Shown here: positions 1-64,000 of the stretch, piece after piece
Position numbering within the stretch: the stretch's first letter is position 1
How the letters are laid out: each line of letters opens with the position of its first letter
Virus record (IMG/VR): IMGVR_UViG_3300044213_000107
Location: 186,001-250,000 of that record
Reading direction: 5' to 3' (one strand)
DNA length: 64,000 nucleotides
Made by a program: the position numbers and the translations under genes
Notes under the pieces: model-generated
Told to the model about the DNA's origin: nothing
The model's database searches: none
The model's input: only the letters and a program-made list of their open reading frames with translations

Positions 1-2
1 GT

Positions 3-167
3 GCATACGATGCCATTAACATAGATTATCTTGTGCGTAGACTACAAAGTTTTTTACCACGCATAAACATTAGGATCAGCAAACCATTAAAATGGTCGTT
101 TGCCCAGGATCTTCTTACACATTATTATGTGCTTAAAAAACAAGACTACCAGGAGATCATGGCATGA
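3..167 (+). CDS. transketolase N-terminal (TPP-binding) subunit, 3' part only (truncated by window edge)
   Basis: Open frame AYDAINIDYLVRRLQSFLP...LLTHYYVL...EIMA* whose stop overlaps (ATGA) the start of the transketolase C-terminal subunit. Confidence 0.55.
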   Translation, partial: AYDAINIDYLVRRLQSFLPRINIRISKPLKWSFAQDLLTHYYVLKKQDYQEIMA

Positions 168-646
168 GAAAAGAATGTGCTCAACTGTTGTTAGAAGAAA
201 TGTCAGTAAATGATAAAATTCGTGTGATCACTGCTGATCTCGGGTTTGGCATTCTAGACCACATACGAAATGCTTACCCAGATCGTTTTTATAATGTGGG
301 TGCTGCAGAACAACTAATGATTGGTGTTGGCATAGGAATGGCCGAAGAAGGTCTTGTACCTGTTTGCTATTCAATGAGTAGTTTTTTATTGTATAGGCCT
401 TTTGAGTTTTTGCGTAACTATGTCAACTACGAGCACATACCAGTTAAGTTATTAGGGTCTGGTCGCGATCAAGATTATAGTCACGATGGTGTTAGTCACT
501 GGGCACACGACGACGAGCTAGTATTAAACGCATTACCAAATATTAAAATGTATAAGCCTAATAATTTAGATGAGTTAAACATTAATTTTAATGAATACAT
601 TAATAGTTCCAATCCTGCTTATTTAAATCTAAGGAGAGCAATTTGA
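164..646 (+). CDS. transketolase C-terminal (pyrimidine-binding) subunit
   Basis: TADLGFG, NVGAAEQLMIGVGIGMA and SHW motifs of split transketolases. Confidence 0.85.
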   Translation: MRKECAQLLLEEMSVNDKIRVITADLGFGILDHIRNAYPDRFYNVGAAEQLMIGVGIGMAEEGLVPVCYSMSSFLLYRPFEFLRNYVNYEHIPVKLLGSGRDQDYSHDGVSHWAHDDELVLNALPNIKMYKPNNLDELNINFNEYINSSNPAYLNLRRAI

Positions 647-1572
647 GTACTAAAGTAGTTTATGTAACAGGATGTCTTGGATTTATTGGATATCATGTAA
701 CTGTTGCTTGTTTAGAACGTGGTTGGTATGTTAGAGGCATTGACAATATAACTTATGCAAGTAATATTGATTTTTTGCCTAAATTACAAGCATACCCAAG
801 ATTTTATTTTGAGCAAACAGATATAAACAACATTGAAAAGTTATACGAGTGCGATTATATTATAAACACCGCCGCAGAAACTCACGTCGACAATAGTATT
901 GTTAGCAGTGATGTATTCTTGCGTAGCAATATTAATGGCGTACACCGACTATTAGAATTAATTAAAGCCAGTAAACAAAAACCTACTTTATTGCATTTTA
1001 GCACAGATGAAGTCTACGGAGACATTGTCGAAGGTGCACACACAGAAACAGATTTGCTAAAACCAAGTAATCCATACTCAGCAACCAAAGCTGCAGCTGA
1101 TATGTTGATTAGTGCCTGGGCCAGAACATTTGATGTACCATATGTTATGGTTCGGCCAACAAATAACTATGGTATAGGACAATACACAGAAAAGTTCATT
1201 CCTCATAGTATCAAATACTATATGCTAGGTCGAGCTATTCCTTTACACAATGCCGGTACTCCTAGACGAACATGGCTGCACGTAAGCGATACCGCTAGTG
1301 CAATTATTGCTATTATCGATGCCGGCGTAAAAAATGAAATTTATAACATCTCAGGAAACTACGAAACTGATAATTTAACTGTTGCTCAACGTATTGTTGA
1401 ACTAGCAGGCGGTGCAGGAGAATTTGATTTGAGCATTACTCGCCCTGGCCAAGATGTGCGTTACGCTGTTGATGACACCAAAATAAAAGCCCTAGGTTGG
1501 CAACCTAGAGCTGATTTTGACACTGAACTTGCATTAATTGTAGATTACTACAAAAACAAGTTTGTTTGGTAA
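643..1572 (+). CDS. rfbB: dTDP-glucose 4,6-dehydratase-like NAD-dependent epimerase/dehydratase
   Basis: VTGCLGFIG Rossmann motif, AAETHVDNSI, STDEVYG, YSATK, TNNYG, RPGQDVRYA. Confidence 0.88.
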   Translation: MSTKVVYVTGCLGFIGYHVTVACLERGWYVRGIDNITYASNIDFLPKLQAYPRFYFEQTDINNIEKLYECDYIINTAAETHVDNSIVSSDVFLRSNINGVHRLLELIKASKQKPTLLHFSTDEVYGDIVEGAHTETDLLKPSNPYSATKAAADMLISAWARTFDVPYVMVRPTNNYGIGQYTEKFIPHSIKYYMLGRAIPLHNAGTPRRTWLHVSDTASAIIAIIDAGVKNEIYNISGNYETDNLTVAQRIVELAGGAGEFDLSITRPGQDVRYAVDDTKIKALGWQPRADFDTELALIVDYYKNKFVW

Positions 1573-1737
1573 TTAATCAACAATTTCGTCTTTGCTGACT
1601 TTTTCACCTAAGTATTGTTTAATAACTCTGATTAACTTACGCTCAGTATCATAAACAAACTCATTTGCGTCATCTTCGGTATTTACTACAAGAATAAAGC
1701 CATTTGCGGCTCTGCGTATTTCGATAGATTCAAACAT
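1573..1737 (-). CDS. small hypothetical protein (54 aa, not in the ORF track)
   Basis: Hand translation MFESIEIRRAANGFILVVNTEDDANEFVYDTERKLIRVIKQYLGEKVSKDEIVD*, preceded by AGGAG. Confidence 0.65.
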   Translation of the reverse strand: MFESIEIRRAANGFILVVNTEDDANEFVYDTERKLIRVIKQYLGEKVSKDEIVD

Positions 1738-1781
1738 TGAAAAACTCCTGGATTATTGATAGTATAAGTATAGCAGATTTT

Positions 1782-2528
1782 TTATTCTGTGTCTACAGGA
1801 TATTCTTTTAAATCTAATAAATGGTAATCGAATTTAACAATTTGATTTTCGTAATTGTCGTAATTCTTAATAAGGTTGCCCATATATTTTGCGAATCGTG
1901 TATGATTTGCTTCTTCCAGGTGGCCTTTTCTATCATCCATACAAGGCATAGGATCAGTTGCCGAATTTTCATTATTAGTTATGGTTTCAAATGCAAAATC
2001 AAGCAATAAACCCTTTGTAAAATATTTACGAGCAATCGGTCTAGCCATTTCAACATTAGGTAAAAATATAAATTTAATATGTGGATATTGTGCAGGTAGC
2101 TCCATAATATACTTTACCATTAACTCATATTCAAACATTTTTTGATCAAATTCATAAAGATACTTATAGTACAATTTATATGCTAAATTGTATTCATCAT
2201 AATCATAATCCATAGTATCGGCGCGACCTTCCTGGAATGCCCTGTGTACTGCATTATGTTCGGGGTTGCCATGAAAAAATCTCTCTAGCCATGTAAAAGT
2301 AAATATAGCAAAATTATCATCAAATTCATCAAATTTATCTACATCACACTGAAATCCTAATATAGCGGCATATTGATTTGATCCCCCGAGCCCGGAACTA
2401 ATGCATTCTGGCGGACCATTAAATCCGAGTTCTTTTAATAACTTTGACCCCCACACTATTCCTTCATGGTCGTCACCATGTTCCAAATCTACATAACTAT
2501 CACCAAAATAACCTATACGAAATGTCAT
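1782..2528 (-). CDS. hypothetical protein, SGNH/GDSL-like N-terminus
   Basis: GYFGDSY and GLGGSNQY motifs, C-terminal GHL. Confidence 0.55.
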   Translation of the reverse strand: MTFRIGYFGDSYVDLEHGDDHEGIVWGSKLLKELGFNGPPECISSGLGGSNQYAAILGFQCDVDKFDEFDDNFAIFTFTWLERFFHGNPEHNAVHRAFQEGRADTMDYDYDEYNLAYKLYYKYLYEFDQKMFEYELMVKYIMELPAQYPHIKFIFLPNVEMARPIARKYFTKGLLLDFAFETITNNENSATDPMPCMDDRKGHLEEANHTRFAKYMGNLIKNYDNYENQIVKFDYHLLDLKEYPVDTE

Positions 2529-2548
2529 TAACGTTTGCCTTTAAAAAA

Positions 2549-2797
2549 ATGTTAGACACACAAAATCTACTTTACAACCGTGGACCACAATGATCAAGTT
2601 AATTACTTTTGCATCCAACCATAACAAGTTATAGCCATGTTCATGGAATCTCATACTCTCTGCGATGTTGATATCTATACTGCCCTCGGAAGCATCCGAT
2701 ATTATGCAAGGGGCTTAAATGTTTTACTGTATCGCTACAGCTATCATAGAGAGCACTACCACTGGTATTAGATGGTTGCCAAACCTGTGTCTAACAT
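2549..2797 (-). ncRNA. candidate structured RNA, about 250 nt, family unknown
   Basis: 12-bp terminal inverted repeat ATGTTAGACACA (2549-2560 / 2786-2797); inner helices CUGUA-GCGA-UACAG, UCGGA-UGCU-UCCGA, UGCUCUCU/AGAGAGUA; no convincing ORF. Strand inferred from the GNRA loop and an upstream TATAAT. Confidence 0.6.
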
Positions 2798-2856
2798 ATA
2801 AATTATATAGCAAATAAAATAAAACACAAGATATATTTTACCAAATAAATAATTAT

Positions 2857-3495
2857 ATGGAACTTTCAATTGAAAAAATAAGACACGCGGCTTTCAAACT
2901 TCATCTTGACACCGGATTTGATTTTAACGATATCCAAACTGCATTAGATTCTGAAGATTGGATTCCTTACAGCCAAACTGGGCTAAGTAGAGGGCACGTT
3001 GCTTATGCGACTCGGTTTAAGAAAAATCGTCCCGAAAGTGAAGTACTAAGAAGCATACTCACATTTTTAAGATCAGATGATATAAAGCGTAAGTACATAG
3101 AAACTTTCTATGCAACACATGACCCATACTTTGAAAGTATTTGGTGCATGAAACCCGACGAAATGATGAGTTTTGTTGACATTGGCGCCGACCTAGTACT
3201 AGATCGACCAGGATTCGAAATTGATATTCATGTCGATAATAGAATGTTAGTTAGTACTGGATGGATATACCTAACCCCTAGAGATGATCCAGAATGGAGT
3301 ACTTACTTTTATTTTGATAGGGAAAAGACCAGTGACCCAATACGCATGACAACCAATCCCGGCGACGGATGGTTAAATTTTAATGATTTTAATACCTGGC
3401 ACGATGGATATAACCGAACAGAAGAAAATAGATATGGTATTATTTTATCGCTTTCAATTAAGCATCCACGAGAATATAACTACAGACACAAATAA
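2857..3495 (+). CDS. putative 2OG-Fe(II) oxygenase-fold protein
   Basis: HxD (IHVD) ... WH ... R arrangement; paralogous pattern to 14889-15467. Confidence 0.55.
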   Translation: MELSIEKIRHAAFKLHLDTGFDFNDIQTALDSEDWIPYSQTGLSRGHVAYATRFKKNRPESEVLRSILTFLRSDDIKRKYIETFYATHDPYFESIWCMKPDEMMSFVDIGADLVLDRPGFEIDIHVDNRMLVSTGWIYLTPRDDPEWSTYFYFDREKTSDPIRMTTNPGDGWLNFNDFNTWHDGYNRTEENRYGIILSLSIKHPREYNYRHK

Positions 3496-4616
3496 TGTTA
3501 GATATCAATAATTTTTGTTCATTACCTTTTCGGGGTATACAAATAGAATATGACGGTTCACTTAAACCGTGTTGCATGTTCAAACAAGAAAAAGAACCTA
3601 ATTATAAAAATTACACTGTAGACCAATTTGAACAATATTGGTCTGACAATAGTATTAGACAACGATTTATCGATAATAGTATTCCTGAAGGTTGCAAAAT
3701 TTGTTTTGATGATCAAATGATTACCACCGGAGTAAGATCGTTTACTAACAATTCATTAATTAAAAACACGCCAAATATTACAGTATCAGACTCACCGGAA
3801 CATATCGAAATTAAATTCGGAAACTATTGCAATTTAAAATGCATTATGTGTGGGCCATATGCTAGCAGTCAATTGGAAACAGAATATCGAACACATAAAG
3901 ACAAATTTGATGCTATCGAAATATATCAACCTTTGCTTAAACAATACTACTGGTGGGAGGATCCTGATACTTTAAAAAAAGTACAACAAATGGTAAAAAC
4001 TGCAAAGTATATAAGTTTCTCTGGAGGTGAGCCGTTATTAATTAATGGAATCTATGACATTTTAGATCATGCACCGAGGGATTGTGTTATAACAATAAGC
4101 ACAAACTTAACAAGATTAACAAACAAACACATAGAATATTTTCAAAAATTTAAAAATATAAGAATTAGAATAAGTTTAGATGGAATAGGCACTCAAGAAG
4201 AATATTTAAGATACGGCACCGATTGGGACAAATTAAATGCTAACATACAACAATTAATCTCTATAGAAGAAATTGATGTAGGGTTTACTTATTTATTGCA
4301 ACATACATCTGTTTATACATATCCAGAGTTATGGAATTATGTAAAATCTACTGATAAAAGTTTAATTGTATCGACAGTTTATGGAGGGTCGATATCTGAA
4401 GGACTTCTTACTATTAATAGTGCTCCAGAAAAAGATGTCGAATCTTTTAAAAATTGGATTAAATTAAATTCTACGCCACATAATAATATGATAAAGAATT
4501 GGATTGAATCTTACAAATTCAATCCAATCCTACTAGAAAAATTTAAAAAATACGTTACCGTTCTTGACCAGGTGCGTGGCACAAATTATCAAGCCACATT
4601 TAATCCAAATTGGTAA
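3495..4616 (+). CDS. radical SAM protein with SPASM/twitch-type Cys cluster
   Basis: CNLKCIMC motif, GGEP, N-terminal C...LKPCC...CKIC. Confidence 0.9.
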   Translation: MLDINNFCSLPFRGIQIEYDGSLKPCCMFKQEKEPNYKNYTVDQFEQYWSDNSIRQRFIDNSIPEGCKICFDDQMITTGVRSFTNNSLIKNTPNITVSDSPEHIEIKFGNYCNLKCIMCGPYASSQLETEYRTHKDKFDAIEIYQPLLKQYYWWEDPDTLKKVQQMVKTAKYISFSGGEPLLINGIYDILDHAPRDCVITISTNLTRLTNKHIEYFQKFKNIRIRISLDGIGTQEEYLRYGTDWDKLNANIQQLISIEEIDVGFTYLLQHTSVYTYPELWNYVKSTDKSLIVSTVYGGSISEGLLTINSAPEKDVESFKNWIKLNSTPHNNMIKNWIESYKFNPILLEKFKKYVTVLDQVRGTNYQATFNPNW

Positions 4617-4625
4617 TTATATTGT

Positions 4626-4928
4626 TTATACTGTATATGTATAAGTTTCATCAGTGATTACTACAGAAACTGGAGTAACCTTACTTAGTGTTAAAAGATT
4701 ATGGATCATAGATACCCATTCTTCGGCAGCGGCCTGATCTGCACAATATCTTTTATAGATATTAGGTGCAGATAATATCCCATCCCCCGGATTTATTGAA
4801 TTATTTGCCGAGAAACTAATAATTGCATTTCTTAACATATTAGATGTAACAGGGTCATGTGTCAATAACTTAGCATCATCGGCTGTATTATATGTAGTGG
4901 TTACTGCTTTTGTCATTGTGTAATCCAT
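4626..4928 (-). CDS. hypothetical protein
   Basis: 100-aa ORF with AAGG upstream. Confidence 0.6.
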   Translation of the reverse strand: MDYTMTKAVTTTYNTADDAKLLTHDPVTSNMLRNAIISFSANNSINPGDGILSAPNIYKRYCADQAAAEEWVSMIHNLLTLSKVTPVSVVITDETYTYTV

Positions 4929-4947
4929 GGTATTTACCTTAAAAAAT

Positions 4948-5030
4948 AATAATAATATTTATCATTAAACTATTAAGTATTAATAATTTAATAATAATAT
5001 TTATCATTAAACTATTAAGTATTAATAATT
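4948..5030. repeat. 42-bp-period AT-rich tandem duplication (2 copies)
   Basis: AATAATAATATTTATCATTAAACTATTAAGTATTAATAATT starts at 4948 and at 4990. Confidence 0.9.
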
Positions 5031-5134
5031 GGGGCTTATTGCCCCGGATGTCCGTACCCAGGCGTTCCTTCCTGGTTCACTGGTAAATCCCAGCTATACG
5101 TCTTTGCAGTCCTCTTGGATCCTGTGCCGGACTA
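5031..5134 (-). ncRNA. candidate small structured RNA behind a late promoter
   Basis: TATAAATA at 5140-5147; GUCCG/CGGAC closing helix; hairpins CUGG-GAUUUA-CCAG and CCAGG-AAGGAACG-CCUGG; distal GGGGC/GCCCC hairpin; GC-rich island in AT-rich DNA. Confidence 0.4.
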
Positions 5135-5266
5135 TACTATATTTATATTTCGAGACTATTGTTATACTTTTCTATTCAAAATAAAACCTTTAGAATAGAC
5201 AAAGAATGCCCGACCGGTCCTGATCATTTGTTTAAAATAATATTTACGATAAGACATTCTTGCTCC

Positions 5267-5872
5267 TTACATTTCGGGGCCATTTCCATTCTTAAATCCT
5301 ATTTCTCCGCCCTGCTCTTTGATTTTTTTCAAAACATCTTCAAAGAGTATTGGGGCAAAGTCAGGTAGTTGCTCAACTGATACATTATAATAACGAGGAT
5401 CGATTTCGTTACTGTATAGTATTTCTCCTGTCCGAGCATCAACTGCACGAGGCTTCATAACACGATTAGCATGTAAATGCCCATGTATTGAGCAGCCAAA
5501 TCTACCCAAACTTTCAGTGTGTAATGGGATATGACTTAGTATCAAACCGTTCATAACATGGTAGGCACGTAGTTCTCTAAAGTATTGCCTGTACTCATCA
5601 TCACGAAAGATATCGTGATTACCACGGATCAACACTTTGTCGCCATTTAATCTAGCAAGTGTTGGCAAGGCTCGACGGTTGATAACACAGTCGCCCAAGT
5701 GATAGACCTTGTCTGTGGGCTTTACTCTTTCGTTCCATGCTTTTACCATTGCTTCATCCATTTCCGCAGGATCAGTCCATGGACGCAACTTTGTCACACC
5801 GTCGTTGCGAGTAAAACGACATACGCCTGCGTGACCAAAGTGCGTGTCGCTGACTAAAAATACACTTGGCAT
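5267..5872 (-). CDS. calcineurin-like metallophosphoesterase
   Basis: SDTHFGH, HLGD, RGNHD, SHIP, HGHLH motifs. Confidence 0.92.
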   Translation of the reverse strand: MPSVFLVSDTHFGHAGVCRFTRNDGVTKLRPWTDPAEMDEAMVKAWNERVKPTDKVYHLGDCVINRRALPTLARLNGDKVLIRGNHDIFRDDEYRQYFRELRAYHVMNGLILSHIPLHTESLGRFGCSIHGHLHANRVMKPRAVDARTGEILYSNEIDPRYYNVSVEQLPDFAPILFEDVLKKIKEQGGEIGFKNGNGPEM

Positions 5873-5883
5873 ATGTTTCTCCT

Positions 5884-6174
5884 TTATACATAAACATCTA
5901 AATTATTACCTAAAGTTATACTATATCTGTATTCACCGTACTCAATATGTTTTTTTAAATTCAAATATTGATTGATAGCCAAGTAGTCTTGATACTCTTT
6001 GTGGTGAATCATCCTGGTATGATTTTTGTGCCAATCAACATTTACTGCATTTTGATAATGATGTACCTTGTTGTTGTGCTCATTTTGAATATGATCCCGT
6101 TTAACTTCTTGTCTATTGTGCATTAAGGTATTATCAAAATGCGGTATAGGATAACTAATCGGGATTTTAAACAT
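5884..6174 (-). CDS. hypothetical protein
   Basis: ORF in a tightly packed minus-strand operon. Confidence 0.6.
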   Translation of the reverse strand: MFKIPISYPIPHFDNTLMHNRQEVKRDHIQNEHNNKVHHYQNAVNVDWHKNHTRMIHHKEYQDYLAINQYLNLKKHIEYGEYRYSITLGNNLDVYV

Positions 6175-6183
6175 ATTACATCA

Positions 6184-6375
6184 TCACCAATTTTCTACAC
6201 CTGCAATCTCTACAGTTACCAAAGACTTGCGGTTATTAATATCCATATCCATGGTAAGAGTTAGTATGCCACCAATGCCACTGGAATTATCGTTGCTTAA
6301 CTTGTATGATCTAGCATCCGGAAATTCATCCATGACTACTAGAATTTTTTCAATTTCTGACCTTGTAATATACAT
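6184..6375 (-). CDS. hypothetical protein
   Basis: ORF in operon, AAGG upstream. Confidence 0.65.
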   Translation of the reverse strand: MYITRSEIEKILVVMDEFPDARSYKLSNDNSSGIGGILTLTMDMDINNRKSLVTVEIAGVENW

Positions 6376-6384
6376 TATATATCC

Positions 6385-6669
6385 TTAACTCATTAAAGTG
6401 ACCATTGTAGCATCACTTTCATTGTTATAGTAAAACTCATGGTACCAACGTCGTCGTGTTTCCTTGTGTAAAACATAACGCCAGTTTTCATTGTACTTAC
6501 GAACTGGCAGAATTTGATCCGGCACATGTGTTTCTGTTACTGCTTGGCCGTACATTTGTTCAAATATTTTCCTAACATCTAAAATACGTGAATCCATTTT
6601 AGTAAGAATCATTTTGTATTTGTAAGTTCTACCTAACTTATATCTACCATCGAGTTTAATGATTTTCAT
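6385..6669 (-). CDS. hypothetical protein
   Basis: ORF track 6385-6687; ATG at 6669 (MKIIKLDG) abutting the upstream stop is the likelier start. Confidence 0.6.
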   Translation of the reverse strand: MKIIKLDGRYKLGRTYKYKMILTKMDSRILDVRKIFEQMYGQAVTETHVPDQILPVRKYNENWRYVLHKETRRRWYHEFYYNNESDATMVTLMS

Positions 6670-6671
6670 TT

Positions 6672-7148
6672 TTACCCCGCATACCAAATTTCGTCAAATC
6701 CTTCTTCATGGGTAGGATCTTCCCAGTTTTTAATCATGCTTGCAACAACATCACGTGGAATTTCTTTTCCAGGACGATTGTTTAATCTCGCCATCAACTC
6801 TGTCATTGGCGGTGTTTTAAACACAACCGCAATCTTGTAATAGTCCGGCAACATCGCAAACTTACGTTGACGACTTTTTACCGTGGTACTAGTTTGGTCC
6901 CAGACAATATCCCGCACTTCTTCATTGGCTAATTCAACCATTGTTGTCATTAGTTGGACTGCGTCGGGCATAAACTCTTCAAAAATTTCCGAGTATGTAG
7001 TACCACGACGTTTTGCTTCTTGTTCTACAAAAAAATCAGTGCCGACAACCGTACAGTTTTGAGTCCAATCTTGAGTAGCGATCCATGTGCTTTTTCCGCT
7101 ACCCGGAACGCCTACTAACACATAAAGTTTTGGTTGTTTTGTTTGCAT
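6672..7148 (-). CDS. P-loop kinase (polynucleotide kinase / AAA_33-like)
   Basis: LVGVPGSGKST Walker A, VWDQTS, R...R lid motif. Confidence 0.85.
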   Translation of the reverse strand: MQTKQPKLYVLVGVPGSGKSTWIATQDWTQNCTVVGTDFFVEQEAKRRGTTYSEIFEEFMPDAVQLMTTMVELANEEVRDIVWDQTSTTVKSRQRKFAMLPDYYKIAVVFKTPPMTELMARLNNRPGKEIPRDVVASMIKNWEDPTHEEGFDEIWYAG

Positions 7149-7181
7149 AATGTATATTATACTACAAAACGGATTTATTGG

Positions 7182-7349
7182 TCAACCAGTTATACCATCG
7201 TTTACATTTAATACTATGGTACTAATTACTTCTTCACCTAAAAGTAATTGAACTGTAAAGTTATCGCTGGTATTATAGGGATCTACAGTGTTGTAACTCT
7301 GCAACGATAAGTTGGCTTTTAGAAATGCGATTAATTCTTCCTGTGTCAT
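7182..7349 (-). CDS. small hypothetical protein (55 aa)
   Basis: Hand translation MTQEELIAFLKANLSLQSYNT...NDGITG*, AAGGA upstream. Confidence 0.55.
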   Translation of the reverse strand: MTQEELIAFLKANLSLQSYNTVDPYNTSDNFTVQLLLGEEVISTIVLNVNDGITG

Positions 7350-7373
7350 AACTCTGTTTCCTTTGTCATATAT

Positions 7374-8216
7374 TTAATTTTTATTTAATAATTTTTTAAA
7401 GAAGTTATTATATTCTTCTAATTTAATTTGTGTTTCTTTTTCGCTAGAAACTATTATATTTACTTTTCCAGATTTCTGTAACTCTTTGGTATTATCTATA
7501 TTACTTTGACATTTTTCAATTAATGTATTAATTTTTTCTTGAGGCATATCTTTTCGTGTCAATAAAAATATATTAATAGAAACCTTATTAAGAGGCGAAT
7601 TTTTTATATCTTTAAATTTAATATATGTAATACCTTTGTCAACATAATTTTGAGCAACAGATTCTGTAGCTATAGTAATATCAGCTCTGCCGGCTAGTGT
7701 ATCAATTAACGGGGCGGTACCACCTCCGTTATATAATACTTGAGTTACAGATATATTTTTTAATTTAAAATAAGTAGAGGTAATTAATGACGACTCTTCT
7801 CCTACATCGGCTGATAGTACTGTAGTCTTATCAATTTGTTTTTTAGAAATTAAATCATCAATGGATTTATATAATGGCGAAATTATGAATACTGGGTCAA
7901 CTGATGCTATTAAACTAATAAATCTAAATTTATCAGTAGGCATAAAATTAAAAAGATTTTTATCTGTCATCGGTGATAATAGAGCTGACGAATTTGGTAC
8001 TACCAAAAAGTCTATTTCTCCAGATTCTAGTGCTTTGTAACCTATATATCCTTTGGCTCCTTGTTTGTTTATAACAACAAAATTTTCATCTTTTGTTAAT
8101 AAACGCATTACCTGTTCATGAAGTGGAATTCCCACATGCCCAATTTTAATAATTTCTGCTGCCATTGTACAAGTTGATAATATCAATAGTATCGCAGTTA
8201 AGATTATTTTTTTCAT
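7374..8216 (-). CDS. Bug/TctC-like tripartite tricarboxylate transporter substrate-binding protein
   Basis: Signal peptide; VINKQGAKG and QVLYNGGGTAPLIDTLAGRADI resemble the Bug/TctC motifs NxxGAGG and VPYKGGAPALTDLLGGQVD. Confidence 0.7.
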   Translation of the reverse strand: MKKIILTAILLILSTCTMAAEIIKIGHVGIPLHEQVMRLLTKDENFVVINKQGAKGYIGYKALESGEIDFLVVPNSSALLSPMTDKNLFNFMPTDKFRFISLIASVDPVFIISPLYKSIDDLISKKQIDKTTVLSADVGEESSLITSTYFKLKNISVTQVLYNGGGTAPLIDTLAGRADITIATESVAQNYVDKGITYIKFKDIKNSPLNKVSINIFLLTRKDMPQEKINTLIEKCQSNIDNTKELQKSGKVNIIVSSEKETQIKLEEYNNFFKKLLNKN

Positions 8217-8228
8217 ATATATCCTCTT

Positions 8229-9374
8229 TTATTCTAAAAAATATGGGTTACTTATGCATGCTTTGACACTTTTTCCCATCTGTGTTGGGTCATTTTTCCA
8301 ATAATCTGGAAGTGTTTTCCACCATTTATCTAATCCAAATTTCCAATTTTTTAATTGAACAGTTTCTTCTTGTAATTTATTTCTAAACCATATGTCTCGA
8401 CCTCCAAAAATTATGCTAGGATATTTCTTGGCTACAATTGCTGTTGGATCCCAATCAGGATATATTAATGTATGAAGACCATCAAGACTTAACCAATACT
8501 TAGTACCATTAAATTCTCTACATGCAATATTACTTGTTTTAAGAGAACAAAATGGTAATTGAGTTATATTGCCTGACAAATAACGCTTAATCATATGTGC
8601 TTGTTTTATTATTGTTTTTGGGAAGTTTGGCGACCAATAAAATAATTCATCAGCATAAGGTTGTTTTCCGGCCATTGCAGTTGCAGTTGTTGCATTATCA
8701 ATTATATCTAAAAATTGAAAATAAAACTTGTCATTTTTATGAAATACCCTCGGCTTATCAGATCCATGCATTACACAAACTTTTTTTCCGGAGTGTATCA
8801 TGTCTGCCCATTCCGGAACAGACATTACCCAATCTCGCATTAACATACCGTTTGGGTTCCAGCACATGTTTAGTTCATAAATCCAATCGAATTTAATCGT
8901 TTTACTTGCCCAGAGATCTAGTTGCATCTGTGTAATATCAAGATATCGAAATTTAAAATTTTGTTTTTGTTGATATTTTTGAACTAATGGTATTGCAGTC
9001 TCAAATATTTCTTCGCTGTAAAGACCAAGTTTATTACCATCTCCTTCGACATTTACCTTACACACTACTTCGTCAAGTTTAATGTCGTTTTTTATAAATG
9101 TATGAAAGATATTTCCACTATCTGGTCCACCGCTCAAACTTAATATAACATAATCATAACTATCTCGTATTTGTTGGGCACGTTGCCGATATAATTCTTC
9201 TAATGATTCCGTAGGTTCTGTGGTCCAATCATAACTACTAAACACAGCTTCATTAAAGTCCCAGTGCAGATGTGTGCCAGTTTTTTGCATCATTTCAATA
9301 GCTTCAAGCTTGCTATAAAATTTTAAATCGCCGACACGATAAACACCGAGTTTATCAGGGAAATCATTTGTCAT
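8229..9374 (-). CDS. PP-loop (adenine nucleotide alpha hydrolase superfamily) protein, substrate unknown
   Basis: LSLSGGPDSG PP-loop motif. Confidence 0.6.
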   Translation of the reverse strand: MTNDFPDKLGVYRVGDLKFYSKLEAIEMMQKTGTHLHWDFNEAVFSSYDWTTEPTESLEELYRQRAQQIRDSYDYVILSLSGGPDSGNIFHTFIKNDIKLDEVVCKVNVEGDGNKLGLYSEEIFETAIPLVQKYQQKQNFKFRYLDITQMQLDLWASKTIKFDWIYELNMCWNPNGMLMRDWVMSVPEWADMIHSGKKVCVMHGSDKPRVFHKNDKFYFQFLDIIDNATTATAMAGKQPYADELFYWSPNFPKTIIKQAHMIKRYLSGNITQLPFCSLKTSNIACREFNGTKYWLSLDGLHTLIYPDWDPTAIVAKKYPSIIFGGRDIWFRNKLQEETVQLKNWKFGLDKWWKTLPDYWKNDPTQMGKSVKACISNPYFLE

Positions 9375-9377
9375 GTT

Positions 9378-9737
9378 TTACTGTTGCTCCCAATACATTT
9401 TGTTGTTGACTTGATAAAAATAATCTTTTTCTAAGTTTACCATGTCTGTGTAGTCTACTCTGTAATTTGTTGTTACTCCGTTGGCCCAGACCGTTATACG
9501 AACATAACTAGCAGGTTCACACTCAGGGCGTGGGCCAACTTTTTTATACTCAATGTTCCATCCAGTTTGTCCAGTTTTGACTCGAATACCCTGTCGCCAA
9601 TTTTGTATGATATTTTCAAATTGCTCTTGAGTTAAATGGTATGTATTTGTGCAGTTAGGTGATACTCTAATAGCAAAATCTACATCTCGTCGATCTTTAA
9701 AAAGATATATTTTTAATGGTTGTGAAAATTCTAACAT
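9378..9737 (-). CDS. hypothetical protein
   Basis: 119-aa ORF. Confidence 0.6.
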   Translation of the reverse strand: MLEFSQPLKIYLFKDRRDVDFAIRVSPNCTNTYHLTQEQFENIIQNWRQGIRVKTGQTGWNIEYKKVGPRPECEPASYVRITVWANGVTTNYRVDYTDMVNLEKDYFYQVNNKMYWEQQ

Positions 9738-9742
9738 AAAGT

Positions 9743-9816
9743 TGGAGCGGGTAGCGAGAATCGAACTCGCGAATAAACCTTGGCAAGGTTTCAGGTTACC
9801 ATTACATCATACCCGC
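9743..9816 (-). tRNA. tRNA-Gly(GCC), copy 1
   Basis: GCGGGTA/TACCCGC acceptor, U73, encoded CCA, loop CTTGCCAAG, TTCGATT. Confidence 0.95.
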
Positions 9817-9820
9817 ATTT

Positions 9821-10465
9821 TTATTCAAAAATGTTGTCTGGACTCATAACATGAATTTGTAATAATTCACGATATGGTATTTCTTTGTATTTCTTCCAAT
9901 TACTTGTGCAATGAACTTGCCGACCATTGAACAATACACCATCGCCGGCTACATAAGTGTAAACTCCATCAGCAGTTAGATAATCTACTAGATATTCGCC
10001 ATCATTAACACATGTATGATCTAAATCTTCAACTTCACTTAGATTACTTAACTTAGGCAATGTTTTAAAAACATCATTCCAGTTCATTACATAATCTCTA
10101 AACGCATCATTGTCTTGAAATTGTTCTTGCCATACTAGAGTTTTAAATTTAGGATTTGTATCCATGCTGATAACATATGTATAGCAAATACCTTCTTTGT
10201 CCCGGCCGTAGTCATCTATATGCAACTGATGTGCAAATGTTTGCCGTTGATACGCAGCCCATAAATTAGTTATATTTTTAAAATCCCGACGAGCAATATC
10301 TTCAATTATACGAAATTCGGGGGAGTCTTCGCGAATTTTTAATCTGTGATCCAACACTTCACCGTTAAGTTCATAGTTAACATATTTGTACCGTTCATTG
10401 TTTGTCCAGTAGGCTTTAAACTGTTCCACTTGATCCGGTGTTAGAATTTTTTCAATGTGCCTCAT
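9821..10465 (-). CDS. hypothetical protein, possible 2OG-Fe(II) oxygenase fold
   Basis: LHIDD ... QVHC ... R. Confidence 0.5.
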   Translation of the reverse strand: MRHIEKILTPDQVEQFKAYWTNNERYKYVNYELNGEVLDHRLKIREDSPEFRIIEDIARRDFKNITNLWAAYQRQTFAHQLHIDDYGRDKEGICYTYVISMDTNPKFKTLVWQEQFQDNDAFRDYVMNWNDVFKTLPKLSNLSEVEDLDHTCVNDGEYLVDYLTADGVYTYVAGDGVLFNGRQVHCTSNWKKYKEIPYRELLQIHVMSPDNIFE

Positions 10466-10683
10466 TGATTGCTTTTAACTCTTTTTAGATAATCTATACC
10501 AATTTTGCCTGCAGCAATTTCTGCAAGTGCAGTAGCAGATGGCCCACCAGCTTTGGCTACTTTTGGTTGATGTCCACGTTTAAGTTCACGTACTCTCGCG
10601 GCTGCAATTAATACTAAGTTAAATCTACCACCTACTTGTGCAGCAGCTTCGTCTGAACTATTGCGTGATGTAGTATTTACCAT
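10462..10683 (-). CDS. rpoZ: RNA polymerase omega subunit homolog
   Basis: GGRFNLVLIAAARVRELKRG...ALAEIAAGKI matches the omega core (NRFDLVLVAARRARQ...ALREI.EG). Confidence 0.88.
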   Translation of the reverse strand: MVNTTSRNSSDEAAAQVGGRFNLVLIAAARVRELKRGHQPKVAKAGGPSATALAEIAAGKIGIDYLKRVKSNQ

Positions 10684-10712
10684 GTTATCCTTTGTTTGTT
10701 GATTTTGTATTT

Positions 10713-10741
10713 ATTATACACAATGTCTATTGGATTGTCGA
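10713..10741 (-). promoter_or_regulatory. sigma70-type promoter of rpoZ
   Basis: TCGACA-N17-TATAAT, overlapping a TAAATA late motif. Confidence 0.6.
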
Positions 10742-10747
10742 TTAAAA

Positions 10748-10823
10748 TGGTGCCGCCTCTAGGTATCGAACCTAATTCTCTAGTGCTTCAAACTAGCGTG
10801 AGGACCTCCTTCACCAAAGCGGC
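10748..10823 (-). tRNA. tRNA-Phe(GAA)
   Basis: CTAGT-TTGAAGC-ACTAG anticodon arm, CCA. Confidence 0.9.
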
Positions 10824-10826
10824 ATA

Positions 10827-10901
10827 TGGTCCGGCCACCAGGAATCGAACCTGGATTACAAGATTAGAAGTCTCGGGTATTATCCATTATACGATGGCCA
10901 G
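10827..10901 (-). tRNA. tRNA-Arg(TCT)
   Basis: CGAGA-CTTCTAA-TCTTG, CCA. Confidence 0.95.
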
Positions 10902-10936
10902 CGTCTGTAAAATGGTGCGCTCGGAGGGACTTGAAC
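10898..10936. repeat. 39-bp direct repeat, copy 1 (tRNA-CAT T-loop to CCA, spacer, first 4 nt of tRNA-Arg)
   Basis: CCAGCGTCTGTAAAATGGTGCGCTCGGAGGGACTTGAAC; 37/39 identical to 12937-12975. Confidence 0.92.
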
Positions 10937-10971
10937 ATTTTTATTATTCATTATACGAACGCTAGAGATTT

Positions 10972-11409
10972 TTATAGTATAGCCGATAACCAATCAGTAT
11001 ACAATAAATTTTTATGTATTTTTATTTTCATTATCCCAGGAAAACTCATAAAGGAATGAGTCTTCCATACCTTGTTGCTTGTATCTTTGTACACAGATAT
11101 TTTAGATATGCTATTGATAAAATCTATAGTATCCACTGTTAACCTTTCCAACACAATATATAAATCTTCAGTTATATCATTGTTGGAATCAATTTTTGTG
11201 TCTGTTAGTTCCTTATTAACAAATTCTATTGAAACACTGGTTAAATCAGAATTAACAGGAATATTATAATGATGTATTTCTTCTATATCATTTTTATGTT
11301 CAATCGCATATTCGTACACACATAATTTATTGTTTATAAAAATGTTATATACAGGTTTTTTAGTAGACGTTGAATGGAGTAGCAACGATAGGGATAACTT
11401 TTTTGTCAT
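10972..11409 (-). CDS. hypothetical protein in the tRNA-inserted cassette
   Basis: 145-aa ORF overlapping the radical SAM C-terminus. Confidence 0.65.
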   Translation of the reverse strand: MTKKLSLSLLLHSTSTKKPVYNIFINNKLCVYEYAIEHKNDIEEIHHYNIPVNSDLTSVSIEFVNKELTDTKIDSNNDITEDLYIVLERLTVDTIDFINSISKISVYKDTSNKVWKTHSFMSFPGIMKIKIHKNLLYTDWLSAIL

Positions 11410-12892
11410 TTTGCTTGTGCTCTAAATATTTTTGCTCTAATCCTTCGATCTCTAATAATTTTTCATTTTGTCGGTTGATTTCAGAATAATACCCATATTC
11501 CTGCATTACTTCAACAAATCTTTTCCATCTGTTTACTCTAACATCAAATGTATTGTTTACAAATTGTGTGCTAGTCCAGAAAAAATCGCCCCACTGGTCA
11601 TGCCTATTATGTTCAAGACCGTATTCATCTGCATATCGTTGCATGAACCCGCTTCCATTTGTTAGCACCATTGGCAAAGATAAAAATACTTTTATCATAT
11701 TGTTAGTTGTTAAGTGGGCATGAGTTTTAAGTAAATCGATACTTTGTTGGAAATCATCTTCCGTTTCGGTGGGATATCCTACAAACATTAACCATACTTG
11801 TTTTATACCTTTATCAAAACAATTTTCAGCAAACCAAGTTATATCTTCATTACTGAATTTCTTCTTCATATCGTTACGAACTTTTTCACTACCCGACTCT
11901 ATGCCTACTTTAAACAATTTCGCTCCGGCAGTTGATGCTAGTTTAAAATCTGATTCAGGCATGGATATTTTAGATCGACAAATGGCATAGCCAGAATATT
12001 CTATTCTATTGGGAATTTCTTCAGTTAATACCGTATTCATTAAACGATAATTTGTGATACTCCCATTCACAAGATTGTCAGTAAACTCAAACTTATTAAT
12101 ACCATATTTAGAATGTGTTTCGATAATTTCACGTGCTATATCATTACCTTTTCTGTAGACGAATTTTGGCCAAGACGACTGCACATCGCAAAATGTACAC
12201 TCTCTGACACATCCTTTACTGCCAGTAACCGGTATAGTTAAATTTTTATTTTTGTAACTTGGATACAATGAAAAATTATATCCTTCCCATGAAGGTGCAG
12301 GTGTGTTACTAAGTGCCTCTGCAGATACAGGAGGTGCAGTGTGTATTCCTTTTTTCTTATTTTGGATGACAGAAATCAAATCATTTTCCGCATCCCCACG
12401 ATACACAGAATCTATCGGAAGATAATCCATGAAATAATTAGCATAATTAATTCCACTGATTCGTTCGTTGTTATCTAGACCTCTGCCACCTATCATTATG
12501 TAACTGTTAGGCGATATCTCTCGAACTATAGTGGATAAAGGTACAACAAAATCTAAACTTTGGCTAGAAAATACAGACAATAAAATTGTATCCGGATTAA
12601 AATTTTTTATTTGTTGTTTAACAGCTTTTCTAAGCCATTTTAAAATTTTTAAAATATTAATGCTATTTGCCGGTCTGTACCCTCTTATGGCAAACATATC
12701 TACTATTATATTCCATTGATCTGCAAATTCGCTAAACAAATCAATATTTAGGTCCCAAACTTTACTATTGTATCCATTATGTTTTAAAATGCCGTTTATA
12801 ACTGCAGGGCCGTATGGAACATCTCCGAAACTTTCTATTCCTGTATTAACAACTCTTACTGGAACTACTATTGTAAGGACATTTTTATTCAT
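11360..12892 (-). CDS. cobalamin-binding (class B-like) radical SAM protein
   Basis: N-terminal B12-binding-like domain (PYGPAVI...GG...GDAE), KGCVRECTFC, GIESGS, FVGYPTET. Confidence 0.85.
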   Translation of the reverse strand: MNKNVLTIVVPVRVVNTGIESFGDVPYGPAVINGILKHNGYNSKVWDLNIDLFSEFADQWNIIVDMFAIRGYRPANSINILKILKWLRKAVKQQIKNFNPDTILLSVFSSQSLDFVVPLSTIVREISPNSYIMIGGRGLDNNERISGINYANYFMDYLPIDSVYRGDAENDLISVIQNKKKGIHTAPPVSAEALSNTPAPSWEGYNFSLYPSYKNKNLTIPVTGSKGCVRECTFCDVQSSWPKFVYRKGNDIAREIIETHSKYGINKFEFTDNLVNGSITNYRLMNTVLTEEIPNRIEYSGYAICRSKISMPESDFKLASTAGAKLFKVGIESGSEKVRNDMKKKFSNEDITWFAENCFDKGIKQVWLMFVGYPTETEDDFQQSIDLLKTHAHLTTNNMIKVFLSLPMVLTNGSGFMQRYADEYGLEHNRHDQWGDFFWTSTQFVNNTFDVRVNRWKRFVEVMQEYGYYSEINRQNEKLLEIEGLEQKYLEHKQNDKKVIPIVATPFNVY

Positions 12893-12936
12893 AGTAATAT
12901 TTAGTAGACTAAACCAACCCAGTATACTATCTTATA

Positions 12937-12975
12937 CCAGCATCTGTAAAATGGTGCGCTTGGAGGGACTTGAAC
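12937..12975. repeat. 39-bp direct repeat, copy 2
   Basis: CCAGCATCTGTAAAATGGTGCGCTTGGAGGGACTTGAAC. Confidence 0.92.
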
Positions 12976-13028
12976 CCCCGACCAAGCGATTATGAGTCGC
13001 CTGCTCTGACCAACTGAGCTACAAGCGC
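12952..13028 (-). tRNA. tRNA-CAT (Ile2/lysidine or elongator Met)
   Basis: GGCGA-CTCATAA-TCGCT, canonical cloverleaf, CCA. Confidence 0.93.
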
Positions 13029-13034
13029 ATTAAC

Positions 13035-13120
13035 TGGTGCGACTGGCCGGAATCGAACCGGCACGGGAAAATCCCGGCAGATTTTAAGTCTGCTGCGGCT
13101 ACCGATTACGCCACAGTCGC
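13035..13120 (-). tRNA. tRNA-Leu(TAA)
   Basis: GCAGA-CTTAAAA-TCTGC, long variable arm. Confidence 0.95.
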
Positions 13121-13126
13121 TTATCC

Positions 13127-13202
13127 TGGTGCCGGAGAAAGGAGTCGAACCCTCGACCTTCGCATTACAAGTGCGCTGCTCTACCAACTGAGCTACTCCG
13201 GC
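13127..13202 (-). tRNA. tRNA-Thr(TGT)
   Basis: CGCA-CTTGTAA-TGCG. Confidence 0.95.
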
Positions 13203-13212
13203 TAAAACTTTT

Positions 13213-13305
13213 TGGCGGAGCGGGAGGGATTCGAACCCTCGATACAGTTCATCACCGTATGACACCTTAGCAGGGTGCTGACTTCAGCCGCTCATCCACC
13301 GCTCC
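13213..13305 (-). tRNA. tRNA-Ser(GCT)
   Basis: GCACC-CTGCTAA-GGTGT, long variable arm, G73. Confidence 0.95.
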
Positions 13306-13311
13306 AAATCC

Positions 13312-13387
13312 TGGTGGTCAGAAGAGCACTCGAAGCTCCACATTCATCCTTATGAGGGATGCTCTCTTCCTCTTAAGATATCTGACC
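13312..13387 (-). tRNA. tRNA-CAT (probably elongator Met), atypical D arm
   Basis: CATCC-CTCATAA-GGATG, T arm GGAGC-TTCGAGT-GCTCT, CCA. Confidence 0.85.
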
Positions 13388-13476
13388 ATATAAAAACACA
13401 CTCTTATCAATATCCCAGCGGTCGACTCGGTTTAACAGGGCCCAACGTAGAGGGTCGGGCGAATGTGTTTTTATAT
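13388..13476 (-). ncRNA. candidate structured RNA of about 89 nt filling a tRNA spacer
   Basis: 16-bp closing stem ATATAAAAACACATTC/GAGTGTGTTTTTATAT abutting tRNA ends on both sides; inner CCCGAC/GTTGGG hairpin. Confidence 0.6.
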
Positions 13477-13513
13477 GGTAGGAGCACGGGGATTTGAACC
13501 CTGAACCTATCAA
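13476..13513 (-). pseudogene. tRNA 3'-half remnant fused to the HNH stop codon
   Basis: TTGAT-AGGTT-CAGGG-TTCAAAT-CCCCG-TGCTCCT-A-CCA, with no matching 5' half found. Confidence 0.7.
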
Positions 13514-14085
13514 TGACTGAGTAGTCGTTTTGCCCTGGCGTGGCTAGCACCCTTGTCAGGCAACCCAACACTTCTCAATGCTTCTGAAATAGTATTATGT
13601 TTCTTAACAGCCTCTAATAATACTTCATCCGGAACAATTCTTTTTTTGTTATTTCTTCCTCGCCAAGTCTTAGTTTTTGAATGACAATTAGGACAAATAC
13701 ATTCTAAATTAGATCGGTCATTATTTTTTGTATCACCGTCTTTATGCTCTAATTCTAAAACAATAGGATCACCCATCCATTCTGAAATTCCACAATGGTT
13801 ACACTTATGACCTTGCTCTTCTAATACCCGTCGCTTTCTATTCTCGCTACCTAATTTTTCAAAAGGTGTGGATTGGTATTTCTCTAATGCCCAAGCTGTT
13901 GTCTTGGCACTTCGTAATCTTATTTCCTCGGTTGTAATTGGAGTTTTTCTAGTCCAACGACCGGCATTAGCAATACTTTTCTTCTTTTTGCTTTCTTCAG
14001 TAAACACTCTACTATTTGAACATTTTCTAGAACAGAATGTTCCAGGCTTAGTATGTGCTGTATTACATTTAGGACAATTTTTCAT
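13510..14085 (-). CDS. HNH homing endonuclease
   Basis: CPKC...FCSRKC zinc finger; CNHC...LELEHKDGDTKNNDRSNLECICPNCH. Confidence 0.92.
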   Translation of the reverse strand: MKNCPKCNTAHTKPGTFCSRKCSNSRVFTEESKKKKSIANAGRWTRKTPITTEEIRLRSAKTTAWALEKYQSTPFEKLGSENRKRRVLEEQGHKCNHCGISEWMGDPIVLELEHKDGDTKNNDRSNLECICPNCHSKTKTWRGRNNKKRIVPDEVLLEAVKKHNTISEALRSVGLPDKGASHARAKRLLSH

Positions 14086-14149
14086 AATATTGAACTCTTA
14101 CTTGTTATACTTTATTTATACTTAAAGTTCAATTTTATCAAAAATCAGT

Positions 14150-14223
14150 TGGTAGGCCCGGAGGGTACTGACCCCTCTTTTACGGATTAAAAGTCCGTTA
14201 CTTCACCTTAAAGTTTCAAGCCC
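14150..14223 (-). tRNA. tRNA-Lys(TTT) with non-canonical T-loop
   Basis: ACGGA-CTTTTAA-TCCGT; T arm GAGGG-GTCAGTA-CCCTC. Confidence 0.8.
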
Positions 14224-14228
14224 GTATG

Positions 14229-14304
14229 TGGTCCTTGCTCAGAGAATCGAACTCTGTTAGTCCGGGTAAGAGCCGGATACTTCGCCAGCAAAGTTTAGCA
14301 AGGA
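14229..14304 (-). tRNA. tRNA-Lys(CTT)
   Basis: TCCGG-CTCTTAC-CCGGA, CCA. Confidence 0.88.
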
Positions 14305-14311
14305 TGGTTTG

Positions 14312-14363
14312 TATTAACGAGTTCTTTAATGTCTTACAAACATATTAAAGAGTTCTTTAATGT
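14312..14363. repeat. 21-bp direct repeat, 2 copies, 1 mismatch
   Basis: TATTAA(C/A)GAGTTCTTTAATGT at 14312 and 14343. Confidence 0.85.
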
Positions 14364-14399
14364 GCCATCCCAGGACCAATACGGGGTCTTAGGATGACA

Positions 14400-14420
14400 C
14401 TACTGTTTACCTTGTTTCAT
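14400..14420 (-). other. 6-codon minigene MKQGKQ followed by a long hairpin (14362-14400)
   Basis: AAAGGAA SD, ATG AAA CAA GGT AAA CAG TAG, then GTGTCATCCTAAGACC/GGTCCTGGGATGGCAC. Confidence 0.5.
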
Positions 14421-14447
14421 GTCAAATTCCTTTGTGTTAAAAATGCT

Positions 14448-14476
14448 ATTATACAACTATCACAGCCAGTTGTCAA
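14448..14476 (-). promoter_or_regulatory. perfect sigma70 consensus promoter inside the tRNA array
   Basis: TTGACA-N17-TATAAT. Confidence 0.85.
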
Positions 14477-14484
14477 CTGTTTTT

Positions 14485-14559
14485 TGGTACCCGGTGCTGG
14501 AATTGAACCAGCGACCCTTGCGTTATCAGCACAATGCTCTACCCCTGAGCTAACCGGGT
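14485..14559 (-). tRNA. tRNA-Ile(GAT)
   Basis: TTGTG-CTGATAA-CGCAA. Confidence 0.95.
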
Positions 14560-14577
14560 ATTTTAATAAATATGTGT

Positions 14578-14757
14578 ATGATCTCTGAAGAAATTGAAAA
14601 CTCTTGGAAATACTTGTATAGATTCGTAGACGAATCCTACAAACCAAAATCATTTTGGTGTACACCCAGCGAGTTCAAACTTGAAGAACTGCCACAAATT
14701 GGTACCTCCGGAGAGACTCGAACTCCCGACTCTTTCGTTCGTAGCGAAATACTCTAA
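14578..14757 (+). CDS. small hypothetical protein antisense to the tRNA array
   Basis: TAAATA-N5-ATG; C-terminus overlaps tRNA-Arg(ACG) on the opposite strand. Confidence 0.45.
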   Translation: MISEEIENSWKYLYRFVDESYKPKSFWCTPSEFKLEELPQIGTSGETRTPDSFVRSEIL

Positions 14758-14776
14758 TCCACTGAGTTACGGAGGC
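14700..14776 (-). tRNA. tRNA-Arg(ACG)
   Basis: TTTCG-CTACGAA-CGAAA. Confidence 0.95.
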
Positions 14777-14779
14777 ATA

Positions 14780-14854
14780 TGGGGTGCGATACGAGAATCG
14801 AACTCGCGATAGCGGAATCACAACCCGCGGTTTTGCCACTAAACTAATCACACC
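14780..14854 (-). tRNA. tRNA-His(GTG) with encoded G-1
   Basis: Loop TTGTGAT, C73, extra 5' G. Confidence 0.93.
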
Positions 14855-14888
14855 ATATCAATAAATACTTGCAGGTACCAAGATAAGT

Positions 14889-15467
14889 ATGGAACACAAT
14901 TTAAATCTACAATATACACAAATACGTGATTATGTATTTGCATTATCTATACAATTTCCTTACTCCGACGAAGAAATTTTATCTGCAGCAAATACCGAGA
15001 TTCTTGAACGATGGGTTGGTCCCGGTGATAGGTACCGAACAAATTCTCCACAATCTAAAATATTAAAAGATATATTTGAAATATTTAAAGATCCTGCGAT
15101 ATTTAAACAACAAATATTAGATACGTTATACGCCACTGAAAAATACAAATATTTCTGGATTCGCAGCAAACAAGATTTGTTTACATCTTCAAGATTAAGT
15201 GTCGCACTCTACAAAGATTCTGCCAAATATTATTTAAAAAATCACCTGGATCCAAGAGACGTTATTGTATCAGGAATGTATTATCTCACAAAGTCAGATT
15301 TACAATATACAACAATCTACACTTCGGAAAATAATGATAATCCAATACAACTACTACCCAGTCAATACCAAGGTTGGATGTTAGCCAACACTGAAAATAG
15401 TTGGCACGATGGCAGAAATGAAGATTCTGTTGATAGGATTGCCATTTATTATGATTTGTATCTATAA
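14889..15467 (+). CDS. putative 2OG-Fe(II) oxygenase-fold protein
   Basis: NHLD...SGMYYL...SWHDG...DR, same layout as 2857-3495. Confidence 0.55.
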   Translation: MEHNLNLQYTQIRDYVFALSIQFPYSDEEILSAANTEILERWVGPGDRYRTNSPQSKILKDIFEIFKDPAIFKQQILDTLYATEKYKYFWIRSKQDLFTSSRLSVALYKDSAKYYLKNHLDPRDVIVSGMYYLTKSDLQYTTIYTSENNDNPIQLLPSQYQGWMLANTENSWHDGRNEDSVDRIAIYYDLYL

Positions 15468-15469
15468 CT

Positions 15470-15543
15470 TGGCGACCCATGAAGGAATCGAACCTCCGTC
15501 CTTAGTTTTGGAGACTAGTACACTACCATTGTGCTAATGGGCC
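15470..15543 (-). tRNA. tRNA-Trp(CCA)
   Basis: Loop CTCCAAA, G73. Confidence 0.93.
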
Positions 15544-15547
15544 AAAT

Positions 15548-15633
15548 TGGTGGAAGTCCAGGGACTCGAACCCCGTATGCCGTAAGACGTCGGATTTACA
15601 GTCCGATGCAGTAACCTGTTCTGCTCGACTTCC
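15548..15633 (-). tRNA. tRNA-Tyr(GTA)
   Basis: TCGGA-CTGTAAA-TCCGA, long variable arm. Confidence 0.95.
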
Positions 15634-15639
15634 TTTATG

Positions 15640-15724
15640 TGGTGCGGATGGTGAGACTCGAACTCACACACCTTACGGTAATGGCTTCTAAGACCATCTC
15701 GGCTACCAGTTACGACACATCCGC
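15640..15724 (-). tRNA. tRNA-Leu(TAG)
   Basis: ATGGT-CTTAGAA-GCCAT, long variable arm. Confidence 0.93.
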
Positions 15725-15731
15725 AAAAACT

Positions 15732-15805
15732 TGGAGCGGGATAGGAGAATCGAACTCCTAACTAAACCTTGGCAAGGTTTCGTTTGACCATTAAACTAAT
15801 CCCGC
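15732..15805 (-). tRNA. tRNA-Gly(GCC), copy 2
   Basis: Same anticodon arm as 9743-9816, different D and T arms. Confidence 0.95.
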
Positions 15806-15818
15806 AACTCCGAAAACA

Positions 15819-15894
15819 TGGCTGTCTAGGCAGGGATCGAACCTACGACAGGGTGATTAACAGTCACCTGCTCTACCAACTGAGCTACTAGACA
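15819..15894 (-). tRNA. tRNA-Asn(GTT)
   Basis: GGTGA-CTGTTAA-TCACC. Confidence 0.95.
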
Positions 15895-15906
15895 ATATTT
15901 ATACTC

Positions 15907-15980
15907 TGGTGCCTCGTGACAGAATCGAACTGCCGTCTGCACCGTGTAAGGATGCGGCCCTACCATTAGACGAACGAGGC
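15907..15980 (-). tRNA. tRNA-Val(TAC)
   Basis: GCATC-CTTACAC-GGTGC. Confidence 0.93.
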
Positions 15981-16052
15981 GAAATTTGGCGCCGATTTTT
16001 GTCATTTTAACTGAGGCTAACGAGCACTCCCTCAGATTAGTTGCAACTTATT

Positions 16053-16126
16053 TGGTGGAGAAGGAGAGAATCGAACTCTCAATTGAAGCTTGCAAAGCTA
16101 CCGTTATCCCATTTAACTACATCCCC
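16053..16126 (-). tRNA. tRNA-Ala(TGC)
   Basis: G3-U70 pair, loop TTTGCAA. Confidence 0.95.
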
Positions 16127-16130
16127 AAAA

Positions 16131-16280
16131 TTATTCTTTAGTTTGTTCTTTGTGTTCTAGTAGTTTTTGTTGATATTGATCTTCAGTTAAACCATGCCAA
16201 CCACAACACTTACCGTCTGGGCTACGGCCACAACCGCATTTACCAATGTCTTCTGCATTTTCTTGTACTCTCATTTGCAT
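16131..16280 (-). CDS. 49-aa CDGSH-like iron-sulfur/zinc-finger miniprotein (not in the ORF track)
   Basis: MQMRVQENAEDIGKCGCGRSPDGKCCGWHGLTEDQYQQ...; CxCxxS...CxGxH; AAGGA SD. Confidence 0.7.
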   Translation of the reverse strand: MQMRVQENAEDIGKCGCGRSPDGKCCGWHGLTEDQYQQKLLEHKEQTKE

Positions 16281-16300
16281 GCATTTCCTTTATTAAAAAA

Positions 16301-16377
16301 TGGTCCGTGTGACACGATTCGAACATGCGACCACCTGGTCCCAAACCAGGAGCTCTACCAGGCTGAGCTACACACGG
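16301..16377 (-). tRNA. tRNA-Pro(TGG)
   Basis: CCTGG-TTTGGGA-CCAGG. Confidence 0.95.
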
Positions 16378-16382
16378 AAAAC

Positions 16383-16457
16383 TGGATGCGGGAGACGGAA
16401 TTGCACCGCCGATCTTCAGGTTATGAGCCTGATGAGTTACTACTTCTCCATCCCGCG
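16383..16457 (-). tRNA. tRNA-fMet(CAT)
   Basis: C1:A72 mismatch, TCAGG-CTCATAA-CCTGA, T-loop TGCAATT. Confidence 0.88.
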
Positions 16458-16465
16458 ATAAACAA

Positions 16466-16539
16466 TGGTAAGGGAACTAGGAATCGAACCTAGAATAGCA
16501 GAATCAAAATCTGTTGTGATACCATTTCACTATTCCCCA
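16466..16539 (-). tRNA. tRNA-Gln(TTG)
   Basis: Loop TTTTGAT, unpaired 1:72. Confidence 0.92.
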
Positions 16540-16545
16540 ACGATG

Positions 16546-16621
16546 TGGTACTCGGTAGGGAATTCGAATCCCTGTTCACGCCGTGAAAGGGCGTTGTCCT
16601 AGGCCTCTAGACGAACCGAGC
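16546..16621 (-). tRNA. tRNA-Glu(TTC)
   Basis: ACGCC-CTTTCAC-GGCGT. Confidence 0.95.
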
Positions 16622-16630
16622 ATACTTGTT

Positions 16631-16709
16631 TGGCGACTTGTAGGGGATTTGAACCCCTGATCTCTACCGTGACAGGGTAGCGCATTAAGCCAGACTATGC
16701 TAACAAGCC
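16631..16709 (-). tRNA. tRNA-Asp(GTC)
   Basis: CTACC-CTGTCAC-GGTAG, G73. Confidence 0.95.
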
Positions 16710-16714
16710 AAATT

Positions 16715-16952
16715 CTCTATATGTAAACATACCTAAGGAACTCTTGAACAATATGGACTCTGCCGGCACCACGGGTTCGTCTCCCGATTGGGTTCATTCG
16801 TTATTACAGCCTACATGATCTGTCAGTACACTCGTACAGTATCTTGCGATCCGTAACTACCTTCATGTGCACTGCATACTCCGCCCCGGCGAGCTGTCCC
16901 CTTTGCAAGCACCTAACAGTATAGGTAACCTTTTGTACGTTTACATATAGAG
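16715..16952 (-). ncRNA. candidate structured RNA (238 nt) heading the tRNA transcript
   Basis: 18-bp closing stem CTCTATATGTAAACGTAC/GTATGTTTACATATAGAG; inner GCCGG/CCGGC, GGAC/GTCC, ACATGA/TCATGT, CGGG/CCCG helices. Confidence 0.65.
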
Positions 16953-16985
16953 GCTATTGTTTACAATAGCTTATATGTGATTAAC

Positions 16986-17156
16986 TTTTTAAAGAACACA
17001 GTTAATTGCTTAACAAGCATGTATTGTAACACCTTTTTGGACAATTAGCAAGTGTTTTTTACTGCTGTTGCTGATTTGCTACAACGTTTGTTCGATAACA
17101 AACTAGTTAATTTCTTAACTTGTATCTATTATAGCACCAAATAATAACCCGCACAA
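16986..17156 (-). promoter_or_regulatory. tandem sigma70 promoters, each followed by a GNRA hairpin, then a boxA-like site
   Basis: P1 TTGTGC-N17-TATAAT (17156-17128), GTTAA-GAAA-TTAAC (17106-17119); P2 TTGCTA-N17-TACAAT (17051-17023), GTTAA-GCAA-TTAAC (17001-17014); GTTCTTTAAAAA (16986-16997). Confidence 0.7.
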
Positions 17157-17189
17157 TCTTCGGGTTTTGGGTGTTGTTTTTTAATAACA

Positions 17190-17212
17190 TGGAGTAGGTG
17201 ACAGGACTTGAA
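17190..17212 (-). pseudogene. 3' remnant (T-loop to CCA) of an ancestral tRNA, probably Cys
   Basis: TTCAAGT-CCTGT-CACCTAC-T-CCA, U73. Confidence 0.8.
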
Positions 17213-17247
17213 ATATATATTATTTCGTTTTGAACATAAATAATAAC

Positions 17248-18033
17248 ATGAACACCTGTCAACAATGTACTTCATTATTTGCTCAAACTCCTGGAACGTA
17301 CGGTAAATTTTGCTCTGTATCCTGTAGTAGTAAGTTTAATAATAAAATTAGACGCCAACAGACTACGGAAAACTATTTATTAAATCCAAAAGTTTGTAAA
17401 AATTGCAATTCAATCATAAATTATTCTCAAAGAAAAAGTAATATTTTTTGTAGCCGATCCTGCGCCGCTGTGTTTAATAATGCCAAAAAAGATTGGACTA
17501 ATATTAAAACTGGGCCGACACCTAAACAAAAGGCACCGAAATTAAAAAGAAAAGCGAGAACTAATACTATCCCAGATGCAGACGGACCATACACTATTAT
17601 ATACCTATGCACTTGCAAATTTACTGGAAAAAAATGGTACTCCCCAACAGTTAAGACCATACACCCATCAACAATATCAACTAAAAAATTGTATTCTTAT
17701 CAATGTAGATTTAACTTTGGTATTAAGTCGTACCCTGAATGGTTTGCTTATGCATCAAATTTAATAAACACTAACGGCTGGTACTCAGCCTCTAATAGAG
17801 GTAATAATTTATCTGGATGTTCTCGTGATCATTTGTATTCAGTATCGGATGGATACAAAAACAATATAGATCCTAAAATAATATCTCATCCTGCAAACTG
17901 TGAGATAATTCCGCACAGGAAAAATCAGAGTAAAAACAAGACTTCGTCGATTACATTAGAAGAACTAAAAGAAAGAATCAAAAAATTTAATCAAAAATAT
18001 TTGGAGATGCCAGATGGGGTCGAGCCATCCTAG
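17248..18033 (+). CDS. HNH-family endonuclease with two Cys-rich zinc-finger repeats
   Basis: CQQC...FCSVSC and CKNC...FCSRSC; SRDHLYSV...HPANCEIIPHRKNQSK; start taken at ATG 17248 (TAAATA-N5-ATG) rather than TTG 17230. Confidence 0.8.
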   Translation: MNTCQQCTSLFAQTPGTYGKFCSVSCSSKFNNKIRRQQTTENYLLNPKVCKNCNSIINYSQRKSNIFCSRSCAAVFNNAKKDWTNIKTGPTPKQKAPKLKRKARTNTIPDADGPYTIIYLCTCKFTGKKWYSPTVKTIHPSTISTKKLYSYQCRFNFGIKSYPEWFAYASNLINTNGWYSASNRGNNLSGCSRDHLYSVSDGYKNNIDPKIISHPANCEIIPHRKNQSKNKTSSITLEELKERIKKFNQKYLEMPDGVEPS

Positions 18034-18075
18034 AAAGTTTTGCAGGCTTCCACCTAACCGCTCGGACATGGCATC
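18002..18075 (-). tRNA. tRNA-Cys(GCA) with non-canonical T-loop
   Basis: GATGCCA/TGGCATC, U73, loop CTGCAAA, T arm GATGG-CTCGACC-CCATC; overlaps the HNH C-terminus antisense. Confidence 0.85.
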
Positions 18076-18101
18076 GTAATATAAAAATTTTAGTGTGGTA
18101 G

Positions 18102-18117
18102 TTCGGCGCACACCTAC
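18102..18117 (-). pseudogene. 5' remnant of the ancestral tRNA
   Basis: GTAGGTG-TG-CGCCGAA; GTAGGTG is the exact partner of CACCTAC at 17194-17200. Confidence 0.65.
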
Positions 18118-18125
18118 ATAATAAA

Positions 18126-18218
18126 TGGTGGAAGCGGTGAGACTCGAACTCACACACCCTGTTGAGAGCCCTCAGTTTTCAAGACTGCTGCCGCTATGCC
18201 GATTCGGCTAACGCTTCC
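18126..18218 (-). tRNA. tRNA-Ser(TGA)
   Basis: Loop CTTGAAA, long variable arm. Confidence 0.93.
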
Positions 18219-18220
18219 AA

Positions 18221-19402
18221 TTATACTGGGAATACTTCCCTAAAATTTGTTTTTCTTATACGATCTAACATACCAATATATTCGTTAAATGTATTGATTA
18301 AGTTAGGATTGTGCACAGCATTTTCCAATGAGTTTATTGTAAATTTAATCGCTGATATATAGTTATATCGCAGATAATGCGTTAAAGGAATCTGAGATTT
18401 TAGTTCTTGCAAATCGAGAATAAATTGATTTCTTTGTGCATCTGTTAACACTTCTATGTCTAAATATGGTTTAGACATTAATCTACCAACATTCACAGCA
18501 TATGAGTTATCAACACAATATTGAATTAATGGTATCAACGCCCAGAAACTTGTATACTGTAGTGTATGGCCAATGGTAATAGGATTATTAGGCCATGTAG
18601 GATTAGGACGTGTGGCTAATTTTTTAATATTAGCATCTACGGTTGCCCACTCACTACCATATCTAACATATTCTGTATGTTGCTCGGTACCTTCTAAACT
18701 TACAACTATTGCAACAGATTTAAATTTTGAAATACAATCGTATACTTCATCTGTTAATGTTGTACCGTTTGTGGTAACTGTTAAATTTAATTGCTCCGGA
18801 TGCGGAATGCTTTTTAACATTGCAATAGCATTAGGAGTTATAAGTGGCTCGCCACCTGTTAAAAAAATATGTTCAACATTTTCTAATAGTCGAGGCTCCA
18901 GCTCTTGATATTCATCTGTTTCAAACCAATTTCTTTTTTGTATAAATTGATCATCATGAGTTAAGTGAACAAAATTTTTATATTGTTCTCTATTCATTTT
19001 TACTTCAGTTTCTATACTAGAACTGCAATAAGGATTACACATTATACATTTTAAATTACAGTGATTGCCAAATTCAACATGTAAATGTTTTATGCCATAA
19101 GATTTATCTGGTGAAAAATCTTGTCTAATAAAATTTTCAAATGTGCGATTACCATTTATTCTGTACGACGATGATCCATTGTCTTCTTCGTCCCAACAAC
19201 GACTACAACCTTCATGTCTTTGGCCATTGTCTAGTTCTTGACTAATTTTAATAACTTTTGTTTGTCGCCAACGATCAAATTGATCATATTTATCAACCAA
19301 ATTACCATCTTTTATTTGATAATTACAACAAGGTGTAAGTGTGCCGTCTGTGCGAATATTAACACCAATATGCGAATGTATACAAAATGTTTCTTGATTC
19401 AT
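18221..19402 (-). CDS. radical SAM protein with SPASM/twitch-type cluster
   Basis: CNLKCIMC, TGGEP, LTPCC...CSRC; start likely ATG 19402 (TATAAATA-N5-ATG); track gives 19423. Confidence 0.9.
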   Translation of the reverse strand: MNQETFCIHSHIGVNIRTDGTLTPCCNYQIKDGNLVDKYDQFDRWRQTKVIKISQELDNGQRHEGCSRCWDEEDNGSSSYRINGNRTFENFIRQDFSPDKSYGIKHLHVEFGNHCNLKCIMCNPYCSSSIETEVKMNREQYKNFVHLTHDDQFIQKRNWFETDEYQELEPRLLENVEHIFLTGGEPLITPNAIAMLKSIPHPEQLNLTVTTNGTTLTDEVYDCISKFKSVAIVVSLEGTEQHTEYVRYGSEWATVDANIKKLATRPNPTWPNNPITIGHTLQYTSFWALIPLIQYCVDNSYAVNVGRLMSKPYLDIEVLTDAQRNQFILDLQELKSQIPLTHYLRYNYISAIKFTINSLENAVHNPNLINTFNEYIGMLDRIRKTNFREVFPV

Positions 19403-19432
19403 AGTGATATTTATATGCAACATATATTGTAA

Positions 19433-19674
19433 TATTCTAAAACTGATTAGTTTCGGGAGATGTCCGTCCTATACAACCGGCCCTTTCAATGAGCCTGTAA
19501 AATATTCTTCTACTCAGTTTTAGAATACCCTTTATTGCTAGAGGATATGATAGGGTCAATACCCTACCCAGGAGTCTTACTAATCGGTTTCCGCCCGACG
19601 TTCATGTATCCTGTCCGCCCGTTTGTGCTAGTTAAAGTGAGCACGGGACCTCGTTTCCCTTGAGCACTCGATTC
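19433..19674 (-). ncRNA. candidate structured RNA of about 240 nt
   Basis: 14-bp helix TATTCTAAAACTGA (19433-19446 / 19514-19527), TAGGGT-ATTG-ACCCTA, CCCGT/ACGGG; GC-rich non-coding island. Confidence 0.55.
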
Positions 19675-19824
19675 TTAGCGTTTTTGCATCTTGCCTGCAA
19701 GTTTTTTTATTGCAGCAATATGCAGTTCTGCTCTACGTACTTTACTCTCTATTAAAGCAACTCGTTGTTCTGGTGTTAGAACATGTTGCTCTTTGAGAGG
19801 TTTAGTATTCTTTTTTTCTAACAT
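19675..19824 (-). CDS. 49-aa basic protein, first gene after the attenuator (not in the ORF track)
   Basis: MLEKKNTKPLKEQHVLTPEQRVALIESKVRRAELHIAAIKKLAGKMQKR*, AAAGGA SD. Confidence 0.7.
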   Translation of the reverse strand: MLEKKNTKPLKEQHVLTPEQRVALIESKVRRAELHIAAIKKLAGKMQKR

Positions 19825-19837
19825 CTTTTTCCTTTGT

Positions 19838-19875
19838 AAAAAACAAAACCCCGGAGTGTTTAGTTCCGGGGTTCT
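19838..19875 (-). terminator. intrinsic terminator of the putative attenuator
   Basis: AACCCCGGA-N9-TCCGGGGTT followed by TTGTTTTTT. Confidence 0.85.
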
Positions 19876-19897
19876 GTGAATCTCAACTAAACAGTTA

Positions 19898-20023
19898 CTA
19901 AGATTTAAGAACCCCTACACGATCATTATTAATACTTGTTGAACGCACAGATTCGCACCAAAAGGCTGGTGTTAGCTGTTTGCCTAACATATAATAATGA
20001 TTGCTAATGAGTTTGTTTAACAT
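19898..20023 (-). CDS. putative attenuator leader peptide (41 aa)
   Basis: MLNKLISNHYYMLGKQLTPAFWCESVRSTSINNDRVGVLKS*; contains all 20 amino acids; GGGGTTCT near the stop can pair with the 5' arm of the terminator. Confidence 0.65.
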   Translation of the reverse strand: MLNKLISNHYYMLGKQLTPAFWCESVRSTSINNDRVGVLKS

Positions 20024-20030
20024 AGTATCT

Positions 20031-20059
20031 ATTGTAGTATATTTATCTTTATTCGTCAA
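20031..20059 (-). promoter_or_regulatory. composite sigma70 plus late promoter of the leader
   Basis: TTGACG-N17-TACAAT with TAAATA in the spacer; ATG 7 nt after the -10 box. Confidence 0.75.
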
Positions 20060-20078
20060 CTATTTATTTATCCAAAAA

Positions 20079-20396
20079 TTATCCATGAATAATTGTTTCG
20101 TCGTCGAAATAACCTTGCGTAAGAGCAGTTAACTCAGGACTTGGCGTTGGTATATCCGGTGCGTTTTCTGCGCTTACTTCTTCCCAGCCGACTACAACAC
20201 CATTTTCAACGATTTCTGTTGCAGTAGAATGCCCGGCTGCTTGGTGTGCTTGTTTTTCGGCTGTGTGTTGTTCCCACAAAGTTTTAAATTTAGTTAAGTC
20301 ATCGCCTGTTAAATGGTCATTTACCCACTGTTCAATAGAATACGGAACTTTTGTTCCATCTGGCATTACCTTAACTGCAATCTTTTTTGTTGTCAT
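20079..20396 (-). CDS. hypothetical protein
   Basis: 105 aa, AAGGAG SD, TAAATA upstream. Confidence 0.7.
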   Translation of the reverse strand: MTTKKIAVKVMPDGTKVPYSIEQWVNDHLTGDDLTKFKTLWEQHTAEKQAHQAAGHSTATEIVENGVVVGWEEVSAENAPDIPTPSPELTALTQGYFDDETIIHG

Positions 20397-20455
20397 AATA
20401 GACTCCTTTAGTATATGTTTATATTTAGTTTTCTTTATAAAAAAGAATACAATAC

Positions 20456-21778
20456 CTATTTTTTAAACCATTGGTATACAATTGATTCTGCAGGTTTGTT
20501 TCTAATACTTTGACTGATATTAGGGAAAGTTGTGTGAGCTTGGATATTATCAGCTAACCAATATGAATTGATAGAAAACGACTCTACATTAACATATTGT
20601 TGTTCGTTAATTGTTTCTAACATAGATTCATAAGCAATTGCTTGAACACTAAAATCTGTAGTTAATGTAGCAGCACAATTTAGTGACCAACACCCGCTGT
20701 CTTCTACCCAGCCCTGGCTTAGGGTATGATTCCAACTTTGTACTTGTGCAACTATTTCTATCGGCTTTGTTGTACCGTATGTGTTTTGGGCACCATGCAA
20801 TGTTGTTGCATAATAGGGTTTAAGTACTGCAACACTAAGATTTTGTTCATCAGATGAACTAATTCTTCCCACTAATGATCCAATTGTTACAACAATTTTA
20901 TCTACAGAATCTGTAACCGATTTGCTATATACCCAGGATTGTTCTAGTACTAATTTACCAGAATAAATAGCTCTTAATTTATTTGCTAGATTGACCAATG
21001 ATTGTTCTCTTATACCTGCAAAATTTGTAAAGTCAGGAGTCCAATCGTCCCAATCTAAAGTCATGCTTTCATACCCAGAAGATTGTAATATGACTGCCTG
21101 CGATGTCATATAGTTACTATATGCGGTATATAAATCACTAAGCCATTGATTATTTGTAATGACTAAATTCTGCCCGACACTATCTGTAGTACATATCTGC
21201 ATTTTATAACGAATATTAAGTCCAATTGCATGAGCTTGTTGTGCCATCCAGGTTAAGTCTGCGGCAGGAATGCTTTCTCTTCCAAAAAGTGAAAAATCTT
21301 GTCCTGGCGTACTTGCTGATGCTATACAAATATATTGAGGTACTGTTACATATGTGCCACCTAATGCTTTTATTCTCTGTATTGTTTGCACAAATGCAGT
21401 ATGCATATCTGAATTACACCCTGGATTATTTGGTGTTTTTTGACTACCTGGATCTAACCAACTATCTTTTATAGTCAGACCCAATTGAAGAGTAGCCGGC
21501 ATGTGTCCCGATACAGCAGGCAAAGGAAATGCGCCTTGATATGATGCAGGATATTGAACTGTTGTAGTAGATAACAAACATGTATCGTCGACTACCGGCA
21601 ATGTTTGAATTTGTGTATATGTACCGGGATATGTATTTGCGGTAATGTTGGTATTGATTGCCACAAAAGATCCTGTTTGTGGTTGGACCGGGACTGAGGT
21701 CGATGCACCACCACCTCCGCATGCGGTTAATATCAAAGATGCAGAAAAAAGTAATACTAAAGTTTTAAACATATGCAT
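20456..21778 (-). CDS. lipoprotein with a putative glycoside hydrolase-like TIM barrel (GH113-like)
   Basis: Lipobox LILTAC followed by GGGG; the fold call is a weak pattern impression. Confidence 0.55.
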   Translation of the reverse strand: MHMFKTLVLLFSASLILTACGGGGASTSVPVQPQTGSFVAINTNITANTYPGTYTQIQTLPVVDDTCLLSTTTVQYPASYQGAFPLPAVSGHMPATLQLGLTIKDSWLDPGSQKTPNNPGCNSDMHTAFVQTIQRIKALGGTYVTVPQYICIASASTPGQDFSLFGRESIPAADLTWMAQQAHAIGLNIRYKMQICTTDSVGQNLVITNNQWLSDLYTAYSNYMTSQAVILQSSGYESMTLDWDDWTPDFTNFAGIREQSLVNLANKLRAIYSGKLVLEQSWVYSKSVTDSVDKIVVTIGSLVGRISSSDEQNLSVAVLKPYYATTLHGAQNTYGTTKPIEIVAQVQSWNHTLSQGWVEDSGCWSLNCAATLTTDFSVQAIAYESMLETINEQQYVNVESFSINSYWLADNIQAHTTFPNISQSIRNKPAESIVYQWFKK

Positions 21779-21844
21779 ACCTAGTTAAAAGACATGTGCG
21801 TATTATAATATATTTTTGAATGTTGGACAATTGGTTGTTGCAAA

Positions 21845-24216
<2,372 letters not shown>

Positions 24217-24230
<14 letters not shown>

Positions 24231-24468
24231 TTGTAAGTATCTCTAACGTTAATTTTTTCTTTAGTTCTTCAAGCCTAGGTTCAAGTTGGTAACATGCTTC
24301 CGCTATTTCATTGTCTGTGCCCCATCCAAGTTGGTTATTCAAATGCACAGCCCATTTAGATACCATGTCTTTTTCAAGTTGCAGATCAACTGCGTTGTGT
24401 TTAGGTTTAGCCTTAATACACAAATTAAAATCATCTAACAATGCTTGAGCGTGTTGCTTGATATCCAT
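24217..24468 (-). CDS. hypothetical protein
   Basis: Translationally coupled ORF. Confidence 0.65.
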
Positions 24469-24920
24469 TATACAACAATATCTTCCATGCCCGCAGTCCT
24501 TAATCGCACCACGTGCCCGAGCATAAAGTTTTTACTTTCTATACCTTTCATTACACCTAGCCACTTATTACGTAGTAGTGCAACTTCATTGATAATTGTT
24601 TCCATGTCGATTACTTCATCTTCGGCTTCGGCATATTTTTCAGCATCGCGACTTGTTAGTGCACGCTGATACGCTTCAAGATATTTTTTATAATGTCGCT
24701 GCCGAATTTTCCTTAACTGTATATTTAAATATTCGAGCACCGCTTCAATTTCTTGTAGTTGATTAAACCTGTGCTCAGTAAGCCCGGGTAAATTACTTAG
24801 TGCCTTTTCAACATTACCTGAAATTTTGATCTCACCTTTGGCTGAGCGCAACTCTGCATCATAGTAATCAATAAACTCGGGAATTACACTTAAATCAGCT
24901 ACTATTCTATTATAGAACAT
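24468..24920 (-). CDS. uvsY: recombination mediator UvsY-like protein
   Basis: Y...Y.RALTSRDAEKYAEAEDEVID...INEVALLR; near uvsX. Confidence 0.75.
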   Translation of the reverse strand: MFYNRIVADLSVIPEFIDYYDAELRSAKGEIKISGNVEKALSNLPGLTEHRFNQLQEIEAVLEYLNIQLRKIRQRHYKKYLEAYQRALTSRDAEKYAEAEDEVIDMETIINEVALLRNKWLGVMKGIESKNFMLGHVVRLRTAGMEDIVV

Positions 24921-24944
24921 AGTATACTTTATATAGTAGTTTGA

Positions 24945-25169
24945 TTAATCGTCGTATTCTTCGTATGCATCTTCGTCATCAGATGAATATTCTTTTAGTG
25001 CGCGAGAAAGTGCACTATCAGTTGATCCAAATTCTTTGATTGCATGATCATCTAACATATCAATCATTACACTCATAAGATTATCTGCGGCCTCTTGACG
25101 GTCTTTTACAGGTATATACTGCTTAAGAATTGTATATGCTTCACTTAATACATCCACATCTATACTCAT
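24945..25169 (-). CDS. hypothetical acidic protein
   Basis: 74 aa, coupled ORF. Confidence 0.65.
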   Translation of the reverse strand: MSIDVDVLSEAYTILKQYIPVKDRQEAADNLMSVMIDMLDDHAIKEFGSTDSALSRALKEYSSDDEDAYEEYDD

Positions 25170-25330
25170 TCTTTGGCTCCATATACAGTGTTTTCTAATG
25201 CCTGAAATGTTGTCTCTACTTTCGTCATTGCATCAATAAGATTCTGTTTATCCTCTTCAGATATAGTTTCGGGTAAATCAAAATTTAAACTGTTTACTTT
25301 ATCTTTAAGTTTACTAAGTTGTTCAATCAT
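25166..25330 (-). CDS. small hypothetical protein (54 aa, not in the ORF track)
   Basis: MIEQLSKLKDKVNSLNFDLPETISEEDK...YGAKE*; ATGA overlaps at both ends. Confidence 0.65.
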   Translation of the reverse strand: MIEQLSKLKDKVNSLNFDLPETISEEDKQNLIDAMTKVETTFQALENTVYGAKE

Positions 25331-26034
25331 TTTTCTATCCTTTTAATTTGCCAGCCTTTACATTTTCCTCTTTTTGGTATACTGTTATTTTGTAACGCTT
25401 TTTCCATTGTTGATATAGTCAATTTGTTATCGTTACAGAACTTATAAAACTCACCTACTATTATATATTCTATTCCTCCTGGAGATATAAAAATATATGT
25501 TTTGCTATTATTTTTATTACCTTTCATTCTAATAGAATGTGCTTGTTTGTTTTTTACAGAATGATGTTTTCCGTAAAATGGATTTAATTTGCCGGACCTT
25601 GCTATTTTCCGTTTTGTTTCTTCAGAGTGCGGTTTACGACCAATAGTTTTACAAGTTTCTATATAGCTTTTTACTCTATTCGTAACATGAGTTGCACTTT
25701 GTTTCTTACCTTTCCAACTTGGTGGTCTGTTGTCTACACATATATTTGTTAATATGCCGCCTGGATCAATATTTTCTCTACCATATTTTTTAATAAAAGT
25801 AGTTTCTATAATATATGCTTCGTCCTCATCTACTATATTATCCACTAGAATATTGACAGGAATTTCATATCCTGCTTGCTTTAGATAGTTTATTTTAAAA
25901 ATTTTGTGTCTATTACTGGTATTTTCTATAGATTCATTAAAATGATCAAGATGTCTATTGTTTATCTTTAATCCTTTGCCTATATAAAACGGTAGGTTGG
26001 TTCTTATATCCATTAGAGCGTAAATGTAATACAT
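25327..26034 (-). mobile_element. free-standing GIY-YIG homing endonuclease with NUMOD3-like repeats
   Basis: YYIYAL...PFYIGKG...R..DH...E...IKKYGR...LTN; HSEETKRKI, NPFYGKHHS. Confidence 0.9.
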
Positions 26035-26083
26035 AGCAGTTCTCCTACATTTATTTATCTAAACTGCTATGTATCCGTAAATA

Positions 26084-27157
26084 TCACTCCTCGATATTTT
26101 CTACTTGTTCTAATACGGGCTCGTCCCTATGTGGATGCTCTGTAATATCTTTCATTACTTGATCAAGGCATCCGTCTTCATTTCTTTCCCATGCTTTGCG
26201 GAATTTTTTAATCACAGTGCCATCAAATAAAGTGCATTTAAGACTATTACCATCTTTAGTTAGAATTCCTTTTCCTTCAAACAAATCAACAAGGCCCGAT
26301 GTTGGACTCATTCCTTGCTCATAAGGAATCTTAACCTGTACGCTTTCAAATGGTTTGGCATAGCGTGTCTTCATAATCTTACAAGCGGCGCGGATACCTT
26401 TAACTTCTGAGATCTTGTTGCCATCTTCGTCTTCTTTGAGTTTTAACTTACGCATAGCAACGACAATAGAGCTAGCATAGATAAAACCTTGACCGCCCGA
26501 GATTTTATCATCGGGGTCAAACATATCTTGGCTAGCGTACGTGTGATTAGTTGCAACTAAACCGATATTTAAAGCACCAATCATATTAACACAGTTACGA
26601 ACAAGTGCTGTTAATGCTTTAGGCTTACGACCTAAGTCGCCTTTTAAATCGCCTGCTTCAAATTGATTAACATCTGTAGGTGTTAACAACATACCTAGAC
26701 TGTCTAGTACAAACAATACTTTAGGACGAGATTCTTCAGGTAACGTTTTATATTCCTTAACAAACTCACTGATCATTTTAGCAACGTCATCAATCATTGC
26801 CATGTTAAGTTTAAGAAGTTTGTCTTCGCTGGTATCTACCCCAAGCGCATGCAACCATGCTTCATCAAGTGCGTTTTCTGTATCAATTAGAATAGGATAG
26901 ATACCTTGTGCCTGTGCGTTTTTAATTAAGTTGCCCGAACAGATAAACGATTTACCTGCGCCCGACTCGCCTGCAAATACAGTAACCTTGCCCATTGGTA
27001 TACCTTTGTAGAAGTCCCCGGAGATAAGATAGTTTAGTGCATAGTTGTTTGTTGATATCCAATCAGTGGGGTCATTAAATCCTACACTAATACCATCGAT
27101 ACTTTTTGTAATACTTTTTCTAAATTTGCTTACGTCAAATGGTTTTGCTATTGCCAT
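26084..27157 (-). CDS. uvsX: RecA-like recombinase UvsX
   Basis: AGESGAGKS Walker A, IDTENA, VLDSLG, NHTY, SGG.GF.YASS. Confidence 0.95.
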   Translation of the reverse strand: MAIAKPFDVSKFRKSITKSIDGISVGFNDPTDWISTNNYALNYLISGDFYKGIPMGKVTVFAGESGAGKSFICSGNLIKNAQAQGIYPILIDTENALDEAWLHALGVDTSEDKLLKLNMAMIDDVAKMISEFVKEYKTLPEESRPKVLFVLDSLGMLLTPTDVNQFEAGDLKGDLGRKPKALTALVRNCVNMIGALNIGLVATNHTYASQDMFDPDDKISGGQGFIYASSIVVAMRKLKLKEDEDGNKISEVKGIRAACKIMKTRYAKPFESVQVKIPYEQGMSPTSGLVDLFEGKGILTKDGNSLKCTLFDGTVIKKFRKAWERNEDGCLDQVMKDITEHPHRDEPVLEQVENIEE

Positions 27158-27167
27158 ACTTTTATTC

Positions 27168-27889
27168 CTTAAATAATTTTTTAAAATCTCTTACATTTTT
27201 TGGTGGGGTGGTTAACAAGTATAAATTATTATTTTTTGTATTAATTGAAAGTAATGATCTAATAATTGCTGTTTCAAAAAACGTATTTTCAATTTGGTAG
27301 TCTTTATTATATAACACATCATTGGCAATTGTAAAACATTTTTTAATCCTATTAAAATATTCTTCGTTTGCTTTTTAACTTGTTTAACAAAACGTTGTAT
27401 TTTTAATTTATCTGGGGTTAATCCACAGTCGATTAAAAATTTTTCTATCTTATTAAGATCTTCCCAAAACCACATTATATCAAAAATAATATCAGATTCT
27501 TGATTCATTAAATCAATTTTATCCATTAGTGTTAGACTTAATATTTCAATTTGTTCGCCGTAATTGCCAGTTCCTTGTTTATATAAGAAAGGTTTATTAA
27601 ATTCTGGTAGTTGATTATTAAATTTATAAAGACCCATCATTAGTATTAGAAGTTTTCCAAATATAGATTCAGATGTCGAATATATCAATTTATTACCGAT
27701 AGATCTTTCATACTCAATGTCTATATTAGGATGTTTGATGTAGTAAAATTTTTCATTGTGAGCAAAATGATGTAGATTTTTACCTACAATAAACAAAGGA
27801 AAACTAGAACTTCCTTCTTCTGTACAACAAGAAAGCATCGCACCAATGGTATTTCCTAAAGCTCCATTATGGTAATGTATTACAAGCAT
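27168..27889 (-). CDS. hypothetical protein with an apparent -1 frameshift near 27371-27377
   Basis: The track ORF ends at 27212; the -1 frame opening at GTT AAA AAG runs to TAA at 27168 beside the uvsX SD. Confidence 0.55.
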
Positions 27890-27896
27890 AAAAGAG

Positions 27897-27922
27897 TAAA
27901 TGGGGGCGGACCCCCATTTTTT
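27897..27922 (-). terminator. intrinsic terminator after gp32
   Basis: GC hairpin flanked by A and T runs; coordinates approximate. Confidence 0.6.
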
Positions 27923-27933
27923 ACCACGTTAAG

Positions 27934-28947
27934 TTATTGTGTTTTACGATTTCTAATCATTGCCAAAATATCTTCGGCACGTTGACTTGATGGTTTTGCA
28001 GCCGGAGTTGCTACTGGTGCAGCAGCTTCTGCTGGTTCTTCATCTATGTCAAATGGAGCAGCTTCTGCAACTGGTGCTGGTATGGCTTTTGCTACAGGAG
28101 CAGGTGCGGCTTTTGCTGATGATTCGTTGTCATCTCCAGTACTGCCAGCACCACCTTGGAAGCCACTTGGCTTGTAGTAGTTGGCCCAACGATCTGGATC
28201 GTACGGTTGACCATCAACACTAGCCTCAAACATTTCCTTGATTACTTTCAATTCGACGTCCGTGGGTTGCTTTGGCAAAAAGTCGCTCAAATTAAACAAA
28301 CCATATTGTTCGACTGCAGCAGCTTCATCTGAGTTCAACGCAGACTCTTTGCGTGACCACTTGCTTGTTGAATAGTCTGCATAACCACCTTTGCTGGTTT
28401 TAGTGACCGTAAAGTCTAGTCCGGCTTCGTAGTCAGTTGGCAAGTTTTCCAACTCTGGGTCCATCAACGCAGATTTGATCAGATTAAAAATCTGTGGACT
28501 AATAACAAATCTACGAATAGGATTTGCTGGTGCACGATCATCAGTTAAAGAATTTTCACGTACAAAACCTTGGAACAAATAAGATTTTTTCTTCCAATAC
28601 TTACGACCCATTTCTTCTAAACCTGGGTCTTTGAACCATGTACGTACTTCTGCCAAGATTGGGCAGGCAGCTCCGTACATTTCTACACACGGAACTTGTA
28701 CAACAACTGGTTTTGAATCTGATTGACCTTTAATGCCAGCAAAAGGTAAACGAATCATTAGTCGTTCAACCCAGAAAAAGTCATTTTTTGTATTTCCGTC
28801 TGGTAAAAAGCGAATTCTACTGCTTGTGCCTTCGGGGATGTTCCAATGTGGATAAATTGCGTTATCACCTTGGGATTGTGAGTTACCGCCGGAGCGGTCT
28901 GCTTGTGCTTGTAATTTAGCGCGAATTTCTGCGAGAGATGTAGCCAT
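27934..28947 (-). CDS. gp32: single-stranded DNA-binding protein (T4 gp32 family)
   Basis: RIRFLP, CPI, YWKKKSYLFQG, DFTVTKT...GYADY..S, acidic tail. Confidence 0.92.
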   Translation of the reverse strand: MATSLAEIRAKLQAQADRSGGNSQSQGDNAIYPHWNIPEGTSSRIRFLPDGNTKNDFFWVERLMIRLPFAGIKGQSDSKPVVVQVPCVEMYGAACPILAEVRTWFKDPGLEEMGRKYWKKKSYLFQGFVRENSLTDDRAPANPIRRFVISPQIFNLIKSALMDPELENLPTDYEAGLDFTVTKTSKGGYADYSTSKWSRKESALNSDEAAAVEQYGLFNLSDFLPKQPTDVELKVIKEMFEASVDGQPYDPDRWANYYKPSGFQGGAGSTGDDNESSAKAAPAPVAKAIPAPVAEAAPFDIDEEPAEAAAPVATPAAKPSSQRAEDILAMIRNRKTQ

Positions 28948-29012
28948 AATAATTTTCCTTTATAAAATGTGCCATGATTGTTTTAAGATTGTCTTAATTT
29001 TGCACACACGTT

Positions 29013-29042
29013 AGTATATGCAATTGTATTTATCTTTGTCAA
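29013..29042 (-). promoter_or_regulatory. composite sigma70 plus late promoter of gp32
   Basis: TTGACA-N18-TATACT with TAAATA in the spacer. Confidence 0.6.
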
Positions 29043-29052
29043 AGATTTTTTG

Positions 29053-30495
29053 TTATTTTTTACCCAGACCAGCTAGTGTTCGGATAAACGCCAAATCGTC
29101 AGATTCAGTAACAGGTTCATCCATTCCGGTTGCACCAACTGTGTTGTTCTGCGGCGTTGCAGGTTGCGCAGGTGGTTGTTGCGGAGTTTGATTTACTTGT
29201 GTAAGTTCAGCATAGATCTCATCAGCGAGATCAGTCATACCGTTTGACTTCATCCATGCCAATACTGTTTGGCGTGTGTCAACGTCTGGACCAAAATCAC
29301 TGCTTAATTTGGTTAGCGTACTTTCCATATCTGGATCTATATCGCTGAAGTAGAATTTTAATTCATTCCATGCATCCTGTCCATCTATACCGGCTGGCAA
29401 CGGATGCTTCATTAATTCTTTAAAGTCTTCTTGTTTGTATTCATCTTCAATGTTTTCTAACACCGAAGTTTCGTTAACCCAGGATTCAAATTCTTTGCCC
29501 ATTATTGGTTGAGAATCTTTGTATTTTTTATATGCACGATATACATATGGCAGTGCCGCATCAAATTTATCATTGTAGACTTTTTTAACAAATCGTTCAC
29601 GCAAACTAGGAATGTCAACGGAATCTTCTACTGCAGCGTCAGGGACAAAATTTTCTGCATAGTGGCGATAGCCTTTGGGCCCACCAATGTGACGTAGACG
29701 ATCGCGTAACTCACCATAGTGATGTATAGCTGCATGAGCCATTTGTTGTGTTTCTGTGTCTTCAAATTGGCGACGTTTTGCTTCACGCACAAAATGTGCC
29801 ATTGCCGACATTTCCATGCATATTCCACTTATGCTTTCACCAATTGCATCATCAACTGATCCACCATTGCTACAATGTTGCGCCATTGCACGAGCACCGT
29901 GTAGGTTTTTAAACGGCAATAGTCTGCGTTCGCCGACATGATTTTCAATAAACACACTGTCGATATTACGACTACGTGCACCACGTTTTTCATCATCTAC
30001 ATTGGCGCTATGGCGAACAATAATACGGGCAGGACCACATTCTTGATAACTGCTGCGACTTGTGCCCCACATACGACTTTCTGTAACTGCATCAACTTCG
30101 CCGGCGTCGAACGTACTGTCATGACGACTTTGTTGTTTTACATCGCGTAGTTCTAAATTGCCTTTTGTGTTGTCTCTTACATCAAATCGCATCATGTTAC
30201 TGCGAGCAAACTTTTTCATTGTAATCAAAAATTTATTCCATTCTGCGGTTTCTTCAGCGTCTAAGTGTTCACCGATGTTTTTACCAAATAAAATTTTTAA
30301 ACTTTCTTCATCAACAATACTAATAGTTACATTACCAAATTTCTTTCCATTCTGACCAATGTAATCAAAATTAAAGAAACGTGCACGTGCAGGATCACTG
30401 GTTGCTTGTGATTTTTCGTCGCCTAAACTGACGTTTTCAAAGCGACTACGGATTTTATTAAATAGTTCTGTAGCTACGTTTTCGCTGTTTATCAT
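29053..30495 (-). CDS. hypothetical, probably structural protein
   Basis: 480 aa, late promoter, located beside the terminase. Confidence 0.65.
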   Translation of the reverse strand: MINSENVATELFNKIRSRFENVSLGDEKSQATSDPARARFFNFDYIGQNGKKFGNVTISIVDEESLKILFGKNIGEHLDAEETAEWNKFLITMKKFARSNMMRFDVRDNTKGNLELRDVKQQSRHDSTFDAGEVDAVTESRMWGTSRSSYQECGPARIIVRHSANVDDEKRGARSRNIDSVFIENHVGERRLLPFKNLHGARAMAQHCSNGGSVDDAIGESISGICMEMSAMAHFVREAKRRQFEDTETQQMAHAAIHHYGELRDRLRHIGGPKGYRHYAENFVPDAAVEDSVDIPSLRERFVKKVYNDKFDAALPYVYRAYKKYKDSQPIMGKEFESWVNETSVLENIEDEYKQEDFKELMKHPLPAGIDGQDAWNELKFYFSDIDPDMESTLTKLSSDFGPDVDTRQTVLAWMKSNGMTDLADEIYAELTQVNQTPQQPPAQPATPQNNTVGATGMDEPVTESDDLAFIRTLAGLGKK

Positions 30496-30529
30496 AATTC
30501 ATGTCCAATATTAGTATATTTAGTGAAAT

Positions 30530-31624
30530 TTAAAATCCTGCGAGCATAACAAATGGCATTGGATCTATGAAATCTTCTAGGTCATTACGTACACTTTCGT
30601 CTAATTCGGCATCAAAAGTCTGCAATAATTGTATCATACGAACACACAATAACATACTCATAACTAAATCGTCAGTTTCGCCTATTTTTGCAGCAAAGCT
30701 AGTGCCGTGTGCTACAAAGTTTTTAAGTTCACTAATTAAATTATTACTTGCAATGTGCAGACGTTTGTTTTCAATTAATGCTTTTAACTTAGCACAAACT
30801 GATATCTTGGATTTATTTGAAGTGGTAAATCCTTTGCGATACACCCTTGATACACCCGCACGCTTAGGTTCACTTAAAAAGGTACCACGAATATTTTCTT
30901 CGCCCATTTCCGCAATGGTAACCAATGCTGCTTCCCCTAATGTATTATTTTCTACGCTGTAATAGATGTTATTTTCTGTGCCAATTATATCGTATATGTA
31001 TTGGCAAACTTCTTTCATTATACCTACTTGTTTTTGGATAGGAGTTTTATTGTGTTGCCATTCGGCTACCTGTTTCATTGATGGCAATTCAACCACTTGT
31101 AGTGCTGCGTAATCGCCACCGGTGCCCAGGCTAGGATCCAGGCCGACTGCATAAGTATATCCTTTTTCAGGTTTTTTATACCAGCGAACTTGCCCTTGTT
31201 TTTCAATTGGATCTATACCGGCCAGTTCTACTAGATGCAAAGGGTTAATAAGCGTCTCATCAAAAATAATGAATTCGCAATTTGATGACAGCACTCCGTT
31301 TGTGTAATATCTATGACCACCTTCAACCTCTACTAAGTCATATACTAACTGTGTTTTGCCCGTGTCCGTGACCCCAATGATCTTAATTTCTCCGTTCTTG
31401 GATAATACTATGTCCCCAACAGTAAGTTCGTTCAACGGAACTCTAGTAGTATCATCAATAAACAACTTATGGTTGTTGGTGCACTCTAACCAATAGTCCT
31501 GCTCAAACTCAACTCTGCATATTGGGCGAGTTCCCAGGCAACGTATTCCTACAAATGATTTATATCCATCAGGAGTCAAAACTTTATACCCGTGTATATT
31601 TTCTTTAAAAGTTACTTCTGCCAT
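30530..31624 (-). CDS. gp17: terminase large subunit C-terminal nuclease part, fused to a 115-aa C-intein (31280-31624)
   Basis: MAEVTF...CTNNHKL...VYDL.V...HRYYTNGVLSSN | CEFIIFDETLI; GLDPS.G.GGD, SVENN, DDLVMS. Confidence 0.92.
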   Translation of the reverse strand: MAEVTFKENIHGYKVLTPDGYKSFVGIRCLGTRPICRVEFEQDYWLECTNNHKLFIDDTTRVPLNELTVGDIVLSKNGEIKIIGVTDTGKTQLVYDLVEVEGGHRYYTNGVLSSNCEFIIFDETLINPLHLVELAGIDPIEKQGQVRWYKKPEKGYTYAVGLDPSLGTGGDYAALQVVELPSMKQVAEWQHNKTPIQKQVGIMKEVCQYIYDIIGTENNIYYSVENNTLGEAALVTIAEMGEENIRGTFLSEPKRAGVSRVYRKGFTTSNKSKISVCAKLKALIENKRLHIASNNLISELKNFVAHGTSFAAKIGETDDLVMSMLLCVRMIQLLQTFDAELDESVRNDLEDFIDPMPFVMLAGF

Positions 31625-32616
31625 GTTAGTATCTCGTAGTTATTTTTATCAGTAAACAGCCAAACCTCGTACTCAAATCCCTGTTGTAAAACGGAATCTT
31701 TTTTACGTACATTATTAGTTAATCGTGATTTGTATTTTTTATCTCCGTTACCGTCCCACCACCACCGACTTTTTACTTCAATTATTTTATTTTCTTTTGT
31801 AATCAATATATCTGGATAATATAAAGCTGTGTGTTGATTGACGTTTATATATTCAAACTTTGGTAGATCATAGACCGATTTCCTATCATCAAATTGTAGG
31901 TCGGATTCCTCATAAATTTCTAATAACTTAGTTATTGTTATATCTTCATACCCCCTAACACCAATTACACGCCCAGATGGAAGGACAAATTCTCTTCCTA
32001 AACTATTTGATTTTGCTGAATTTGTTCTTGCTTCAGGTTTCATTAATGCGTTCTCAACACCAAATTTTGTCAAACATGTTGCACGCCGTTTGTCGGCAAT
32101 TTCACTGATTTTTTCAGCTGACATTGCTTGCCAAGATGCACTTGTTTGTTTGCTATTAGCATAATATTCATCACCATAACGTTCAAATTTGGTTTTCTTA
32201 GATTTATGTTTGTATGTTGCAGATTGCGTTACCCATTCTACATCATATTTTTTTCTAAAAGTTTCTTTGGATTTTATAACTTGTGATTGTATTTGTTCTT
32301 GTGTTCTTGCACTGGCCGCTAATCTTTTATTATTAGAATCGGTATTCCTTTGTTCTATAGTCCAAGACCGTTTAGTATTGGATATGCTTAGTCCCACACA
32401 TTTAGGGTCACCGCAACTATTAGCATAGGTTTCTGTTTTTTGATAAAATGATAGGGCATTCCCGCATCTACATTTTGGGGATGTTTTGGTAATATATGTT
32501 TCAATATACTGTTGGTACGTTAGATTGTTATTTCTTAAATGCCTAGTAAATTGACCATTGGTTTTACAATAAGTTTTATGATCTATTACTGATGTTATAT
32601 ATTTTGTTTTAGACAT
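31612..32616 (-). mobile_element. free-standing endonuclease (PD-(D/E)xK-like) between the terminase halves
   Basis: N-terminal CxCG...CG...C; K..T..KKYG-type repeats; YYPDILI...KIIEVKS; start probably MSKTKY at 32616 (track 32646). Confidence 0.75.
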
Positions 32617-32648
32617 ACATTTCTCTGCTAAATCGTTCACGAGCAAGA

Positions 32649-33566
32649 TTATTTATCTAAAATATCAAACAATTCAGAAATTGTTAAGGTTCGTGCACTG
32701 TCATCGACTACAACATCTAATAGTGTATTACCGTTACAGCACTCCATTTCACGACGGAAGCGTTCTTCACCAAGTTGTGCTCGCATTTCTGCAGCCCATT
32801 TTTCATCACGATCTGGGTGTTCTCGCCAAGCACTACGGAATGCTTTAAATCCATTGATGCCTAGCTCAGTTTGGTTTCCAAACTCGTCAATGGTCTTATT
32901 AGCACCTTTCCAAATCTGTGCAAATTGATCTTCGTCTGAGTTTGGGGTACTAGTAATAATACACTTACCACCAGTTGATAGCGTAGGTGTAATCGACGTC
33001 CAGAATTCTTGTGCAATAGTCGGTCTTACGAAAGCAAACTCATCACAGTATAATAAGGATATACTCATACCACGACCGGTATTTTCTGTAGTCGTAGCAC
33101 TTACAATACGTGATCCATTTTCAAAGTCTAATGATCCCTTGTTATAACTTGTTACTCCTGCTCGTATATGATCTGGGCAATTTTCATATGCATATCGCAC
33201 ACGTTGCATAATTTCTTGTGCACCTGTATATTTGTGGGCTGCAACCAAAATAGTTGAATCGGGAACAAACATAGCATACCAAAGTAAATACCCTGCAGCA
33301 CTTGTAGATTTCCCCGTTTGTCTTGGCATTAGGCTAATAGAGAACCTATAATTGTGATAGCTATCTATTAGACGTTCTTGATACTCAAAAGGATGATATT
33401 GGATGGCTCCTTTTGTTGGGTGTTGTATAAAAAAGTAATTGTTCATGAAATATTGTGGACCAGTTACTGGGTCGGCACAATGAACAAATTCTGTAAATTG
33501 TTCTTTCGAAAGACTCATTTTTTTATAAGGAGTCTTTATGATAGATAGTTCGTTGGAATTACTCAT
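32649..33566 (-). CDS. gp17: terminase large subunit N-terminal ATPase part, ending in a 30-aa N-intein (32652-32741)
   Basis: PRQTGKS Walker A, LLYCDEFAF Walker B, TSTPN; FRREME | CCNGNTLLDVVVDDSARTLTISELFDILDK*. Confidence 0.93.
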   Translation of the reverse strand: MSNSNELSIIKTPYKKMSLSKEQFTEFVHCADPVTGPQYFMNNYFFIQHPTKGAIQYHPFEYQERLIDSYHNYRFSISLMPRQTGKSTSAAGYLLWYAMFVPDSTILVAAHKYTGAQEIMQRVRYAYENCPDHIRAGVTSYNKGSLDFENGSRIVSATTTENTGRGMSISLLYCDEFAFVRPTIAQEFWTSITPTLSTGGKCIITSTPNSDEDQFAQIWKGANKTIDEFGNQTELGINGFKAFRSAWREHPDRDEKWAAEMRAQLGEERFRREMECCNGNTLLDVVVDDSARTLTISELFDILDK

Positions 33567-33581
33567 GTTAAATATACTTAT

Positions 33582-34112
33582 ATGGAAACACTATTATTAA
33601 ATCGAGATTTGGCACCTATATCAATATTACCACTAAGTGTTATTGGTTGGCAACATGCTATAAAATTAATGTTTTTAGATCGCATTGAAGTACTTGAATC
33701 ATATGAAGATCGAGTAGTCCGTAGTGAAAAGTTGACCATTAATGTCCCTGCTGTGGCCATGACCAAAGAGTATTTTAACTATAAAAAAGGTGTAAAATTC
33801 AGTCGCCATAATTTGTATTTACGTGATTTGTATCAATGCCAGTATTGTGCAGACACATTTAATGTTAAAGATCTTACCATTGATCATGTTATACCTAGAG
33901 TAAGTGGTGGTGGCACTAATTGGGAAAATTGTGTTACTTCTTGTAGAACGTGCAATAGTCGCAAAGGCAGCAAATTACAAAAGCCATTGCGTATGCCGTT
34001 TAAGCCTAGTTACTATAAATTGATACAAACATGGAAAGATCGTCATTTTCATGTTAACCATCCAAGTTGGTATCGTTATTTAGGTGTAGAAGAAAAACAG
34101 GCCAACACTTAA
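33582..34112 (+). CDS. HNH endonuclease (McrA/HNH_5-like)
   Basis: LRDLYQCQYC...TIDHVIPR..GG...WENCVTSCRTCN..K. Confidence 0.92.
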   Translation: METLLLNRDLAPISILPLSVIGWQHAIKLMFLDRIEVLESYEDRVVRSEKLTINVPAVAMTKEYFNYKKGVKFSRHNLYLRDLYQCQYCADTFNVKDLTIDHVIPRVSGGGTNWENCVTSCRTCNSRKGSKLQKPLRMPFKPSYYKLIQTWKDRHFHVNHPSWYRYLGVEEKQANT

Positions 34113-34465
34113 TCGTTGGTTGGTTTTTCGCCGGTTAGATATGGCTTGCTAAACCAAAGTTGAAACCATTCATCTGTGCCCGGACAAATGTCTTTGTCGT
34201 GCTCGATCTTGCGTTTTTCCATTGCAGTCTTGCTGATATTAGCACCTTCGCCTTTGGCAAAGTCTGTATGACTAAAATCAGATTGTGTGTTACTGCCTAC
34301 AGGACTATTAACATTAACTGGATCAGGTCGTTGATATTCTGTTAGCAAAGATAGTCCTGCCAGTCTACGTATATCGTTTATTTCTGTGATATCCATTACT
34401 GCATCGGGTACTGTTGAATCCCCGGCCGGAACATAATCTGTACTAGTAAAACGATACTGTTTCAT
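34109..34465 (-). CDS. hypothetical protein
   Basis: 118 aa, coupled ORF. Confidence 0.65.
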   Translation of the reverse strand: MKQYRFTSTDYVPAGDSTVPDAVMDITEINDIRRLAGLSLLTEYQRPDPVNVNSPVGSNTQSDFSHTDFAKGEGANISKTAMEKRKIEHDKDICPGTDEWFQLWFSKPYLTGEKPTND

Positions 34466-34839
34466 TAGACACCGTGTTTGTTTTTCTTACGTGCAGCAAC
34501 TGGACTGGTACGATGCACTTCATCTGCTTCAGTGCTATTATTTGGTGTTAACCTTTTGCTCTTAGCTCCAAATGCACGTTCTGCTTGATCTAATATTTTG
34601 TGTTCGCCATCAGAATAAGCAACTGTAACAAGGGCCTGCCCATTGGGGCCTTCTTTGTCAGGTTCGTGCTCATACTTACCACTGGGATCTCCTGCGCCAC
34701 CTAAAAAGTGTGCAGCAAAACGCCAAGGAGCATAAGGACTAGAGTTATCCAAATTTGGATGGGTCTTCATACCAGGAGTTGCAGCAGTATGCGACTTTGG
34801 TAATTGACTAGTTTCTGTGATGATCTCAGTTATTTTCAT
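34465..34839 (-). CDS. hypothetical, probable internal head protein
   Basis: MKITEIITE N-terminus, late promoter. Confidence 0.6.
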   Translation of the reverse strand: MKITEIITETSQLPKSHTAATPGMKTHPNLDNSSPYAPWRFAAHFLGGAGDPSGKYEHEPDKEGPNGQALVTVAYSDGEHKILDQAERAFGAKSKRLTPNNSTEADEVHRTSPVAARKKNKHGV

Positions 34840-34841
34840 AG

Positions 34842-36014
34842 TCAAGTATTTATCAGTAGTTGGTAGAACTCAGGGTGTGTGTCTGCATATGAAGTGTCTG
34901 TTGCGGCATCATATTTTTTAACATAAGATAAAAAATCAGCAGAACTAAAATTTTCATCTACAATAATGTAATCTGCCAAAAAATCCAGTTCTTTAATACC
35001 GGCAGTTTTATCTAATATGGCAGTTCTAAGACTAGAACTCACTTCTTGTGCCGAGCACTTTCCGAGTCCGGTGTTAAAAGGTGTAAAGTTTTTATAGACA
35101 GCAGGGAATTCTGTAGATAAAAAATTACACAATTCTGAAATGTAAAATATATTATACAGGCTGTAGGTTATGTTAAAACATAATTCTACTCTAGGTCCAC
35201 AATTGGCTTGGAACCATTTAATATTTTCTACTACTTGATCCCATTTTGCGCCACGGCGTTGATATTCAAATCTTTTGCCGATGTCATCTATACTAAAAAA
35301 TAATCTAACTTTTTCAACAGAATTTAATATTTCTAAAAATTCCGGAGTCGGCAAGGTTGTGGCATTTGTAAATATCCAAATAGTTAGATCATCGTAGCTG
35401 CGATATTTTCCCATGTTTCGAAAAAATTCATAGTATGCCGGTTCCATAAATATTTCGCCGCCTTGCAGTTGTACCAATTTAAGACTTTTAAATAATGCAG
35501 GATCATCAATTACAGGACGGTCATTCTTTTTATATTTCATTCCAGGCCAAATAAATCCCCAGTGTTTTTCGTACAAAGGAATCCAACTACTGCTGTTAAA
35601 AGGACCACATATAGCACAACTTAGATTACAAAGGTTTCCTAGATTTAAATCAATCCTTGTTAAAACTTCTACTTCACTAGTGCCGTGCTCTCTAATAGCA
35701 TGATATCTTCCACTGGCGTGAGGATTTATTTGATCTTGCTGATAACAATGGCCGCAACCAGGATGCTTTTCGTTATTTTTATTTTTTTCTCGTAGCTCAA
35801 CAATAAATGGTGCAGAATTATAATCATTGTAAATTTCATTGCTGCGAGAAATAAACATATCCTCACCTTTAGGCTTATAATCCCTATTAAAATAACAACA
35901 GGGTTTATAATCAAAGCGATCGTTCAGTTGATTTATGTATGCTCTATTCCATATCTCAGGGCAATAGACATCAGGATCTACATCGGTGTGATGTATCTTT
36001 ATTGGATATTCCAT
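34842..36014 (-). CDS. radical SAM protein with SPASM/twitch-type cluster
   Basis: CNLSCAIC, QGGE, KPCC...CGHC. Confidence 0.88.
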   Translation of the reverse strand: MEYPIKIHHTDVDPDVYCPEIWNRAYINQLNDRFDYKPCCYFNRDYKPKGEDMFISRSNEIYNDYNSAPFIVELREKNKNNEKHPGCGHCYQQDQINPHASGRYHAIREHGTSEVEVLTRIDLNLGNLCNLSCAICGPFNSSSWIPLYEKHWGFIWPGMKYKKNDRPVIDDPALFKSLKLVQLQGGEIFMEPAYYEFFRNMGKYRSYDDLTIWIFTNATTLPTPEFLEILNSVEKVRLFFSIDDIGKRFEYQRRGAKWDQVVENIKWFQANCGPRVELCFNITYSLYNIFYISELCNFLSTEFPAVYKNFTPFNTGLGKCSAQEVSSSLRTAILDKTAGIKELDFLADYIIVDENFSSADFLSYVKKYDAATDTSYADTHPEFYQLLINT

Positions 36015-36058
36015 ATTGAAAAAGTTAAGTGATTATGTATTTAACCACTTAACTAATT

Positions 36059-38092
36059 TCACTTTTGTATTTTAATGCTGTTATATTCACGCATTAGTCG
36101 GCGACCCATTTCCTCAATGGGATCAAAACTTTCCATTGGGTTATCACCTTTGGCGGCTGCAAATGGATGTTGTGATTTTTCACGATTTAAATCTGCACCT
36201 TGATGAATAATAGTATCTACAGGTTGATATTCTTCGTGTGGAACATTAGCATATTCTGCTTCTGCTTCGTCAACGTGTTCGTCACCAGAAATAGCAATAA
36301 TCTCTGGTTCTCCGTGTTCTTCATCACCACATGCACATGGTGTTTGTCCACAGACTTCGCAACCGTGATCTTCATGGTCGCTGCCCAACCCCGCCAACTT
36401 TAACATTTGTAATAGTTCTGCGGCTTTTGAACCATTGGCATTTACACTAACGTTCTTTTCACCATCTGTACTCATGTTTGTACTAATACTAATCTTGTCT
36501 TCTTCGGGAGTCATGCTTTCATCAAGATTACTAGTATCTTTGTATTTTTTTCCATCTAGTTCAAATTCATCGCCTTTGTTGGTATCTTTTAACTTTCCAG
36601 TAAATGCATTACCTTCGTCTGCGACTTCTTCATCTACTTCTTTGCTTGCTAGACTGCTGGTATTAGTATATTGTTTTCCACCAACCTCAAACTCTTCACC
36701 TTTGTGAGTATGAGCTAATTTACCAGTTAATGCATTACCCTCAGCAGTAACAGAAGCTTCGTCCATGTGTACACCGGCTAACTTTGCTAACTCATTTAGT
36801 TCAGCATCCATTGTTGGTTTTGGTTGTGGACGCAGATTTGCTGAATGACTCATCTTGTCGCTAACATCTGTAACTTGATCCATTGTAACAGGGAAGTTTT
36901 GACCTGCTTGCTTGCGGTGTACGGCAGGGATATCTTCAGGGCGAACTGCATCTTGGAGTTGTTTTTTACCATGGTGGTGTACTTTCAAAAAGGCTTCTAA
37001 CTTATCACTTAATTGTCCAGTGGTTTTAAAAGTTTGAATGTCTTTTTGTATTTCACCGAGCATTTCGCTGACATGTCCGTCGGTTTCTTTGACCATGTCG
37101 CTGAAGTTGATACCTTCAGTTAATTTACCTTCGACTACACCTTTGTTATGTGCTTTCCATGTAGTAGCGTATGCAATTGCTTTATCTTTGTTGCTTAGAT
37201 GACCATCCTTGCTAAGAGATTTTTTAATATGTTTAACCATGCGTTCGGCCTTGGCTCCAGGAGGTGCTTTTTCATCAACTTCACCAGGAGTAGGATCTCC
37301 ATCAGCCATGTGTTCTGTAACAGACTTATCTGCTTTTTTAGTTGCTTTAACAACACCAGGTTGGCTACGATCAACATCGTGTCCAGTTTTGCTTGATGAT
37401 TTTCCAGTTTCTTTTTTCTTTGTGTCAATTTTATCACTTAGTTCACGACTATGTTTGATCATGTCTTCCCAACTTTCAGACATACTATGATCACATCCGC
37501 ATTGGCTTTCGTACATGCCGCATTCCATGCAGGTTTCTTCTTCCATACTTTCTTTTTTCAAGTACCGGTCTTTGATGCGACCTTTTTCTTCTTCGCCGGC
37601 ACCTTCACGTCCGGCTTTTTGTAAGGCTTCAAAACCTTCTTTGCCATACTTCTTAATACCAGTATAGCGTTGTAGACCGTTTTCTTTTACTTGATATTTT
37701 TTACCGTCGACTTCAAAACTATCTCGGTGTTCTGCACGTGCTTTGGCTAGCTCGCCTGAAAACTCGTTACCTTCGCCCATATCACCTTCGCCCATTTTCT
37801 TACCCGAAGCTGCAGCTTTTTGGAATGCTGTCTTACCGTATTTTTTGCGACCGATACTTGCGGCTACTGCGGCAGGATCGTCGGCTCCGCCTTTCTTAGC
37901 GGCTTTTTCAACTGCTTTGAAGCCCATATATTTTTCGTTAAGTGCAGCTTCTACACGGCCAACACCACTGAGAATACTACCACGAGCTTCAACACTTTCG
38001 TACACTGGTTGTGTAGGCTTTGTGGTTTTTGCTGGTGCAGGATTTAAACTGGCCAGCTTGCCTAAAATATCATACATATTGTTGTCGCTCAT
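36059..38092 (-). CDS. charged low-complexity virion (core/scaffold-like) protein with internal repeats
   Basis: Three EGN.F.G.L...FE..GK.Y repeats; many (I/L/V/M)xE motifs. Confidence 0.6.
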   Translation of the reverse strand: MSDNNMYDILGKLASLNPAPAKTTKPTQPVYESVEARGSILSGVGRVEAALNEKYMGFKAVEKAAKKGGADDPAAVAASIGRKKYGKTAFQKAAASGKKMGEGDMGEGNEFSGELAKARAEHRDSFEVDGKKYQVKENGLQRYTGIKKYGKEGFEALQKAGREGAGEEEKGRIKDRYLKKESMEEETCMECGMYESQCGCDHSMSESWEDMIKHSRELSDKIDTKKKETGKSSSKTGHDVDRSQPGVVKATKKADKSVTEHMADGDPTPGEVDEKAPPGAKAERMVKHIKKSLSKDGHLSNKDKAIAYATTWKAHNKGVVEGKLTEGINFSDMVKETDGHVSEMLGEIQKDIQTFKTTGQLSDKLEAFLKVHHHGKKQLQDAVRPEDIPAVHRKQAGQNFPVTMDQVTDVSDKMSHSANLRPQPKPTMDAELNELAKLAGVHMDEASVTAEGNALTGKLAHTHKGEEFEVGGKQYTNTSSLASKEVDEEVADEGNAFTGKLKDTNKGDEFELDGKKYKDTSNLDESMTPEEDKISISTNMSTDGEKNVSVNANGSKAAELLQMLKLAGLGSDHEDHGCEVCGQTPCACGDEEHGEPEIIAISGDEHVDEAEAEYANVPHEEYQPVDTIIHQGADLNREKSQHPFAAAKGDNPMESFDPIEEMGRRLMREYNSIKIQK

Positions 38093-38694
38093 TATTTCTT
38101 TCCTTTAACTGGGCTTGGTATTTTGTTTTGGTGTGTGCCAACAGGACTTGTGGTTGATACTTTTTCTGCGTTGGTTGTTTTTCCGTATGATGGATCTTTT
38201 GCACCACCTATAGTTTTGTCTGATCCGGCGATTTCATAATCACGAGCTTGTAATTCTTTTAATAAACTACCAACACGTGCTTGTCCTGCCATTTCTTGGC
38301 CACCAGGTGCATCTTCTAATTCAGGAGTTAATAAAGCCGATTCTGCACGCGATACAGGTTCTGCAGCTTCTCTATTCATGTCATCAAGTTTTGTTCTAAC
38401 ACTAACTAGATTTTTACTAACTTGTGCTCGTTCGCCAATGATTTGTCTTAATTGTTCTGGTGTAGTAGGATAGCGTAATGCTATCTCATACATAGTAACT
38501 TCTGCAGCACCACATTGTGGGAATTCTGCGTATTCTTGTATTGGCAATCTTTTGCCTGCACTAATACTTTCAAGTTGATAAGCATCTAATGCATGTTTAA
38601 TATTGTCTAATCTATCTTTGACATCACAAGCAAACTTAACACGAAATTCATATATCTTGTTAGTTTTGCTCAAATAATCCTGAAATGTGTTCAT
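38092..38694 (-). CDS. hypothetical protein
   Basis: 200 aa, late promoter. Confidence 0.7.
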   Translation of the reverse strand: MNTFQDYLSKTNKIYEFRVKFACDVKDRLDNIKHALDAYQLESISAGKRLPIQEYAEFPQCGAAEVTMYEIALRYPTTPEQLRQIIGERAQVSKNLVSVRTKLDDMNREAAEPVSRAESALLTPELEDAPGGQEMAGQARVGSLLKELQARDYEIAGSDKTIGGAKDPSYGKTTNAEKVSTTSPVGTHQNKIPSPVKGKK

Positions 38695-38712
38695 TATTCA
38701 GCCCTCTATGCT

Positions 38713-39216
38713 TTATTTACCACTTTTGCCTTTGTTTAGTATCTCAGCTAACAATGCATTACGATCTAAAATTATACCTTGTCCGTCAACTGCTTCTTCC
38801 TCAGGAGCAGTTGTTTTTTTATCTTTTTCAATTTGATGATCTAGTCTTGCTTTTTGTAACTGCAGGCTTATCATGCGCAATTTTTTATCCATCTTGGCTG
38901 TTTTAGCAGTTATAGCATGTCCCAGTAATGTCCCAGCAGTCTGCATAATTACCCCACCAAATCTTGGATCAACGTTCATTCCGAGATCAAGCAGGTCTTC
39001 TGCTTTGGTTTTAGCTAACTGGGCCAATTCATCTAATTCAGCATCGCCAGCTTCAAGATCTCGTACCAATGGTAAACTAGCATCTATTTTATCAATTGCA
39101 AGATTTACTTCATCAATTATATCTTTATTTTGTTGTGCAACTTCCACTGCTTCTGTAACAGTCATTGTTGCACTTATCTCAGGAAGATCAAATAAGTTTT
39201 CAAGTTTTTTAGTCAT
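38713..39216 (-). CDS. hypothetical helical protein, possibly terminase small subunit
   Basis: Size, helical pattern and position only. Confidence 0.4.
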   Translation of the reverse strand: MTKKLENLFDLPEISATMTVTEAVEVAQQNKDIIDEVNLAIDKIDASLPLVRDLEAGDAELDELAQLAKTKAEDLLDLGMNVDPRFGGVIMQTAGTLLGHAITAKTAKMDKKLRMISLQLQKARLDHQIEKDKKTTAPEEEAVDGQGIILDRNALLAEILNKGKSGK

Positions 39217-39224
39217 ATCCGTAT

Positions 39225-39659
39225 TTAGCGGCCAGTACCTTGATGGAAAATATCATCTTCGCTGACAATTCTAAATACAAGACCTTGATTTCGACACCAA
39301 GCTCTGGCTGCTTCCCATTTGGCCATATTAAGTACAACTGCAGCCTGGTCCCTGACCGATTTGGCATTTTCAAGTGTAATTTCTTTTTTGGGTTTTATCT
39401 CAATTACTTCTGCGTGTTTAGTACCCGACTTATCAACATATACAATTAAAAAATCCGGTACATATATTGTGGCTTTACCTGTTAATGGATTACGATAGTT
39501 TACATGCACCGCTTCACTGGCCCACTGTAGTATAGCAGGATTGTTATCACAAAATTGCATAAACACAAATTCCCAACTACTACGGTATGTAGGAGTTTTG
39601 TTGCCTACATACTTTTCCGGGAATTTCATTTGGAATTTGCCTTGGGCGTATTTACTCAT
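39225..39659 (-). CDS. gp4: head completion nuclease (T4 gp4 / TnsA-like)
   Basis: YRSSWE..F...CD, WASE, YVPDF, EIKP. Confidence 0.88.
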   Translation of the reverse strand: MSKYAQGKFQMKFPEKYVGNKTPTYRSSWEFVFMQFCDNNPAILQWASEAVHVNYRNPLTGKATIYVPDFLIVYVDKSGTKHAEVIEIKPKKEITLENAKSVRDQAAVVLNMAKWEAARAWCRNQGLVFRIVSEDDIFHQGTGR

Positions 39660-40042
39660 GGTAATATTGATCGATATACGTATTTGTTTGCAAGTGGTGC
39701 ATTTGTTATACCTAAATAACTTGTACCAACACGCTCAAAATTTAAAAACATAACTAGATAATTGTTTAATTGACCTTGTGGTAGATTTTTAAATTCCATT
39801 AATACTGTCATTGGGTCCAGGCCTTTTGTGGCCGCGGTATATATAACTGCACTTGCTAGTGCACGAGCAGCATCTTTGTTTTCTGCTACTTGTTCAAAAT
39901 AACTAATGATCGCCCCATCAATATCCGGCCCGACTGTAATTTTTTGTTGAAAATAGTTATTAAAATATTTGTTTGCATTAACCGTAGGTGTTGTATTATT
40001 AACATTAACTGCGGAGTAATTTGTAGGGTATTGTACTGCCAT
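39656..40042 (-). CDS. hypothetical protein
   Basis: 128 aa, coupled ORF. Confidence 0.7.
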   Translation of the reverse strand: MAVQYPTNYSAVNVNNTTPTVNANKYFNNYFQQKITVGPDIDGAIISYFEQVAENKDAARALASAVIYTAATKGLDPMTVLMEFKNLPQGQLNNYLVMFLNFERVGTSYLGITNAPLANKYVYRSILP

Positions 40043-40055
40043 TTTGTATTATAAG

Positions 40056-41543
40056 TTATTCTGGTGCAGCATTTTGATCTTGGCTATTTCCAGCCGCTTG
40101 ATTTAATTGACCAGATTGTGTGTCTGTATTTTCTGCTGCGGCTGCGTCTGCTGCGGCCTGGGCTGCGGCAGCTTGATCTTGATTGTATGCATCTAATACT
40201 GCCTGTTGATTTTCTTCAGCAGTTGCAGCAGTTGGATAATTGCTTTCGGCATTCGCTAATGCTTGTTCAGCATCAGTTTGTGTAGGTAAGTTTGTTGTAC
40301 CAGTGACTGCACCAGATTTATCAATTGTAGTTAATTTGCCAAGACTTGATGCTTTACGTAATACACCTGTTGTTATTGCTGCGGTAATTGCTACACCTGC
40401 TGCACCTGTTGGTGCAGCTAATGCGCCAATAGATAAACCTGCAGCAGCTAACGCTCCACCAACTGCAGATCCATTGGTTGTAATACCGCCTGTTGCAATA
40501 GGACTATTAACTGTCGGCAATCCAAACGCTGGAGTTCCTGCTAGATTTCCAGAGTTAGGAACAAACACAGTATTAAGCGGATTATTACCAGAAATAATAT
40601 TGCGCCCTAGCGCAGCAAGACTACCTGCTGCAATAGTTGTTAAATTTGTATTTTTTAATATTGTTCCGGCGTTTATTGCTTTTAATCCTGCGGCCAGATA
40701 ATTTTGATTATCGAGATCGTCGGTTATTTCTGTAGCAGATTGTACCAGTCCGCCAGGGCCAAATAAACTAGCAGTTCCACCGCCTAGAGGACTTAGTGGA
40801 CTTGGTGTTTTATCATAATATGTTGTAGCAAAGCCATCGACTGCAGGACCAACTGTTCCTCTACCGTATAGCACACCTTCGTAGGCGATAGTCATTGAGT
40901 GTTCTAGTGTACCAGTTCCATTGCTGCTGTTATGCGTGCCATGTCTAAATGAAGTTATATACGGATTAACCAGTATGTATTCGGTAAAAGACTTTTGATG
41001 CAGACTATATATTTTTATAGCCTTGATAATATTAACGCCGCCGGGATTATCTGTGGAACCACTTGGTTGATAGCCAAATTGATTTAATTGGCCAGATCTG
41101 TCTCCGTATTTGGTCGAGGTATAGTATGTAGGATTAGGACTACCATTTTGTTGACCAATATCTGCGTCTCTATAATAATATCTATAATACAAGTTCCAGA
41201 AATTTAAAACACTTTCTGCAGAGTCATCGTGAAAAGTAATATTAACTGGGTCATATTTTATTTTTGATTGTATTACCGTTGGACGATTATAACTATTCAT
41301 AGTTTTTGCTTCAACTGTGAATTTAGGCAAATCTATATTTTTAACCATTAACCCAGTTACTAATGCATCATCAGCGGCCAATCCGTAGTGTGTATCTAAA
41401 CTAAAACTAACGTGATATAACCAAGCAGATTTAGGCGAATGTTCATAGTTATTACCAACATACAATCTAGAAGCATGTTGATAATCGTGAATACCACTGT
41501 GTGTAGTAAATCCTTGTAACAGTAAATCTGCAACTGAAGCCAT
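40056..41543 (-). CDS. tail tube-like baseplate-tube junction protein (gp48/gp54-like)
   Basis: VKNIDLPKF...YNR....Q..I.Y.P..ITFHDD tube fold with an Ala/Gly-rich extension. Confidence 0.65.
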   Translation of the reverse strand: MASVADLLLQGFTTHSGIHDYQHASRLYVGNNYEHSPKSAWLYHVSFSLDTHYGLAADDALVTGLMVKNIDLPKFTVEAKTMNSYNRPTVIQSKIKYDPVNITFHDDSAESVLNFWNLYYRYYYRDADIGQQNGSPNPTYYTSTKYGDRSGQLNQFGYQPSGSTDNPGGVNIIKAIKIYSLHQKSFTEYILVNPYITSFRHGTHNSSNGTGTLEHSMTIAYEGVLYGRGTVGPAVDGFATTYYDKTPSPLSPLGGGTASLFGPGGLVQSATEITDDLDNQNYLAAGLKAINAGTILKNTNLTTIAAGSLAALGRNIISGNNPLNTVFVPNSGNLAGTPAFGLPTVNSPIATGGITTNGSAVGGALAAAGLSIGALAAPTGAAGVAITAAITTGVLRKASSLGKLTTIDKSGAVTGTTNLPTQTDAEQALANAESNYPTAATAEENQQAVLDAYNQDQAAAAQAAADAAAAENTDTQSGQLNQAAGNSQDQNAAPE

Positions 41544-41576
41544 TTATTATAAAACCTTATAATATTATTTATTCGT

Positions 41577-41604
41577 AAAAAAACCGGACTTTGAAGTCCG
41601 GTTT
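41577..41604 (-). terminator. intrinsic terminator after the tail tube gene
   Basis: AAACCGGACTT-TG-AAGTCCGGTTT plus a U run on the minus strand. Confidence 0.8.
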
Positions 41605-41623
41605 AGTATTTGTTGTATAACTA

Positions 41624-42259
41624 TTAGCCCGATACACTTTGACCCAAAGTTCTTTGGATAGCAGTACCAACACCAACTGCACCACCGCCAGGACCTGCAG
41701 TCTGTTCAGCATTATCAAACTTAATTGTTAATGCAACTGTTGCTGGCTCGCTGGTAGCATAGTTCATTTCGCCCCAGTTTACTTCTTGGATGAAACAACC
41801 ATATAGTTCCCAAGTTTCTAAAGTATTAGCTGCATTAGCACCATTACCACCATCGAGCATTTCAAAAGTTAAACCAAACTTATAGTCAATGCCAGAAGCT
41901 GCACTAGATTGTTCTGCAAAATCAAATTGCTTTTGAATTTGTTCGCCAACTAAATTACTAATGTTATTGTTTACATCGTCGCGTAAATTAACTGTAACTG
42001 CTTGCCATTCCGGTTTGCCAATTAAATTAATTTTACTATTGTAGATATCAATAACAAAAGGATTAAAGTTAATATTAGGACGAGTAATATCTACTACCTG
42101 TTTAGTTAACTCCATCACGTTAGTTGTGTTAACTCCAAATCCATTGAATGTTGCTCTAAAACGATATTTTAATTTTGGCATTAACAGACCTTGGCTAGAA
42201 GCACTTTGTCCGCCTCCCCCTAATGGTACTGTAATATTTCTTAATGATGCTGATGCCAT
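41624..42259 (-). CDS. gp19: tail tube protein
   Basis: PKLKYRFR, RP, GKPEW, W.LYGCF..EVNWGE..Y; follows the sheath gene. Confidence 0.88.
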   Translation of the reverse strand: MASASLRNITVPLGGGGQSASSQGLLMPKLKYRFRATFNGFGVNTTNVMELTKQVVDITRPNINFNPFVIDIYNSKINLIGKPEWQAVTVNLRDDVNNNISNLVGEQIQKQFDFAEQSSAASGIDYKFGLTFEMLDGGNGANAANTLETWELYGCFIQEVNWGEMNYATSEPATVALTIKFDNAEQTAGPGGGAVGVGTAIQRTLGQSVSG

Positions 42260-42339
42260 TTTATTCTCCTGATACTGTATTTAGTATTTTTATTATGGGA
42301 CTAATGGGCAGCATCACCGCCCATTAAGTACCTATATTA

Positions 42340-45300
42340 TTATATACCTGCTTTGATATCGCCTGGATTCTTCAAGCGAATTGGAATGTAAATAAACTCA
42401 ACCGATTTCATTGGTTCGATAGCAATATCGACCCAAAGTTCGTTACGTTCAATACGTGTTGGTGTGTTGTTTGAATCATCACAGATAACAACATAATCGT
42501 AAATACCACGTTTAGCAATCAAGTCATTAATAGCACCATTGATGATACTTCTGATTTGATTACGTGTGATCTTGTCATTTGGTTCAAACAAGAACGCATC
42601 GCCTACACGTGCTAGGATAGTACGAATATAATTAACTAAACGTGCTACATTTACACGATCCAAACTTGTTGCAGTTGGGTTACGAGTAATTTGTCCCCAG
42701 ACAACCAATCCAATGCCAGGAATCTGTGCAATAGGATTAATCTTGTTAGAATATAACAAATCACGTGTTCCTTGGTTAACCCCGTTTAGAGTAAACTCTT
42801 CGGTTGTACTGTTGATATAACCAAGATTTGTTGCATTATCTACTAAACCACGGCGTGTACCAGCTGGTGCAAACCACTGATAACTTACATTGTCATTATG
42901 TATAAATGTGCGCAATGCTACATGGCTTGGAGGAACAACAATTGTGTTGCCAGACAAGTCTACAGTTTCTGCACTTGGATAGTATACGCCCAAGTATGGG
43001 TCAGCAGTTGCCAATCCATCACCATTTGTATTATTACTCCACTCACTGATACTTACCGCATCAGGTGCTAAACGGAATGGTGTATCACCAATAACGAATG
43101 CAGTATTGGCACGATCGTTATTTAATGCCACCATTTCTGGAATCAATTCTGGATATCCAGGAGCAACAATCAAATTAAACTGATATTGTTCTTCACGAAC
43201 TGTTGTGTTTGTACTTACTGCTGCAGCCAATGCTTTAACAACCATATTGCGTTGTGCTTTACGACCTGCCCACATAGCACCGTTGTCTTGCAATCCACTA
43301 GCAGATACCCACGCATCAGTTACCGTTGGCAAAGATATATTAGGATAACTTTCAGCATTAAAATAATCGCTGTGGAATTTCTTAATATTATATCCGCTGC
43401 GGCGTGTGTTAAACAACAATGTACCACGTGGATACAATCTTGCATCTGGTGCATCTAAATCCAAATAATTGCTAAACAACAATCCTGTTGCGCCATCACT
43501 GATAGTTGGCAATGCATCGTTAATAACATCAGCAGTACCAGCGGTATCCCAACGTGCATCAGCAAATACAATACCGTTTTGTGTAATTTGGTCTGTGTTA
43601 TCTATAGCAACCCAAGCTTTGCCATTGTAACGACTTAGTTTTGGCCAATTTTCTAGATCGCTAGTATCTAACCAAATATCTCCTGCAGCAACTGCAGTTA
43701 ACCCATCACTATGATATTTAGGTGCTGCACCGGCACTTGCAATAACACCCATTGGATCTGTTTCTGTTAAATTGTATCCGCGTGCATCGCTAGATACATT
43801 TTGGTAACCTTTCCAACCGTTATCATTGATCATAATATCAACATCTAGTGCAGATCCATAATACCATACTGTCCCATCTGCAGGGTTTGTATGTGGTTCT
43901 TTATCACTAACGGTATAAGTTAAATTAGACCAGTTAGAAATTCTATAGTAAGGTGTTGTAACCGTTAAGTTAGCTATCGGATTTGTTCTAGAAGCTCCAT
44001 TTGGGAACAACGAACTACCAGCTGCAGTTCCACTTCCGTTGTCTATTAATAAAATCTCTCCGCCTGCAGTATGTGTATACACAATAGCCCCAGAAGCCGA
44101 AATATCTATATTAAAATTAGGTATTGATAAATTTTTAAGTCCAATAACAAAATTTGTAACGCTAACATTATTTGTGCCTACACTACCCGGAACCGTGTAT
44201 GTGTAAACAGAAGGTAGTGCTTGCGCCGGTTGACTTACTTTAATGGTGATTACATCTCCGCCATTGAATACTGTTGCAGCATTTGTTGGTGCACGGCCTG
44301 TTACAACTGTTTTGCCAACTGCAGTTCTTACTTTTGGTGTAAGTCCACTTGACAAATTGCCATAATTAGGATTTGTTTTTAAGAATATTGTTCCTGCCGG
44401 AATACCTAAACCACCGTTAATCGGGTCTAATCCATAATCTGCAGACGTTTCGCTGTCATATACTGGGGCAGGAACTAAATTCCATGTGTTAGATGATGCA
44501 TTGTATTTTTTCAAAACAATATTAAGACCATTACCGGTTGCACTTGTTTTTAAGAACACCGATCCAGATGGTCTTGGCACAGAATCCGAACTTCTCCAAC
44601 TTGGTATCTGTGCAAATGTACCTTCTGTATAAGTACAACAAAAATACGTTGTTCCGCTAGTAAGTCCTAATGTACCTAGTGGCGAAGTATTTTGTGCTCC
44701 AGAGCCTTGGCGAACATTATCGACAATATATATTCCGCCATCTACTATATAACCTGTAGATGAACCAGTAGCGTCAATTAATATCATATTTGATCCGCCT
44801 AATGCGGTACTTAAGGTAATGTGAGTACTATCAACAATACTTGTTACATAATATGGTGTTCCGGTAGCAACACCGCTAGAAATTGTTGAACTAGCCAAAT
44901 TACCAATAGCACCATTAATATACAATTTTGTACCTACAGACAAGTTACTAGTTGATGACACAGTTACATTATTTGTACCTTGCTGTGTAGCAGTAATACT
45001 AATACGTGCAGCTGAATTTCCTGCTCCACTTATTGAATTTCTATTAGAATAAAATTCTATTGATTTTCCATCACTGCTTAATGAAGCTATGATACCTGCT
45101 GCACTTAACGCACTAGCATATGTATTAATTTTTGATGCTATTCCAGCTATATTTACATTGTTAGCGGTATCACCTAGTACAACATTAATACCATTAACAA
45201 GAATACTACATGCAGGATTATTATTTGCAGAATAAAAAATTGGTTGATTTGCAGCAAAAGAGTTTGTAGATGCTGCTGGACTAGATTGTTCCCATGCTAA

Positions 45301-45960
45301 TGATTCTACTGAGACCCATGCGCCAAAATTATTTTTATGATAAATCAATGCTGAACTATTTGGATTTAAAGTTGCACTTTCAGCAAATACTACTGCATAA
45401 TCGCCTAATGCACCAACTGTAGAAATTGGATACCATGTGCCAAATTGATATGTTAATAATGCAGGATCTGTAATTATAATTGGTGTTTGCAGATTAAATT
45501 GTCCCGCAACCGCATCCCATTCGTAAATACCCCAATTAGAATCGGCAGTATCTAACCATACGATTCCGTCTGCTACTGTACCTGTTGGACGAACTGCAGT
45601 CGGTGTTAATTCATTAAGATCAATATCTGCACGAATTGCATATAACAAATTGCTTTGGCCAAGAGCACTGTACGCAGCAATTAAACCATACTCGTTTCTT
45701 TCGTCGCCGTGTAAAGGTGTTCCTGCTGCGCTTTGTTCAAACGTTGGGTATCCCATTGCAGTAATAAGATCTCGTTGACTTGTGAAACTTAATAGTTTAC
45801 CGGCGGTTGCTTGAGTGGTGTCTGAAGCCAATGCGCCAGCGGGATTTGTTTTGTCTTGAGCGGTTGCCAACAATACTAAAGCTGTTGTGCCCACTGCGCC
45901 TGGTACATACTGGCTTTCGTCAGTAATTGTAATTTGTGAACCTGGTGATACTAATGCCAT
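42340..45960 (-). CDS. gp18: tail sheath protein (large, 1206 aa, with inserted domains)
   Basis: MALVSPG.QI...DES; PPS, WFAPAG..RG, INPI, WGQ, LDRVNV.RL, FEPND. Confidence 0.95.
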   Translation of the reverse strand: MALVSPGSQITITDESQYVPGAVGTTALVLLATAQDKTNPAGALASDTTQATAGKLLSFTSQRDLITAMGYPTFEQSAAGTPLHGDERNEYGLIAAYSALGQSNLLYAIRADIDLNELTPTAVRPTGTVADGIVWLDTADSNWGIYEWDAVAGQFNLQTPIIITDPALLTYQFGTWYPISTVGALGDYAVVFAESATLNPNSSALIYHKNNFGAWVSVESLAWEQSSPAASTNSFAANQPIFYSANNNPACSILVNGINVVLGDTANNVNIAGIASKINTYASALSAAGIIASLSSDGKSIEFYSNRNSISGAGNSAARISITATQQGTNNVTVSSTSNLSVGTKLYINGAIGNLASSTISSGVATGTPYYVTSIVDSTHITLSTALGGSNMILIDATGSSTGYIVDGGIYIVDNVRQGSGAQNTSPLGTLGLTSGTTYFCCTYTEGTFAQIPSWRSSDSVPRPSGSVFLKTSATGNGLNIVLKKYNASSNTWNLVPAPVYDSETSADYGLDPINGGLGIPAGTIFLKTNPNYGNLSSGLTPKVRTAVGKTVVTGRAPTNAATVFNGGDVITIKVSQPAQALPSVYTYTVPGSVGTNNVSVTNFVIGLKNLSIPNFNIDISASGAIVYTHTAGGEILLIDNGSGTAAGSSLFPNGASRTNPIANLTVTTPYYRISNWSNLTYTVSDKEPHTNPADGTVWYYGSALDVDIMINDNGWKGYQNVSSDARGYNLTETDPMGVIASAGAAPKYHSDGLTAVAAGDIWLDTSDLENWPKLSRYNGKAWVAIDNTDQITQNGIVFADARWDTAGTADVINDALPTISDGATGLLFSNYLDLDAPDARLYPRGTLLFNTRRSGYNIKKFHSDYFNAESYPNISLPTVTDAWVSASGLQDNGAMWAGRKAQRNMVVKALAAAVSTNTTVREEQYQFNLIVAPGYPELIPEMVALNNDRANTAFVIGDTPFRLAPDAVSISEWSNNTNGDGLATADPYLGVYYPSAETVDLSGNTIVVPPSHVALRTFIHNDNVSYQWFAPAGTRRGLVDNATNLGYINSTTEEFTLNGVNQGTRDLLYSNKINPIAQIPGIGLVVWGQITRNPTATSLDRVNVARLVNYIRTILARVGDAFLFEPNDKITRNQIRSIINGAINDLIAKRGIYDYVVICDDSNNTPTRIERNELWVDIAIEPMKSVEFIYIPIRLKNPGDIKAGI

Positions 45961-46058
45961 TTTGTGATTCCTTTATAATACACTTTAACATATTTAGTTA
46001 TATATAACTTTTTTTGGTTATTAGAGGTGCCTTTAAGAAAACCTTTATAAATATTTTT

Positions 46059-46679
46059 ATGAAAAAATACGCTGGATTTGTATACGAAACAACAAATGTC
46101 ATAACAGGTATGAAATATATCGGGAGTTATATTGGCTTAGATACTGATATTTGTTTTGGTAATAGTAGATCTATAGAAAAAGATATTAAAAAATACGGGA
46201 TAGAAAACTTTTCAAGAAGTATATTAGAATATGTAAAATCAATTAATGTTCTAGCTGAAGCCGAGTCTGCGTGGCTTAAAAGCGTAAATGCTAAATCTAA
46301 CCCAATGTATTTTAATCGCAGCAATAAATCTTCGCAAAGAGAAGTTTGCGGTGCATGTAATACAAATCTAGTAGCAGTAAATTATGTCACTGCAAATAGA
46401 ACATATTATAGAAAACTATGTTCAAGTTGTATTCGTAAAGGTAAAAAAATAAAACTCTCAGCACCTGCTTGGTTTAAGGCGGGATATAGGAAACGTGACA
46501 AATGTGAAAATTGTGGCTTCAAAGGCAAACACCTTGAACAACTTAGGGTGTTCTATATAGATGGCGATAAAGAAAACAATAACGCTTACAATTTAAGAAC
46601 AATATGCTTAAACTGTCAAGTTGATGCAGTTAAAAGTAAAACTCGTTGGTTACCTGCCGAAATTATAGCAGATTTTTAA
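46059..46679 (+). CDS. GIY-YIG-like domain fused to an HNH-like zinc-finger domain
   Basis: FVYETTN..TGMKYIG...IKKYG.ENF...E, then CGAC..CSSC..CENC..FYIDGD..NN...NL.TICLNC; start at ATG 46059 after TATAAATA-N5. Confidence 0.7.
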   Translation: MKKYAGFVYETTNVITGMKYIGSYIGLDTDICFGNSRSIEKDIKKYGIENFSRSILEYVKSINVLAEAESAWLKSVNAKSNPMYFNRSNKSSQREVCGACNTNLVAVNYVTANRTYYRKLCSSCIRKGKKIKLSAPAWFKAGYRKRDKCENCGFKGKHLEQLRVFYIDGDKENNNAYNLRTICLNCQVDAVKSKTRWLPAEIIADF

Positions 46680-47292
46680 TTTGTTTATGTAGTTCGTCAA
46701 TTGTAGAATTGTTGTCGGCAACAAAGTCAAATTTTGAGCCAACCCAACTATATTCACTTGGGTGTACTTTTAATTTTCTTAGTTTTTCTTGACTTAGGCT
46801 CCAGGTTGAATTTCCATTAGGTCCACAATTAACACTACAAGCTGCATCATACCACTCGGGTTCAGATCCACGTTTTACTCGTATGCAAATACCACCTGAA
46901 TTTTTAATAGCAGCAATTTCATTTGGAAAACGTACATCACTAATAACAATATTATCTGTGGTTTTACGCAATTTATTTTCAAGGCTTGCAATCCACATAT
47001 CGTCATGGAAGGCGTTTCTAATAACTTCTGTGCCCCAATATTGTAGTACCCAACGCGGAGTTAAGTCGGGCATATTGAGTCGTTCTGCCCACCAGGGATC
47101 TACTTGCTCACGCCATTCACGAGCTTCTTTTGTACGGCCTTCTAGTAAGATTCTGTCCCAGCCAAATACAACTGCAACAGCATCTTTTAAGGTATTTGCA
47201 AAACTTTCTCTTCTAAATTCATGACAATTAACAAGATAATCTGCAACTGTGTCTTTGCCTGAGCCGATAAAGCCTGATATTCCAATAATCAT
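46663..47292 (-). CDS. deoxynucleoside monophosphate kinase (T4 gp1 family)
   Basis: MIIGISGFIGSGKDTVA, SFA..LKD, R..LQ.WGT, SDVRF.NE, HPSE; track start 47346. Confidence 0.9.
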   Translation of the reverse strand: MIIGISGFIGSGKDTVADYLVNCHEFRRESFANTLKDAVAVVFGWDRILLEGRTKEAREWREQVDPWWAERLNMPDLTPRWVLQYWGTEVIRNAFHDDMWIASLENKLRKTTDNIVISDVRFPNEIAAIKNSGGICIRVKRGSEPEWYDAACSVNCGPNGNSTWSLSQEKLRKLKVHPSEYSWVGSKFDFVADNNSTIDELHKQIKNLL

Positions 47293-47347
47293 TGAGATGC
47301 CTTTTAAAATATACAGTATTTTTACATACTGTAATATATTTGTCAAA

Positions 47348-47683
47348 TTAGATAGTAATTATTTTATCCGCCGATGGTGTTAGAGCAGGTTTTTCTGGAT
47401 AAACTGTTTTTAAAATAAATTTTAGTTTTGTTGAGCTTATTCTGCGTAGACCTAATGCTATTTCTCTACTCCAGTCATAAACCCAAAATTTTTCGCCTGA
47501 TTCTATGCTGGAAAGTTTATCTAGGTGTCTATTTAAACGACGAAGTGTGTAATCTACTGCACGTGGATCGACACCACGTAAGTCTGCACGAGCTATAGCA
47601 TGATCATCAACAACAATTTCTAACTGGCCACCAACAAACAATGTACCAACCGCGGATTCGGATATTATTTCAGCTAATAACAT
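47348..47683 (-). CDS. hypothetical protein
   Basis: MLLAEIISE N-terminus. Confidence 0.65.
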   Translation of the reverse strand: MLLAEIISESAVGTLFVGGQLEIVVDDHAIARADLRGVDPRAVDYTLRRLNRHLDKLSSIESGEKFWVYDWSREIALGLRRISSTKLKFILKTVYPEKPALTPSADKIITI

Positions 47684-48615
47684 TATCCGGTTATCCAGGT
47701 TAACGGTTGTGAACCATCTACATAAGTCTTGAGATCTTCGATTAGTTGATCCATTTCTGCTTTGGCTTCTGTGACCATTGTGGCACCATTTAGGCTTGTA
47801 CCACCTTGTGGACCTGCAATAGTTGAGAATTTACTGTATGCTTGACCCAGCAACATCTTGGCAAAACTATATGCATATTCTTGTATCCAAGGAAAGGACT
47901 GTATATCATTTAAAATCATGCTGTCAGGCTTATAGTTAAATGTCCAAAGCAAAACATTTTCGTAGTCTTCATTTTTCATGTTAGGGCCAGCAAAAGGGAT
48001 TTTTCTAACAAGTGTGAGTTTTTTGGTAGTTTTATTAAAAGTGTAGTTGATGTATCCACCGAACATCGTCATAGCAAGCTTCTGATAATCAACAAACAAT
48101 TCGTAGTTTGTTAAACCGCCAACACGACCAGCAACCAACATATAAGTGTTTAAATATCCACTGGCAAAAGGTTCAAACTGGCTTGCAGTTGTTCCGGTGA
48201 CGCTGCCAATACCACGTCTAAAAACTGCCCGCACTTCCATGATTTCTTTGGGCAGAATGTATTCTTGTGTTTCGGGTAATAGCGTCAAGCTTACATAACT
48301 TTCTTCTTGACTGTTTTGCGCACGTTGGCGATATTTAATCAATGCTTGATTAATAGCCATTTCGTAGTGTTCTTTTTCTAGTTCAACATCAACCAATCCA
48401 TCACCTAGACGCATGCGGATATAGTCGGTTATTTCGCTGCGAACTTTATCTGTTGATGTTAATTGGCTCTCATCATATGCAATAGCCCCAGGCCCTGTAC
48501 CTTTTGCGTTATCGTATAAACTGCTGGTAGCAACATTCAGATTAGCATCTAATCCTGTTTTTAATGTTGTGGCCCCTGCATAAGGTGTATACCCTGTTGA
48601 TGCGTCTGTTGGCAT
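47683..48615 (-). CDS. gp13: neck protein (T4 gp13-like)
   Basis: RLG...V.VEL, W...YA.A..K..LG....KF....GP.GG..LNG. Confidence 0.85.
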   Translation of the reverse strand: MPTDASTGYTPYAGATTLKTGLDANLNVATSSLYDNAKGTGPGAIAYDESQLTSTDKVRSEITDYIRMRLGDGLVDVELEKEHYEMAINQALIKYRQRAQNSQEESYVSLTLLPETQEYILPKEIMEVRAVFRRGIGSVTGTTASQFEPFASGYLNTYMLVAGRVGGLTNYELFVDYQKLAMTMFGGYINYTFNKTTKKLTLVRKIPFAGPNMKNEDYENVLLWTFNYKPDSMILNDIQSFPWIQEYAYSFAKMLLGQAYSKFSTIAGPQGGTSLNGATMVTEAKAEMDQLIEDLKTYVDGSQPLTWITG

Positions 48616-48661
48616 TCTAATACTCCGTATTGTAGTATTTATAACTACAACACAGAGTTAG

Positions 48662-49819
48662 TTAGACAACTTTGAGTAAGACTATATCAGTGTTGATACG
48701 TCCGTTTAGCGATGTTTGCGTGGCTTTAATTTCACTGATAAACTTACGAAGTTGGATTTTTGTTGCACGTGCAAACTCTCGAAGTTTTTCTTCTGGTTTA
48801 CGAACTGTTTTGCAAACAGATTTTGCTTCATCGTAGCCAGTTATAGTCGTTCCTTTAACTCCCAAAGGACCTGTTAACTCGTCTGCAACATACTGCCCAA
48901 TTTTACGAGTTTTAGTGTTGTAGATCCAAAGTTCCTTAGCACCAAGTATGTCTGCAGGATTAACGCTAACAATTTTAAGTTCTTTGTTTTCTTTTGCATA
49001 CTTGAGTTTAGCAACTGTCTTTTCTTTGCTAACTGCACGTGGAGCACGAACTTTCTTTGTAGCCTTTTTAACGCTTCTATACTGTTCTATAGAACTTAAC
49101 AGATCGTTAATCCATGCAATGGATCGTTTAAAGTCTGCAGATTTATAATGTCTGTAGGCTTCCTTGAGTTGGTCATCTCGGCCTGCTTGTGCTTCAGTTA
49201 ACTCTGCATGACGTTTGTTGTAAACTTCTAGATATTTGCCAAGTTGGCTTTGTGGAACATTGTTAGCAACTAGAAAATCATATGGCTTAAACTTGGTGTC
49301 CATTTCGTCATAATGGCCTTCGAGTTCGCCGATTGTTTCGGCAGTTTTTTCGTTCAAGCGATCCTGAATAGTAGGTACGTATGCTTTGGGTTTCTCTTCA
49401 GCAGTCTCAACTATTTCAGGTTCAGCTGAACTGATTGCTTTATTAATTGATTCTGTTAAAAATTCAATATGGCGTCCACGGAATGGCATTCCTTGACGAT
49501 GTGCCATAACTAGACTGCAGGCAGTCATACTGATGTTTCTGTCACTACTACGAATAAACGCACTTATATCTTGTTTAGAGAATGTAGTTGGTTGTGTTTG
49601 CATCCACTCAACCACATGTTTTTTAAGGTCTTTTTGTGTGTAGTAATAATTGTAATAGTAAAAACTTTTGCGCAAGTGATGGTCAAACGTTTCGTTATCA
49701 AACTTTTCAGCACGTTCAGTATCCCATTGTGGCTCTCCACCGGTGTACTTTTCGTCAGCAAATGCACCTAAACGTGGTTTTGCTACTTTAGTTTTAATTT
49801 TGATACCTGCTACTACGGC
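48662..49819 (-). CDS. hypothetical protein
   Basis: 397-aa track ORF; likely start MAVVAG. Confidence 0.7.
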   Translation of the reverse strand, partial: AVVAGIKIKTKVAKPRLGAFADEKYTGGEPQWDTERAEKFDNETFDHHLRKSFYYYNYYYTQKDLKKHVVEWMQTQPTTFSKQDISAFIRSSDRNISMTACSLVMAHRQGMPFRGRHIEFLTESINKAISSAEPEIVETAEEKPKAYVPTIQDRLNEKTAETIGELEGHYDEMDTKFKPYDFLVANNVPQSQLGKYLEVYNKRHAELTEAQAGRDDQLKEAYRHYKSADFKRSIAWINDLLSSIEQYRSVKKATKKVRAPRAVSKEKTVAKLKYAKENKELKIVSVNPADILGAKELWIYNTKTRKIGQYVADELTGPLGVKGTTITGYDEAKSVCKTVRKPEEKLREFARATKIQLRKFISEIKATQTSLNGRINTDIVLLKVV

Positions 49820-49838
49820 CATTTTTTGCTCCCGTTGT

Positions 49839-50273
49839 TTATAACAATTTATCAATTATAGCATAAAGACGTGTTGCTAGCAAACGTTCTTTAGACCACG
49901 CTTCCATTTCCCAGGGTTGATTGTAGTAATCAGCCACAACCCGTTTACCTTTCCAGTAGTAAACACTACGTTTTGGAGTTTCTTTGATAACCATTTGTTT
50001 GCGAACAAACTGTTTTACATGCACCATTTCGTGACTAAGTGTATTCAGTAAGTCATCAAAAGATAACTGGCTATCTAGCAGCATTAGTACATACGACGGG
50101 CCCATCCTAACAACACAACCCTTCATATCTTCATTTCGTTTGAGCCCACGTTTTGTTTGAATTTCCAGGGTCCAACGACTACGATTAATTTTTAATTGTT
50201 GTGCCAGAAATTCTGCTGATGCGGCAATAAATGCACTACGATTTTTACTGCGGCAATTTACTATAATGTTCAT
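49839..50273 (-). CDS. zincin/SprT-like metallopeptidase
   Basis: TLSHEMVHVKQ (HExxH) and PWEMEA. Confidence 0.75.
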   Translation of the reverse strand: MNIIVNCRSKNRSAFIAASAEFLAQQLKINRSRWTLEIQTKRGLKRNEDMKGCVVRMGPSYVLMLLDSQLSFDDLLNTLSHEMVHVKQFVRKQMVIKETPKRSVYYWKGKRVVADYYNQPWEMEAWSKERLLATRLYAIIDKLL

Positions 50274-50282
50274 ACGTGTATT

Positions 50283-50534
50283 TTAATACAAAAGCTTGGA
50301 AAAAGTAACCCAATTTTCAAAGTTTTTTACACTGTCGTCTAATTGCAACAGTAAATCTGTGTACTTTGGTGTTACACGTTTTAGTCGTTTGCACTCTACA
50401 GATTCTCTGCTTAGATCATCTGCAATTCGACGACAATTTTGGTACATTTTAAATAGTTGACTTTTTGCCCGCATATCTGTAGTACTTTTTACTACATTAA
50501 ACAGTTCATTTAGTCTTGCTACTTGTTCGTCCAT
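50283..50534 (-). CDS. hypothetical protein
   Basis: Start MDEQV at 50534, 6 nt after a sigma70 -10 box. Confidence 0.65.
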   Translation of the reverse strand: MDEQVARLNELFNVVKSTTDMRAKSQLFKMYQNCRRIADDLSRESVECKRLKRVTPKYTDLLLQLDDSVKNFENWVTFSKLLY

Positions 50535-50540
50535 AATGTA

Positions 50541-50569
50541 ATTATACAACAAAACCCTAACCTAGTCAA
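50541..50569 (-). promoter_or_regulatory. sigma70 early promoter
   Basis: TTGACT-N17-TATAAT. Confidence 0.8.
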
Positions 50570-50601
50570 TACCATAAATACATAAAATAACGGAGAATAT
50601 T

Positions 50602-51780
50602 TTGGCTCGTTTAAGTCTGTGGAAAGAAGGAAAACACACCAATGATTACAAGTTCTTTGACCGCAGGATTTCAGAGATGTTTACTATTGGTGGCACTGGA
50701 GTTTATGTTCACAAATATCTAGGGCCGGCTGCCAACGATGGCGCCGCTAGTCCCGAACAACCGGCAAACACAACACCAAGTATTCAAAATATACAAGATC
50801 TTTTATTTTTAGAAAATCGTGATCGCAAATATGATCCGGATGTTTATAACCTTCGTGGTCATTATCAAGTAACAGATAACAGTTTTGATTTGAGTCAGTT
50901 TGGTTTGTTTTTGCAAACCGGGACCTTGTTTATGGTATTTCACATAAACGATATGGTGGATTGTCTAGGACGAAAAATAATGAACGGCGACGTATTAGAG
51001 TTGCCACACCTAAAAGATTACTATGCATTAGATTCATCAATTCCTGTTGCACTAAAAAGATTTTTTGTAGTTAGCGATTGTACAAATGCCAGTGAAGGTT
51101 TTGGCCCTAGCTGGTGGCCGCATTTATGGCGTTGTAAAATCAACCCACTAACCGATTCACAAGAATACAAAGATATCTTAAATCAGTTGTCGGCAGGTGA
51201 TAATACCACTGCAAACTTAGCAAGCGTGTCTAGCACACTAAGCAAGTATCAACAGATAAATGACGCTATTATCGCTGAAGCAGAACTTGATGTCCCATAT
51301 TCAGGTTATGATACTAGCCATTTGTACTTTCCATCAATAACTCCAACATACGAACCCGGTGATCCAGTCGGCTTAACCGCAGATGCTTTTTCGCCTACCG
51401 CCGACGATACTAGTTCTGGAAATTCTGCAGATAGTGCAGTACTAAGTGCTGATATTAAACCTGAAGGATACTTAACCGGTGATGGTTTAGTGCCAAATGG
51501 CCTACCTTGTGCAGTCGGTATAGCGTTTCCTGTACAACCGACTGCTGGAGATTTTTGTTTGCGTACCGATTACTTTCCTAATAGGCTTTTTAGATACGAT
51601 GGTCGTCGTTGGGTTAAGATTGAGGACAATGTACGTACAGATCTTACTCCGGGGCCAGATAATAAAACTCAACGTAGTTTATTTGTTAATGACACTTCTA
51701 CATTCACTGATGGTACAGGAACACATCCAGTACGTCAAAGTTTAAGTAAAGCATTAACACCAGAAGCGGATAATCAATAA
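50602..51780 (+). CDS. gp14: neck/head-closure protein (T4 gp14-like)
   Basis: IQDLLFLENRDRKY, FDLSQFGL, GD.LELP; precedes gp15. Confidence 0.75.
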   Translation: MARLSLWKEGKHTNDYKFFDRRISEMFTIGGTGVYVHKYLGPAANDGAASPEQPANTTPSIQNIQDLLFLENRDRKYDPDVYNLRGHYQVTDNSFDLSQFGLFLQTGTLFMVFHINDMVDCLGRKIMNGDVLELPHLKDYYALDSSIPVALKRFFVVSDCTNASEGFGPSWWPHLWRCKINPLTDSQEYKDILNQLSAGDNTTANLASVSSTLSKYQQINDAIIAEAELDVPYSGYDTSHLYFPSITPTYEPGDPVGLTADAFSPTADDTSSGNSADSAVLSADIKPEGYLTGDGLVPNGLPCAVGIAFPVQPTAGDFCLRTDYFPNRLFRYDGRRWVKIEDNVRTDLTPGPDNKTQRSLFVNDTSTFTDGTGTHPVRQSLSKALTPEADNQ

Positions 51781-53135
51781 TGTATCAAGAATATTTTTAC
51801 GACGGGCAAATACGTAGATTCCTTACACAGTTTATTCGTGCAGTAAGTAATTTCCAATGGCAGTATAACAATAACGGTGTTAAAACTCTACAACGTGTTC
51901 CTGTATACTATGGCGACAGCAGTCGTCAAGTTAGTGCAATACTTCGCAATAATAGTGAGAATTCATTAAATGCAGTACCAGCAATGGCAGTTTATATTAA
52001 TTCACTAACTTACGAACAAAATAGACTACAAGATCCTAGTTTTGTTAGCAAAATGACCATAAGAGAACGTGTTTATGATCCTGCTACACAAACGCTAGGA
52101 ACAACACAAGGCGGTGCGTATAGTGTAGAGCGTTTAATGCCTATCCCATATAAGTTAGGTTTAAAACTTGATCTATGGACCAGCAACAATGATCAAAAAC
52201 TACAGATCTTAGAACAAATTACACAGTTGTTTAATCCAAGTTTAGAAATACAAAGCACAGACAATTATCTAGATTGGACAAGTTTAAGTTATATCCAGTT
52301 AACTGATACTACCTGGACAAGTAGAACTGTACCAATGGGCAGCGAAGATGCTATTGATGTTGCTACGTTTAGTTTTGATTTACCTATATGGATTAGCCCA
52401 CCTGCAAAAGTTAAAAAGCTTGGTGTTATACAAAAAATTATTTCTAGCATTTATGATGCACAAGGACAAGTAAATGCCGACGCAATATTAGACAGCAACT
52501 TAATGAGTCGTCAATATGTTACTCCGTTAAATTATGATATCCTTTATGTCGGAAATCAAATTACATTAATGGCCAGTAATGAAGTTGTTGATCCCAACAA
52601 CGACACACAAAAAATAGGTAAACCACAAAATTGGCGTAATCTAATAAATGTCTATGGTAATCTCGTAGCCGGAACCAGTGAAATAAGAATGAATTTAGAT
52701 ACCGGCACCGATTTAATTGGACAAATTGCATATCATCCAGTTGACCCAACTATTATGTTGTTTACCCCAATTGAAGATACTAATCCTGGTAATACGTTAA
52801 GTCCAGTAAATGCGATCATAAATCCACGCAACGTAGAAGTAAACAATAATATTTTAAATCCTGCAGTCGGAACTAGATATCTAATATTACACGATATAGG
52901 CAATGTAGGAAATCAGACGCCCGCAGAAGCCTGGGGATATTTGGTTGCAAACAAACATGATATTATAGAATGGACTGGTACGGGGTGGCAAGTTGTATTT
53001 GACAGCAACGAGCATTCTAGTGTAGAATATGTTACAAATTTAACTACAGGAACACAATACCGCTGGACTGGTTCCGCGTGGGTTAAGAGTGTTGAAGGGT
53101 ATTATCGAGAAGGCACATGGAGCATAGTAATATAA
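51780..53135 (+). CDS. gp15: tail terminator / sheath stabilizer (T4 gp15-like)
   Basis: YFYD.QIRR, RVP..YG, P.M, P.PY...L.LW, EQI...FNP. Confidence 0.85.
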   Translation: MYQEYFYDGQIRRFLTQFIRAVSNFQWQYNNNGVKTLQRVPVYYGDSSRQVSAILRNNSENSLNAVPAMAVYINSLTYEQNRLQDPSFVSKMTIRERVYDPATQTLGTTQGGAYSVERLMPIPYKLGLKLDLWTSNNDQKLQILEQITQLFNPSLEIQSTDNYLDWTSLSYIQLTDTTWTSRTVPMGSEDAIDVATFSFDLPIWISPPAKVKKLGVIQKIISSIYDAQGQVNADAILDSNLMSRQYVTPLNYDILYVGNQITLMASNEVVDPNNDTQKIGKPQNWRNLINVYGNLVAGTSEIRMNLDTGTDLIGQIAYHPVDPTIMLFTPIEDTNPGNTLSPVNAIINPRNVEVNNNILNPAVGTRYLILHDIGNVGNQTPAEAWGYLVANKHDIIEWTGTGWQVVFDSNEHSSVEYVTNLTTGTQYRWTGSAWVKSVEGYYREGTWSIVI

Positions 53136-53590
53136 CACAAGGATGTGGAGCGTTAATATACAGTCGAACTAGTCAGAGATATTTGTTTTTACTGCGTAAT
53201 CAAAAACGTCATGCAGGTTATTGGGGTTTAGTGGGTGGTGGTGTAGAACCTGGAGAACCAATAGTCGCTGCACTACAAAGAGAAATCAAAGAAGAAATAG
53301 GCGACATCACGTATTCAAAAATAATTCCATTGGAAAAATTTACCAGTTCAACTGGCAACTTTGAATATCATACTTATGTTATATCTGTTGAACATGAATT
53401 TGTTCCCAAACTCAATCAAGAACATCGTGGATATGCATGGACTACTATAGAAGATCACCCCGGGCCATTACATCCCGGGGTGTGGAGAACATTTAGTTTT
53501 AATGTTATATTAGAAAAAATACGTACAGTTGAGGACGCTTTAGCCAATGTCGCACTCGACAACAAAGTCTCTGTAACTAATTTGTCGTAG
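53117..53590 (+). CDS. NUDIX hydrolase
   Basis: GGGVEPGE....ALQREIKEEIG Nudix box. Confidence 0.92.
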   Translation: MEHSNITQGCGALIYSRTSQRYLFLLRNQKRHAGYWGLVGGGVEPGEPIVAALQREIKEEIGDITYSKIIPLEKFTSSTGNFEYHTYVISVEHEFVPKLNQEHRGYAWTTIEDHPGPLHPGVWRTFSFNVILEKIRTVEDALANVALDNKVSVTNLS

Positions 53591-54283
53591 ATTCATTTGA
53601 TATTTCCATGAATCGGGCATATATTGATTACCCCATTCAGTTACTAATACAAAATCAACATCTGGGTAGGTGTTAAACACTTCTAACATAGCAAGAGTCC
53701 AGAACGCATCGTTGCGATCTACTTTATCAACATCATACCCATTTGTCCCAGCATAGATATTATACTGGTATCCATCTGTATCATTGTTGTCAAACCCTAA
53801 TAGGTATACTTGCTTGTGTCCATCAAAACATGCAATATAGGTTGCAATAGCACCACTATTCCAAGCAGGGTCTTGTGGAGTTAAATAAAATTTTCCAGGA
53901 TATTGAATAATATCCTGCGCATTTGCATAAACAATATTGTTTTCACAGTATCCAGAGTTAGCAATTTCTTCTATAAATTTGTCATCGCCGGTTACAACTA
54001 AAAAATGCGGTTGATAATCGCGATACAATGCATTGCACCCGTATGTTTGAAATGCACCAGATGCTAACAATCCACCTTTGTGATTCTTAATAAGATTAAG
54101 ATCAAAATCGGCTCTATGGCTTCCGTTGCCGATAATTACTGCGCGATCTGATATTTGATTATTGAAAATTGCGTTTGGAATATTTTCTTTTTCGTAGGCC
54201 CATTTACCGCCTTCTAGAGTGGCGCTAGTGATTACATCTTCGCCTACATATTCGCTACGATACATTTGTTTAATAGTCTGCAT
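53540..54283 (-). CDS. hypothetical protein, nucleotide-binding GT29/MptE-like fold
   Basis: AVIIGNG.HR, YGCNA.YRD, NSG..A, VYLLGFD. Confidence 0.55.
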   Translation of the reverse strand: MQTIKQMYRSEYVGEDVITSATLEGGKWAYEKENIPNAIFNNQISDRAVIIGNGSHRADFDLNLIKNHKGGLLASGAFQTYGCNALYRDYQPHFLVVTGDDKFIEEIANSGYCENNIVYANAQDIIQYPGKFYLTPQDPAWNSGAIATYIACFDGHKQVYLLGFDNNDTDGYQYNIYAGTNGYDVDKVDRNDAFWTLAMLEVFNTYPDVDFVLVTEWGNQYMPDSWKYQMNLRQISYRDFVVECDIG

Positions 54284-54315
54284 TTTAGTTTCCTGTTATA
54301 GTGTATTTATAATAG

Positions 54316-55548
54316 TTACATTGGTAATGCGGTTCTAGATAGTTTTACTGTGTTATTTGTGCTTACCCCCGTGGCCCAAAGTGTAACAGTACCAGAACTT
54401 ATATTTGAACTAAATGTCATTCTTTGTGTAGGTCCAGTATATACTACACCGTAACTAGTTATATTAACATTAGCACCATCTTGTGCTAGTAAAATTTCCG
54501 ACACTTGGCTTTGAGAATTAACTACATCTTGTACTGAAATTACATATTTTGCTCCGCGTATTGCTGTGTTAGCAAAACTGTCAATTGATGTTGGCGATGT
54601 TCCTATACTTGTAGTAACAGTTGATATTTCTGTAGCAGTTGCAGATCCACGTGTTAGTGTCCCGGTAACATTTAGGTTTGTTCCAACATATAAGTTACCG
54701 CCGACGCCAGCACCACCTGCTACAACAAATGCACCAGTTGTGGTGCTGGTACTTGATGTAGACGGAACTACGTTGACTTGTGTGCTCGACAATGCAGATA
54801 CAAAAGTGTTTGCAGCCCAGGTTCCAATCCAACCTGTTTGTGCCGAACTACCACGAATATATTGTGTAAATGTGTCCCAACCTGTGCTGCCAGCATAGTT
54901 AACACCAAACCGTGCTACTTCTGTGCCTGTTGCGTTACTATTAACACCATTTTGTGCTGATAGTTGGAAGTTGTTATCAGTACCGTGTGTGAGTACCGCA
55001 GTAATGCTACTTGAAATAGTATTGTTTGAATAAATGTTACCACCAACATATAAGTTACCACTAATACCTGCTCCGCCAGTAACTACTAGTGCACCTGTTG
55101 TGGTACTAGTACTTGCAGTTGCAGAATTGGCTACTAAATTTGACCCGAATGTGGATTGATTTGCTATGTATCCGCCAGTGAACGGAGTCGCAGTCCATGC
55201 AACACCTGCATTAGTTGCTGTGATAAATTGTCCTGGTGTACCCATTACACCATTTAAATAAATATTGCCATTAATCGATAACAAACTACCAATTGTCAAA
55301 TTTGCATAACCTGTAGTTACTACATTAGAATTTGTTGATCCTGTATTATTAGTAAATGCTGTTACTATGCTCTGGCTGGCTTCCGACCAATACACAGCAA
55401 CATTACTGACCAATCCATTTGCACGATTAAATAAAAATCCTACATCAACGTTGGCTTGTGTTGCACCTTGATGCAACACCGTAATGGGATCCATAAAATA
55501 CTCAATGTTAGTATCAAGATCCCATATCTTTGGTCTAGTTAATCCCAT
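54316..55548 (-). CDS. virion fibre/appendage protein
   Basis: T/S/G/N-rich; TGA.VV.GG.G repeats; N- and C-terminal domains resemble those of 56730-63830. Confidence 0.7.
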   Translation of the reverse strand: MGLTRPKIWDLDTNIEYFMDPITVLHQGATQANVDVGFLFNRANGLVSNVAVYWSEASQSIVTAFTNNTGSTNSNVVTTGYANLTIGSLLSINGNIYLNGVMGTPGQFITATNAGVAWTATPFTGGYIANQSTFGSNLVANSATASTSTTTGALVVTGGAGISGNLYVGGNIYSNNTISSSITAVLTHGTDNNFQLSAQNGVNSNATGTEVARFGVNYAGSTGWDTFTQYIRGSSAQTGWIGTWAANTFVSALSSTQVNVVPSTSSTSTTTGAFVVAGGAGVGGNLYVGTNLNVTGTLTRGSATATEISTVTTSIGTSPTSIDSFANTAIRGAKYVISVQDVVNSQSQVSEILLAQDGANVNITSYGVVYTGPTQRMTFSSNISSGTVTLWATGVSTNNTVKLSRTALPM

Positions 55549-55587
55549 CTCTTTAAATCCGTGTTATTAACTATTTAGCAAAAAGAC

Positions 55588-55610
55588 AAAAGGCGCAAAC
55601 TGCGCCTTTT
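55588..55610. terminator. hairpin terminator, potentially bidirectional
   Basis: AAAAGGCGCA-AAC-TGCGCCTTTT. Confidence 0.75.
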
Positions 55611-55630
55611 GGTAGTAGTTATCGTGTAGA

Positions 55631-56650
55631 TTAAACGCGACCAACTACGATTTCAATTTGACCTTTTGCACCAGTAAAGTCTGCTAGAGCTTTACCAATA
55701 ACGGTTCCAATTGCAGGATGTGCAGATGGTTTAGCATAGCCGTGACCAGCACTTACCATTAGATCACCTTTCTTTACCGGTCCAATAACATTAGTTGGCA
55801 CACGGCCTTGTAATGCTAACGGAACTACTGCAACTCCAGTTAATCCACCATTCATTAAGTGAGCAGGATTTGTAGATACTACTCCGGCTACTGCAGAAGT
55901 TTCTTGATCTGCTATTGTAACTTCTTCTGAGCCGCCAAACATCAATACTGTGCCAGGAGCATAAGATTTATCTGCTTGATAGTTCTCTGCCAAGTCAGCG
56001 TATTTTGCTTGAGTAGCGACACCATAAAAGTTATTCCACCAGTTTGTTGAACTGCCTAAGTTCAACGATACGTTAGCAGTTGGTATAACAGAAACGTTTG
56101 ATTGCCATGCAGTTGCACTGTTGTTAAATGTAAATGCTGCATAAGGAGTAACTAGACCTGCGTTATTTGCAGCTGCAGCACTTCCAGCATTGGCTGCTGC
56201 AATATATTGCAAATCGTTTGTTGTTACGGTTGTTGCATTTACTGTAGTTGAGTTTCCGCTAACAAACAAATTACCAGCAACAATTAAGTTGTTAGTAATA
56301 AATTCACCTTGCCCAGTAATCTGAACGTTACCCTGCAATGTTGTTGTACCACTTACTGTTAAACCAGTTAGCGTACCTACACTAGTAATGTTAGTCTGAG
56401 CCGCGGTACTTAATGTACCAGTCAATGTAGCGCCGGTATTACCAATTGTGCCAGCATTGATTGTTCCTGCAGTGAGTGTACCGTTTACTACCTGACTTGA
56501 AAATGTGCCTGCGCCACCGGGTGTGGGCATTGCTACACCATTAACTAAAACTGCAGATCCAGATGCTAAACTAATATTACCCGATGTGGCGTCAATTGTT
56601 GTTGAGCCTACTGTAAGTCCATTTTGGACTACGAAATTGCTATTTGCCAT
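55631..56650 (-). CDS. fibre protein with a C-terminal autocleaved chaperone-like (peptidase G2-like) domain
   Basis: YADLAENY, GVVSTNPAHLMN, LALQGRVP, KGDL.VS, VIGKAL. Confidence 0.75.
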   Translation of the reverse strand: MANSNFVVQNGLTVGSTTIDATSGNISLASGSAVLVNGVAMPTPGGAGTFSSQVVNGTLTAGTINAGTIGNTGATLTGTLSTAAQTNITSVGTLTGLTVSGTTTLQGNVQITGQGEFITNNLIVAGNLFVSGNSTTVNATTVTTNDLQYIAAANAGSAAAANNAGLVTPYAAFTFNNSATAWQSNVSVIPTANVSLNLGSSTNWWNNFYGVATQAKYADLAENYQADKSYAPGTVLMFGGSEEVTIADQETSAVAGVVSTNPAHLMNGGLTGVAVVPLALQGRVPTNVIGPVKKGDLMVSAGHGYAKPSAHPAIGTVIGKALADFTGAKGQIEIVVGRV

Positions 56651-56690
56651 TTTTTTCTATCTTTCTTGGTTCCATATTCCCCAATTAACA

Positions 56691-56719
56691 AGTTAAGGGT
56701 AGCCCATCTACCCTTAACT
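56691..56719 (-). terminator. hairpin after the giant fibre gene
   Basis: 12-bp stem AGTTAAGGGTAG/CTACCCTTAACT. Confidence 0.7.
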
Positions 56720-56729
56720 GTTATTACCA

Positions 56730-59700
56730 TTAAACTGGTACGTACTCTCTAAATAAGCGTACACTATTTGTTGCATTTACCGCAGTAAATTGTAATAATG
56801 TATTACCACCGCTTACTGTTGCAGTAACTACACCCAAGTTGCCTCCGGTTTGTACGATGCCATATGATGTAACATATGCAGATCCACCACCTTGTACAAC
56901 CAACACTTCTTGTGATTGATAGTTTCCACCGTTAGTAACCTGTACAATGTACTTGGCAGTACGATATGAAGTATTACTAAATGTGTCTAGTGTAGTAGCA
57001 GTACCAGCACTGGCTACGCTTACGTTGGCTTCTTGTGTTACTAAACCACCACTTGTTGGCATTGTAAAGCGTGCTGTTGCTGCACCAGAACCGCTATTAA
57101 ACTGTAGACCTGCTATATCATCTGGTGTAATATTTACATTACCAGTTGTACTTGCTAATCCACTAATAGTTGTAGTTGTAGTCAACATTCTAACGTCAAT
57201 GACATCACCGGCAGCAGGAGCTTCAGTAAATGTCAATGTTGTATTAGAAACGCTGTAAGCTAGTGTTGGGATTTGAACCACACCGTTAATACTTACAATA
57301 GTACCAGCAGTTGTTGCAGACTGGCTTAATGTAAATGTAGTTGTTGATCCGTCGCCGTTAAACTGCTGATCTGCAATAATTGTAAACGTTTGTGCGCTTG
57401 CTTGCCATATACTTCCTGTGTAAACTTCAAACTGGTTAGTTGTGCTGTTATAACGGAACATACCTTGTGTAGCAGTTCCATATCCACCTGAACCAGGACG
57501 TTGAGCAGTAGTACCAACTGGTAGTAAAATAGAATCAGTTGTATTGAATACTACTTTAGCACCAGGAACTAAAGTACTTGCGGTTGCACTGTTACCAAAA
57601 ATAACACTGTCGTAAGTACTGCTTGGTCTTGCCCAAACCAAAGTTTGGTCATTTACACCACGGATGATTGTATCAAAGTTAGCGTTATTAGTGTTGTTAA
57701 ACACTGCTCCGCCATTATGATATGTATTGCCACTTATACCAACTCCACCAATAACAACCAACGCACCAGTTGTAGCATTTGTGCTTGCGGTGCCTGCGGC
57801 TGCAACAATGTTACCATTGTGGATTGCAAAGCCTGTTGTTGTGATATTTGCAGTACTAGCAATATAACCACCGTTAATAACTGCATTAGCACTATAGAAG
57901 TTAGTTGCAGTCAAGTTAGTTACTGTACCAGTTGTGATCGTTGCATTTGTCAATGCACTGATATAACCACCACTGATTACAACGTTACCAGAACTGAAGT
58001 TTGTAGCAACTGCAGTTGTTAGGTTAGCACTTGTTGAACCAAATGTTGCGATATTACCTGTAGCAGCACTTAGACCACTTAGGTTAGTTGCAGTACCACC
58101 TGTGATAACTGCATTAGCTGTACTAAAGTTTGTTGCTTGTAGTGTTGTAACTGCAGCAGTTGTGATCGTTGCATTTGTCAATGCACTGATATAACCACCA
58201 CTGATTACTGCATTACCAGTACTGAAGTTTGTAACACTGCCGGTTGTGGCATATACATTGGCCAAACCACTTGCATAACCACCTGTAATCGCAGCATTTG
58301 CAGTACTAAAGTTAGTTGCCACTGCAGTTGTCAAGTTAGCACTTGTACTGTTCAATGAAGTAACATAACCAGTTGCTGCTGCAATATTAGTCAAGTTATT
58401 AATATAACCGCCAGTGATAACTGCATTACCAGAACTTAGATTTGTTGCTTGAGCAGTTGTAGCATATACATTAGCCAAACCACTTGCATAACCACCAGTT
58501 ACTGCAATGTTACCAGAACTGAAGTTAGTTGCTTGAGCAGTTGTTGCAGTTAGGTTTGTTAAGCCAGTTGCTGAACCACCAGTTACTGCAATGTTACCAG
58601 AACTGAAGTTAGTTGCTTGAGCAGTTGTTGCAGTTAGGTTTGTTAAGCCAGTTGCTGAACCACCAGTTACTGCAATGTTACCAGAACTGAAGTTAGTTGC
58701 TTGAGCAGTTGTTGCAGTTAGGTTTGTTAAGCCAGTTGCTGAACCACCTGTTATTTGTGCATTACCAGTACTGAAGTTGGTTGCTTGAGCAGTTGTAGCA
58801 TATACATTGGCCAAACCACTTGCATAACCACCTGTCACTGCAATATTACCAGAACTGAAGTTAGTAGCAACTGCAGTTGTTAGGTTAGCACTTGTAGATC
58901 CAAATGTTGCAATGTTACCAGTAGCAGCACTTAGACCACTTAGACCAGTAATTGAACCACCTGTTACATATGCATTACCTGTGCTGAAGTTAGTAGCAAC
59001 TGCAGTTGTTAGGTTAGCACTTGTTGAACCAAATGTTGCAATATTACCTGTTGCGGCACTCAATCCACTCAAGTTGGTAGCAGTACCGCCAGTAATTACT
59101 GCGTTAGCAGTTGATAGGTTTGTTGCTTGTATGGTTGTTACAGTTTCGTTGGTAATTGTTGCAGTTGTGATTGTTGCATTTGTTAACGCACTAATATAAC
59201 CACCACTGATAACAACGTTTGGTGAACTAAAGTTAGCTGCATACAATGTTGTTACATTACCAGTAGTACTATTCATTGAAGCAACATAACCAGTTGCTGC
59301 AGTAATATTTGCCAAGTTATTGATATAACCACCAGTTACTACTGCATTAGCAGTATTGATACTACCTGTGTAGAGAGTAGTAATATTACCAGCAGTTGCA
59401 CCAAATGTTGCAATATTACCTGTTGCCGCACTCAATCCACTCAAGTTGGTAGCAGTACCACCTGTGATAACTGCGTTAGCAGTTGATAGGTTTGTTGCTT
59501 GTAGTGTTGTAACTGCAGCAGTTGTGATCGTTGCATTTGTCAATGCGCTGATATAACCACCACTGATTACTGCATTACCGGTACTAAAGTTAGTTGCTTG
59601 AGCAGTTGTAGCATATACATTAGCCAAACCACTTGCATAACCACCTGTTACTGCAACATTTGGTGAGCTAAAGTTTGTTGCATATAATGTAGTAAATGTA

Positions 59701-62700
59701 CCAGTTGTGATCGTTGCATTTGTCAATGCGCTGATATAACCACCACTGATTACTGCATTACCGGTACTAAAGTTAGTTGCTTGAGCAGTTGTAGCATATA
59801 CATTAGCCAAACCACTTGCATAACCACCTGTAATTGCTGCGTTAGCAGTTGATAGGTTTGTTGCTTGTAGTGTTGTAACTGCAGCAGTTGTGATTGTTGC
59901 ATTTGTCAATGCACTGATATAACCACCACTGATTACTGCATTGGCAGTGTTAATACTACCAGCATACAATGTTGTGATGTTGCCATTTGTACTACCAAAT
60001 GTTGCAATGTTACCTGTAGCAGCACTCAATCCACTCAAGTTGGTAGCAGTTCCGCCTGTGATAACTGCATTACCAGTACTAAAGTTAGTTGCTTGTAATG
60101 TTGTTAAGCCATTAGCAGAACCACCAGTAATAACTGCATTAGCAGTACTAAATCCAGTGGTAGCAACTAGATATGTAAATGCACCGGTACTTGGACTTGT
60201 ATTACCAATTGGTGTGTTGTTTAAACTAGATACAGCGATACCGCCACCTAAAGTTAACGAACCACCAATAAACAAGTTACCGGAGATACTTTCGTCGCCC
60301 CAGATCTGCACCGCACCAGTGTTGGCACTTAGACCGCCGCCCAATACACGAGCATTAGCAACTGTTAATGAACCCATTTCAACAGGGTCATAGATTGCGT
60401 TTGTGTAGTTTGTTACACCTGCTGAGGGTTCTGGAACATTACTAAAGAATTTCCAAGTATTTGTAACATAATCACGTGTCAATCCAGTATGTTGATATGT
60501 TCCGCTAGAACCACCAACAAAGTGTGAATAGAAACCAACATCATAATTGTAGTTACTTGGGTTACTTGCATTCAAATATAACAATGGATCGTTAACAGAT
60601 TCAATTGTTGTTACTTGTGAAGTTAAGTTACCGTAAATGTTACCGCCAACCCATAGGTTGCCTAAAATACTTGCACCGCCAGTTAACTGTACTGCACCAG
60701 TGTTTAAACCAGTTGAGTCTGTGGCATTAGTAAATGTTGTTAAACCATTTGATGTTAGTGTTGTAAATGCGCCAGTTGCAGCAGTATTTGCACCAATTGG
60801 ATGGTTATCTGAATATCCGCCCGTAATACGTGCATTACCTGTGCTGAAGTTAGTTGCTTGAGCAGTTGTAGCATATACGTTGGCTAAACCACTTGCATAG
60901 CCACCAGTAATAGCAACGTTAGGCGAACTAAAGTTAGCTGCGTATAATGTTGTAAAGTTACCATTTGTAACTGTAGCAGTTGTGATCGTTGCATTTGTCA
61001 ATGCACTGATATAACCACCACTGATTACTGCATTACCGGTACTAAAGTTAGTTGCAACCGCAGTTGTCAAGTTAGCACTTGTAGATCCAAATGTTGCAAT
61101 GTTACCTGTAGCGGCACTTAGACCACTTAGGTTAGTTGCAGTACCACCTGTGATAACTGCATTGGCTGTACTGAAGTTAGTTGCTTGAGCAGTTGTTGCA
61201 GTTAGGTTTGTTAAGCCAGTTGCTGAACCACCAGTTACCTGTGCATTACCTGTACTGAAGTTAGTTGCTTGAGCAGTTGTTGCAGTTAGATTTGTTAAAC
61301 CAGTTGCTGAACCACCAGTTACCTGTGCATTGCCTGTACTGAAGTTTGTTGCTTGAGCAGTTGTTGCAGTTAGGTTTGTTAAACCAGTTGCTGAACCACC
61401 TGTTATTTGTGCATTACCAGAACTGAAGTTAGTTGCTTGTAGTGTTGTGACTGCAGCAGTTGTTACTGTAGCAGTTGTGATTGTTGCATTTGTCAATGCG
61501 CTGATGTAACCACCACTAATTACTGCATTGCCAGTACTGAAGTTAGTTGCTTGAGCAGTTGTTGCAGTTAGATTTGTTAAACTAGTTGCTGAACCACCTG
61601 TTATTTGTGCATTGCCTGTACTGAAGTTCGTTGCAACAGCGGTTGTCAAATTAGCACTTGTTGAACCAAATGTTGCAATATTACCTGTTGCAGCACTCAA
61701 GCCACTCAAGTTAGTAGCAGTACCACCTGTGATAACTGCGTTAGCAGTACCAAATCCTGTTGTTGCAACTAATGTACCAATGTTTCCGTTTGTACTGTTT
61801 AACTGAGCAAAAGTACCTACACCAGCAGCAACGTTGGCTAGATTATTAGCATAGCCGCCAGTTAAAACAACATTACCAGAACTTAAATTTGTTGCTTGAG
61901 CAGTTGTTGCAGTTAGGTTTGTTAAACCAGTTGCCGAACCACCAGTTACCTGTACATTACCAGAACTGAAGTTAGTAGCAACTGCAGTTGTCAAGTTGGC
62001 ACTTGTAGATCCAAATGTTGCAATGTTACCTGTAGCGGCACTCAAGCCACTCAAGCCAGTAATTGAACCACCTGTTACGTATGCATTACCAGTACTGAAG
62101 TTAGTTGCAACAGCGGTTGTCAAATTAGCACTTGTTGAACCAAATGTTGCAATGTTACCAGTTGCAGCACTTAGACCGCTTAGGTTAGTAGCAGTACCAC
62201 CTGTAATAACTGCATTAGCAGTACTGAAGTTTGTTGCTTGTAATGTTGTAACAGCACCAGTTGTGATTGTTGCATTTGTCAATGCGCTGATATAACCACC
62301 ACTAATTACTGCATTGCCAGTACTGAAGTTAGTTGCTTGAGCAGTTGTTGCAGTTAGATTTGTTAAACCAGTTGCTGAACCACCAGTTACCTGTGCATTG
62401 CCTGTACTGAAGTTTGTTGCTTGAGCAGTTGTTGCAGTTAGGTTTGTTAAACCAGTTGCTGAACCACCTGTTATTTGTGCATTACCAGAACTGAAGTTAG
62501 TTGCTTGAGCAGTTGTAGCATATACGTTAGCCAAACCACTTGCATAACCACCTGTAATTGCAGCATTTGCAGTACTGAAGTTTGTTGCTTGAGCAGTTGT
62601 TGCAGTTAGGTTTGTTAAACCAGTTGCTGAACCACCTGTTATTTGTGCATTACCAGTACTGAAGTTTGTTGCGACTGCAGTTGTCAAATTAGCACTTGTT

Positions 62701-63830
62701 GAACCAAATGTTGCAATGTTACCTGTAGCGGCACTTAGACCGCTTAAGCCAGTAGCAGTACCGCCAGTAATTACTGCGTTAGCTGTACTGAAGTTTGTTG
62801 CTTGTAGTGTTGTAACTGCAGCAGTTGTGATTGTTGCATTTGTCAATGCACTGATGTAACCACCACTGATAACCGCGTTAGCAGTATTCATACTACCTGC
62901 GTACAACGTTGTTACATTACCGGCAGTAGCACCAAATGTTGCGATATTACCAGTTGCAGCACTTAGACCGCTTAAGCCAGTAGCAGTACCGCCAGTAATT
63001 ACTGCATTAGCGGTATTCATACTACCTGCATATAATGTTGTTACATTACCTGCGGTTGCGCTAAATGTTGCAATGTTACCGGTTACGGCACTCAATCCAC
63101 TCAAGTTAGTTGCTGTACCACCTGTGATAACTGCGTTAGCAGTTGATAGGTTTGTGGCCTGAAGAGTTGTTATTGCACCAGTTGTGATCGTTGCATTTGT
63201 CAATGCACTGATATAACCACCGCTGATTACTGCATTGGCAGTATTTAAACTTGATGAGAACAATGGACCTGTAACATTAGCACCGCTGGAATTTAACTGA
63301 GTTATATATCCTGTTGCGGCTGCTAGTGTGGTGAAAGTACCTGCAGCGGGAGTAACATTACCAATAACGGTATTGTTAATTGCGCTTGCAGACACGGAAA
63401 CTGCGGTTAAATTACCAAGTTTTACGTTAGCAAATCCAGAGTTGTTAATACTTGTTACACCTGAGCCAGTGTCAGTAGTTACAACGGCTTCGAACGCTCC
63501 GTCGGCTTCTACCCACACCCACGCGGTGTTTACACTACCGTATCCACTAAGCGAACTTAGATTACGGTTTACTAAAATACCAATATCGTATCCTGTTAAC
63601 GATCCTGAATACCCGTTGTTAAAAACAACTAATGGGTCATTAACATATGTGTTTGTTGAACTTACTGTGCTGGATGAACCTGATACGCTAAGGTTACCAA
63701 CAATAGTAACGTTAGAATTTAACGTTAAATTTGGGTTAAATAATGCACCTGTCAACGTTCCGGATGCGATTTTCGCATACGTTATCGTTGCATCAGTGAT
63801 CTGATTATTTTTAATTCTTGTTACTGCCAC
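56730..63830 (-). CDS. giant repetitive tail fibre / adhesin-like virion protein (2366 aa)
   Basis: GTG start with AGGAG SD and TAAATA; dozens of TxATNFSTxNAxITGG modules. Confidence 0.85.
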   Translation of the reverse strand: MAVTRIKNNQITDATITYAKIASGTLTGALFNPNLTLNSNVTIVGNLSVSGSSSTVSSTNTYVNDPLVVFNNGYSGSLTGYDIGILVNRNLSSLSGYGSVNTAWVWVEADGAFEAVVTTDTGSGVTSINNSGFANVKLGNLTAVSVSASAINNTVIGNVTPAAGTFTTLAAATGYITQLNSSGANVTGPLFSSSLNTANAVISGGYISALTNATITTGAITTLQATNLSTANAVITGGTATNLSGLSAVTGNIATFSATAGNVTTLYAGSMNTANAVITGGTATGLSGLSAATGNIATFGATAGNVTTLYAGSMNTANAVISGGYISALTNATITTAAVTTLQATNFSTANAVITGGTATGLSGLSAATGNIATFGSTSANLTTAVATNFSTGNAQITGGSATGLTNLTATTAQATNFSTANAAITGGYASGLANVYATTAQATNFSSGNAQITGGSATGLTNLTATTAQATNFSTGNAQVTGGSATGLTNLTATTAQATNFSTGNAVISGGYISALTNATITTGAVTTLQATNFSTANAVITGGTATNLSGLSAATGNIATFGSTSANLTTAVATNFSTGNAYVTGGSITGLSGLSAATGNIATFGSTSANLTTAVATNFSSGNVQVTGGSATGLTNLTATTAQATNLSSGNVVLTGGYANNLANVAAGVGTFAQLNSTNGNIGTLVATTGFGTANAVITGGTATNLSGLSAATGNIATFGSTSANLTTAVATNFSTGNAQITGGSATSLTNLTATTAQATNFSTGNAVISGGYISALTNATITTATVTTAAVTTLQATNFSSGNAQITGGSATGLTNLTATTAQATNFSTGNAQVTGGSATGLTNLTATTAQATNFSTGNAQVTGGSATGLTNLTATTAQATNFSTANAVITGGTATNLSGLSAATGNIATFGSTSANLTTAVATNFSTGNAVISGGYISALTNATITTATVTNGNFTTLYAANFSSPNVAITGGYASGLANVYATTAQATNFSTGNARITGGYSDNHPIGANTAATGAFTTLTSNGLTTFTNATDSTGLNTGAVQLTGGASILGNLWVGGNIYGNLTSQVTTIESVNDPLLYLNASNPSNYNYDVGFYSHFVGGSSGTYQHTGLTRDYVTNTWKFFSNVPEPSAGVTNYTNAIYDPVEMGSLTVANARVLGGGLSANTGAVQIWGDESISGNLFIGGSLTLGGGIAVSSLNNTPIGNTSPSTGAFTYLVATTGFSTANAVITGGSANGLTTLQATNFSTGNAVITGGTATNLSGLSAATGNIATFGSTNGNITTLYAGSINTANAVISGGYISALTNATITTAAVTTLQATNLSTANAAITGGYASGLANVYATTAQATNFSTGNAVISGGYISALTNATITTGTFTTLYATNFSSPNVAVTGGYASGLANVYATTAQATNFSTGNAVISGGYISALTNATITTAAVTTLQATNLSTANAVITGGTATNLSGLSAATGNIATFGATAGNITTLYTGSINTANAVVTGGYINNLANITAATGYVASMNSTTGNVTTLYAANFSSPNVVISGGYISALTNATITTATITNETVTTIQATNLSTANAVITGGTATNLSGLSAATGNIATFGSTSANLTTAVATNFSTGNAYVTGGSITGLSGLSAATGNIATFGSTSANLTTAVATNFSSGNIAVTGGYASGLANVYATTAQATNFSTGNAQITGGSATGLTNLTATTAQATNFSSGNIAVTGGSATGLTNLTATTAQATNFSSGNIAVTGGSATGLTNLTATTAQATNFSSGNIAVTGGYASGLANVYATTAQATNLSSGNAVITGGYINNLTNIAAATGYVTSLNSTSANLTTAVATNFSTANAAITGGYASGLANVYATTGSVTNFSTGNAVISGGYISALTNATITTAAVTTLQATNFSTANAVITGGTATNLSGLSAATGNIATFGSTSANLTTAVATNFSSGNVVISGGYISALTNATITTGTVTNLTATNFYSANAVINGGYIASTANITTTGFAIHNGNIVAAAGTASTNATTGALVVIGGVGISGNTYHNGGAVFNNTNNANFDTIIRGVNDQTLVWARPSSTYDSVIFGNSATASTLVPGAKVVFNTTDSILLPVGTTAQRPGSGGYGTATQGMFRYNSTTNQFEVYTGSIWQASAQTFTIIADQQFNGDGSTTTFTLSQSATTAGTIVSINGVVQIPTLAYSVSNTTLTFTEAPAAGDVIDVRMLTTTTTISGLASTTGNVNITPDDIAGLQFNSGSGAATARFTMPTSGGLVTQEANVSVASAGTATTLDTFSNTSYRTAKYIVQVTNGGNYQSQEVLVVQGGGSAYVTSYGIVQTGGNLGVVTATVSGGNTLLQFTAVNATNSVRLFREYVPV
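58521..58740. repeat. near-identical 84-bp tandem repeat inside the fibre gene
   Basis: Unit GAAGTTAGTTGCTTGAGCAG...GTTACCAGAACT begins at 58521, 58605 and 58689 (28-aa module). Confidence 0.9.
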
Positions 63831-64000
63831 GGCTAAATCTCCTAAACTGCTATGTATTTAGTTTAAGAGTTTATTTCGGGCTTACTGGATATGATTTCTA
63901 AAGGATTTTGAATTACACAGCAAAGTATGTTTTTTGTATTCGCAATTGGTAATTGCTTACCGAACCTGTTGCTAAAAGATTAACTGTAGATCCGTTAACA

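What the first reader, a model, noticed from the sequence alone, without database searches (positions are those of the whole stretch)
16715..16952. 238-nt highly structured RNA as the first product of the tRNA operon
Seen: an 18-bp closing stem with nested helices (GGAC/GUCC, GCCGG/CCGGC, ACAUGA/UCAUGU, AUC-GCAA-GAU, GUAC/GUAC, CGGG/CCCG). It is GC-rich, has no convincing ORF, lies right after boxA and ends 5 nt before tRNA-Asp, so RNase P cleavage would release it. It lacks RNase P, tmRNA and SRP signatures by eye and is much shorter than GOLLD or ROOL. Inferred: an unclassified stable phage RNA.
Basis: partly seen in the sequence, partly recalled or inferred. Interest (0 to 1): 0.65.

Follow-up and report, generated by a model that had tools for sequence, protein, structure and literature searches.

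The report
New structured RNA heading phage tRNA operons
The 238-nt element is a real, evolutionarily conserved, intricately folded RNA gene that matches no Rfam family, sits behind a ribosomal-operon-style leader at the start of the tRNA operon in many uncultured jumbo phages, and has no known job.

Summary
The element (window 16715-16952, minus strand) is real. It has about 65 distinct homologues in IMG/VR jumbo-phage contigs and more in metagenomes. All lie in the same context: sigma-70-like promoter, boxB-like hairpin, a near-invariant boxA-like 18-mer, a small leader hairpin, the RNA, then a same-strand tRNA array starting with Asp/Glu.

Covariation is strong. The core is 93.6% paired against 71% in shuffles and 30-49% in slid controls. 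21 of 27 pairs carry double changes, and the 12 highest mutual-information column pairs are all annotated pairs. The closing stem covaries as well.

The conserved fold differs from the single-sequence fold. A 22-24 bp closing stem P1 leads to a long bulged helix P2, which ends in a three-way junction with invariant UAGG / A-N-GAA strands (P3, P4). Invariant GUAAU then leads to a variable 3' domain.

No Rfam 15 family matches the window or 11 checked homologues, although GOLLD and tmRNA were found next to homologues by the same scans. The model found nothing in five cultured relatives or in 75 chance pattern matches from prokaryote genomes. Transcription is not shown.

Best reading: a new family of processed stable RNA. 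Antitermination by Nus factors, excision by RNase III and RNase P, and action in trans are inferred, not shown.

The parts
17023..17051 (-). Sigma-70-like promoter: TTGCTA, 17-nt spacer, TG-extended TACAAT
   Evidence: Consensus scan. Homologous loci have TTGACA / TATAAT-like hexamers at the same distance from boxA. Function inferred.
17001..17014 (-). boxB-like hairpin: 5-bp stem with GNRA tetraloop (GUUAA-GCAA-UUAAC)
   Evidence: Read from sequence. An equivalent hairpin (for example GUUGA-GAAA-UCAAC) sits just 5' of boxA in most of the 61 boxA loci.
16981..16998 (-). boxA-like 18-mer, TGTTCTTTAAAAAGTTAA
   Evidence: The exact 18-mer is present in 61 IMG/VR stretches, most of them downstream of promoter-like hexamers and upstream of tRNA arrays, GOLLD or this RNA. 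It occurs once in the window's own genome. A boxA-like motif lies 19-36 nt upstream of nearly all family members. Binding by Nus factors is inferred.
16943..16978 (-). Leader hairpin (boxC-like) that pairs with the first 7 nt of the P1 5' arm, using a copy of the sequence at the RNA's 3' end
   Evidence: An equivalent hairpin sequesters 6-10 nt of the P1 5' arm in 50 of 50 distinct upstream contexts.
16715..16952 (-). The 238-nt structured RNA (whole element)
   Evidence: About 65 distinct homologues of 191-317 nt with closing stems. Fold z-score -3.97. Single copy in its own genome.
16929..16952 (-). P1 5' arm (RNA 1-24)
   Evidence: On a MAFFT alignment not fitted to any structure, P1 is 92.4% paired, 10 of 19 pairs carry compensatory changes, and slid controls pair at 24-59%.
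16715..16738 (-). P1 3' arm (RNA 215-238)
   Evidence: Same as the 5' arm.
16802..16930 (-). Conserved core domain (GGUUAC ... GUAAUA), containing P2, P3 and P4
   Evidence: Covariance model R1 scores 80.7 bits, E 7e-17. Covariation statistics.
16916..16928 (-). P2 5' strand (RNA 25-37): UUA, CCUAUA, CUGU
   Evidence: P2a and P2b covary strongly; for example column pair 10/249 is CG 30, AU 19, GC 10, and pair 15/233 is UA 27, GC 17, UG 13, CG 4. The UUA/UAA base of P2 is invariant, so that pairing is hypothetical.
16804..16823 (-). P2 3' strand (RNA 130-149): ACAG, 4-nt bulge AUCA, UGUAGG, bulge CUG, UAA
   Evidence: The natural variant U32C turns a U-G pair into C-G in P2a.
16867..16912 (-). 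P3 arm (RNA 41-86): outer helix GUGC/GCAC plus UGCA/UGCA, with a distal hairpin
   Evidence: Seven of the eight outer P3 pairs carry double changes. The distal part varies between subgroups; one subgroup has a K-turn-like motif there, seen by inspection only.
16862..16866 (-). Junction strand A-U-G-A-A (family consensus A-N-GAA)
   Evidence: G and AA are invariant in 61 sequences.
16825..16861 (-). P4 arm (RNA 92-128): base GGUA/UACU, asymmetric internal loop, hairpin capped by GCAA
   Evidence: All four inner P4 pairs carry double changes. Natural variants A95G (A-U to G-U) and U115C (G-U to G-C) keep pairing. A GNRA cap is frequent in homologues (inspection).
16739..16802 (-). Variable 3' domain (RNA 151-214): P6, the P7 hairpin CGGG-AGACGAA-CCCG, and an unpaired stretch holding the palindrome UGCCGGCA
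   Evidence: P7 covaries in the 14-sequence alignment. P6 was seen by inspection only. The domain is reduced to a short hairpin in L193 and to a simple hairpin in the L158 group.
16631..16709 (-). tRNA-Asp, the first tRNA of the array, 5 nt downstream of the element
   Evidence: ARAGORN and Rfam. In homologues the first downstream genes are tRNA-Asp or tRNA-Glu (less often Ser, Leu or Tyr) on the same strand.

Best explanation
The element is the gene for a previously unclassified, conserved, multi-junction structured RNA. It is the first gene in the long untranslated tRNA operon of a lineage of uncultured, mostly freshwater, jumbo phages.

Shown: the RNA fold is under selection on the tRNA strand, and the gene always sits in the same cassette.

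Inferred mechanism:
1. A sigma-70-type promoter starts transcription about 64 nt upstream.
2. The boxB-like hairpin and boxA-like 18-mer recruit the host Nus-factor antitermination complex, as in ribosomal RNA operons. This lets RNA polymerase read through more than 7 kb of untranslated, highly structured RNA without Rho termination.
3. The leader hairpin transiently holds the 5' arm of P1 until the 3' arm is made 220 nt later. The 22-24 bp P1 duplex then forms by strand displacement, like the leader-trailer helix of 16S rRNA.
4. P1 is cut by RNase III and the tRNA-Asp 5' end by RNase P, releasing a discrete RNA of roughly 200-235 nt.
5. This RNA acts in trans through its invariant junction nucleotides, as a binding scaffold for a protein or RNA partner in the phage's takeover of tRNA or translation. 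In this it would be analogous to, but not homologous with, GOLLD and ROOL.

Rough odds:
- Genuine structured RNA family: about 0.95.
- Transcribed with the tRNAs from the boxA promoter: about 0.85.
- Excised through P1 by a double-strand-specific RNase: about 0.6.
- Trans-acting rather than purely cis-acting: about 0.65.
- Specific partner: unknown.
For: - Homologues: 13 were found by anchoring on the boxA 18-mer. A further pattern scan gave 110 stretches and 82 distinct elements.
- The core model R1 hits about 90 places in 156 viral loci and 33 of 80 metagenome loci.
- Covariation: 93.6% of cells paired against 71.4% shuffled and 30-49% slid; 348 cells with double changes against 108; covariation score 0.533 against 0.17.
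- P1 was tested on an alignment not fitted to structure. In an all-against-all mutual-information scan the top 12 column pairs were exactly the annotated pairs. RNAalifold re-derives P2, P3 and P4.
- Many G-U pairs fix the strand.
- Five natural variants in a freshwater run are all neutral or pair-preserving in the comparative fold.
- Context is constant: boxA-like motif 19-36 nt upstream and a same-strand tRNA array downstream in essentially all members; leader hairpin in 50 of 50; promoter-like site.
- Evidence that it is a gene rather than a leader: a tandem duplication with two complete copies (L230), and extra structured modules inserted between the RNA and the first tRNA in about half the members.
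- In relatives, GOLLD occupies the slot behind the same promoter-boxA leader, separated from boxA by a small tRNA-like module enclosed in its own closing stem.
Against: - There is no transcript evidence. Three metatranscriptomes show zero depth on the element, though they cover only tRNA genes of other organisms.
- No member is in a cultured phage, so nothing has been tested.
- RNase III cleavage, Nus-factor binding and trans action all rest on analogy.
- P1 is conserved in sequence as well as in pairing (CUAUAU invariant). That could mean recognition by some other factor, or simply the three-way constraint imposed by the leader hairpin.
- The window's own minimum-energy fold is 18 kcal/mol more stable than the comparative fold, so its periphery may fold differently.
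- At least one complete relative (G001) lacks the RNA, so it is not essential to the lineage.
Confidence: 0.6

Rival explanations
1. It is a purely cis-acting processing and folding cassette: a spacer that loads the antitermination complex, gives RNase III an entry site and helps the downstream tRNAs mature, after which it is degraded. It would have no function of its own.
For: - It is always first in the operon, right behind boxA.
- The long closing stem and the leader hairpin that competes for it resemble rRNA leader-trailer elements.
- Other small modules with long AU-rich closing stems sit in the same operons.
- A complete relative does without it.
Against: - A spacer would need only P1. 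Instead an internal core of about 130 nt has invariant junction nucleotides and 21 of 27 covarying pairs across phages whose tail sheaths are only about 50% identical.
- Most boxA loci go straight into tRNAs with no such element, so the tRNAs do not need it.
- A tandem duplication exists (L230).
Confidence: 0.2
2. It is a riboswitch-like or T-box-like sensor in the 5' leader that controls transcription of the tRNA operon.
For: - It lies in a 5' leader position.
- It has a conserved multi-junction core with invariant unpaired nucleotides.
- It has mutually exclusive pairings: leader hairpin against outer P1.
- The middle base of A-N-GAA varies (U, C, A or G).
Against: - There is no terminator, antiterminator or other expression platform (0 terminator-like sites).
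- The first tRNA starts 1-11 nt after P1 in half of the members.
- No Rfam riboswitch or T-box hit.
- The tandem copy and the intervening modules do not fit a leader switch.
Confidence: 0.05
3. It is a highly reduced or diverged member of a known RNA family (GOLLD/ROOL domain, SRP, RNase P, 6S, tmRNA piece) that covariance models miss.
For: - It shares the tRNA-island context with GOLLD and ROOL.
- It has short look-alike strings: CGG-AGCA resembles SRP helix 8, and GUAAU resembles the SRP Alu U-turn. Both comparisons are from memory only.
Against: - cmscan at E<=10 on the window and at E<=1 on 14 homologue loci gives nothing over any member. The same scans find GOLLD at 192-201 bits and tmRNA in the same loci.
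- R1 does not hit the loci whose boxA is followed by GOLLD.
- The AGCA-like tract is a pure 4-nt bulge flanked by covarying pairs, not an SRP-type internal loop.
Confidence: 0.04
4. It is a DNA-level element: a miniature inverted-repeat mobile element, recombination site or replication signal whose terminal inverted repeats merely look like an RNA stem.
For: - It has 18-24 bp terminal inverted repeats with conserved sequence.
- A third copy of the terminal 7-9 nt lies nearby.
- Homing endonuclease genes lie nearby in the window.
Against: - There is one copy per genome.
- The locus and orientation relative to the tRNAs are always the same.
- Compensatory changes pass through G-U intermediates, which pair on one strand only.
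- The interior helices covary. GC content is elevated, as in the tRNAs.
Confidence: 0.02

Closest known systems
GOLLD RNA (Rfam RF02032) and ROOL RNA
   Same: - They are orphan, elaborately structured RNAs of phages and prophages, typically beside tRNA islands (10.1101/2024.12.08.627333).
- In relatives of this phage GOLLD lies behind the identical promoter-boxA leader, after a small tRNA-like module, and it co-occurs with this RNA in one operon (L098).
- Function is unknown in all three cases.
   Different: - There is no detectable homology.
- This RNA is 190-320 nt, against about 580 nt (ROOL) and more than 800 nt (GOLLD).
- The architecture differs: a closing stem, a bulged P2 and three-way junctions.
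- Multimerisation has not been tested.
Ribosomal RNA operon leader system (boxB-boxA-boxC antitermination plus the leader-trailer helix cut by RNase III)
   Same: - The order promoter, hairpin, boxA and a further hairpin is the same.
- The boxA-like core UGUUCUUUAAAAA matches 11 of 13 positions of the E. coli rrn boxA UGCUCUUUAACAA (consensus from my own knowledge).
- A long duplex formed by sequences flanking a structured RNA, followed by tRNAs, parallels the leader-trailer helix (PMC10250234 for the rrn system).
   Different: - The enclosed RNA is about 200 nt and unrelated to 16S rRNA.
- It is encoded by a phage.
- Neither Nus-factor binding nor RNase III cleavage has been tested.
Stable small RNAs of the phage T4 tRNA gene cluster (species 1 and 2, rnaC/rnaD; from my own knowledge)
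   Same: They are non-tRNA stable RNAs of unknown function, co-transcribed with phage tRNAs and matured by host RNases.
   Different: - The T4 RNAs are about 120-140 nt and lie at the distal end of the cluster.
- No sequence comparison could be run here.
- No boxA leader is known for them.
Processive antitermination RNAs (lambda nut, HK022 put)
   Same: They are promoter-proximal RNA elements of phages that modify RNA polymerase. The boxB/boxA part of this locus probably works like nut or rrn sites.
   Different: - The 238-nt RNA lies downstream of, and is separable from, boxA. Most boxA loci lack it.
- put RNAs are two simple stem-loops of about 70 nt.

Membership tests
GOLLD (RF02032) | Match to the Rfam covariance model at or above 150 bits | tested here: not met
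   No match even at E<=10 on window 16500-17300 or in the window's own genome. Positive controls: 191.7 bits in L086 and 201.2 bits in L098.
GOLLD / ROOL | Size of about 580 to more than 800 nt with the family-specific multi-pseudoknot architecture | tested here: not met
   Family members are 191-317 nt, and the consensus fold is different.
GOLLD / ROOL | Phage-encoded and adjacent to tRNA islands | tested here: met
   All members lie in viral or metagenomic contigs directly upstream of tRNA arrays. This is a shared context, not membership.
RNase P RNA, tmRNA, SRP RNA, 6S RNA | Match to the respective Rfam covariance models (and to ARAGORN for tmRNA) | tested here: not met
   Nothing over the element at E<=10, and nothing over 11 homologues at E<=1. 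tmRNA was detected elsewhere in the same loci, which shows the scans work.
T-box / riboswitch leaders | Aptamer followed by an expression platform (terminator/antiterminator or sequestered ribosome-binding site), and a match to an Rfam model | tested here: not met
   0 terminator-like sites in 16300-17400. The tRNA starts 5 nt after the element. No Rfam hit.
rrn-type antitermination leader (boxB-boxA-boxC) | boxA consensus a short distance downstream of a promoter, preceded by a hairpin, heading an untranslated RNA operon | tested here: met
   Promoter-like site at 17051-17023, hairpin at 17014-17001 and boxA-like 18-mer at 16998-16981. The same arrangement occurs in most of the 61 loci holding the 18-mer.
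rrn-type antitermination leader (boxB-boxA-boxC) | Binding of NusB/NusE and Nus-dependent read-through | not testable with these tools
   Needs biochemistry or genetics. The host is unknown.
RNase III processing stalk | Roughly two turns (about 20 bp or more) of near-perfect duplex formed by the sequences flanking the mature RNA | tested here: met
   P1 is 18+4 bp in the window and 17-24 bp in homologues, and it covaries.
RNase III processing stalk | Staggered cleavage within the duplex in vivo | not testable with these tools
   No reads cover the element in the RNA runs.
Miniature inverted-repeat mobile element | Multiple dispersed copies per genome, with target-site duplications | tested here: not met
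   There is a single copy in the 260.7-kb record, and the locus is constant across genomes.
T4 tRNA-cluster stable RNAs (rnaC/rnaD) | Sequence or structure similarity to the T4 species 1 and 2 RNAs | not tested
   No model or sequence was at hand. blastn of the region against 50,697 phage records, at E<=1e-5 only, found only tRNA-Asp matches.

The most novel reading that the evidence does not exclude
The RNA is a new functional RNA machine of jumbo phages, not just a scaffold. One version is an RNA that binds tRNAs or a tRNA-acting enzyme through its invariant three-way-junction core, for instance as a decoy or chaperone that protects the phage's own Asp/Glu/Tyr tRNAs from host anticodon nucleases. 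Another is an RNA that self-assembles into a higher-order particle, as GOLLD and ROOL do. In either case the boxB-boxA-leader-P1 cassette would be a phage copy of the ribosomal RNA biogenesis pathway, repurposed to make it.
Probability: 0.2. Interest if true: 0.85.

Novelty: categorically new. Interest (0 to 1): 0.7.

Why it matters
Large conserved RNAs with several junctions and invariant unpaired nucleotides are rare. In the past they have turned out to be ribozymes, riboswitches, parts of ribonucleoprotein machines or, as with GOLLD and ROOL, self-assembling cages.

This family gives a compact example (core about 130 nt, whole RNA about 190-320 nt), rich in covariation, from the least-explored phages: uncultured freshwater and marine jumbo phages. 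Its size is practical for chemical probing, crystallography or cryo-EM.

The finding also shows that these phages put a ribosomal-operon-type leader in front of their untranslated RNA operons. That leader comprises a near-invariant boxA 18-mer, a boxB-like hairpin and a leader hairpin that competes for the processing stem. It is a testable case of a phage borrowing the host's rRNA transcription and folding machinery.

The boxA 18-mer is also a practical anchor for finding further phage non-coding RNA genes.

Tried and rejected
1. blastn of the region against 50,697 phage records (E<=1e-5) found only tRNA-Asp matches.
2. An exact 21-mer from the P4 hairpin found nothing in IMG/VR.
3. Relatives of the neighbouring radical-SAM protein were only 25% identical and not useful.
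4. blastn of the element against five long tail-sheath relatives found no homologue, but did reveal the shared boxA 18-mer. Two other short matches there were chance hits in coding DNA.
5. The single-sequence minimum-energy fold was rejected as the family structure.
6. The UACC/GGUA hairpin that RNAalifold proposed on the first alignment was rejected. Its C-to-U change is compensated in the long-range P2a partner instead.
7. The idea that the GACGG hairpin loops pair with the CCGU strand of P2b was rejected, because the loops do not change when P2b changes (inspection).
8. SRP-like, hammerhead-like and 5S-like resemblances recalled from memory were not supported by Rfam scans or by the pairing pattern.
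9. Five cultured jumbo relatives gave no R1 hit. This is weak evidence, since stricter filters were used.
10. Metatranscriptome contigs gave no coverage of the element. That says nothing about expression, because the phage is not evidently present in those runs.
11. Two 2-mismatch boxA look-alikes in the window's own genome lie in coding DNA with no RNA family nearby.
12. The supplements of the IMG/VR structured-RNA catalogue (PMC10690425) are not held. I could not check whether a fragment of this RNA is among its 8,495 candidates of 29-151 nt.
13. A full-length covariance model was not built, for fear of the calibration limit. P6 and the 3' domain therefore rest on inspection and.

Full report
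**Where it is.** The window is part of a 260.7-kb IMG/VR virus record estimated at 74% complete. Its tail sheath is 35-46% identical to those of PA5oct-like, Atu_ph07-like and other jumbo phages. All 25-27 tRNA genes lie on the minus strand between 9743 and 18218. The element is therefore read on the minus strand: 16952 is its 5' end and 16715 its 3' end, 5 nt before tRNA-Asp (16709-16631).

**Observation check.**
- The 18-bp closing stem is exact. Its one G-U pair would be a C-A mismatch on the other strand.
- The minus strand folds to -81.3 kcal/mol (z = -3.97; 0 of 200 shuffles as good). The plus strand reaches -66.7.
- GC is 0.45-0.51 inside, like the tRNAs, against 0.30-0.34 upstream.
- There is no credible ORF.
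- Rfam 15 gives nothing at gathering score. At E<=10 the only non-tRNA match is an IMES-3 hit at 21.9 bits against a cut-off of 55.
- The element is single-copy in the window and in the whole record.

**How homologues were found.** Direct similarity searches failed.

In that relative the 18-mer lies behind a TTGACA/TAACAAT promoter-like pair and a small hairpin. It is followed by a leader hairpin and a small tRNA-like module in its own closing stem, and then by a GOLLD RNA at 191.7 bits.

Scanning IMG/VR for the 18-mer gave 61 stretches.
- Most show promoter-like hexamers, a 5-bp GNRA hairpin and the 18-mer, then run directly into tRNAs.
- A few run into GOLLD.
- Thirteen run into clear homologues of the 238-nt element.

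A pattern built from the P1 5' arm plus the invariant GGUUAY and UAGG motifs then found 110 viral stretches and 82 distinct elements. About 65 of these have closing stems of 17-24 bp and lengths of 191-317 nt, and many lie in records of 260-525 kb.

The same pattern gave 75 matches in one genome per 185,579 prokaryote species. None is a family member by the covariance model (0 hits at E<=1 in 546 kb). This serves both as a negative control and as evidence that the RNA has so far been seen only in viruses.

In metagenome contigs 33 of the first 80 pattern matches are members, including one marine contig. DNA nearly identical to the window occurs in at least ten freshwater metagenome runs from different studies.

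**The conserved structure.** By inspection of unaligned homologues and then by alignment, the family fold runs 5' to 3' as follows.
- P1: closing stem of 22-24 bp.
- Invariant GG/CC, then an invariant UUA that may pair with the UAA of the invariant GUAAU.
- P2a: for example CCUACA/UGUAGG, CCAAC/GUUGG, CUAAG/CUUAG, CCGAA/UUCGG or UCAGA/UCUGA.
- A 4-nt bulge, A-N-C-A, on the 3' strand.
- P2b: CCGU/ACGG, CCAG/CUGG, CCAC/GUGG, CUGU/ACAG or CCGG/CCGG.
- A three-way junction with invariant UAGG, an A-N-GAA strand and a single G.
- P3: the first arm, variable distally. One subgroup has a K-turn-like motif there, and the distal loop is often GNCG or UGACGG.
- P4: the second arm, with a short base, an asymmetric purine-rich internal loop and a hairpin usually capped by GNRA.
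- After GUAAUG(A), a variable 3' domain: P6 enclosing P7, whose loop is (A)GACGG(U), plus an optional P8. This domain is almost absent in L193 and is a simple hairpin in the L158 group.

**Covariation evidence.**
- A covariance model of the core (R1: 128 positions, 27 pairs) scores the window at 80.7 bits. It finds about 90 places in 156 viral loci, including one not found by any pattern (L111).
- On the resulting 61-sequence alignment, 93.6% of cells are paired, against 71.4% in column shuffles and 30-49% when partners are slid by 1-3 columns.
- 21 of 27 pairs carry double changes. The covariation score is 0.533, against 0.17 shuffled and 0.03-0.07 slid.
- Because that alignment is fitted to the model, I added three checks.
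  - An all-against-all mutual-information scan, in which the 12 best column pairs are exactly the annotated pairs.
  - RNAalifold, which re-derives P2a, P2b, P3 and P4.
  - P1 counted on a plain MAFFT alignment: 92.4% paired, 10 of 19 pairs compensatory, slid controls 24-59%.
- P7 covaries in the first 14-sequence alignment. P6 rests on inspection only.

**The window's own copy.** It fits every conserved helix. That fold is 18 kcal/mol less stable than the unconstrained minimum (-63.3 against -81.3 kcal/mol).

A variant contig from another freshwater run differs at five positions inside the element.
- U32C makes a U-G pair into C-G in P2a.
- A95G and U115C switch between Watson-Crick and wobble pairs in P4.
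- G81A and U82A fall in an internal loop of P3 in the comparative fold, but would break a helix (79-86 with 122-129) found only in the minimum-energy fold.

This favours the comparative fold in the window's own lineage.

**Context and the cassette.**
- In essentially every member a boxA-like motif, (N)GUUC(U/G/A)UUAAAA, lies 19-36 nt upstream.
- A same-strand tRNA array starting with Asp or Glu (sometimes Ser, Leu or Tyr first) lies downstream. It follows after 1-11 nt in about half of the members, and after 75-160 nt or more in the rest, where a further structured module with its own long closing stem is inserted.
- One contig carries two complete tandem copies (L230).
- In 50 of 50 distinct upstream contexts, the short hairpin after boxA pairs with the first 6-10 nt of the P1 5' arm. 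It does so using a copy of the 7-9 nt that end the RNA. The outer part of P1 therefore has two mutually exclusive partners.
- In the window the promoter-like site is TTGCTA-17-TACAAT with a TG extension (17051-17023).
- The boxA 18-mer is unique in the record, and no terminator-like site follows.

**Interpretation.**

Shown:
- This is a conserved RNA-level structure, on the tRNA strand, in a fixed expression cassette.
- It has been seen only in viral and metagenomic contigs and matches no Rfam family.

Inferred from established knowledge of rRNA operons (for example PMC10250234):
- The hairpin-boxA arrangement recruits Nus factors, so that polymerase can traverse a long untranslated operon.
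- The leader hairpin acts as a transient holder of the P1 5' arm.
- P1 is an RNase III stalk.
- RNase P trims at the tRNA.

I favour a trans-acting role for the released RNA for four reasons.
- The internal core is far more constrained than a spacer needs to be.
- Most boxA-tRNA operons lack the element.
- It can be duplicated in tandem.
- It need not touch the tRNA.

What it binds is unknown. The shared context with GOLLD and ROOL, which form RNA-only cages and lie beside phage tRNA islands (10.1101/2024.12.08.627333), makes a role in tRNA or translation takeover the most natural guess. That is a guess.

**Novelty.**
- No Rfam 15 family overlaps the window's element or 11 checked homologues, while GOLLD and tmRNA are detected in the same loci.
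- Five literature searches found no description of it.
- A 2023 catalogue of 8,495 short candidate structured RNAs (29-151 nt) from IMG/VR may contain a fragment of it, but could not be checked.
- No member was found in five cultured relatives.
- One complete relative, which carries GOLLD behind the same leader, lacks this RNA.

I therefore rate it a new RNA family. The caveat is that orphan structured RNAs next to phage tRNAs are a known phenomenon.

**Limits.**
- There is no expression data. The RNA runs laid on the region cover only tRNA genes of other organisms.
- Host, processing sites, partners and any multimerisation are all untested.
- The 3' domain was not modelled.
- E-values from R1 are rough, because its calibration was shortened.

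Noticed in passing
window 16981-17051 (minus); loci L093-L153: An rrn-like leader (promoter, 5-bp GNRA hairpin, exact 18-mer TGTTCTTTAAAAAGTTAA) is shared by 61 IMG/VR stretches. It heads tRNA arrays, GOLLD or this RNA. The 18-mer is a useful anchor for finding phage non-coding RNA operons.
   Followed up: yes
L086:477-938 (minus); L098:2526-2991 (plus); also L127, L153, L141: GOLLD RNAs (191.7 and 201.2 bits) occur in relatives, behind the same boxA leader or in the same operon as a homologue of the 238-nt RNA, with a tRNA embedded. None was found in the window's own 74%-complete record.
   Followed up: partly
L086 about 1385-1500 (minus) = L101/L141; L153 after boxA: Between boxA and GOLLD lies a module of about 105 nt, enclosed by its own AU-rich closing stem and preceded by a leader hairpin built in the same three-copy way. 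It has an acceptor-like stem and a T-arm-like GGUUCAAUUCC hairpin, but ARAGORN does not call it. It may be a tRNA-like RNA.
   Followed up: no
L102:5743-5875, L137, L098, L148 (after the RNA); L104, L130, L144 (a different module); L093, L099, L107 between tRNA-Asp and tRNA-Glu: At least three further unclassified structured modules (about 75-130 nt) sit inside these tRNA operons, each closed by a long stem. No Rfam hit was seen over those that were scanned.
   Followed up: no
L091:319-596, L099:3150-3572, L198:2870-3334: Circularly permuted (two-piece) tmRNA genes occur in related jumbo-phage contigs (102-129 bits), in two cases just upstream of the RNA-tRNA operon.
   Followed up: no
L230:78-298 and 304-529 (minus): Two complete, diverged copies of the RNA lie in tandem behind one boxA, 5 nt apart, followed by tRNA-Asp.
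   Followed up: partly
window 17230-18033 (+), 13510-14085 (-): HNH-type endonuclease-like ORFs are interspersed in the tRNA region. The first has an HNH-like motif seen by eye but no Pfam hit; it lies divergently, right upstream of the promoter, and its 3' end overlaps a weak tRNA-like Rfam hit at 18005-18075. The second has a weak, sub-threshold HNH_3 Pfam hit. Both are probably homing endonucleases.
   Followed up: no
window 18221-19423, 11360-12892, 34842-36014 (all minus): Three radical-SAM proteins lie in or next to the tRNA array. One has a weak, sub-threshold B12-binding domain hit and one a weak, sub-threshold SPASM-like hit. They may be RNA- or tRNA-modifying enzymes.
   Followed up: no
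window 16131-16280 (minus): A 49-aa Cys-rich ORF (containing CGCG...CCGWHG) sits between tRNA-Ala and tRNA-Pro inside the array. It has no Pfam hit.
   Followed up: no
window 14153-14223 and 18005-18075 (minus): Two tRNA-like Rfam hits (44.0 and 37.6 bits) are not called by ARAGORN. They may be divergent or degenerate tRNAs.
   Followed up: no
window 16762-16769 (RNA 184-191): A perfect palindrome, UGCCGGCA, lies in the otherwise unpaired part of the window's 3' domain. It could support a self-dimer or pair with the GC-rich P3 tip. It is not conserved in homologues.
   Followed up: no

Follow-up and report, generated by a model that had tools for sequence, protein, structure and literature searches.

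How a phage transcribes a long array of largely untranslated tRNA genes, and whether it does so with a leader built like that of a bacterial rrn operon, is the question raised by a short intergenic region of an uncultured freshwater phage. The stretch analysed here (the window) comprises 64,000 nucleotides, bases 186001-250000 of the 260,723-bp IMG/VR virus contig IMGVR_UViG_3300044213_000107, which has 38.5% G+C and an estimated completeness of 74%. The window encodes a T4-type tail-sheath stabiliser, a tail sheath and a terminase, so the phage is a jumbo myovirus, and near-identical DNA is found in freshwater metagenomes. All of its tRNA genes, 25 by ARAGORN plus two extra Rfam hits, lie in one minus-strand array, and none was found elsewhere in the contig. 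A sequence-only reading of the region had proposed that the main tRNA transcript starts with an rrn-like leader consisting of tandem promoters, twin GNRA hairpins and boxA.

To verify this proposal, we first read all elements on the minus strand. The features identified are listed in Table 1.

Table 1. Features of the leader, the tRNA array and neighbouring elements (window coordinates).
Coordinates	Strand	Feature	Details
17146-17166	-	Terminator-like hairpin	AACCCG, 9-nt loop, CGGGTT; loop and 3' arm overlap the P1 -35; inferred to insulate the operon from upstream transcription; followed by a T-rich run on the plus strand
17128-17156	-	Promoter P1	-35 TTGTGC (17156-17151; 3 of 6), 17-nt spacer, extended -10 TGcTATAAT (hexamer 17133-17128); predicted start near 17121; relatives have an upstream promoter with its own hairpin 84-105 bp before the boxA promoter
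17106-17119	-	P1 5' hairpin	GTTAA-GAAA-TTAAC, 8 nt after the -10; 5-bp stem (6 bp with flanking A-U); partial hit of model R1, 17.7 bits
17086-17103	-	Second hairpin of the P1 leader	7-bp stem, AUCG loop; -9 kcal/mol together with the P1 5' hairpin, z -3.3
17023-17051	-	Promoter P2	-35 TTGCTA (17051-17046), 17-nt spacer, extended -10 TGtTACAAT (17028-17023); A-tract just upstream of the -35; predicted start 17014-17018
17001-17014	-	P2 5' hairpin (boxB-like)	GTTAA-GCAA-TTAAC, 8 nt after the -10; followed by TGT
16986-16997	-	boxA	GTTCTTTAAAAA; first 11 nt, GTTCTTTAAAA, at 16997-16987
16984-17017	-	Full hit of model R1 (hairpin plus boxA)	47.9 bits, E 2e-8
16943-16978	-	Local hairpin after boxA	ACATATA, inner 7-bp stem with UAAA loop, TATATGT; -12.8 kcal/mol, z -4.9
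16935-16952	-	Leader strand of the leader-trailer helix	18 bp, one G-U pair; duplex -26.1 kcal/mol against -8.0 for shuffles
16731-16935	-	Conserved ~190-nt structured RNA	Enclosed by the helix
16715-16732	-	Trailer strand of the leader-trailer helix	5 nt before tRNA-Asp
9743-16709	-	tRNA array served by P1/P2	24 ARAGORN tRNAs from Asp at 16709 to Gly at 9743; interspersed ORFs, including an HNH endonuclease and one opposite-strand ORF
9743-18218	-	Whole tRNA array	25 ARAGORN tRNAs
14153-14223	-	Rfam tRNA hit not called by ARAGORN	44 bits
18005-18075	-	Rfam tRNA hit not called by ARAGORN	37.6 bits; overlaps the 3' end of the ORF 17248-18033
14889-15467	+	ORF	
17248-18033	+	Cysteine-rich ORF diverging from P1	phrog_23051 (unknown function); weak HNH-endonuclease hit at the N-terminus; separates two upstream tRNAs from the main array
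30530-31624	-	Terminase RNaseH-like domain	Weak intein-splicing hit at residues 30-74

The -10 hexamers of the two promoters are exactly 105 bp apart. A consensus promoter scan flagged P2 and missed P1 only because the P1 -35 is weak. The palindrome GTTAA-N4-TTAAC (GTTAANNNNTTAAC) occurs twice in the window against 0.25 expected, and these are the only two copies in the contig. Thus, every structural element of the sequence-only reading was confirmed, with two corrections. It had placed the boxA-like run after each hairpin, but the run follows only the second one, whereas the hairpin of P1 is followed by another hairpin. It had also described the loops as covarying, but the two loops do not covary, as both are simply GNRA.

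Next, we examined whether the run is a boxA. The consensus GYTCTTTAANA was derived by Baniulyte et al. (2017) from functional E. coli boxA elements, with a critical C at position 4, and the element of the window matches it perfectly, including this C. It should be noted that a bare boxA 11-mer is not rare, since 8 copies occur in the genome against 2.9 ± 1.3 in shuffles, although seven of the eight lie on the plus strand and the P2 boxA is the only copy on the minus strand. The bare E. coli boxA 13-mer with up to 2 mismatches, found 11 times in the genome, is too common to mean anything alone. The weight of the observation therefore comes from the combination of elements and from their conservation.

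To study this conservation, IMG/VR was scanned for the hairpin with a GNRA loop followed within 4 nt by boxA. The pattern was found in 96 viral stretches but in only 1 of 185,579 prokaryote species genomes, where it lies on a 7.5-kb, likely phage contig in a Crocinitomicaceae MAG. This MAG did not point to a host, as it shows no boxA enrichment (35 matches against 70 for the control), and consensus TTGACA/TATAAT promoters would generally argue against a Bacteroidota host. The 70 distinct viral copies (71 by a slightly different deduplication) were not selected for a promoter, yet nearly all carry one. Of the 71, 68 have TATAAT or TACAAT, 57 have the -10 placed 8 nt before the hairpin, 46 have TTGACA at 17-nt spacing and 47 have TG, with an A-tract just upstream of the -35. 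The family consensus is TTGACA-17-TGnTAYAAT.

In a scan for TATAAT followed by the palindrome with a free loop, the loop was GNRA in 20 of about 109 cases, where about 3 are expected, and most of those cases also had a consensus -35. For a test without a hairpin requirement, we anchored a scan only on promoter and boxA and left the middle free. This gave 116 distinct cassettes, of which 70 carry a hairpin of at least 5 bp with a 4-nt loop, against 5% of shuffled segments. Among the 80 with a stem of at least 4 bp, 68 loops are GNRA, and 27 different stems occur with compensatory changes such as ACTAA/TTAGT, GTTGA/TCAAC and GCTGA/TCAGC. In a 62-sequence alignment, 4 of 5 pairs show double changes in 39 cells, and the covariation score is 0.447 against 0.231 in shuffles, with 0 of 500 shuffles as high, while slid controls collapse. 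That alignment was selected for having a hairpin, which biases the percentage paired but not the compensatory changes. About a tenth of the cassettes have boxA directly after the start, with no hairpin. This pattern shows an RNA stem-loop and excludes a DNA operator.

The cassette is tied to tRNA genes. Of 156 distinct promoter-boxA cassettes, 129 (83%) have same-strand tRNAs within 3 kb, with a median of six, 53 have one within 30 nt, and none has an opposite-strand tRNA. A few cassettes precede protein genes. In loci L343, L350, L353, L370 and L378 (L numbers denote individual cassette-bearing loci of other contigs), a promoter, a different hairpin (GCCAT...ATGGC) and boxA are followed about 25 nt later by a ribosome-binding site and ATG, which is reminiscent of suhB-type regulation.

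A covariance model of hairpin plus boxA (R1) found one full copy in the genome, the hairpin of P1 as a partial hit, and nothing else. Dozens of other consensus sigma70-like promoter matches in the genome (TTGAC-17-TATAAT, then ATACACAT) show no such leader. In several of them, for example at positions 176016, 104436, 95221 and 75439 on the minus strand of the contig, the -35 is followed by GGGTTTT, as if it sat in a terminator hairpin. P1 of the window and the relative L262 show this design as well, and these sites may be compact terminator-promoter junctions. Five other large contigs carrying the cassette (235-383 kb, two rated 100% complete) each hold exactly one copy. Three of the five encode a tail-sheath stabiliser 46-60% identical to that of the window, while the other two, both incomplete, had no match. 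The cassette is therefore nearly invariant across deep protein divergence. The tandem layout is not peculiar to the window either, since at least five relatives (L242, L255, L384, L348 and L393) have an upstream promoter with its own GNRA hairpin and no boxA 84-102 bp before the boxA promoter.

The layout was then compared with the rrnB leader of E. coli K-12. In rrnB, P1 and P2 are about 119 bp apart, boxB starts about 11 nt after the P2 -10, and boxA (GCTCTTTAACA) follows 2-3 nt after boxB. It is followed by ATTTATC, and many phage cassettes continue in the same way. The best hit of R1 in this 561-bp region is exactly P2-boxB-boxA (12 bits, E 0.02), so the phage leader is collinear with it. 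In the literature, boxA is described as critical for the rrn complex while boxB is dispensable. Unlike the longer E. coli boxB, the phage hairpin is a minimal 5-bp GNRA stem-loop at the predicted extreme 5' end, and P1 also has one. No boxC-like GU-rich run follows boxA, although boxC is poorly defined outside enterobacteria and this carries little weight.

Instead, boxA is followed by a local hairpin that is conserved in at least 17 relatives with a covarying inner stem. Its 3' strand is shared with the leader-trailer helix, so the two folds compete. The helix encloses a G+C-rich segment containing a structured RNA of unknown function. A 12-sequence alignment of this RNA folds into a multi-helix structure with a long-range helix (CCUAYA/CYGUU with GRCRG/UGUAGG) and conserved single-stranded runs. 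A second covariance model (R2) finds 16 copies in 100 cassette loci, ten of them not in the seed, and 25 of 31 pairs show double changes, although that alignment was fitted to the model. Rfam 15 has no family for it. Searches at gathering and E-value thresholds gave tRNAs only, and a weak IMES-3 hit was rejected because it reached 21.9 bits against a gathering threshold of 55 bits, with many non-canonical pairs. Leader-trailer helices flank 20 of 22 copies of the RNA, at -13 to -30 kcal/mol against about -6 for shuffles, and their sequences differ. This mirrors the helices that enclose 16S and 23S rRNA. In relatives L237, L246, L262 and L243, the same kind of helix encloses other cargos (a short segment, a tRNA-like fragment, or two units in a row), which looks like a general way of packaging and excising small RNAs in these arrays.

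Taken together, these results support the interpretation that the region is the promoter-leader of the single stable-RNA operon of the phage, built like a bacterial rrn leader. We consider this reading probable, but antitermination itself is inferred, as no start-site, binding or read-through data exist and the host is unknown. According to this model, host sigma70 RNA polymerase starts at P1 and P2, each transcript begins within about two nucleotides with a short GNRA-capped stem-loop, and all transcripts then carry a consensus boxA. Nascent boxA would be bound by host NusB-S10 (NusE), which, with NusA, NusG and SuhB, would convert the polymerase into an rrn-type antitermination complex. That complex would resist Rho, pause less and stay tethered to the 5' leader while it crosses about 7 kb of largely untranslated tRNA genes and spacers. 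Protection from Rho is a plausible need, since the array contains long stretches that ribosomes do not cover, for example about 600 nt antisense to the first of the plus-strand ORFs in Table 1. The tether would also help the leader strand find the trailer strand, as in rRNA operons, and prepare the helix for processing, probably by RNase III. The hairpin is a separable module, either a boxB-like part of a nut-like site, or a 5' cap that shields the boxA leader from 5'-end-dependent RNases, or both. As the hairpin of P1 has no adjacent boxA and some cassettes lack a hairpin, it need not be part of a Nus site, and the P2 hairpin alone is thermodynamically marginal, since the minimum-energy fold prefers another structure (z +0.8). 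It should also be kept in mind that in suhB a boxA promotes Rho termination rather than preventing it. Of 24 sequencing runs holding parts of the stretch, all freshwater or aquatic, the RNA runs were assembled contigs with under 7% of the sampled words and covered only tRNA-like pieces. The exception is one low-depth contig over 16966-17039 from a metatranscriptome library (run X22), which covers the P2 -10, hairpin and boxA of a close relative, with a TT insertion behind 16999. This contig includes promoter DNA, so it may be DNA carry-over or read-through from P1, and nothing can be said from these runs about start sites.

Among the alternatives, the one that survives best, though it is unlikely as the whole explanation, is that the hairpins are only 5'-terminal stabilisers and the boxA-like run is an incidental A/U-rich spacer. 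A stem-loop at the very 5' end hinders pyrophosphate removal and 5'-end-dependent RNase E entry and scanning, and RNase E scans from the 5' end and is blocked by obstacles (PMC9943677). The hairpin starts about 2 nt from the predicted start at both promoters, P1 has a hairpin without boxA here and in relatives, and the same hairpin follows consensus promoters before ordinary protein genes in other contigs, with no boxA. In this genome, however, it occurs only at the two promoters of the stable-RNA operon. This explanation does not account for an invariant 12-nt run that equals the boxA consensus, varies only where boxA may vary, and sits 2-4 nt after stems of many different sequences, nor for cassettes with boxA and no hairpin. 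It is compatible with the rrn-type reading as a second role for the hairpin.

An N-style nut site, the other option of the sequence-only reading, is somewhat less likely. In this case, a phage-encoded arginine-rich protein would bind the GNRA hairpin and, with boxA-bound Nus factors, give lambda-like antitermination. The 5-bp stem with a GNRA fold resembles lambda boxB in size and lies, as in lambdoid nut sites, next to a phage-borne boxA close to an early promoter. The loop class is conserved while stems vary, the weak hairpin might need a protein to hold it, and N binds boxB and NusB binds boxA in nut sites. Nevertheless, the hairpin precedes boxA with a 2-4 nt gap in the window and in all cassettes listed that have a hairpin, as in rrn and unlike nut, and the loop is a true tetraloop rather than a pentaloop. 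The boxA is full consensus, while lambda nut boxA appears to be shortened and N-dependent, and the cassette serves tRNA genes rather than delayed-early protein genes. No candidate N-like protein was identified, although only a NusB gene was looked for, and not found, in a contig that is 74% complete.

DNA operators for a dimeric repressor are very unlikely. The perfect inverted repeat is placed over the predicted start site of both promoters and occurs nowhere else in the genome, but across the family the arms change while complementarity is kept and the centre is strand-specifically GNRA, which is the signature of an RNA stem-loop. An intrinsic terminator or attenuator was rejected because the hairpins are AU-rich 5-bp stems with no adjacent U-run. 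Chance resemblance in AT-rich DNA, suggested by the short hairpins, the common boxA 11-mers and a promoter scan that found 41 sites against 32.5 expected in 10 kb, is refuted by the single full R1 hit in 260 kb and by more than 150 conserved copies elsewhere.

boxA-dependent antitermination is already known from rRNA operons, lambdoid nut sites and a few host genes. What we rate as new here is the context, the minimal 5' hairpin and the phage-specific module. The boxA elements outside rRNA, such as that in the suhB 5' UTR (Baniulyte et al. 2017), share the consensus in a 5' leader but repress translation and promote Rho termination of a protein gene, whereas here the target is an untranslated RNA operon and boxA is coupled to a 5' hairpin. 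The tRNA region of phage T5 is the same kind of locus, a long one-strand tRNA array with interspersed homing endonucleases and unexplained stable RNAs, but T5, T4, KVP40, RaK2 and GAP32 show no promoter-boxA arrangement above control level. BLAST of the region against cultured phages, near and distant, gave only tRNA-Asp matches, and BLAST of a consensus cassette gave only chance-level hits. A radical-SAM neighbour used as a synteny anchor gave only 25%-identical distant loci. In the literature searched, nothing relevant was found on boxA together with phage tRNA genes or arrays.

A conserved cassette of this kind would show that virulent phages also recruit the rrn machinery for their own stable RNAs, and it would explain how long untranslated tRNA arrays escape Rho. 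It would also give a compact natural leader (about 35 nt) for testing what a boxB-like hairpin contributes, while the covariance model provides a marker for the start of phage stable-RNA operons in metagenomes. With their leader-trailer helices and new structured RNA family, these operons are a small, tractable model of co-transcriptional RNA folding and processing. More tentatively, it is possible that a group of uncultured phages, of which the checked members are freshwater jumbo myoviruses, carries a miniature rrn operon with tandem promoters, a new minimal boxB-like GNRA hairpin, consensus boxA and leader-trailer helices. It would co-opt the ribosomal-RNA antitermination and chaperone complex of the host to make phage tRNAs and the previously uncatalogued ~190-nt RNA, possibly drawing Nus factors away from host rRNA synthesis.

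The tRNA arrays of relatives also contain tRNA-Sec-like Rfam hits, at 6978-7062 (-) in L255 (47 bits) and at 9222-9309 (+) in L024 (36.9 bits). Finally, the weak intein-splicing hit within the terminase of the window suggests that this gene may be a split or intein-bearing terminase.

Follow-up and report, generated by a model that had tools for sequence, protein, structure and literature searches.

A predicted nuclease gene with its own tRNA-Cys lies inside a resident tRNA-Cys gene of a giant phage

Organization of the locus

The window analysed here is a 64,000-nt stretch of the IMG/VR virus record IMGVR_UViG_3300044213_000107 (positions 186,001 to 250,000 of that record). All tRNAs of the window lie on the minus strand. 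A tRNA-Ser(TGA) gene (18126-18218, -), called by ARAGORN and scoring 33.4 bits against the Rfam tRNA model, is followed at normal array spacing, 8 nt after its CCA, by the first 16 nt of a second tRNA gene (18117..18102, -). This 5' remnant reads GTAGGTG-TG-CGCCGAA and comprises the acceptor strand, U8, G9, and the D-arm up to GAA. The 3' end of the same gene, nt 54-76, lies at 17212..17190 (-) and consists of the T-loop TTCAAGT, the 3' T-stem CCTGT, the acceptor strand CACCTAC, U73, and CCA. No 5' T-stem precedes it. The two acceptor strands pair perfectly, and about 37 central nucleotides (tRNA nt 17-53), including the anticodon arm, are gone.

Between the two remnants lies an insert of ~876 nt. 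It contains an ORF of 261 aa for an HNH-like putative nuclease (17248-18033, +) and a convergent, unrelated, complete tRNA-Cys(GCA) gene (18075..18002, -), hereafter the cargo tRNA. The last 32 nt of the ORF, that is, its last 10 codons plus stop, overlap the 3' end of the cargo tRNA. A 13-nt filler (18089..18101, -) that is homologous neither to the target tRNA nor to other cassettes separates the 5' remnant from the shared part of the insert. The first-pass annotation, which had described an HNH cassette nested inside an ancestral tRNA gene and carrying a replacement tRNA-Cys, therefore holds in its sequence details, although the HNH assignment and the late promoter it proposed are not confirmed (see below).

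The remnants are not a chance resemblance to a tRNA. A 19-nt piece of the 3' remnant hits 29 IMG/VR stretches (contigs numbered here with the prefix L). One is the window's own contig; 27 of the other 28 show a complete tRNA-Cys(GCA) gene beginning GTAGGTGTG, of the type GTAGGTGTG...CACCTACTCCA, and one (L033) is cut by a contig end. Three (L016, L035, and L036) match the 3' remnant at 23/23 positions, and L028 matches the 5' remnant at 15/16. Thus an intact tRNA that begins GTAGGTG and ends CACCTACTCCA, as predicted in the first-pass annotation, exists; it is tRNA-Cys(GCA), as inferred from U73, and it is common in other phage tRNA arrays. In several of those arrays it lies one gene after tRNA-Ser(TGA): L015, L027, and L039 have Ser(tga)-Ser(gct)-Cys, and L014 has Ser(tga)-Trp-Cys.

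It is noteworthy that no close relative of this phage with an empty site was found, so that the insertion is inferred from the remnants and is not seen as a polymorphism. Megablast of the locus against GenBank phages gave no match, a more distant blastn search found only tRNA pieces and a Lak-phage nuclease fragment, and a metagenome scan for the junction of remnant and flank gave 0 hits.

A displaced 3' tRNA fragment that starts in the T-loop is also the classic scar of integrase-mediated insertion. Such an insertion, however, is contradicted by the sequence. No integrase is present, the only ORF being the putative nuclease, and there are no direct repeats. The remnant TTCAAGTCCTGTCACCTACTCCA differs from the cargo 3' end CTCGACCCCATCTGGCATCTCCA, and its acceptor strand (CACCTAC) does not pair with the 5' strand of the complete tRNA (GATGCCA) but with the separate 5' remnant. 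An intron or a split tRNA that is reassembled is rejected on similar grounds. No group I intron or other Rfam family was hit in 16600-18300 even at E up to 10, the breakpoints fall in the D-loop and at T54, and the remnants lack nt 17-53, so nothing can be reassembled. We consider these possibilities highly improbable.

The putative nuclease

The start codon of the ORF is ATG 17248, conserved as MNxC in homologs, and not TTG 17230; the stop is at 18031-18033. A protein search returned 173 homologs, and the protein matches phrog_23051 at 6.5e-31. It carries two N-terminal FCS/treble-clef zinc fingers and a C-terminal His-Me-finger-like domain in which R193-D194-H195, H214-P215, N217-C218, N226, and K229 are invariant. 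The gene is under purifying selection (dN/dS about 0.07-0.2).

The HNH label receives no support from Pfam or from sequence searches of the PDB. Pfam searches with the window protein and with 28 family members found only zinc-finger families, and PDB profile searches found only FCS/MYND zinc fingers or noise. There is also no Pfam or PHROG hit to a GIY-YIG domain. The assignment rests on the conserved RDH...N...N motif, on a predicted beta-beta-alpha element, and on weak structural leads. An AF2 model (pLDDT 84.5) places strand 191-195, strand 218-222, and helix 223-228 at pLDDT about 90. A Foldseek search of the PDB with the full model gave nothing significant, with only the PacI HNH at E 7.1. 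BFVD hits include annotated HNH proteins at 1.6e-5 with low TM, and Atlas neighbours include PF01844 clusters at 0.90. Folding the C-terminal half alone without an alignment gave a pLDDT of 35 and was uninformative.

Upstream of the ORF lies a cassette-borne leader, ATTTCGTTTTGAACATAAATA (17222..17242, +), which ends 5 nt before the ATG. It is conserved in the window, L002, L049, L050, L053, and L055 despite different flanks, and an ATAAATA-like box also occurs in the related Trp and Gly clades described below. The leader could be a promoter or a translation signal of unknown type. The late promoter proposed in the first-pass annotation is not supported: in the window TATAAATA occurs 7 times against 10.5 expected, and CATAAATA occurs 3 times against 7.5 expected.

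The cargo tRNA

The cargo tRNA has the acceptor stem GATGCCA/TGGCATC, the anticodon loop CUGCAAA, U73, and an encoded CCA. ARAGORN misses the window copy, but it scores 37.6 bits against Rfam RF00005 (gathering score 29). Across the family, the cargo genes behave as real tRNAs: 18 of 21 pairs show compensatory change, 88.9% of cells are paired, and 0 of 500 shuffles reach this. MFE folding does not return a cloverleaf even for the good copies and therefore says nothing about function.

The window copy carries three unusual substitutions, C31 (a C.A mismatch with A39), C54, and C60, at positions that are constant in relatives. They are unique among 12 aligned cargo copies plus L146, a contig that has a cargo-type tRNA-Cys without the nuclease gene. 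The abnormal T-loop CUCGACC, to which the first-pass annotation had drawn attention, is thus peculiar to this window's copy and is not a family feature, since all 11 other cargo copies and L146 have T54. It looks more like decay or a private variant than a designed immunity mark. It could be that the cargo tRNA is no longer functional in this phage, in which case the cassette has simply knocked out tRNA-Cys and the host tRNA suffices. In favour of this view, the window copy loses 8.8 bits against the L002 copy (46.4 bits), and two of the three changes are synonymous third positions of nuclease codons (GGG for GGA, GAG for GAA), so the protein is conserved while the tRNA drifts. On the other hand, the gene still passes the gathering score, its acceptor stem gained a G1-C72 pair, and all four stems remain mostly paired; from the window alone, another tRNA-Cys elsewhere in the 260-kb contig can be neither excluded nor assumed. 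Loss of function here is possible but less likely than not.

Recurrence of the cassette in other phages

Homology with other cassettes spans window 17210-18088 only, with different flanks outside it; on the cargo side, BLASTN homology ends at 18084-18088. The same layout recurs in at least 8 other genomic contexts. In L002/L003, L049, L050-52, L053/54, L055/56/L067, L057, and L069/70 the nuclease gene has a convergent tRNA-Cys overlapping its 3' end, and each also has a 3' tRNA remnant with U73-CCA that starts exactly at T54, about 35-40 nt upstream of the ATG. The 32-nt overlap and the convergent tRNA are kept in every close homolog examined. The association is not without exceptions, however. 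In addition to L146, L071 has the nuclease gene without a detectable tRNA at its 3' end, and the L106 ORF call looks broken.

The downstream remnants match local tRNA-Cys lineages and not the cargo. For example, the L002 remnant is the exact 3' end of a different intact tRNA-Cys lineage (AGTGAGG...) found in 7 other contigs. L050 also keeps the matching 5' stump GCACCGATGGCGGA. Nuclease and cargo identities co-vary (Spearman 0.69 over 55 non-independent pairs), whereas the remnants do not follow the nuclease.

Sister nuclease clades carry tRNA-Trp or tRNA-Gly(TCC). The Trp-clade cassettes adjoin remnants with G73 that are 1-3 mismatches from intact tRNA-Trp, and the Gly-clade cassettes adjoin remnants that are 0-2 mismatches from tRNA-Gly(TCC). 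On the nuclease tree, all convergent cassettes form one clade (99/99), and the Gly (100/92) and Trp (100/95) carriers are each monophyletic. ORF 14889-15467 of the window has the same convergent geometry next to tRNA-Trp but is not related to the nuclease.

One may ask whether the polarity is the reverse, such that the complete tRNA-Cys is the native gene and the nuclease gene arrived with a tRNA 3' fragment picked up in a previous host. L146 has the cargo-type tRNA-Cys with the same tRNA-Trp neighbour and the same 10-nt spacer as L002 but no nuclease gene, and L002 and L055 have no 5' stump. In the window and in L050, however, the matching 5' stump lies on the far side of the complete tRNA, so the complete tRNA is inside the insert, and cargo identity tracks nuclease identity across different flanks. 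We regard the reverse polarity as very unlikely, and for this window it is contradicted by the position of 18102-18117.

A model for insertion and replacement

Although the enzymology is inferred, the architecture is best explained if window 17213 to about 18088 is a free-standing homing-endonuclease cassette that destroys a resident tRNA gene and supplies a linked replacement of the same isotype. It is proposed that during co-infection the nuclease cuts or nicks the tRNA-Cys gene of a cassette-free phage in or near its T arm, and that repair copies the cassette from the donor. On the downstream side the join falls at the start of the T-loop, which is either the cut site or the only microhomology shared by all tRNAs, and the recipient therefore keeps its own nt 54-76. 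On the upstream side the join is irregular, and 0, 6, 14, or 16 nt of the old gene survive. The old gene, and with it the target, is destroyed. The linked cargo tRNA would keep cysteine decoding capacity, so that the insertion costs the phage little, and the overlap makes the nuclease and the rescue tRNA hard to separate. The same design, with matching cargo and victim, would operate in the sister clades on tRNA-Trp and tRNA-Gly(TCC) genes. We hold this model with reasonable confidence. That the nuclease cleaves the intact gene and that the cargo is immune to cleavage remain inferences; the cargo keeps an ordinary T arm in relatives, so what would make it immune is unknown. Isotype matching could also come from selection after random hits on tRNA genes rather than from nuclease specificity.

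An alternative is ordinary mosaic recombination between phage tRNA arrays, with the nuclease gene as a passenger. The tRNA arrays of these phages are highly rearranged, T-loop microhomology alone could fix the downstream junction, and loss of a phage tRNA without replacement would be selected against, which could account for the pairing of like isotypes. Against this, the architecture is tied to one nuclease family across at least 8 Cys contexts plus the Trp and Gly clades, with clade-specific cargo, the nuclease is conserved by selection, and the overlap is kept. Nuclease targeting of tRNA T arms is also known to exist, from T4 SegB (PMC2330249). This alternative therefore appears unlikely.

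Relation to known mobile nucleases

T4 SegB is a free-standing GIY-YIG homing endonuclease encoded within the T4 tRNA cluster. It recognises the T-psi-C motif GGTTCRANTCC, cuts at tRNA gene 3' ends, and drives inheritance of itself and of neighbouring tRNA genes (PMC2330249). The present protein differs in its predicted fold, an HNH-like domain with FCS zinc fingers. SegB is co-oriented with the tRNAs and cuts many isotypes, and no disrupted victim gene, isotype-matched cargo, or gene overlap has been described for it. In intronless homing by free-standing endonucleases of the T4 SegF/SegG/MobE type, and by T5 F-TflI/II/IV in the tRNA region (as cited in PMC2330249 and PMC2790892), the target is likewise in or next to a conserved gene of the nuclease-free relative and flanking DNA is co-converted. 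There, the neighbouring gene stays intact and a few polymorphisms protect the carrier, whereas here the target gene is physically gutted and a whole unrelated gene of the same function is delivered. Group I introns with homing endonucleases also invade tRNA genes without loss of tRNA function (reviewed in PMC3984707), but they lie in the anticodon loop and function is kept by RNA self-splicing; in the present case no ribozyme was detected and function would be kept by a second gene. Integrative elements that target tRNA genes appear to replace only the 3' part of the tRNA by means of an integrase and an identical att repeat, whereas here a whole tRNA is replaced.

Mobile nucleases normally enter useful genes only when an intron or intein splices them out again, or they sit beside the gene. 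Gutting the gene and bringing a spare would be a third solution, and we found no description of it in the literature searched. It would explain why phage tRNA arrays are so mosaic, why truncated tRNA fragments and odd, program-missed tRNAs lie beside unannotated ORFs in jumbo phages, and how particular tRNAs spread between unrelated phages. Phage tRNAs are increasingly seen as counter-measures to host tRNA-cleaving defences (PMC13096335).

More tentatively, there could be a large natural family of 'cleave-and-rescue' cassettes in which each nuclease clade is dedicated to one tRNA isotype, cuts resident genes of that isotype in phage tRNA arrays, and overwrites them with its own overlapping, cleavage-resistant tRNA. 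Such cassettes would act as a main engine of tRNA gene turnover, and of the spread of anti-defence tRNAs, among jumbo phages. The nucleases may read isotype-specific features of tRNA genes. Cys, Trp, and Gly are represented here with victim remnants, whereas Met, and perhaps Ala, Ile, and Arg, are suggested only by adjacency. In the case of Met, the cultured jumbo phages Serratia BF and Cronobacter GAP32 have an unannotated homolog of the nuclease gene that overlaps tRNA-Met.

The interrupted tRNA-Cys gene

Within contig IMGVR_UViG_3300044213_000107 (260.7 kb), to which no GenBank phage is close, the window carries a minus-strand array of 25 tRNAs called by ARAGORN, plus two more seen only by Rfam. 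Reading the minus strand after tRNA-Ser(TGA) (18218..18126), an 8-nt spacer is followed by GTAGGTG-TG-CGCCGAA (18117..18102), 26 nt of AT-rich sequence, and a 74-nt tRNA-Cys(GCA) (18075..18002) that scores 37.6 bits against Rfam but is not called by ARAGORN. Next comes the antisense of a 261-aa ORF, which runs on the + strand (17248-18033) and whose last 32 nt overlap the tRNA. The ORF is followed by 35 nt of leader and then by TTCAAGT-CCTGT-CACCTAC-T-CCA (17212..17190). The two short pieces are the two ends of one tRNA: GTAGGTG pairs with CACCTAC, and the second piece consists of a T-loop, a half T-stem, an acceptor strand, U73 and CCA.

This arrangement is not due to chance. A 19-nt piece of the 3' fragment occurs in 29 IMG/VR stretches, one of which is the window's own contig. 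Of the other 28, 27 show a complete tRNA-Cys(GCA) gene that begins GTAGGTGTG, and one (the stretch L033) is cut by a contig end. Three of these stretches (L016, L035 and L036) match the 3' fragment 23/23, and another (L028) matches the 5' fragment 15/16. Comparison with these alleles places the breakpoints after tRNA nt 16, in the D-loop, and before T54. About 37 nt, including the whole anticodon arm, are missing, and 889 nt lie between the two stumps.

The insert as a recurring unit

Homologs of the ORF are abundant, with 173 found in the protein search and 232 IMG/VR stretches. We examined the homolog-bearing loci L002/L003, L049, L050-52, L053/54, L055/56/L067, L057, L068 and L069/70, which are 59-85% identical to the window protein. 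In all of them a convergent tRNA-Cys(GCA) overlaps the 3' end of the ORF, and in the closest ones the overlap is the same 32 nt. In all of them except L068, where none was evident, a tRNA 3' remnant lies about 35-40 nt upstream of the ATG; it ends U73-CCA and starts exactly at T54. The conserved leader ATTTCGTTTTGAACATAAATA is cassette-borne. The first-pass annotation had assigned the nuclease gene a late promoter, but T4-type late-promoter boxes are not enriched in the window.

BLASTN homology between the window and these loci is confined to 17210-18088, except for L051/L052, which also share the downstream flank 17106-17190. This flank, just downstream of the 3' remnant, contains a hairpin (17146-17166) with a T-run on the + strand and a TGCTATAAT promoter-like box on the - strand. 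The remnant of L051/L052 comes from a different tRNA-Cys lineage.

The remnants differ from locus to locus and, where traceable, belong to local tRNA-Cys lineages. The L002 remnant is the exact 3' end of an AGTGAGG-type tRNA-Cys found intact in 7 other contigs, whereas the L053 remnant is 3 mismatches from the GTAGGTG type. L050 keeps both stumps, GCACCGATGGCGGA and a 3' remnant ending TCGGTGC-T-CCA. The upstream join is irregular, such that 0, 6, 14 or 16 nt of the old gene survive, while the downstream join is constant.

Divergence of the nuclease and its cargo tRNA

Cargo and nuclease evolve together, but the remnants do not follow them. Cargo identity to the window falls with nuclease identity, from 95% tRNA at 85% protein to about 55-65% at 52-64%, with a Spearman coefficient of 0.69 over 55 pairs that are not independent. 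The cargo tRNAs keep a cloverleaf through compensatory change: 18 of 21 pairs change on both sides and 88.9% of cells are paired, a level that no shuffle of 500 reaches and for which slid controls give 35-49%. The ORF has dN/dS of 0.07-0.2.

The cargo of the window differs from all 11 aligned relatives, and from the locus L146, at three otherwise constant positions: C31 (a mismatch with A39), C54 and C60. C54 and C60 are synonymous third-codon changes in the overlapping ORF. The score drops from 46.4 bits for the L002 copy to 37.6 bits. Therefore, the abnormal T-loop, which the first-pass annotation had noted, is a private feature, possibly decay, and not a family-wide immunity mark.

The association of nuclease and tRNA is not without exceptions. 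At L146 153-226 (-), a cargo-type tRNA-Cys (GATGCCA...) sits 10 nt after tRNA-Trp, exactly as in L002, and is followed by unrelated GC-rich sequence instead of the nuclease. The cargo lineage therefore also lives as an ordinary array gene, and that locus is either its source or a case of nuclease loss. The locus L071 has the nuclease without a detectable tRNA at its 3' end, and the ORF call in another locus, L106, looks broken. The contig of locus L004 (3214-3288 and 5675-6395) encodes a tRNA with anticodon CTA, which reads TAG, while its nuclease homolog has an in-frame TAG and no long ORF. Either TAG is recoded there or the nuclease is decaying; the tRNA-Cys cargo of this contig is intact.

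Related cassettes with other tRNA isotypes

Among 80 IMG/VR loci, proteins 45-50% identical carry a convergent overlapping tRNA-Trp, and proteins 38-41% identical carry tRNA-Gly(TCC). Upstream of these ORFs lie remnants of the same isotype. The remnant in locus L081 has G73 and is 1 mismatch from intact tRNA-Trp, and that in L079 is 3 mismatches from tRNA-Trp. The remnants in L094, L087 and L090 are 0 mismatches from a tRNA-Gly(TCC), 1 mismatch from a tRNA-Gly, and 2 mismatches from a tRNA-Gly(TCC), respectively. A maximum-likelihood tree puts all convergent cassettes in one clade (99/99), in which the Gly carriers (100/92) and Trp carriers (100/95) are each monophyletic. The Cys carriers form one group together with two rows that lack a called tRNA.

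Relatives also occur in cultured jumbo phages. Serratia phage BF gp435 (318389-319129) and Cronobacter phage GAP32_407 (293896-294699) are both annotated 'hypothetical protein', and each is convergent with and overlaps a tRNA-Met. T-arm-like debris lies upstream (GGTTCGAAATCGG in BF; ACAGGTTCGATTCCTGT in GAP32).

More distant relatives of the nuclease (33-40% identity; IMG/VR loci L098-L142) are co-directional with tRNAs. Many follow a tRNA-Ala or tRNA-Cys, sometimes a tandem same-isotype pair (Ala-Ala in L100 and L113; Cys-Cys in L116 and L122), and others overlap the 5' end of tRNA-Cys, Ala, Ile or Arg. There could be a second architecture of the same principle in these loci.

The predicted HNH-like protein

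The N-terminal half of the protein has two C-x2-C...FCS-x-SC zinc fingers, with matches to DUF2116/treble clef and zf-FCS in family members and to PDB FCS fingers at weak E-values. The C-terminal half matches phrog_23051, of unknown function. The protein has invariant R193-D194-H195, H214-P215, N217-C218, N226 and K229. In the AlphaFold model (pLDDT 84.5) these residues sit on strand 191-195, strand 218-222 and helix 223-228, which is the layout of a beta-beta-alpha metal finger with an insertion. Atlas and BFVD neighbours include DUF7487, NUMOD3-bearing and HNH-annotated phage proteins. However, Pfam HNH models, PDB sequence search and PDB Foldseek do not confirm the assignment, and we therefore refer to the protein, which the first-pass annotation called HNH, as HNH-like.

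Inferred mechanism of insertion

The sequence observation made in the first-pass annotation is confirmed, and its structural inference, that a nuclease cassette with a complete replacement tRNA-Cys is nested inside an ancestral tRNA gene, is supported and extends to a whole family, although the enzymology and the proposed immunity of the cargo to cleavage are untested. T4 SegB shows that a phage nuclease living in a tRNA cluster can recognise the T-psi-C motif GGTTCRANTCC, cut at tRNA gene 3' ends, and force inheritance of itself and adjacent tRNA genes (PMC2330249). By analogy, the nuclease described here would break a cassette-free tRNA gene of its isotype, and repair from the carrier genome would copy the cassette.

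The constant T54 junction is either the cut site or the only microhomology shared by the donor remnant and any recipient tRNA, whereas the irregular upstream junction points to illegitimate joining on that side. In this model, destroying the middle of the victim removes the presumed target, and the cargo tRNA compensates for the loss. Isotype matching may reflect nuclease specificity, selection against uncompensated tRNA loss, or both, and the data do not separate these. The cassette is probably a free-standing homing endonuclease element. The literature found comprised SegB and general reviews, and none of it, in a collection that is incomplete so that this is absence of evidence only, described a nuclease-plus-replacement-tRNA cassette inside a gutted tRNA gene.

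Other features of the tRNA array

The array contains a second tRNA with an odd T-loop. It lies at 14153-14223 (-), directly after tRNA-Lys(CTT), and is seen by Rfam (44 bits) but missed by ARAGORN. Its anticodon loop CTTTTAA suggests Lys(TTT), and its T-loop is abnormal (GTCAGTA). A 191-aa ORF inside the array (13510-14085, -) has a weak Pfam HNH_3 match (E 0.0014, below the cut-off) and is possibly another homing endonuclease. A 192-aa ORF (14889-15467, +) on the opposite strand to the array ends 2 nt before the convergent tRNA-Trp (15470-15543). Its geometry is the same as that of the cassette, but it has no family hit and no similarity to the nuclease.

Two radical-SAM proteins (18221-19423, -, and 11360-12892, -) border or interrupt the array. 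One also has a SPASM-like N-terminus and the other a B12-binding-like region, and they could be tRNA or nucleoside modification enzymes. Between the cassette and tRNA-Asp lies a GC-rich stretch of about 210 nt (16716-16951), bracketed by a 13-nt inverted repeat (16716-16728 TCTATATGTAAAC and 16939-16951 GTTTACATATAGA). The only Rfam hit in this stretch is a weak IMES-3 match (E 0.18), and it is possibly an uncharacterised stable RNA, like the species 1/2 RNAs of the T4 tRNA cluster.

Follow-up and report, generated by a model that had tools for sequence, protein, structure and literature searches.

A fractured terL gene in a PA5oct-like jumbo phage, with a predicted split intein around a free-standing DUF7487 endonuclease gene

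How can a phage package DNA when the gene for its large terminase subunit (TerL) is broken in two by a further gene? This question is raised by a locus in a 64-kb stretch of DNA (hereafter the window) from a PA5oct-like jumbo phage of ~260 kb. An earlier note on this DNA had proposed that an atypically split intein, with 30 residues on one side and 115 on the other, surrounds a free-standing endonuclease and would rejoin the terminase halves by trans-splicing. We regard it as very probable that terL here is a fractured gene, in which a class-1 mini-intein at the boundary of the ATPase and nuclease domains is interrupted ~30 residues in by a free-standing gene for a homing endonuclease (HEG), the putative trans-splicing and homing being read from sequence, predicted folds, and published homologues. 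The note was right that the class is not new (Dassa 2009, AceL-TerL, GOS-TerL, and Cat); the locus adds one member to it.

Locus layout and the extein junction

Three minus-strand open reading frames, each in a different frame, occupy positions 30530-33566 of the window, as an ORF layout check gave them. The first (33566..32649, minus strand) encodes 305 aa and ends in FRREME-CCNGNTLLDVVVDDSARTLTISELFDILDK and a stop. The second (32616..31612, minus strand) encodes 334 aa counted from an ATG; an upstream TTG would give 344 aa, but the ATG was taken as the start because homologues begin there. The third (31624..30530, minus strand) encodes 364 aa, begins MAEVTFKEN, and holds ECTNNH, VYDLVEV, and the junction SSN/CEFIIFDE (the slash marks the intein-extein boundary here and below). 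The proposed 30/115 division is confirmed, the middle gene comes within a residue of the ~335 aa given for it, and its 13-nt overlap with the start of the C-terminal intein half (IntC), ATGGCAGAAGTAA, is present. In the homologous loci L162, L164, and L166 the stop and start likewise overlap. Altogether the insert between the terL exteins is 1.46 kb (Table 1).

Table 1 Features of the fractured terL locus in window coordinates
Feature	Coordinates	Strand	Basis or remark
terL N-extein, ATPase domain, codons 1-275, ends ...GEERFRREME	32742..33566	-	Pfam, PHROGs, PA5oct, L003
IntN, 30 aa (CCNGNTLLDVVVDDSARTLTISELFDILDK)	32652..32741	-	translation; stop TAA at 32649-32651
Spacer of 32 nt, IntN stop to endonuclease ATG	32617..32648	-	sequence
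Free-standing putative homing-endonuclease gene, Pfam DUF7487, 334 aa + stop	31612..32616	-	PF24308 match
HEG N-terminal Cys-cluster (zinc-finger-like) region, residues 1-75	32392..32616	-	conserved Cys
HEG helical region, three K[YF]G-x-E repeats, residues ~116-195	32032..32271	-	presumed DNA-binding
HEG PD-(D/E)xK nuclease domain, residues 207-334	31615..31998	-	catalytic E224, D269, E280, K282 (predicted)
Overlap of 13 nt, HEG stop with IntC start (ATGGCAGAAGTAA)	31612..31624	-	sequence
IntC, 115 aa: VLTPDG strand, block B T49..H52, block F D96, S114-N115	31280..31624	-	
Cys+1 codon, C-extein residue 1	31277..31279	-	PA5oct and L003 alignment
terL C-extein, RNase H-like nuclease domain, 249 aa + stop	30530..31279	-	Pfam, PHROGs, PDB

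The outer reading frames are the two halves of a single terminase. The N-half matches Pfam Terminase_6N (E 1.5e-16) and phrog_36964 (E 2.5e-66), whereas the C-half matches Terminase_6C (E 9.6e-9), phrog_36964 (E 2.9e-55), and, in the PDB, the nuclease domains of RB49 and T4 gp17. Coverage of phrog_36964 is continuous, with the N-half at 434-629 and the C-half at 626-875. N-half residues 9-276 align to residues 16-283 of PA5oct TerL (60% identity between the N-extein and PA5oct residues 16-282), and C-half residues 116-360 align to PA5oct 283-531 (49% identity), such that no extein residue is lost or doubled at the junction relative to PA5oct. The residue opposite Cys+1 is V283 in PA5oct and a native Cys in L003, an intein-less relative with a TerL 88% identical to that of the window and a junction that reads REMD/CEF. 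On both proteins the two exteins meet with neither gap nor overlap, and the FRREME-CEF restoration put forward in the earlier note holds. The window N-extein covers nucleotides 1-824 of L003 terL; the intein-less, L003-type junction sequence is ...GAAATGGAT/TGCGAATTC..., and the junction peptide predicted after splicing is ...EME-CEFIIFDETLINPLHLVELAGIDPIEK. DNA identity to L003 is ~80% along the gene and slightly higher (85-90%) beside the junction, and no foreign stretch marking a co-conversion tract was seen in this DNA alignment.

These alignments bear on whether the locus is simply a decaying, non-functional terL, with packaging left to a second terminase gene at some other place in the genome. 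The scan covered 64 kb of a ~260-kb contig, which leaves room for such a gene, and frameshifts and 5' deletions of the HEG occur in related loci. However, both terL halves are full length with unbroken profile coverage, the HEG and intein are undamaged and retain every invariant residue, and no second terL-like sequence is found in the 64-kb window. Moreover, the architecture is kept across many phage lineages, which implies selection. We consider decay very improbable.

Removal of the insert at the RNA level, by a group I or group II intron or another RNA rearrangement, was the case that the earlier note had set against its own proposal. Introns are known to target phage terL genes. However, permissive filtering and a cut-off of E <= 1 still gave no Rfam match in positions 29500-34500, and the ends of the insert are in-frame Hint motifs lying exactly at the extein junction, which an intron would leave unexplained. 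The chance of RNA-level removal appears negligible.

A promoter-like match at 32687..32659 is weak and at chance level, and promoter and terminator counts equal the shuffled expectation. Inspection gave no clear Shine-Dalgarno sequence before the IntC half; leaders in this phage are AT-rich, and Shine-Dalgarno sequences are generally weak or absent.

The intein halves and predicted trans-splicing

The N-terminal intein half (IntN) begins exactly where PA5oct and L003 run on into the C-extein. Its position 1 nucleophile is Cys276 of the N-half, which directly follows E275 and aligns with V283 of PA5oct and C276 of L003. The Cys-Cys at intein positions 1-2 is a feature of the whole clade, and among 39 distinct IntN homologues of 25-39 aa, 34 have Cys1 and five Ser1. 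IntN alone gave no match to PDB sequences because 30 aa are too few, and alignment to contiguous inteins was used instead. Contiguous mini-inteins found at this site match IntN along their first ~30 residues, and IntN plus IntC tile end to end on those proteins, the break falling at a variable loop.

The IntC half matches CatC (6dsl_B, E 6.2e-10) and VidaL (6vgv, E 1.7e-5) in the PDB. The model of a contiguous homologue (P0016:206-362) has the HINT fold (pLDDT 91.9); its top Foldseek matches are inteins (E 2e-9), with VidaL the second-best structural match (TM 0.74-0.80) and CatC 34% identical in the fold search. By sequence, IntN and IntC together make up what appears to be a class-1 HINT-type intein.

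The residues of splicing are strongly conserved. Residues L16, T17, P18, G20, F24, G26, H52, D96, and N115 are invariant in 30 IntC homologues, as is C116, the extein residue after S114-N115. The CTNNH and VYDL.V motifs picked out earlier as blocks B and F are both at their expected places: block B is T49-N-N-H52, with T or S at position 49, and block F is VYD96LVEV. Over 30-40 diverged alleles, C1, T49/H52, D96, N115, and C+1 are conserved. The block G penultimate His is absent and Ser114 stands in its place. This Ser, which the earlier note took to be particular to the allele, is real but belongs to the clade as a whole, since it is found in 34 of the 35 matching ..N/CxF junctions among P0001-P0041; in distant clades the position is His, Lys, or Cys. 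A penultimate His is common but not universal, and inteins without it can still splice. Owing to its conservation across the clade, Ser114 is presumably tolerated.

The locus would give three polypeptides: TerL(1-275)-IntN(30), the 334-aa DUF7487 endonuclease, and IntC(115)-TerL(276-524). If the intein is active, the short acidic IntN would dock into the near-complete IntC to finish the HINT fold, Cys1 would form a thioester, the N-extein would be transferred to Cys+1, and Asn115 would cyclise, Ser114 taking the usual place of the penultimate His. An S-to-N shift would then yield a native E275-C276 peptide bond and a 524-aa TerL able to package DNA.

The intein pieces might instead serve as a non-covalent dimerisation module, giving a two-chain TerL with no peptide bond between the halves. 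A reported precedent is the HEG-fractured NrdA of phage Aeh1 (PMC3045599), the fragments of which are assembled via domains derived from a mobile element, and the missing penultimate His would fit such a module. In contrast, all the splicing residues (C1, block B T/H, block F D, terminal N, and C+1) are kept in dozens of diverged alleles although association alone would not need them, and homologous TerL inteins splice in vitro (PMC11766414). We hold non-covalent association to be improbable and trans-splicing to be the better reading.

Fractured genes, a terminase class included, were described by Dassa et al. in 2009 (NAR 37:2560; PMC2677866). By the published description their GOS Lake Gatun terminase locus shares with the present one a gp17-like terminase host and the gene order, all on one strand: N-extein-IntN, short spacer, endonuclease, and IntC-C-extein. 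Both loci are broken at an unusual point, with block N1 alone in the N fragment and a long C fragment (122 aa in the GOS locus and 115 aa here). The present spacer falls inside the 27-51 nt of the fractured genes (PMC2677866). In contrast, the endonucleases described in 2009 are GIY-YIG or Vsr-like, whereas here the gene is a DUF7487 member with a canonical ExK core. AceL-TerL, GOS-TerL, and the consensus intein Cat all trans-splice and, as here, have a natural split after block A, with a short IntN (25, 37, and 30 aa) and a long IntC of 104-115 aa (PMC11766414). Cys+1 and a C-extein that starts CE are further common points, and IntC aligns with CatC (PDB 6dsl) over residues 5-117 (E 6e-10). 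The present intein differs in its penultimate Ser, where that series has His, and in Cys-Cys at positions 1-2. The CatC chain end, ...SHA-CE, is compatible with a ...N/CEF site, and by this CE start of the Cat C-extein the insertion site may be the same. VidaL shares the HINT fold but is more distant in sequence (24% identity).

The DUF7487 endonuclease

The middle protein matches PF24308 (DUF7487), a Pfam family without assigned function, with E 6e-31, the match spanning positions 18-211 of the 220 in the profile. Its homologous clusters number 254, and the DUF7487 domain is present in all 120 homologues among the matches listed; it is single copy in the 64-kb window. Homologous Atlas clusters carry the name 'endonuclease fused to N-terminal Zn finger', in keeping with an N-terminal region where C49, C51, C68, and C73 are invariant and C17 and H26 nearly so among 75 homologues. 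No mention of DUF7487 was found in the literature searched.

The KKYG-type repeats and PD-(D/E)xK-like nuclease of the earlier note both hold up. The repeats read KKYDVEW, ERYGDEY, and TKFGVEN (consensus KYGVEW / ERYGNE / ERYGVEN), and Y124, G148, and G186 are invariant in the same 75 homologues. In the first repeat, a G kept by at least 90% of homologues is replaced by D. In the AlphaFold2 model (pLDDT 93.4) the K[YF]G region is all-helical. Toward the C terminus E224, YYPD269, and E280-V-K282 are invariant or nearly so (75 homologues), and the modelled domain has a restriction-endonuclease-like core with a canonical E/D/ExK PD-(D/E)xK site. No PDB match was obtained by sequence, Pfam Vsr and DUF559 gave no match at E <= 1, and Foldseek with the whole three-domain model gave weak matches only (E >= 0.008, to influenza PA and RecE nucleases). 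The wide VIA-align search was more informative, with Z 5.5-7.9 across residues ~190-334 (Vsr 1cw0 Z 7.9, TnsA Z 7.7, I-Bth0305I 3r3p Z 6.5, and Hjc Z 5.9). As these Z values are moderate, the motif bears most of the weight of the assignment.

I-Bth0305I and the other EDxHD enzymes are phage HEG products, free-standing or intron-borne, that likewise combine a restriction-endonuclease-like core with separate N-terminal DNA-binding modules (PMC3239194). Their composite E, D, H, D site has a catalytic His and no Lys (PMC3239194), whereas the window protein has E224, D269, and E280-x-K282, and its Cys-cluster finger and KYG helices take the place of NUMOD/HTH. Assignment to EDxHD was rejected, the nuclease domain being without a conserved His and Lys282 being invariant in the 75 homologues.

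Gene context suggests that DUF7487 proteins act as homing endonucleases of terL split inteins. The endonuclease would cut element-free terL alleles of co-infecting relatives using the E224/D269/E280-x-K282 core, with DNA bound by the three K[YF]G helices (the Cys-cluster finger is also present), and recombinational repair would then copy in the intein-HEG cassette. Note that some features run against the overall explanation: the penultimate Ser, the lack of a clear Shine-Dalgarno sequence at the IntC half, the Asp in the first KYG repeat, and an IntN without a PDB match.

Distribution and significance

Loci of this kind are very common among metagenomic phages. The IntC is shared by 301 stretches in IMG/VR and by 41 protein clusters, far beyond chance occurrence. 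Sampled HEG homologues at ~50% identity all lie in the same terL arrangement, and in related loci the middle gene may be DUF7487, HNH, a probable GIY-YIG, a decayed remnant, or missing altogether. A single terL site is found empty, with a contiguous mini-intein, with a split intein plus an intact HEG of several families, with a frameshifted or 5'-deleted HEG, or with a split intein lacking a HEG. The intein is patchy on the TerL tree, with at least 10-15 gains or losses (127 rows), and the TerL nearest to that of the window (88% identical) is without intein. In the nearest alleles, IntC identity (70-73%) exceeds extein identity (53-63%). These patterns speak for a mobile element; for homing by the endonuclease, indirect support comes from its place within the intein, the patchiness, and the decay series among relatives.

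In the relatives, the part that every decayed HEG copy retains is precisely the 3' end. A tentative joint reading, which we think somewhat unlikely, is that the ~335-aa DUF7487 proteins are an uncharacterised HEG lineage specialised on the jumbo-phage terL split-intein site, distinct from the EDxHD/Vsr-like and I-Ssp6803I types, and that the HEG 3' end became the translation-initiation region of IntC-TerL.

Current concepts are unchanged. The class dates from 2009 and has been exploited since 2014, and the present intein is a further natural one with a short IntN (30 aa) beside AceL, GOS, and Cat; its Cys-Cys start and penultimate Ser set it apart, and it may serve semisynthetic protein labelling. 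The survey also indicates an abundant putative endonuclease family whose DNA-binding region is modular. Seen together, the related loci document the stages in the life of a selfish element with unusual completeness. Where splicing is required, this phage lineage would need a post-translational ligation at the TerL ATPase-nuclease boundary to build its packaging motor, and if the HEG 3' end initiates IntC-TerL translation, a host gene would rely on part of its own parasite.

Organization of the split terL locus

Three minus-strand ORFs occupy 30530-33566, and their translation confirmed what the earlier note had read there. The 305-aa ORF terminates in FRREME-CCNGNTLLDVVVDDSARTLTISELFDILDK-stop, the endonuclease put at about 335 aa between the halves has 334 residues, and the 13-nt overlap of its stop with the start of the following ORF is ATGGCAGAAGTAA. 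Residues 1-115 of the 364-aa ORF contain the described Hint fragment, with VLTPDG, block B (ECT49NNH52), block F (VYD96LVEV) and the terminal SSN (S114-N115), followed by Cys116 (Cys+1) and an RNase H-like TerL nuclease domain that matched the RB49 and T4 gp17 nuclease domains in a PDB search. The endonuclease start was set at the ATG found in all homologues; the mechanical ORF list has a TTG 10 codons upstream. As the three ORFs lie in three different frames, joining by read-through is impossible. Removal of the insert by RNA splicing, the alternative raised in the earlier note, was checked by an Rfam scan of the locus, which gave no match, and such splicing leaves the in-frame Hint motifs at the junction unaccounted for. 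Two further alternatives, a terL pseudogene and packaging by a second terminase, are disfavoured: all parts of the split gene are intact and the 64-kb window holds no other terL.

Features of the split terL locus and of nearby genes (window positions)
Feature	Position	Strand	Matches
TerL ATPase + IntN, 305 aa	33566..32649	-	Pfam Terminase_6N, E 1.5e-16; phrog_36964, E 2.5e-66
Spacer, 32 nt	between the 305-aa ORF and the endonuclease ATG at 32616	-	
Endonuclease, 334 aa	ATG 32616, end 31612	-	Pfam DUF7487, E 6e-31
IntC + TerL nuclease, 364 aa	31624..30530	-	Hint motifs; Pfam Terminase_6C, E 9.6e-9
HNH endonuclease	33582..34112	+	HNH_5, E 2e-17; phrog_16726
Radical-SAM protein	34842..36014	-	E 1.2e-6, just below the Pfam cut-off
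gp32-like ssDNA-binding protein	27934..28947	-	phrog_1192, E 1e-70
RecA/UvsX-like recombinase	26084..27157	-	
GIY-YIG/NUMOD3 free-standing endonuclease	25327..26034	-	LEM-3_GIY-YIG, E 2.8e-7; NUMOD3, E 5e-8

The uninterrupted 531-aa TerL of Pseudomonas phage PA5oct (L001) served as alignment reference. N-half residues 9-276 align with its residues 16-283 (60% identity) and C-half residues 116-360 with residues 283-531 (49% identity), V283 pairing both with the Cys that directly follows FRREME and with Cys116. The IMG/VR locus L003, an intein-less relative that is much closer (C-extein 88% identical), has the junction sequence ...GEERFRREMD|CEFIIFDETLINPLH, and its terL aligns with the window exteins over nt 1-824 and 826-1575, no residue missing or duplicated. 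Because the exteins abut exactly on L003, intein numbering begins at the first member of the CC pair, and Cys+1 belongs to the host protein itself; the junction had thus been correctly placed between FRREME and Cys+1 CEF, the exteins meeting to the residue on both references. The spliced TerL product would be 524 aa. Positions of the phrog_36964 profile run on between the halves (434-629, then 626-875). In alignments to T4 gp17 structures the intein site falls just before the TerL nuclease domain and therefore the fracture parts two functional domains of TerL.

The contig (UViG_3300044213_000107, 260.7 kb) lies near PA5oct-like jumbo phages by TerL similarity, and the order terL, structural protein, SSB, UvsX-like is common to the window and related loci. 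The radical-SAM and gp32-like genes flank the packaging genes. The HNH gene is divergent from terL, its start lying 16 nt upstream of that of terL-N, and may encode either an HNH nuclease linked to the terminase or a further mobile nuclease. Directly downstream of the recombinase gene, the GIY-YIG/NUMOD3 gene is likely a second homing endonuclease.

The split intein and its relatives

IntC matched CatC (the solved 'consensus atypical' split intein, 6dsl_B; E 6.2e-10, residues 5-117) and VidaL (6vgv; E 1.7e-5); a database search with IntN gave no match, the fragment being too short. Together, IntN and IntC align one directly after the other with three naturally contiguous mini-inteins that occupy this site in TerL (P0016 residues 214-354, L141 and L159), the break falling in a loop of variable length. 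Structure prediction of the P0016 mini-intein with an alignment gave pLDDT 91.9 and pTM 0.85, and the best PDB matches of the model were inteins (Ssp DnaB mini-intein, VidaL, gp41-1, Npu DnaB and Cat, the last 34% identical).

When 30 diverged IntC homologues were aligned, L16, T17, P18, G20, F24, G26, H52, D96, N115 and C116 were invariant. Such conservation of the catalytic residues speaks for genuine splicing and not just for association, and non-covalent assembly of the TerL halves without ligation is accordingly disfavoured. AceL-TerL (25/104), GOS-TerL (37/115) and Cat (30/104), with which the window intein belongs, trans-splice in vitro (PMC11766414).

Among 39 distinct IntN from related loci, length ranges from 25 to 39 aa (mode 30-31); 34 begin with Cys and five (L138, L144, L153, L161 and L132) with Ser. 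Cys follows at residue 2 in 16, namely in every Ser1 allele (SC...) and in 11 Cys1 alleles (CC...), the type to which the window IntN belongs. The penultimate Ser in place of His, put forward earlier as a mark of this allele, is present (S114), but Ser occupies that position at 34 of 35 matching ..N|CxF junctions among clusters P0001-P0041; in clades farther away the residue is His, Lys or Cys. Since both the CC start and the penultimate Ser recur among related alleles, neither is peculiar to this allele.

At the Walker B motif of TerL, some relatives have a second site for atypically split inteins (...N|CDE[FM]AF; P0036, P0038-P0041, the P0016 N-terminus, L147 and L152). P0036 is a 260-aa TerL middle piece with an IntC at its start and an IntN at its end, so that in some phages TerL would appear to be made as three chains, to be linked through two split inteins. 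Several inteins occur in P0035.

On a TerL C-extein tree of 127 rows (quick search, identical rows removed, loci with a C-extein match of 220 residues or fewer left out), intein presence requires 15 changes, at least 10 of which well-supported branches make unavoidable. Within a mostly intein-less clade, the window and intein-less L003 form a pair (SH-aLRT 99). The window IntC is 70-73% identical to the nearest alleles, whose C-exteins are only 53-63% identical. Tree and identity contrast fit horizontal spread (homing) plus occasional loss, gains and losses not being told apart.

The DUF7487 endonuclease and the gene between the halves

The endonuclease matches 254 clusters in a collection of 5.8 billion proteins, the best 120 of which all measure 316-360 aa, with identities of 50% or more. 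Its AF2 model (pLDDT 93.4, pTM 0.58) has three modules: a small N-terminal beta region (C49, C51, C68 and C73 invariant, C17 and H26 nearly so), a helical part with three K[YF]G-x-E repeats, in the first of which Asp replaces the Gly of at least 90% of homologues, and a C-terminal alpha/beta domain with E224, YYPD269 and E280-V-K282. VIA-align matched the last domain to Vsr (Z 7.9), TnsA (7.7), I-Bth0305I (6.5) and Hjc (5.9), all restriction-endonuclease-like. As these Z values are moderate, the canonical motif bears most weight for the nuclease assignment, and the earlier label, PD-(D/E)xK-like with KKYG-type repeats, fits the protein. A catalytic His is the defining residue of the EDxHD ('Vsr-like') family, which is without the Lys (PMC3239194). 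Membership was rejected, given that the window domain has K282, is without a conserved His and gave no Vsr or DUF559 Pfam match. No mention of the term DUF7487 was found in the searched literature.

IMG/VR contains 301 IntC-like stretches, and in nearly all of the 80 fetched IntC opens an ORF. The gene between the terL halves differs among related loci. It is a full-length DUF7487 homing endonuclease gene (HEG) in 29 loci (gap about 1.0 kb), frameshifted in L096, L097 and L099, cut down to its 3' part in L087-89, L110 and L111, and absent (gap about 0-60 nt) in L006/7, L090-93, L100, L112/113, L157 and others. Elsewhere an HNH gene (L009, L140, L149), a probable GIY-YIG gene (L067, L071; motif only, no Pfam match) or a weakly DUF559-like gene (L132, L139) takes its place. 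All three sampled HEG homologues of about 50% identity from other collections lie in a terL arranged in this way, stop and start overlapping, and one of them turned up in 95 blocks of its collection. In L162/L163 the N-part of terL, which precedes the DUF7487 HEG, is broken further, into a 537-aa product with a LAGLIDADG_3 domain and then 312- and 242-aa products, which indicates extra intein or HEG insertions within this gene.

Decayed DUF7487 genes always keep the 3' part (profile positions 205-333, 246-333 or 287-333) or are frameshifted near position 284. The part kept overlaps the IntC start, which suggests that the HEG 3' end is retained for expression of the IntC half.

That the class is already known, as the earlier note held, agrees with the fractured genes described by Dassa et al. 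in 2009 (PMC2677866), which are organized in the same way; among them is one terminase locus broken at an unusual point, its C fragment 122 aa long. The split-intein terL of this jumbo phage is well preserved and, as judged from its sequence, apparently functional. Its less-trodden aspects are the uncharacterized DUF7487 endonuclease family and the decayed copies that keep their 3' end over the IntC start.
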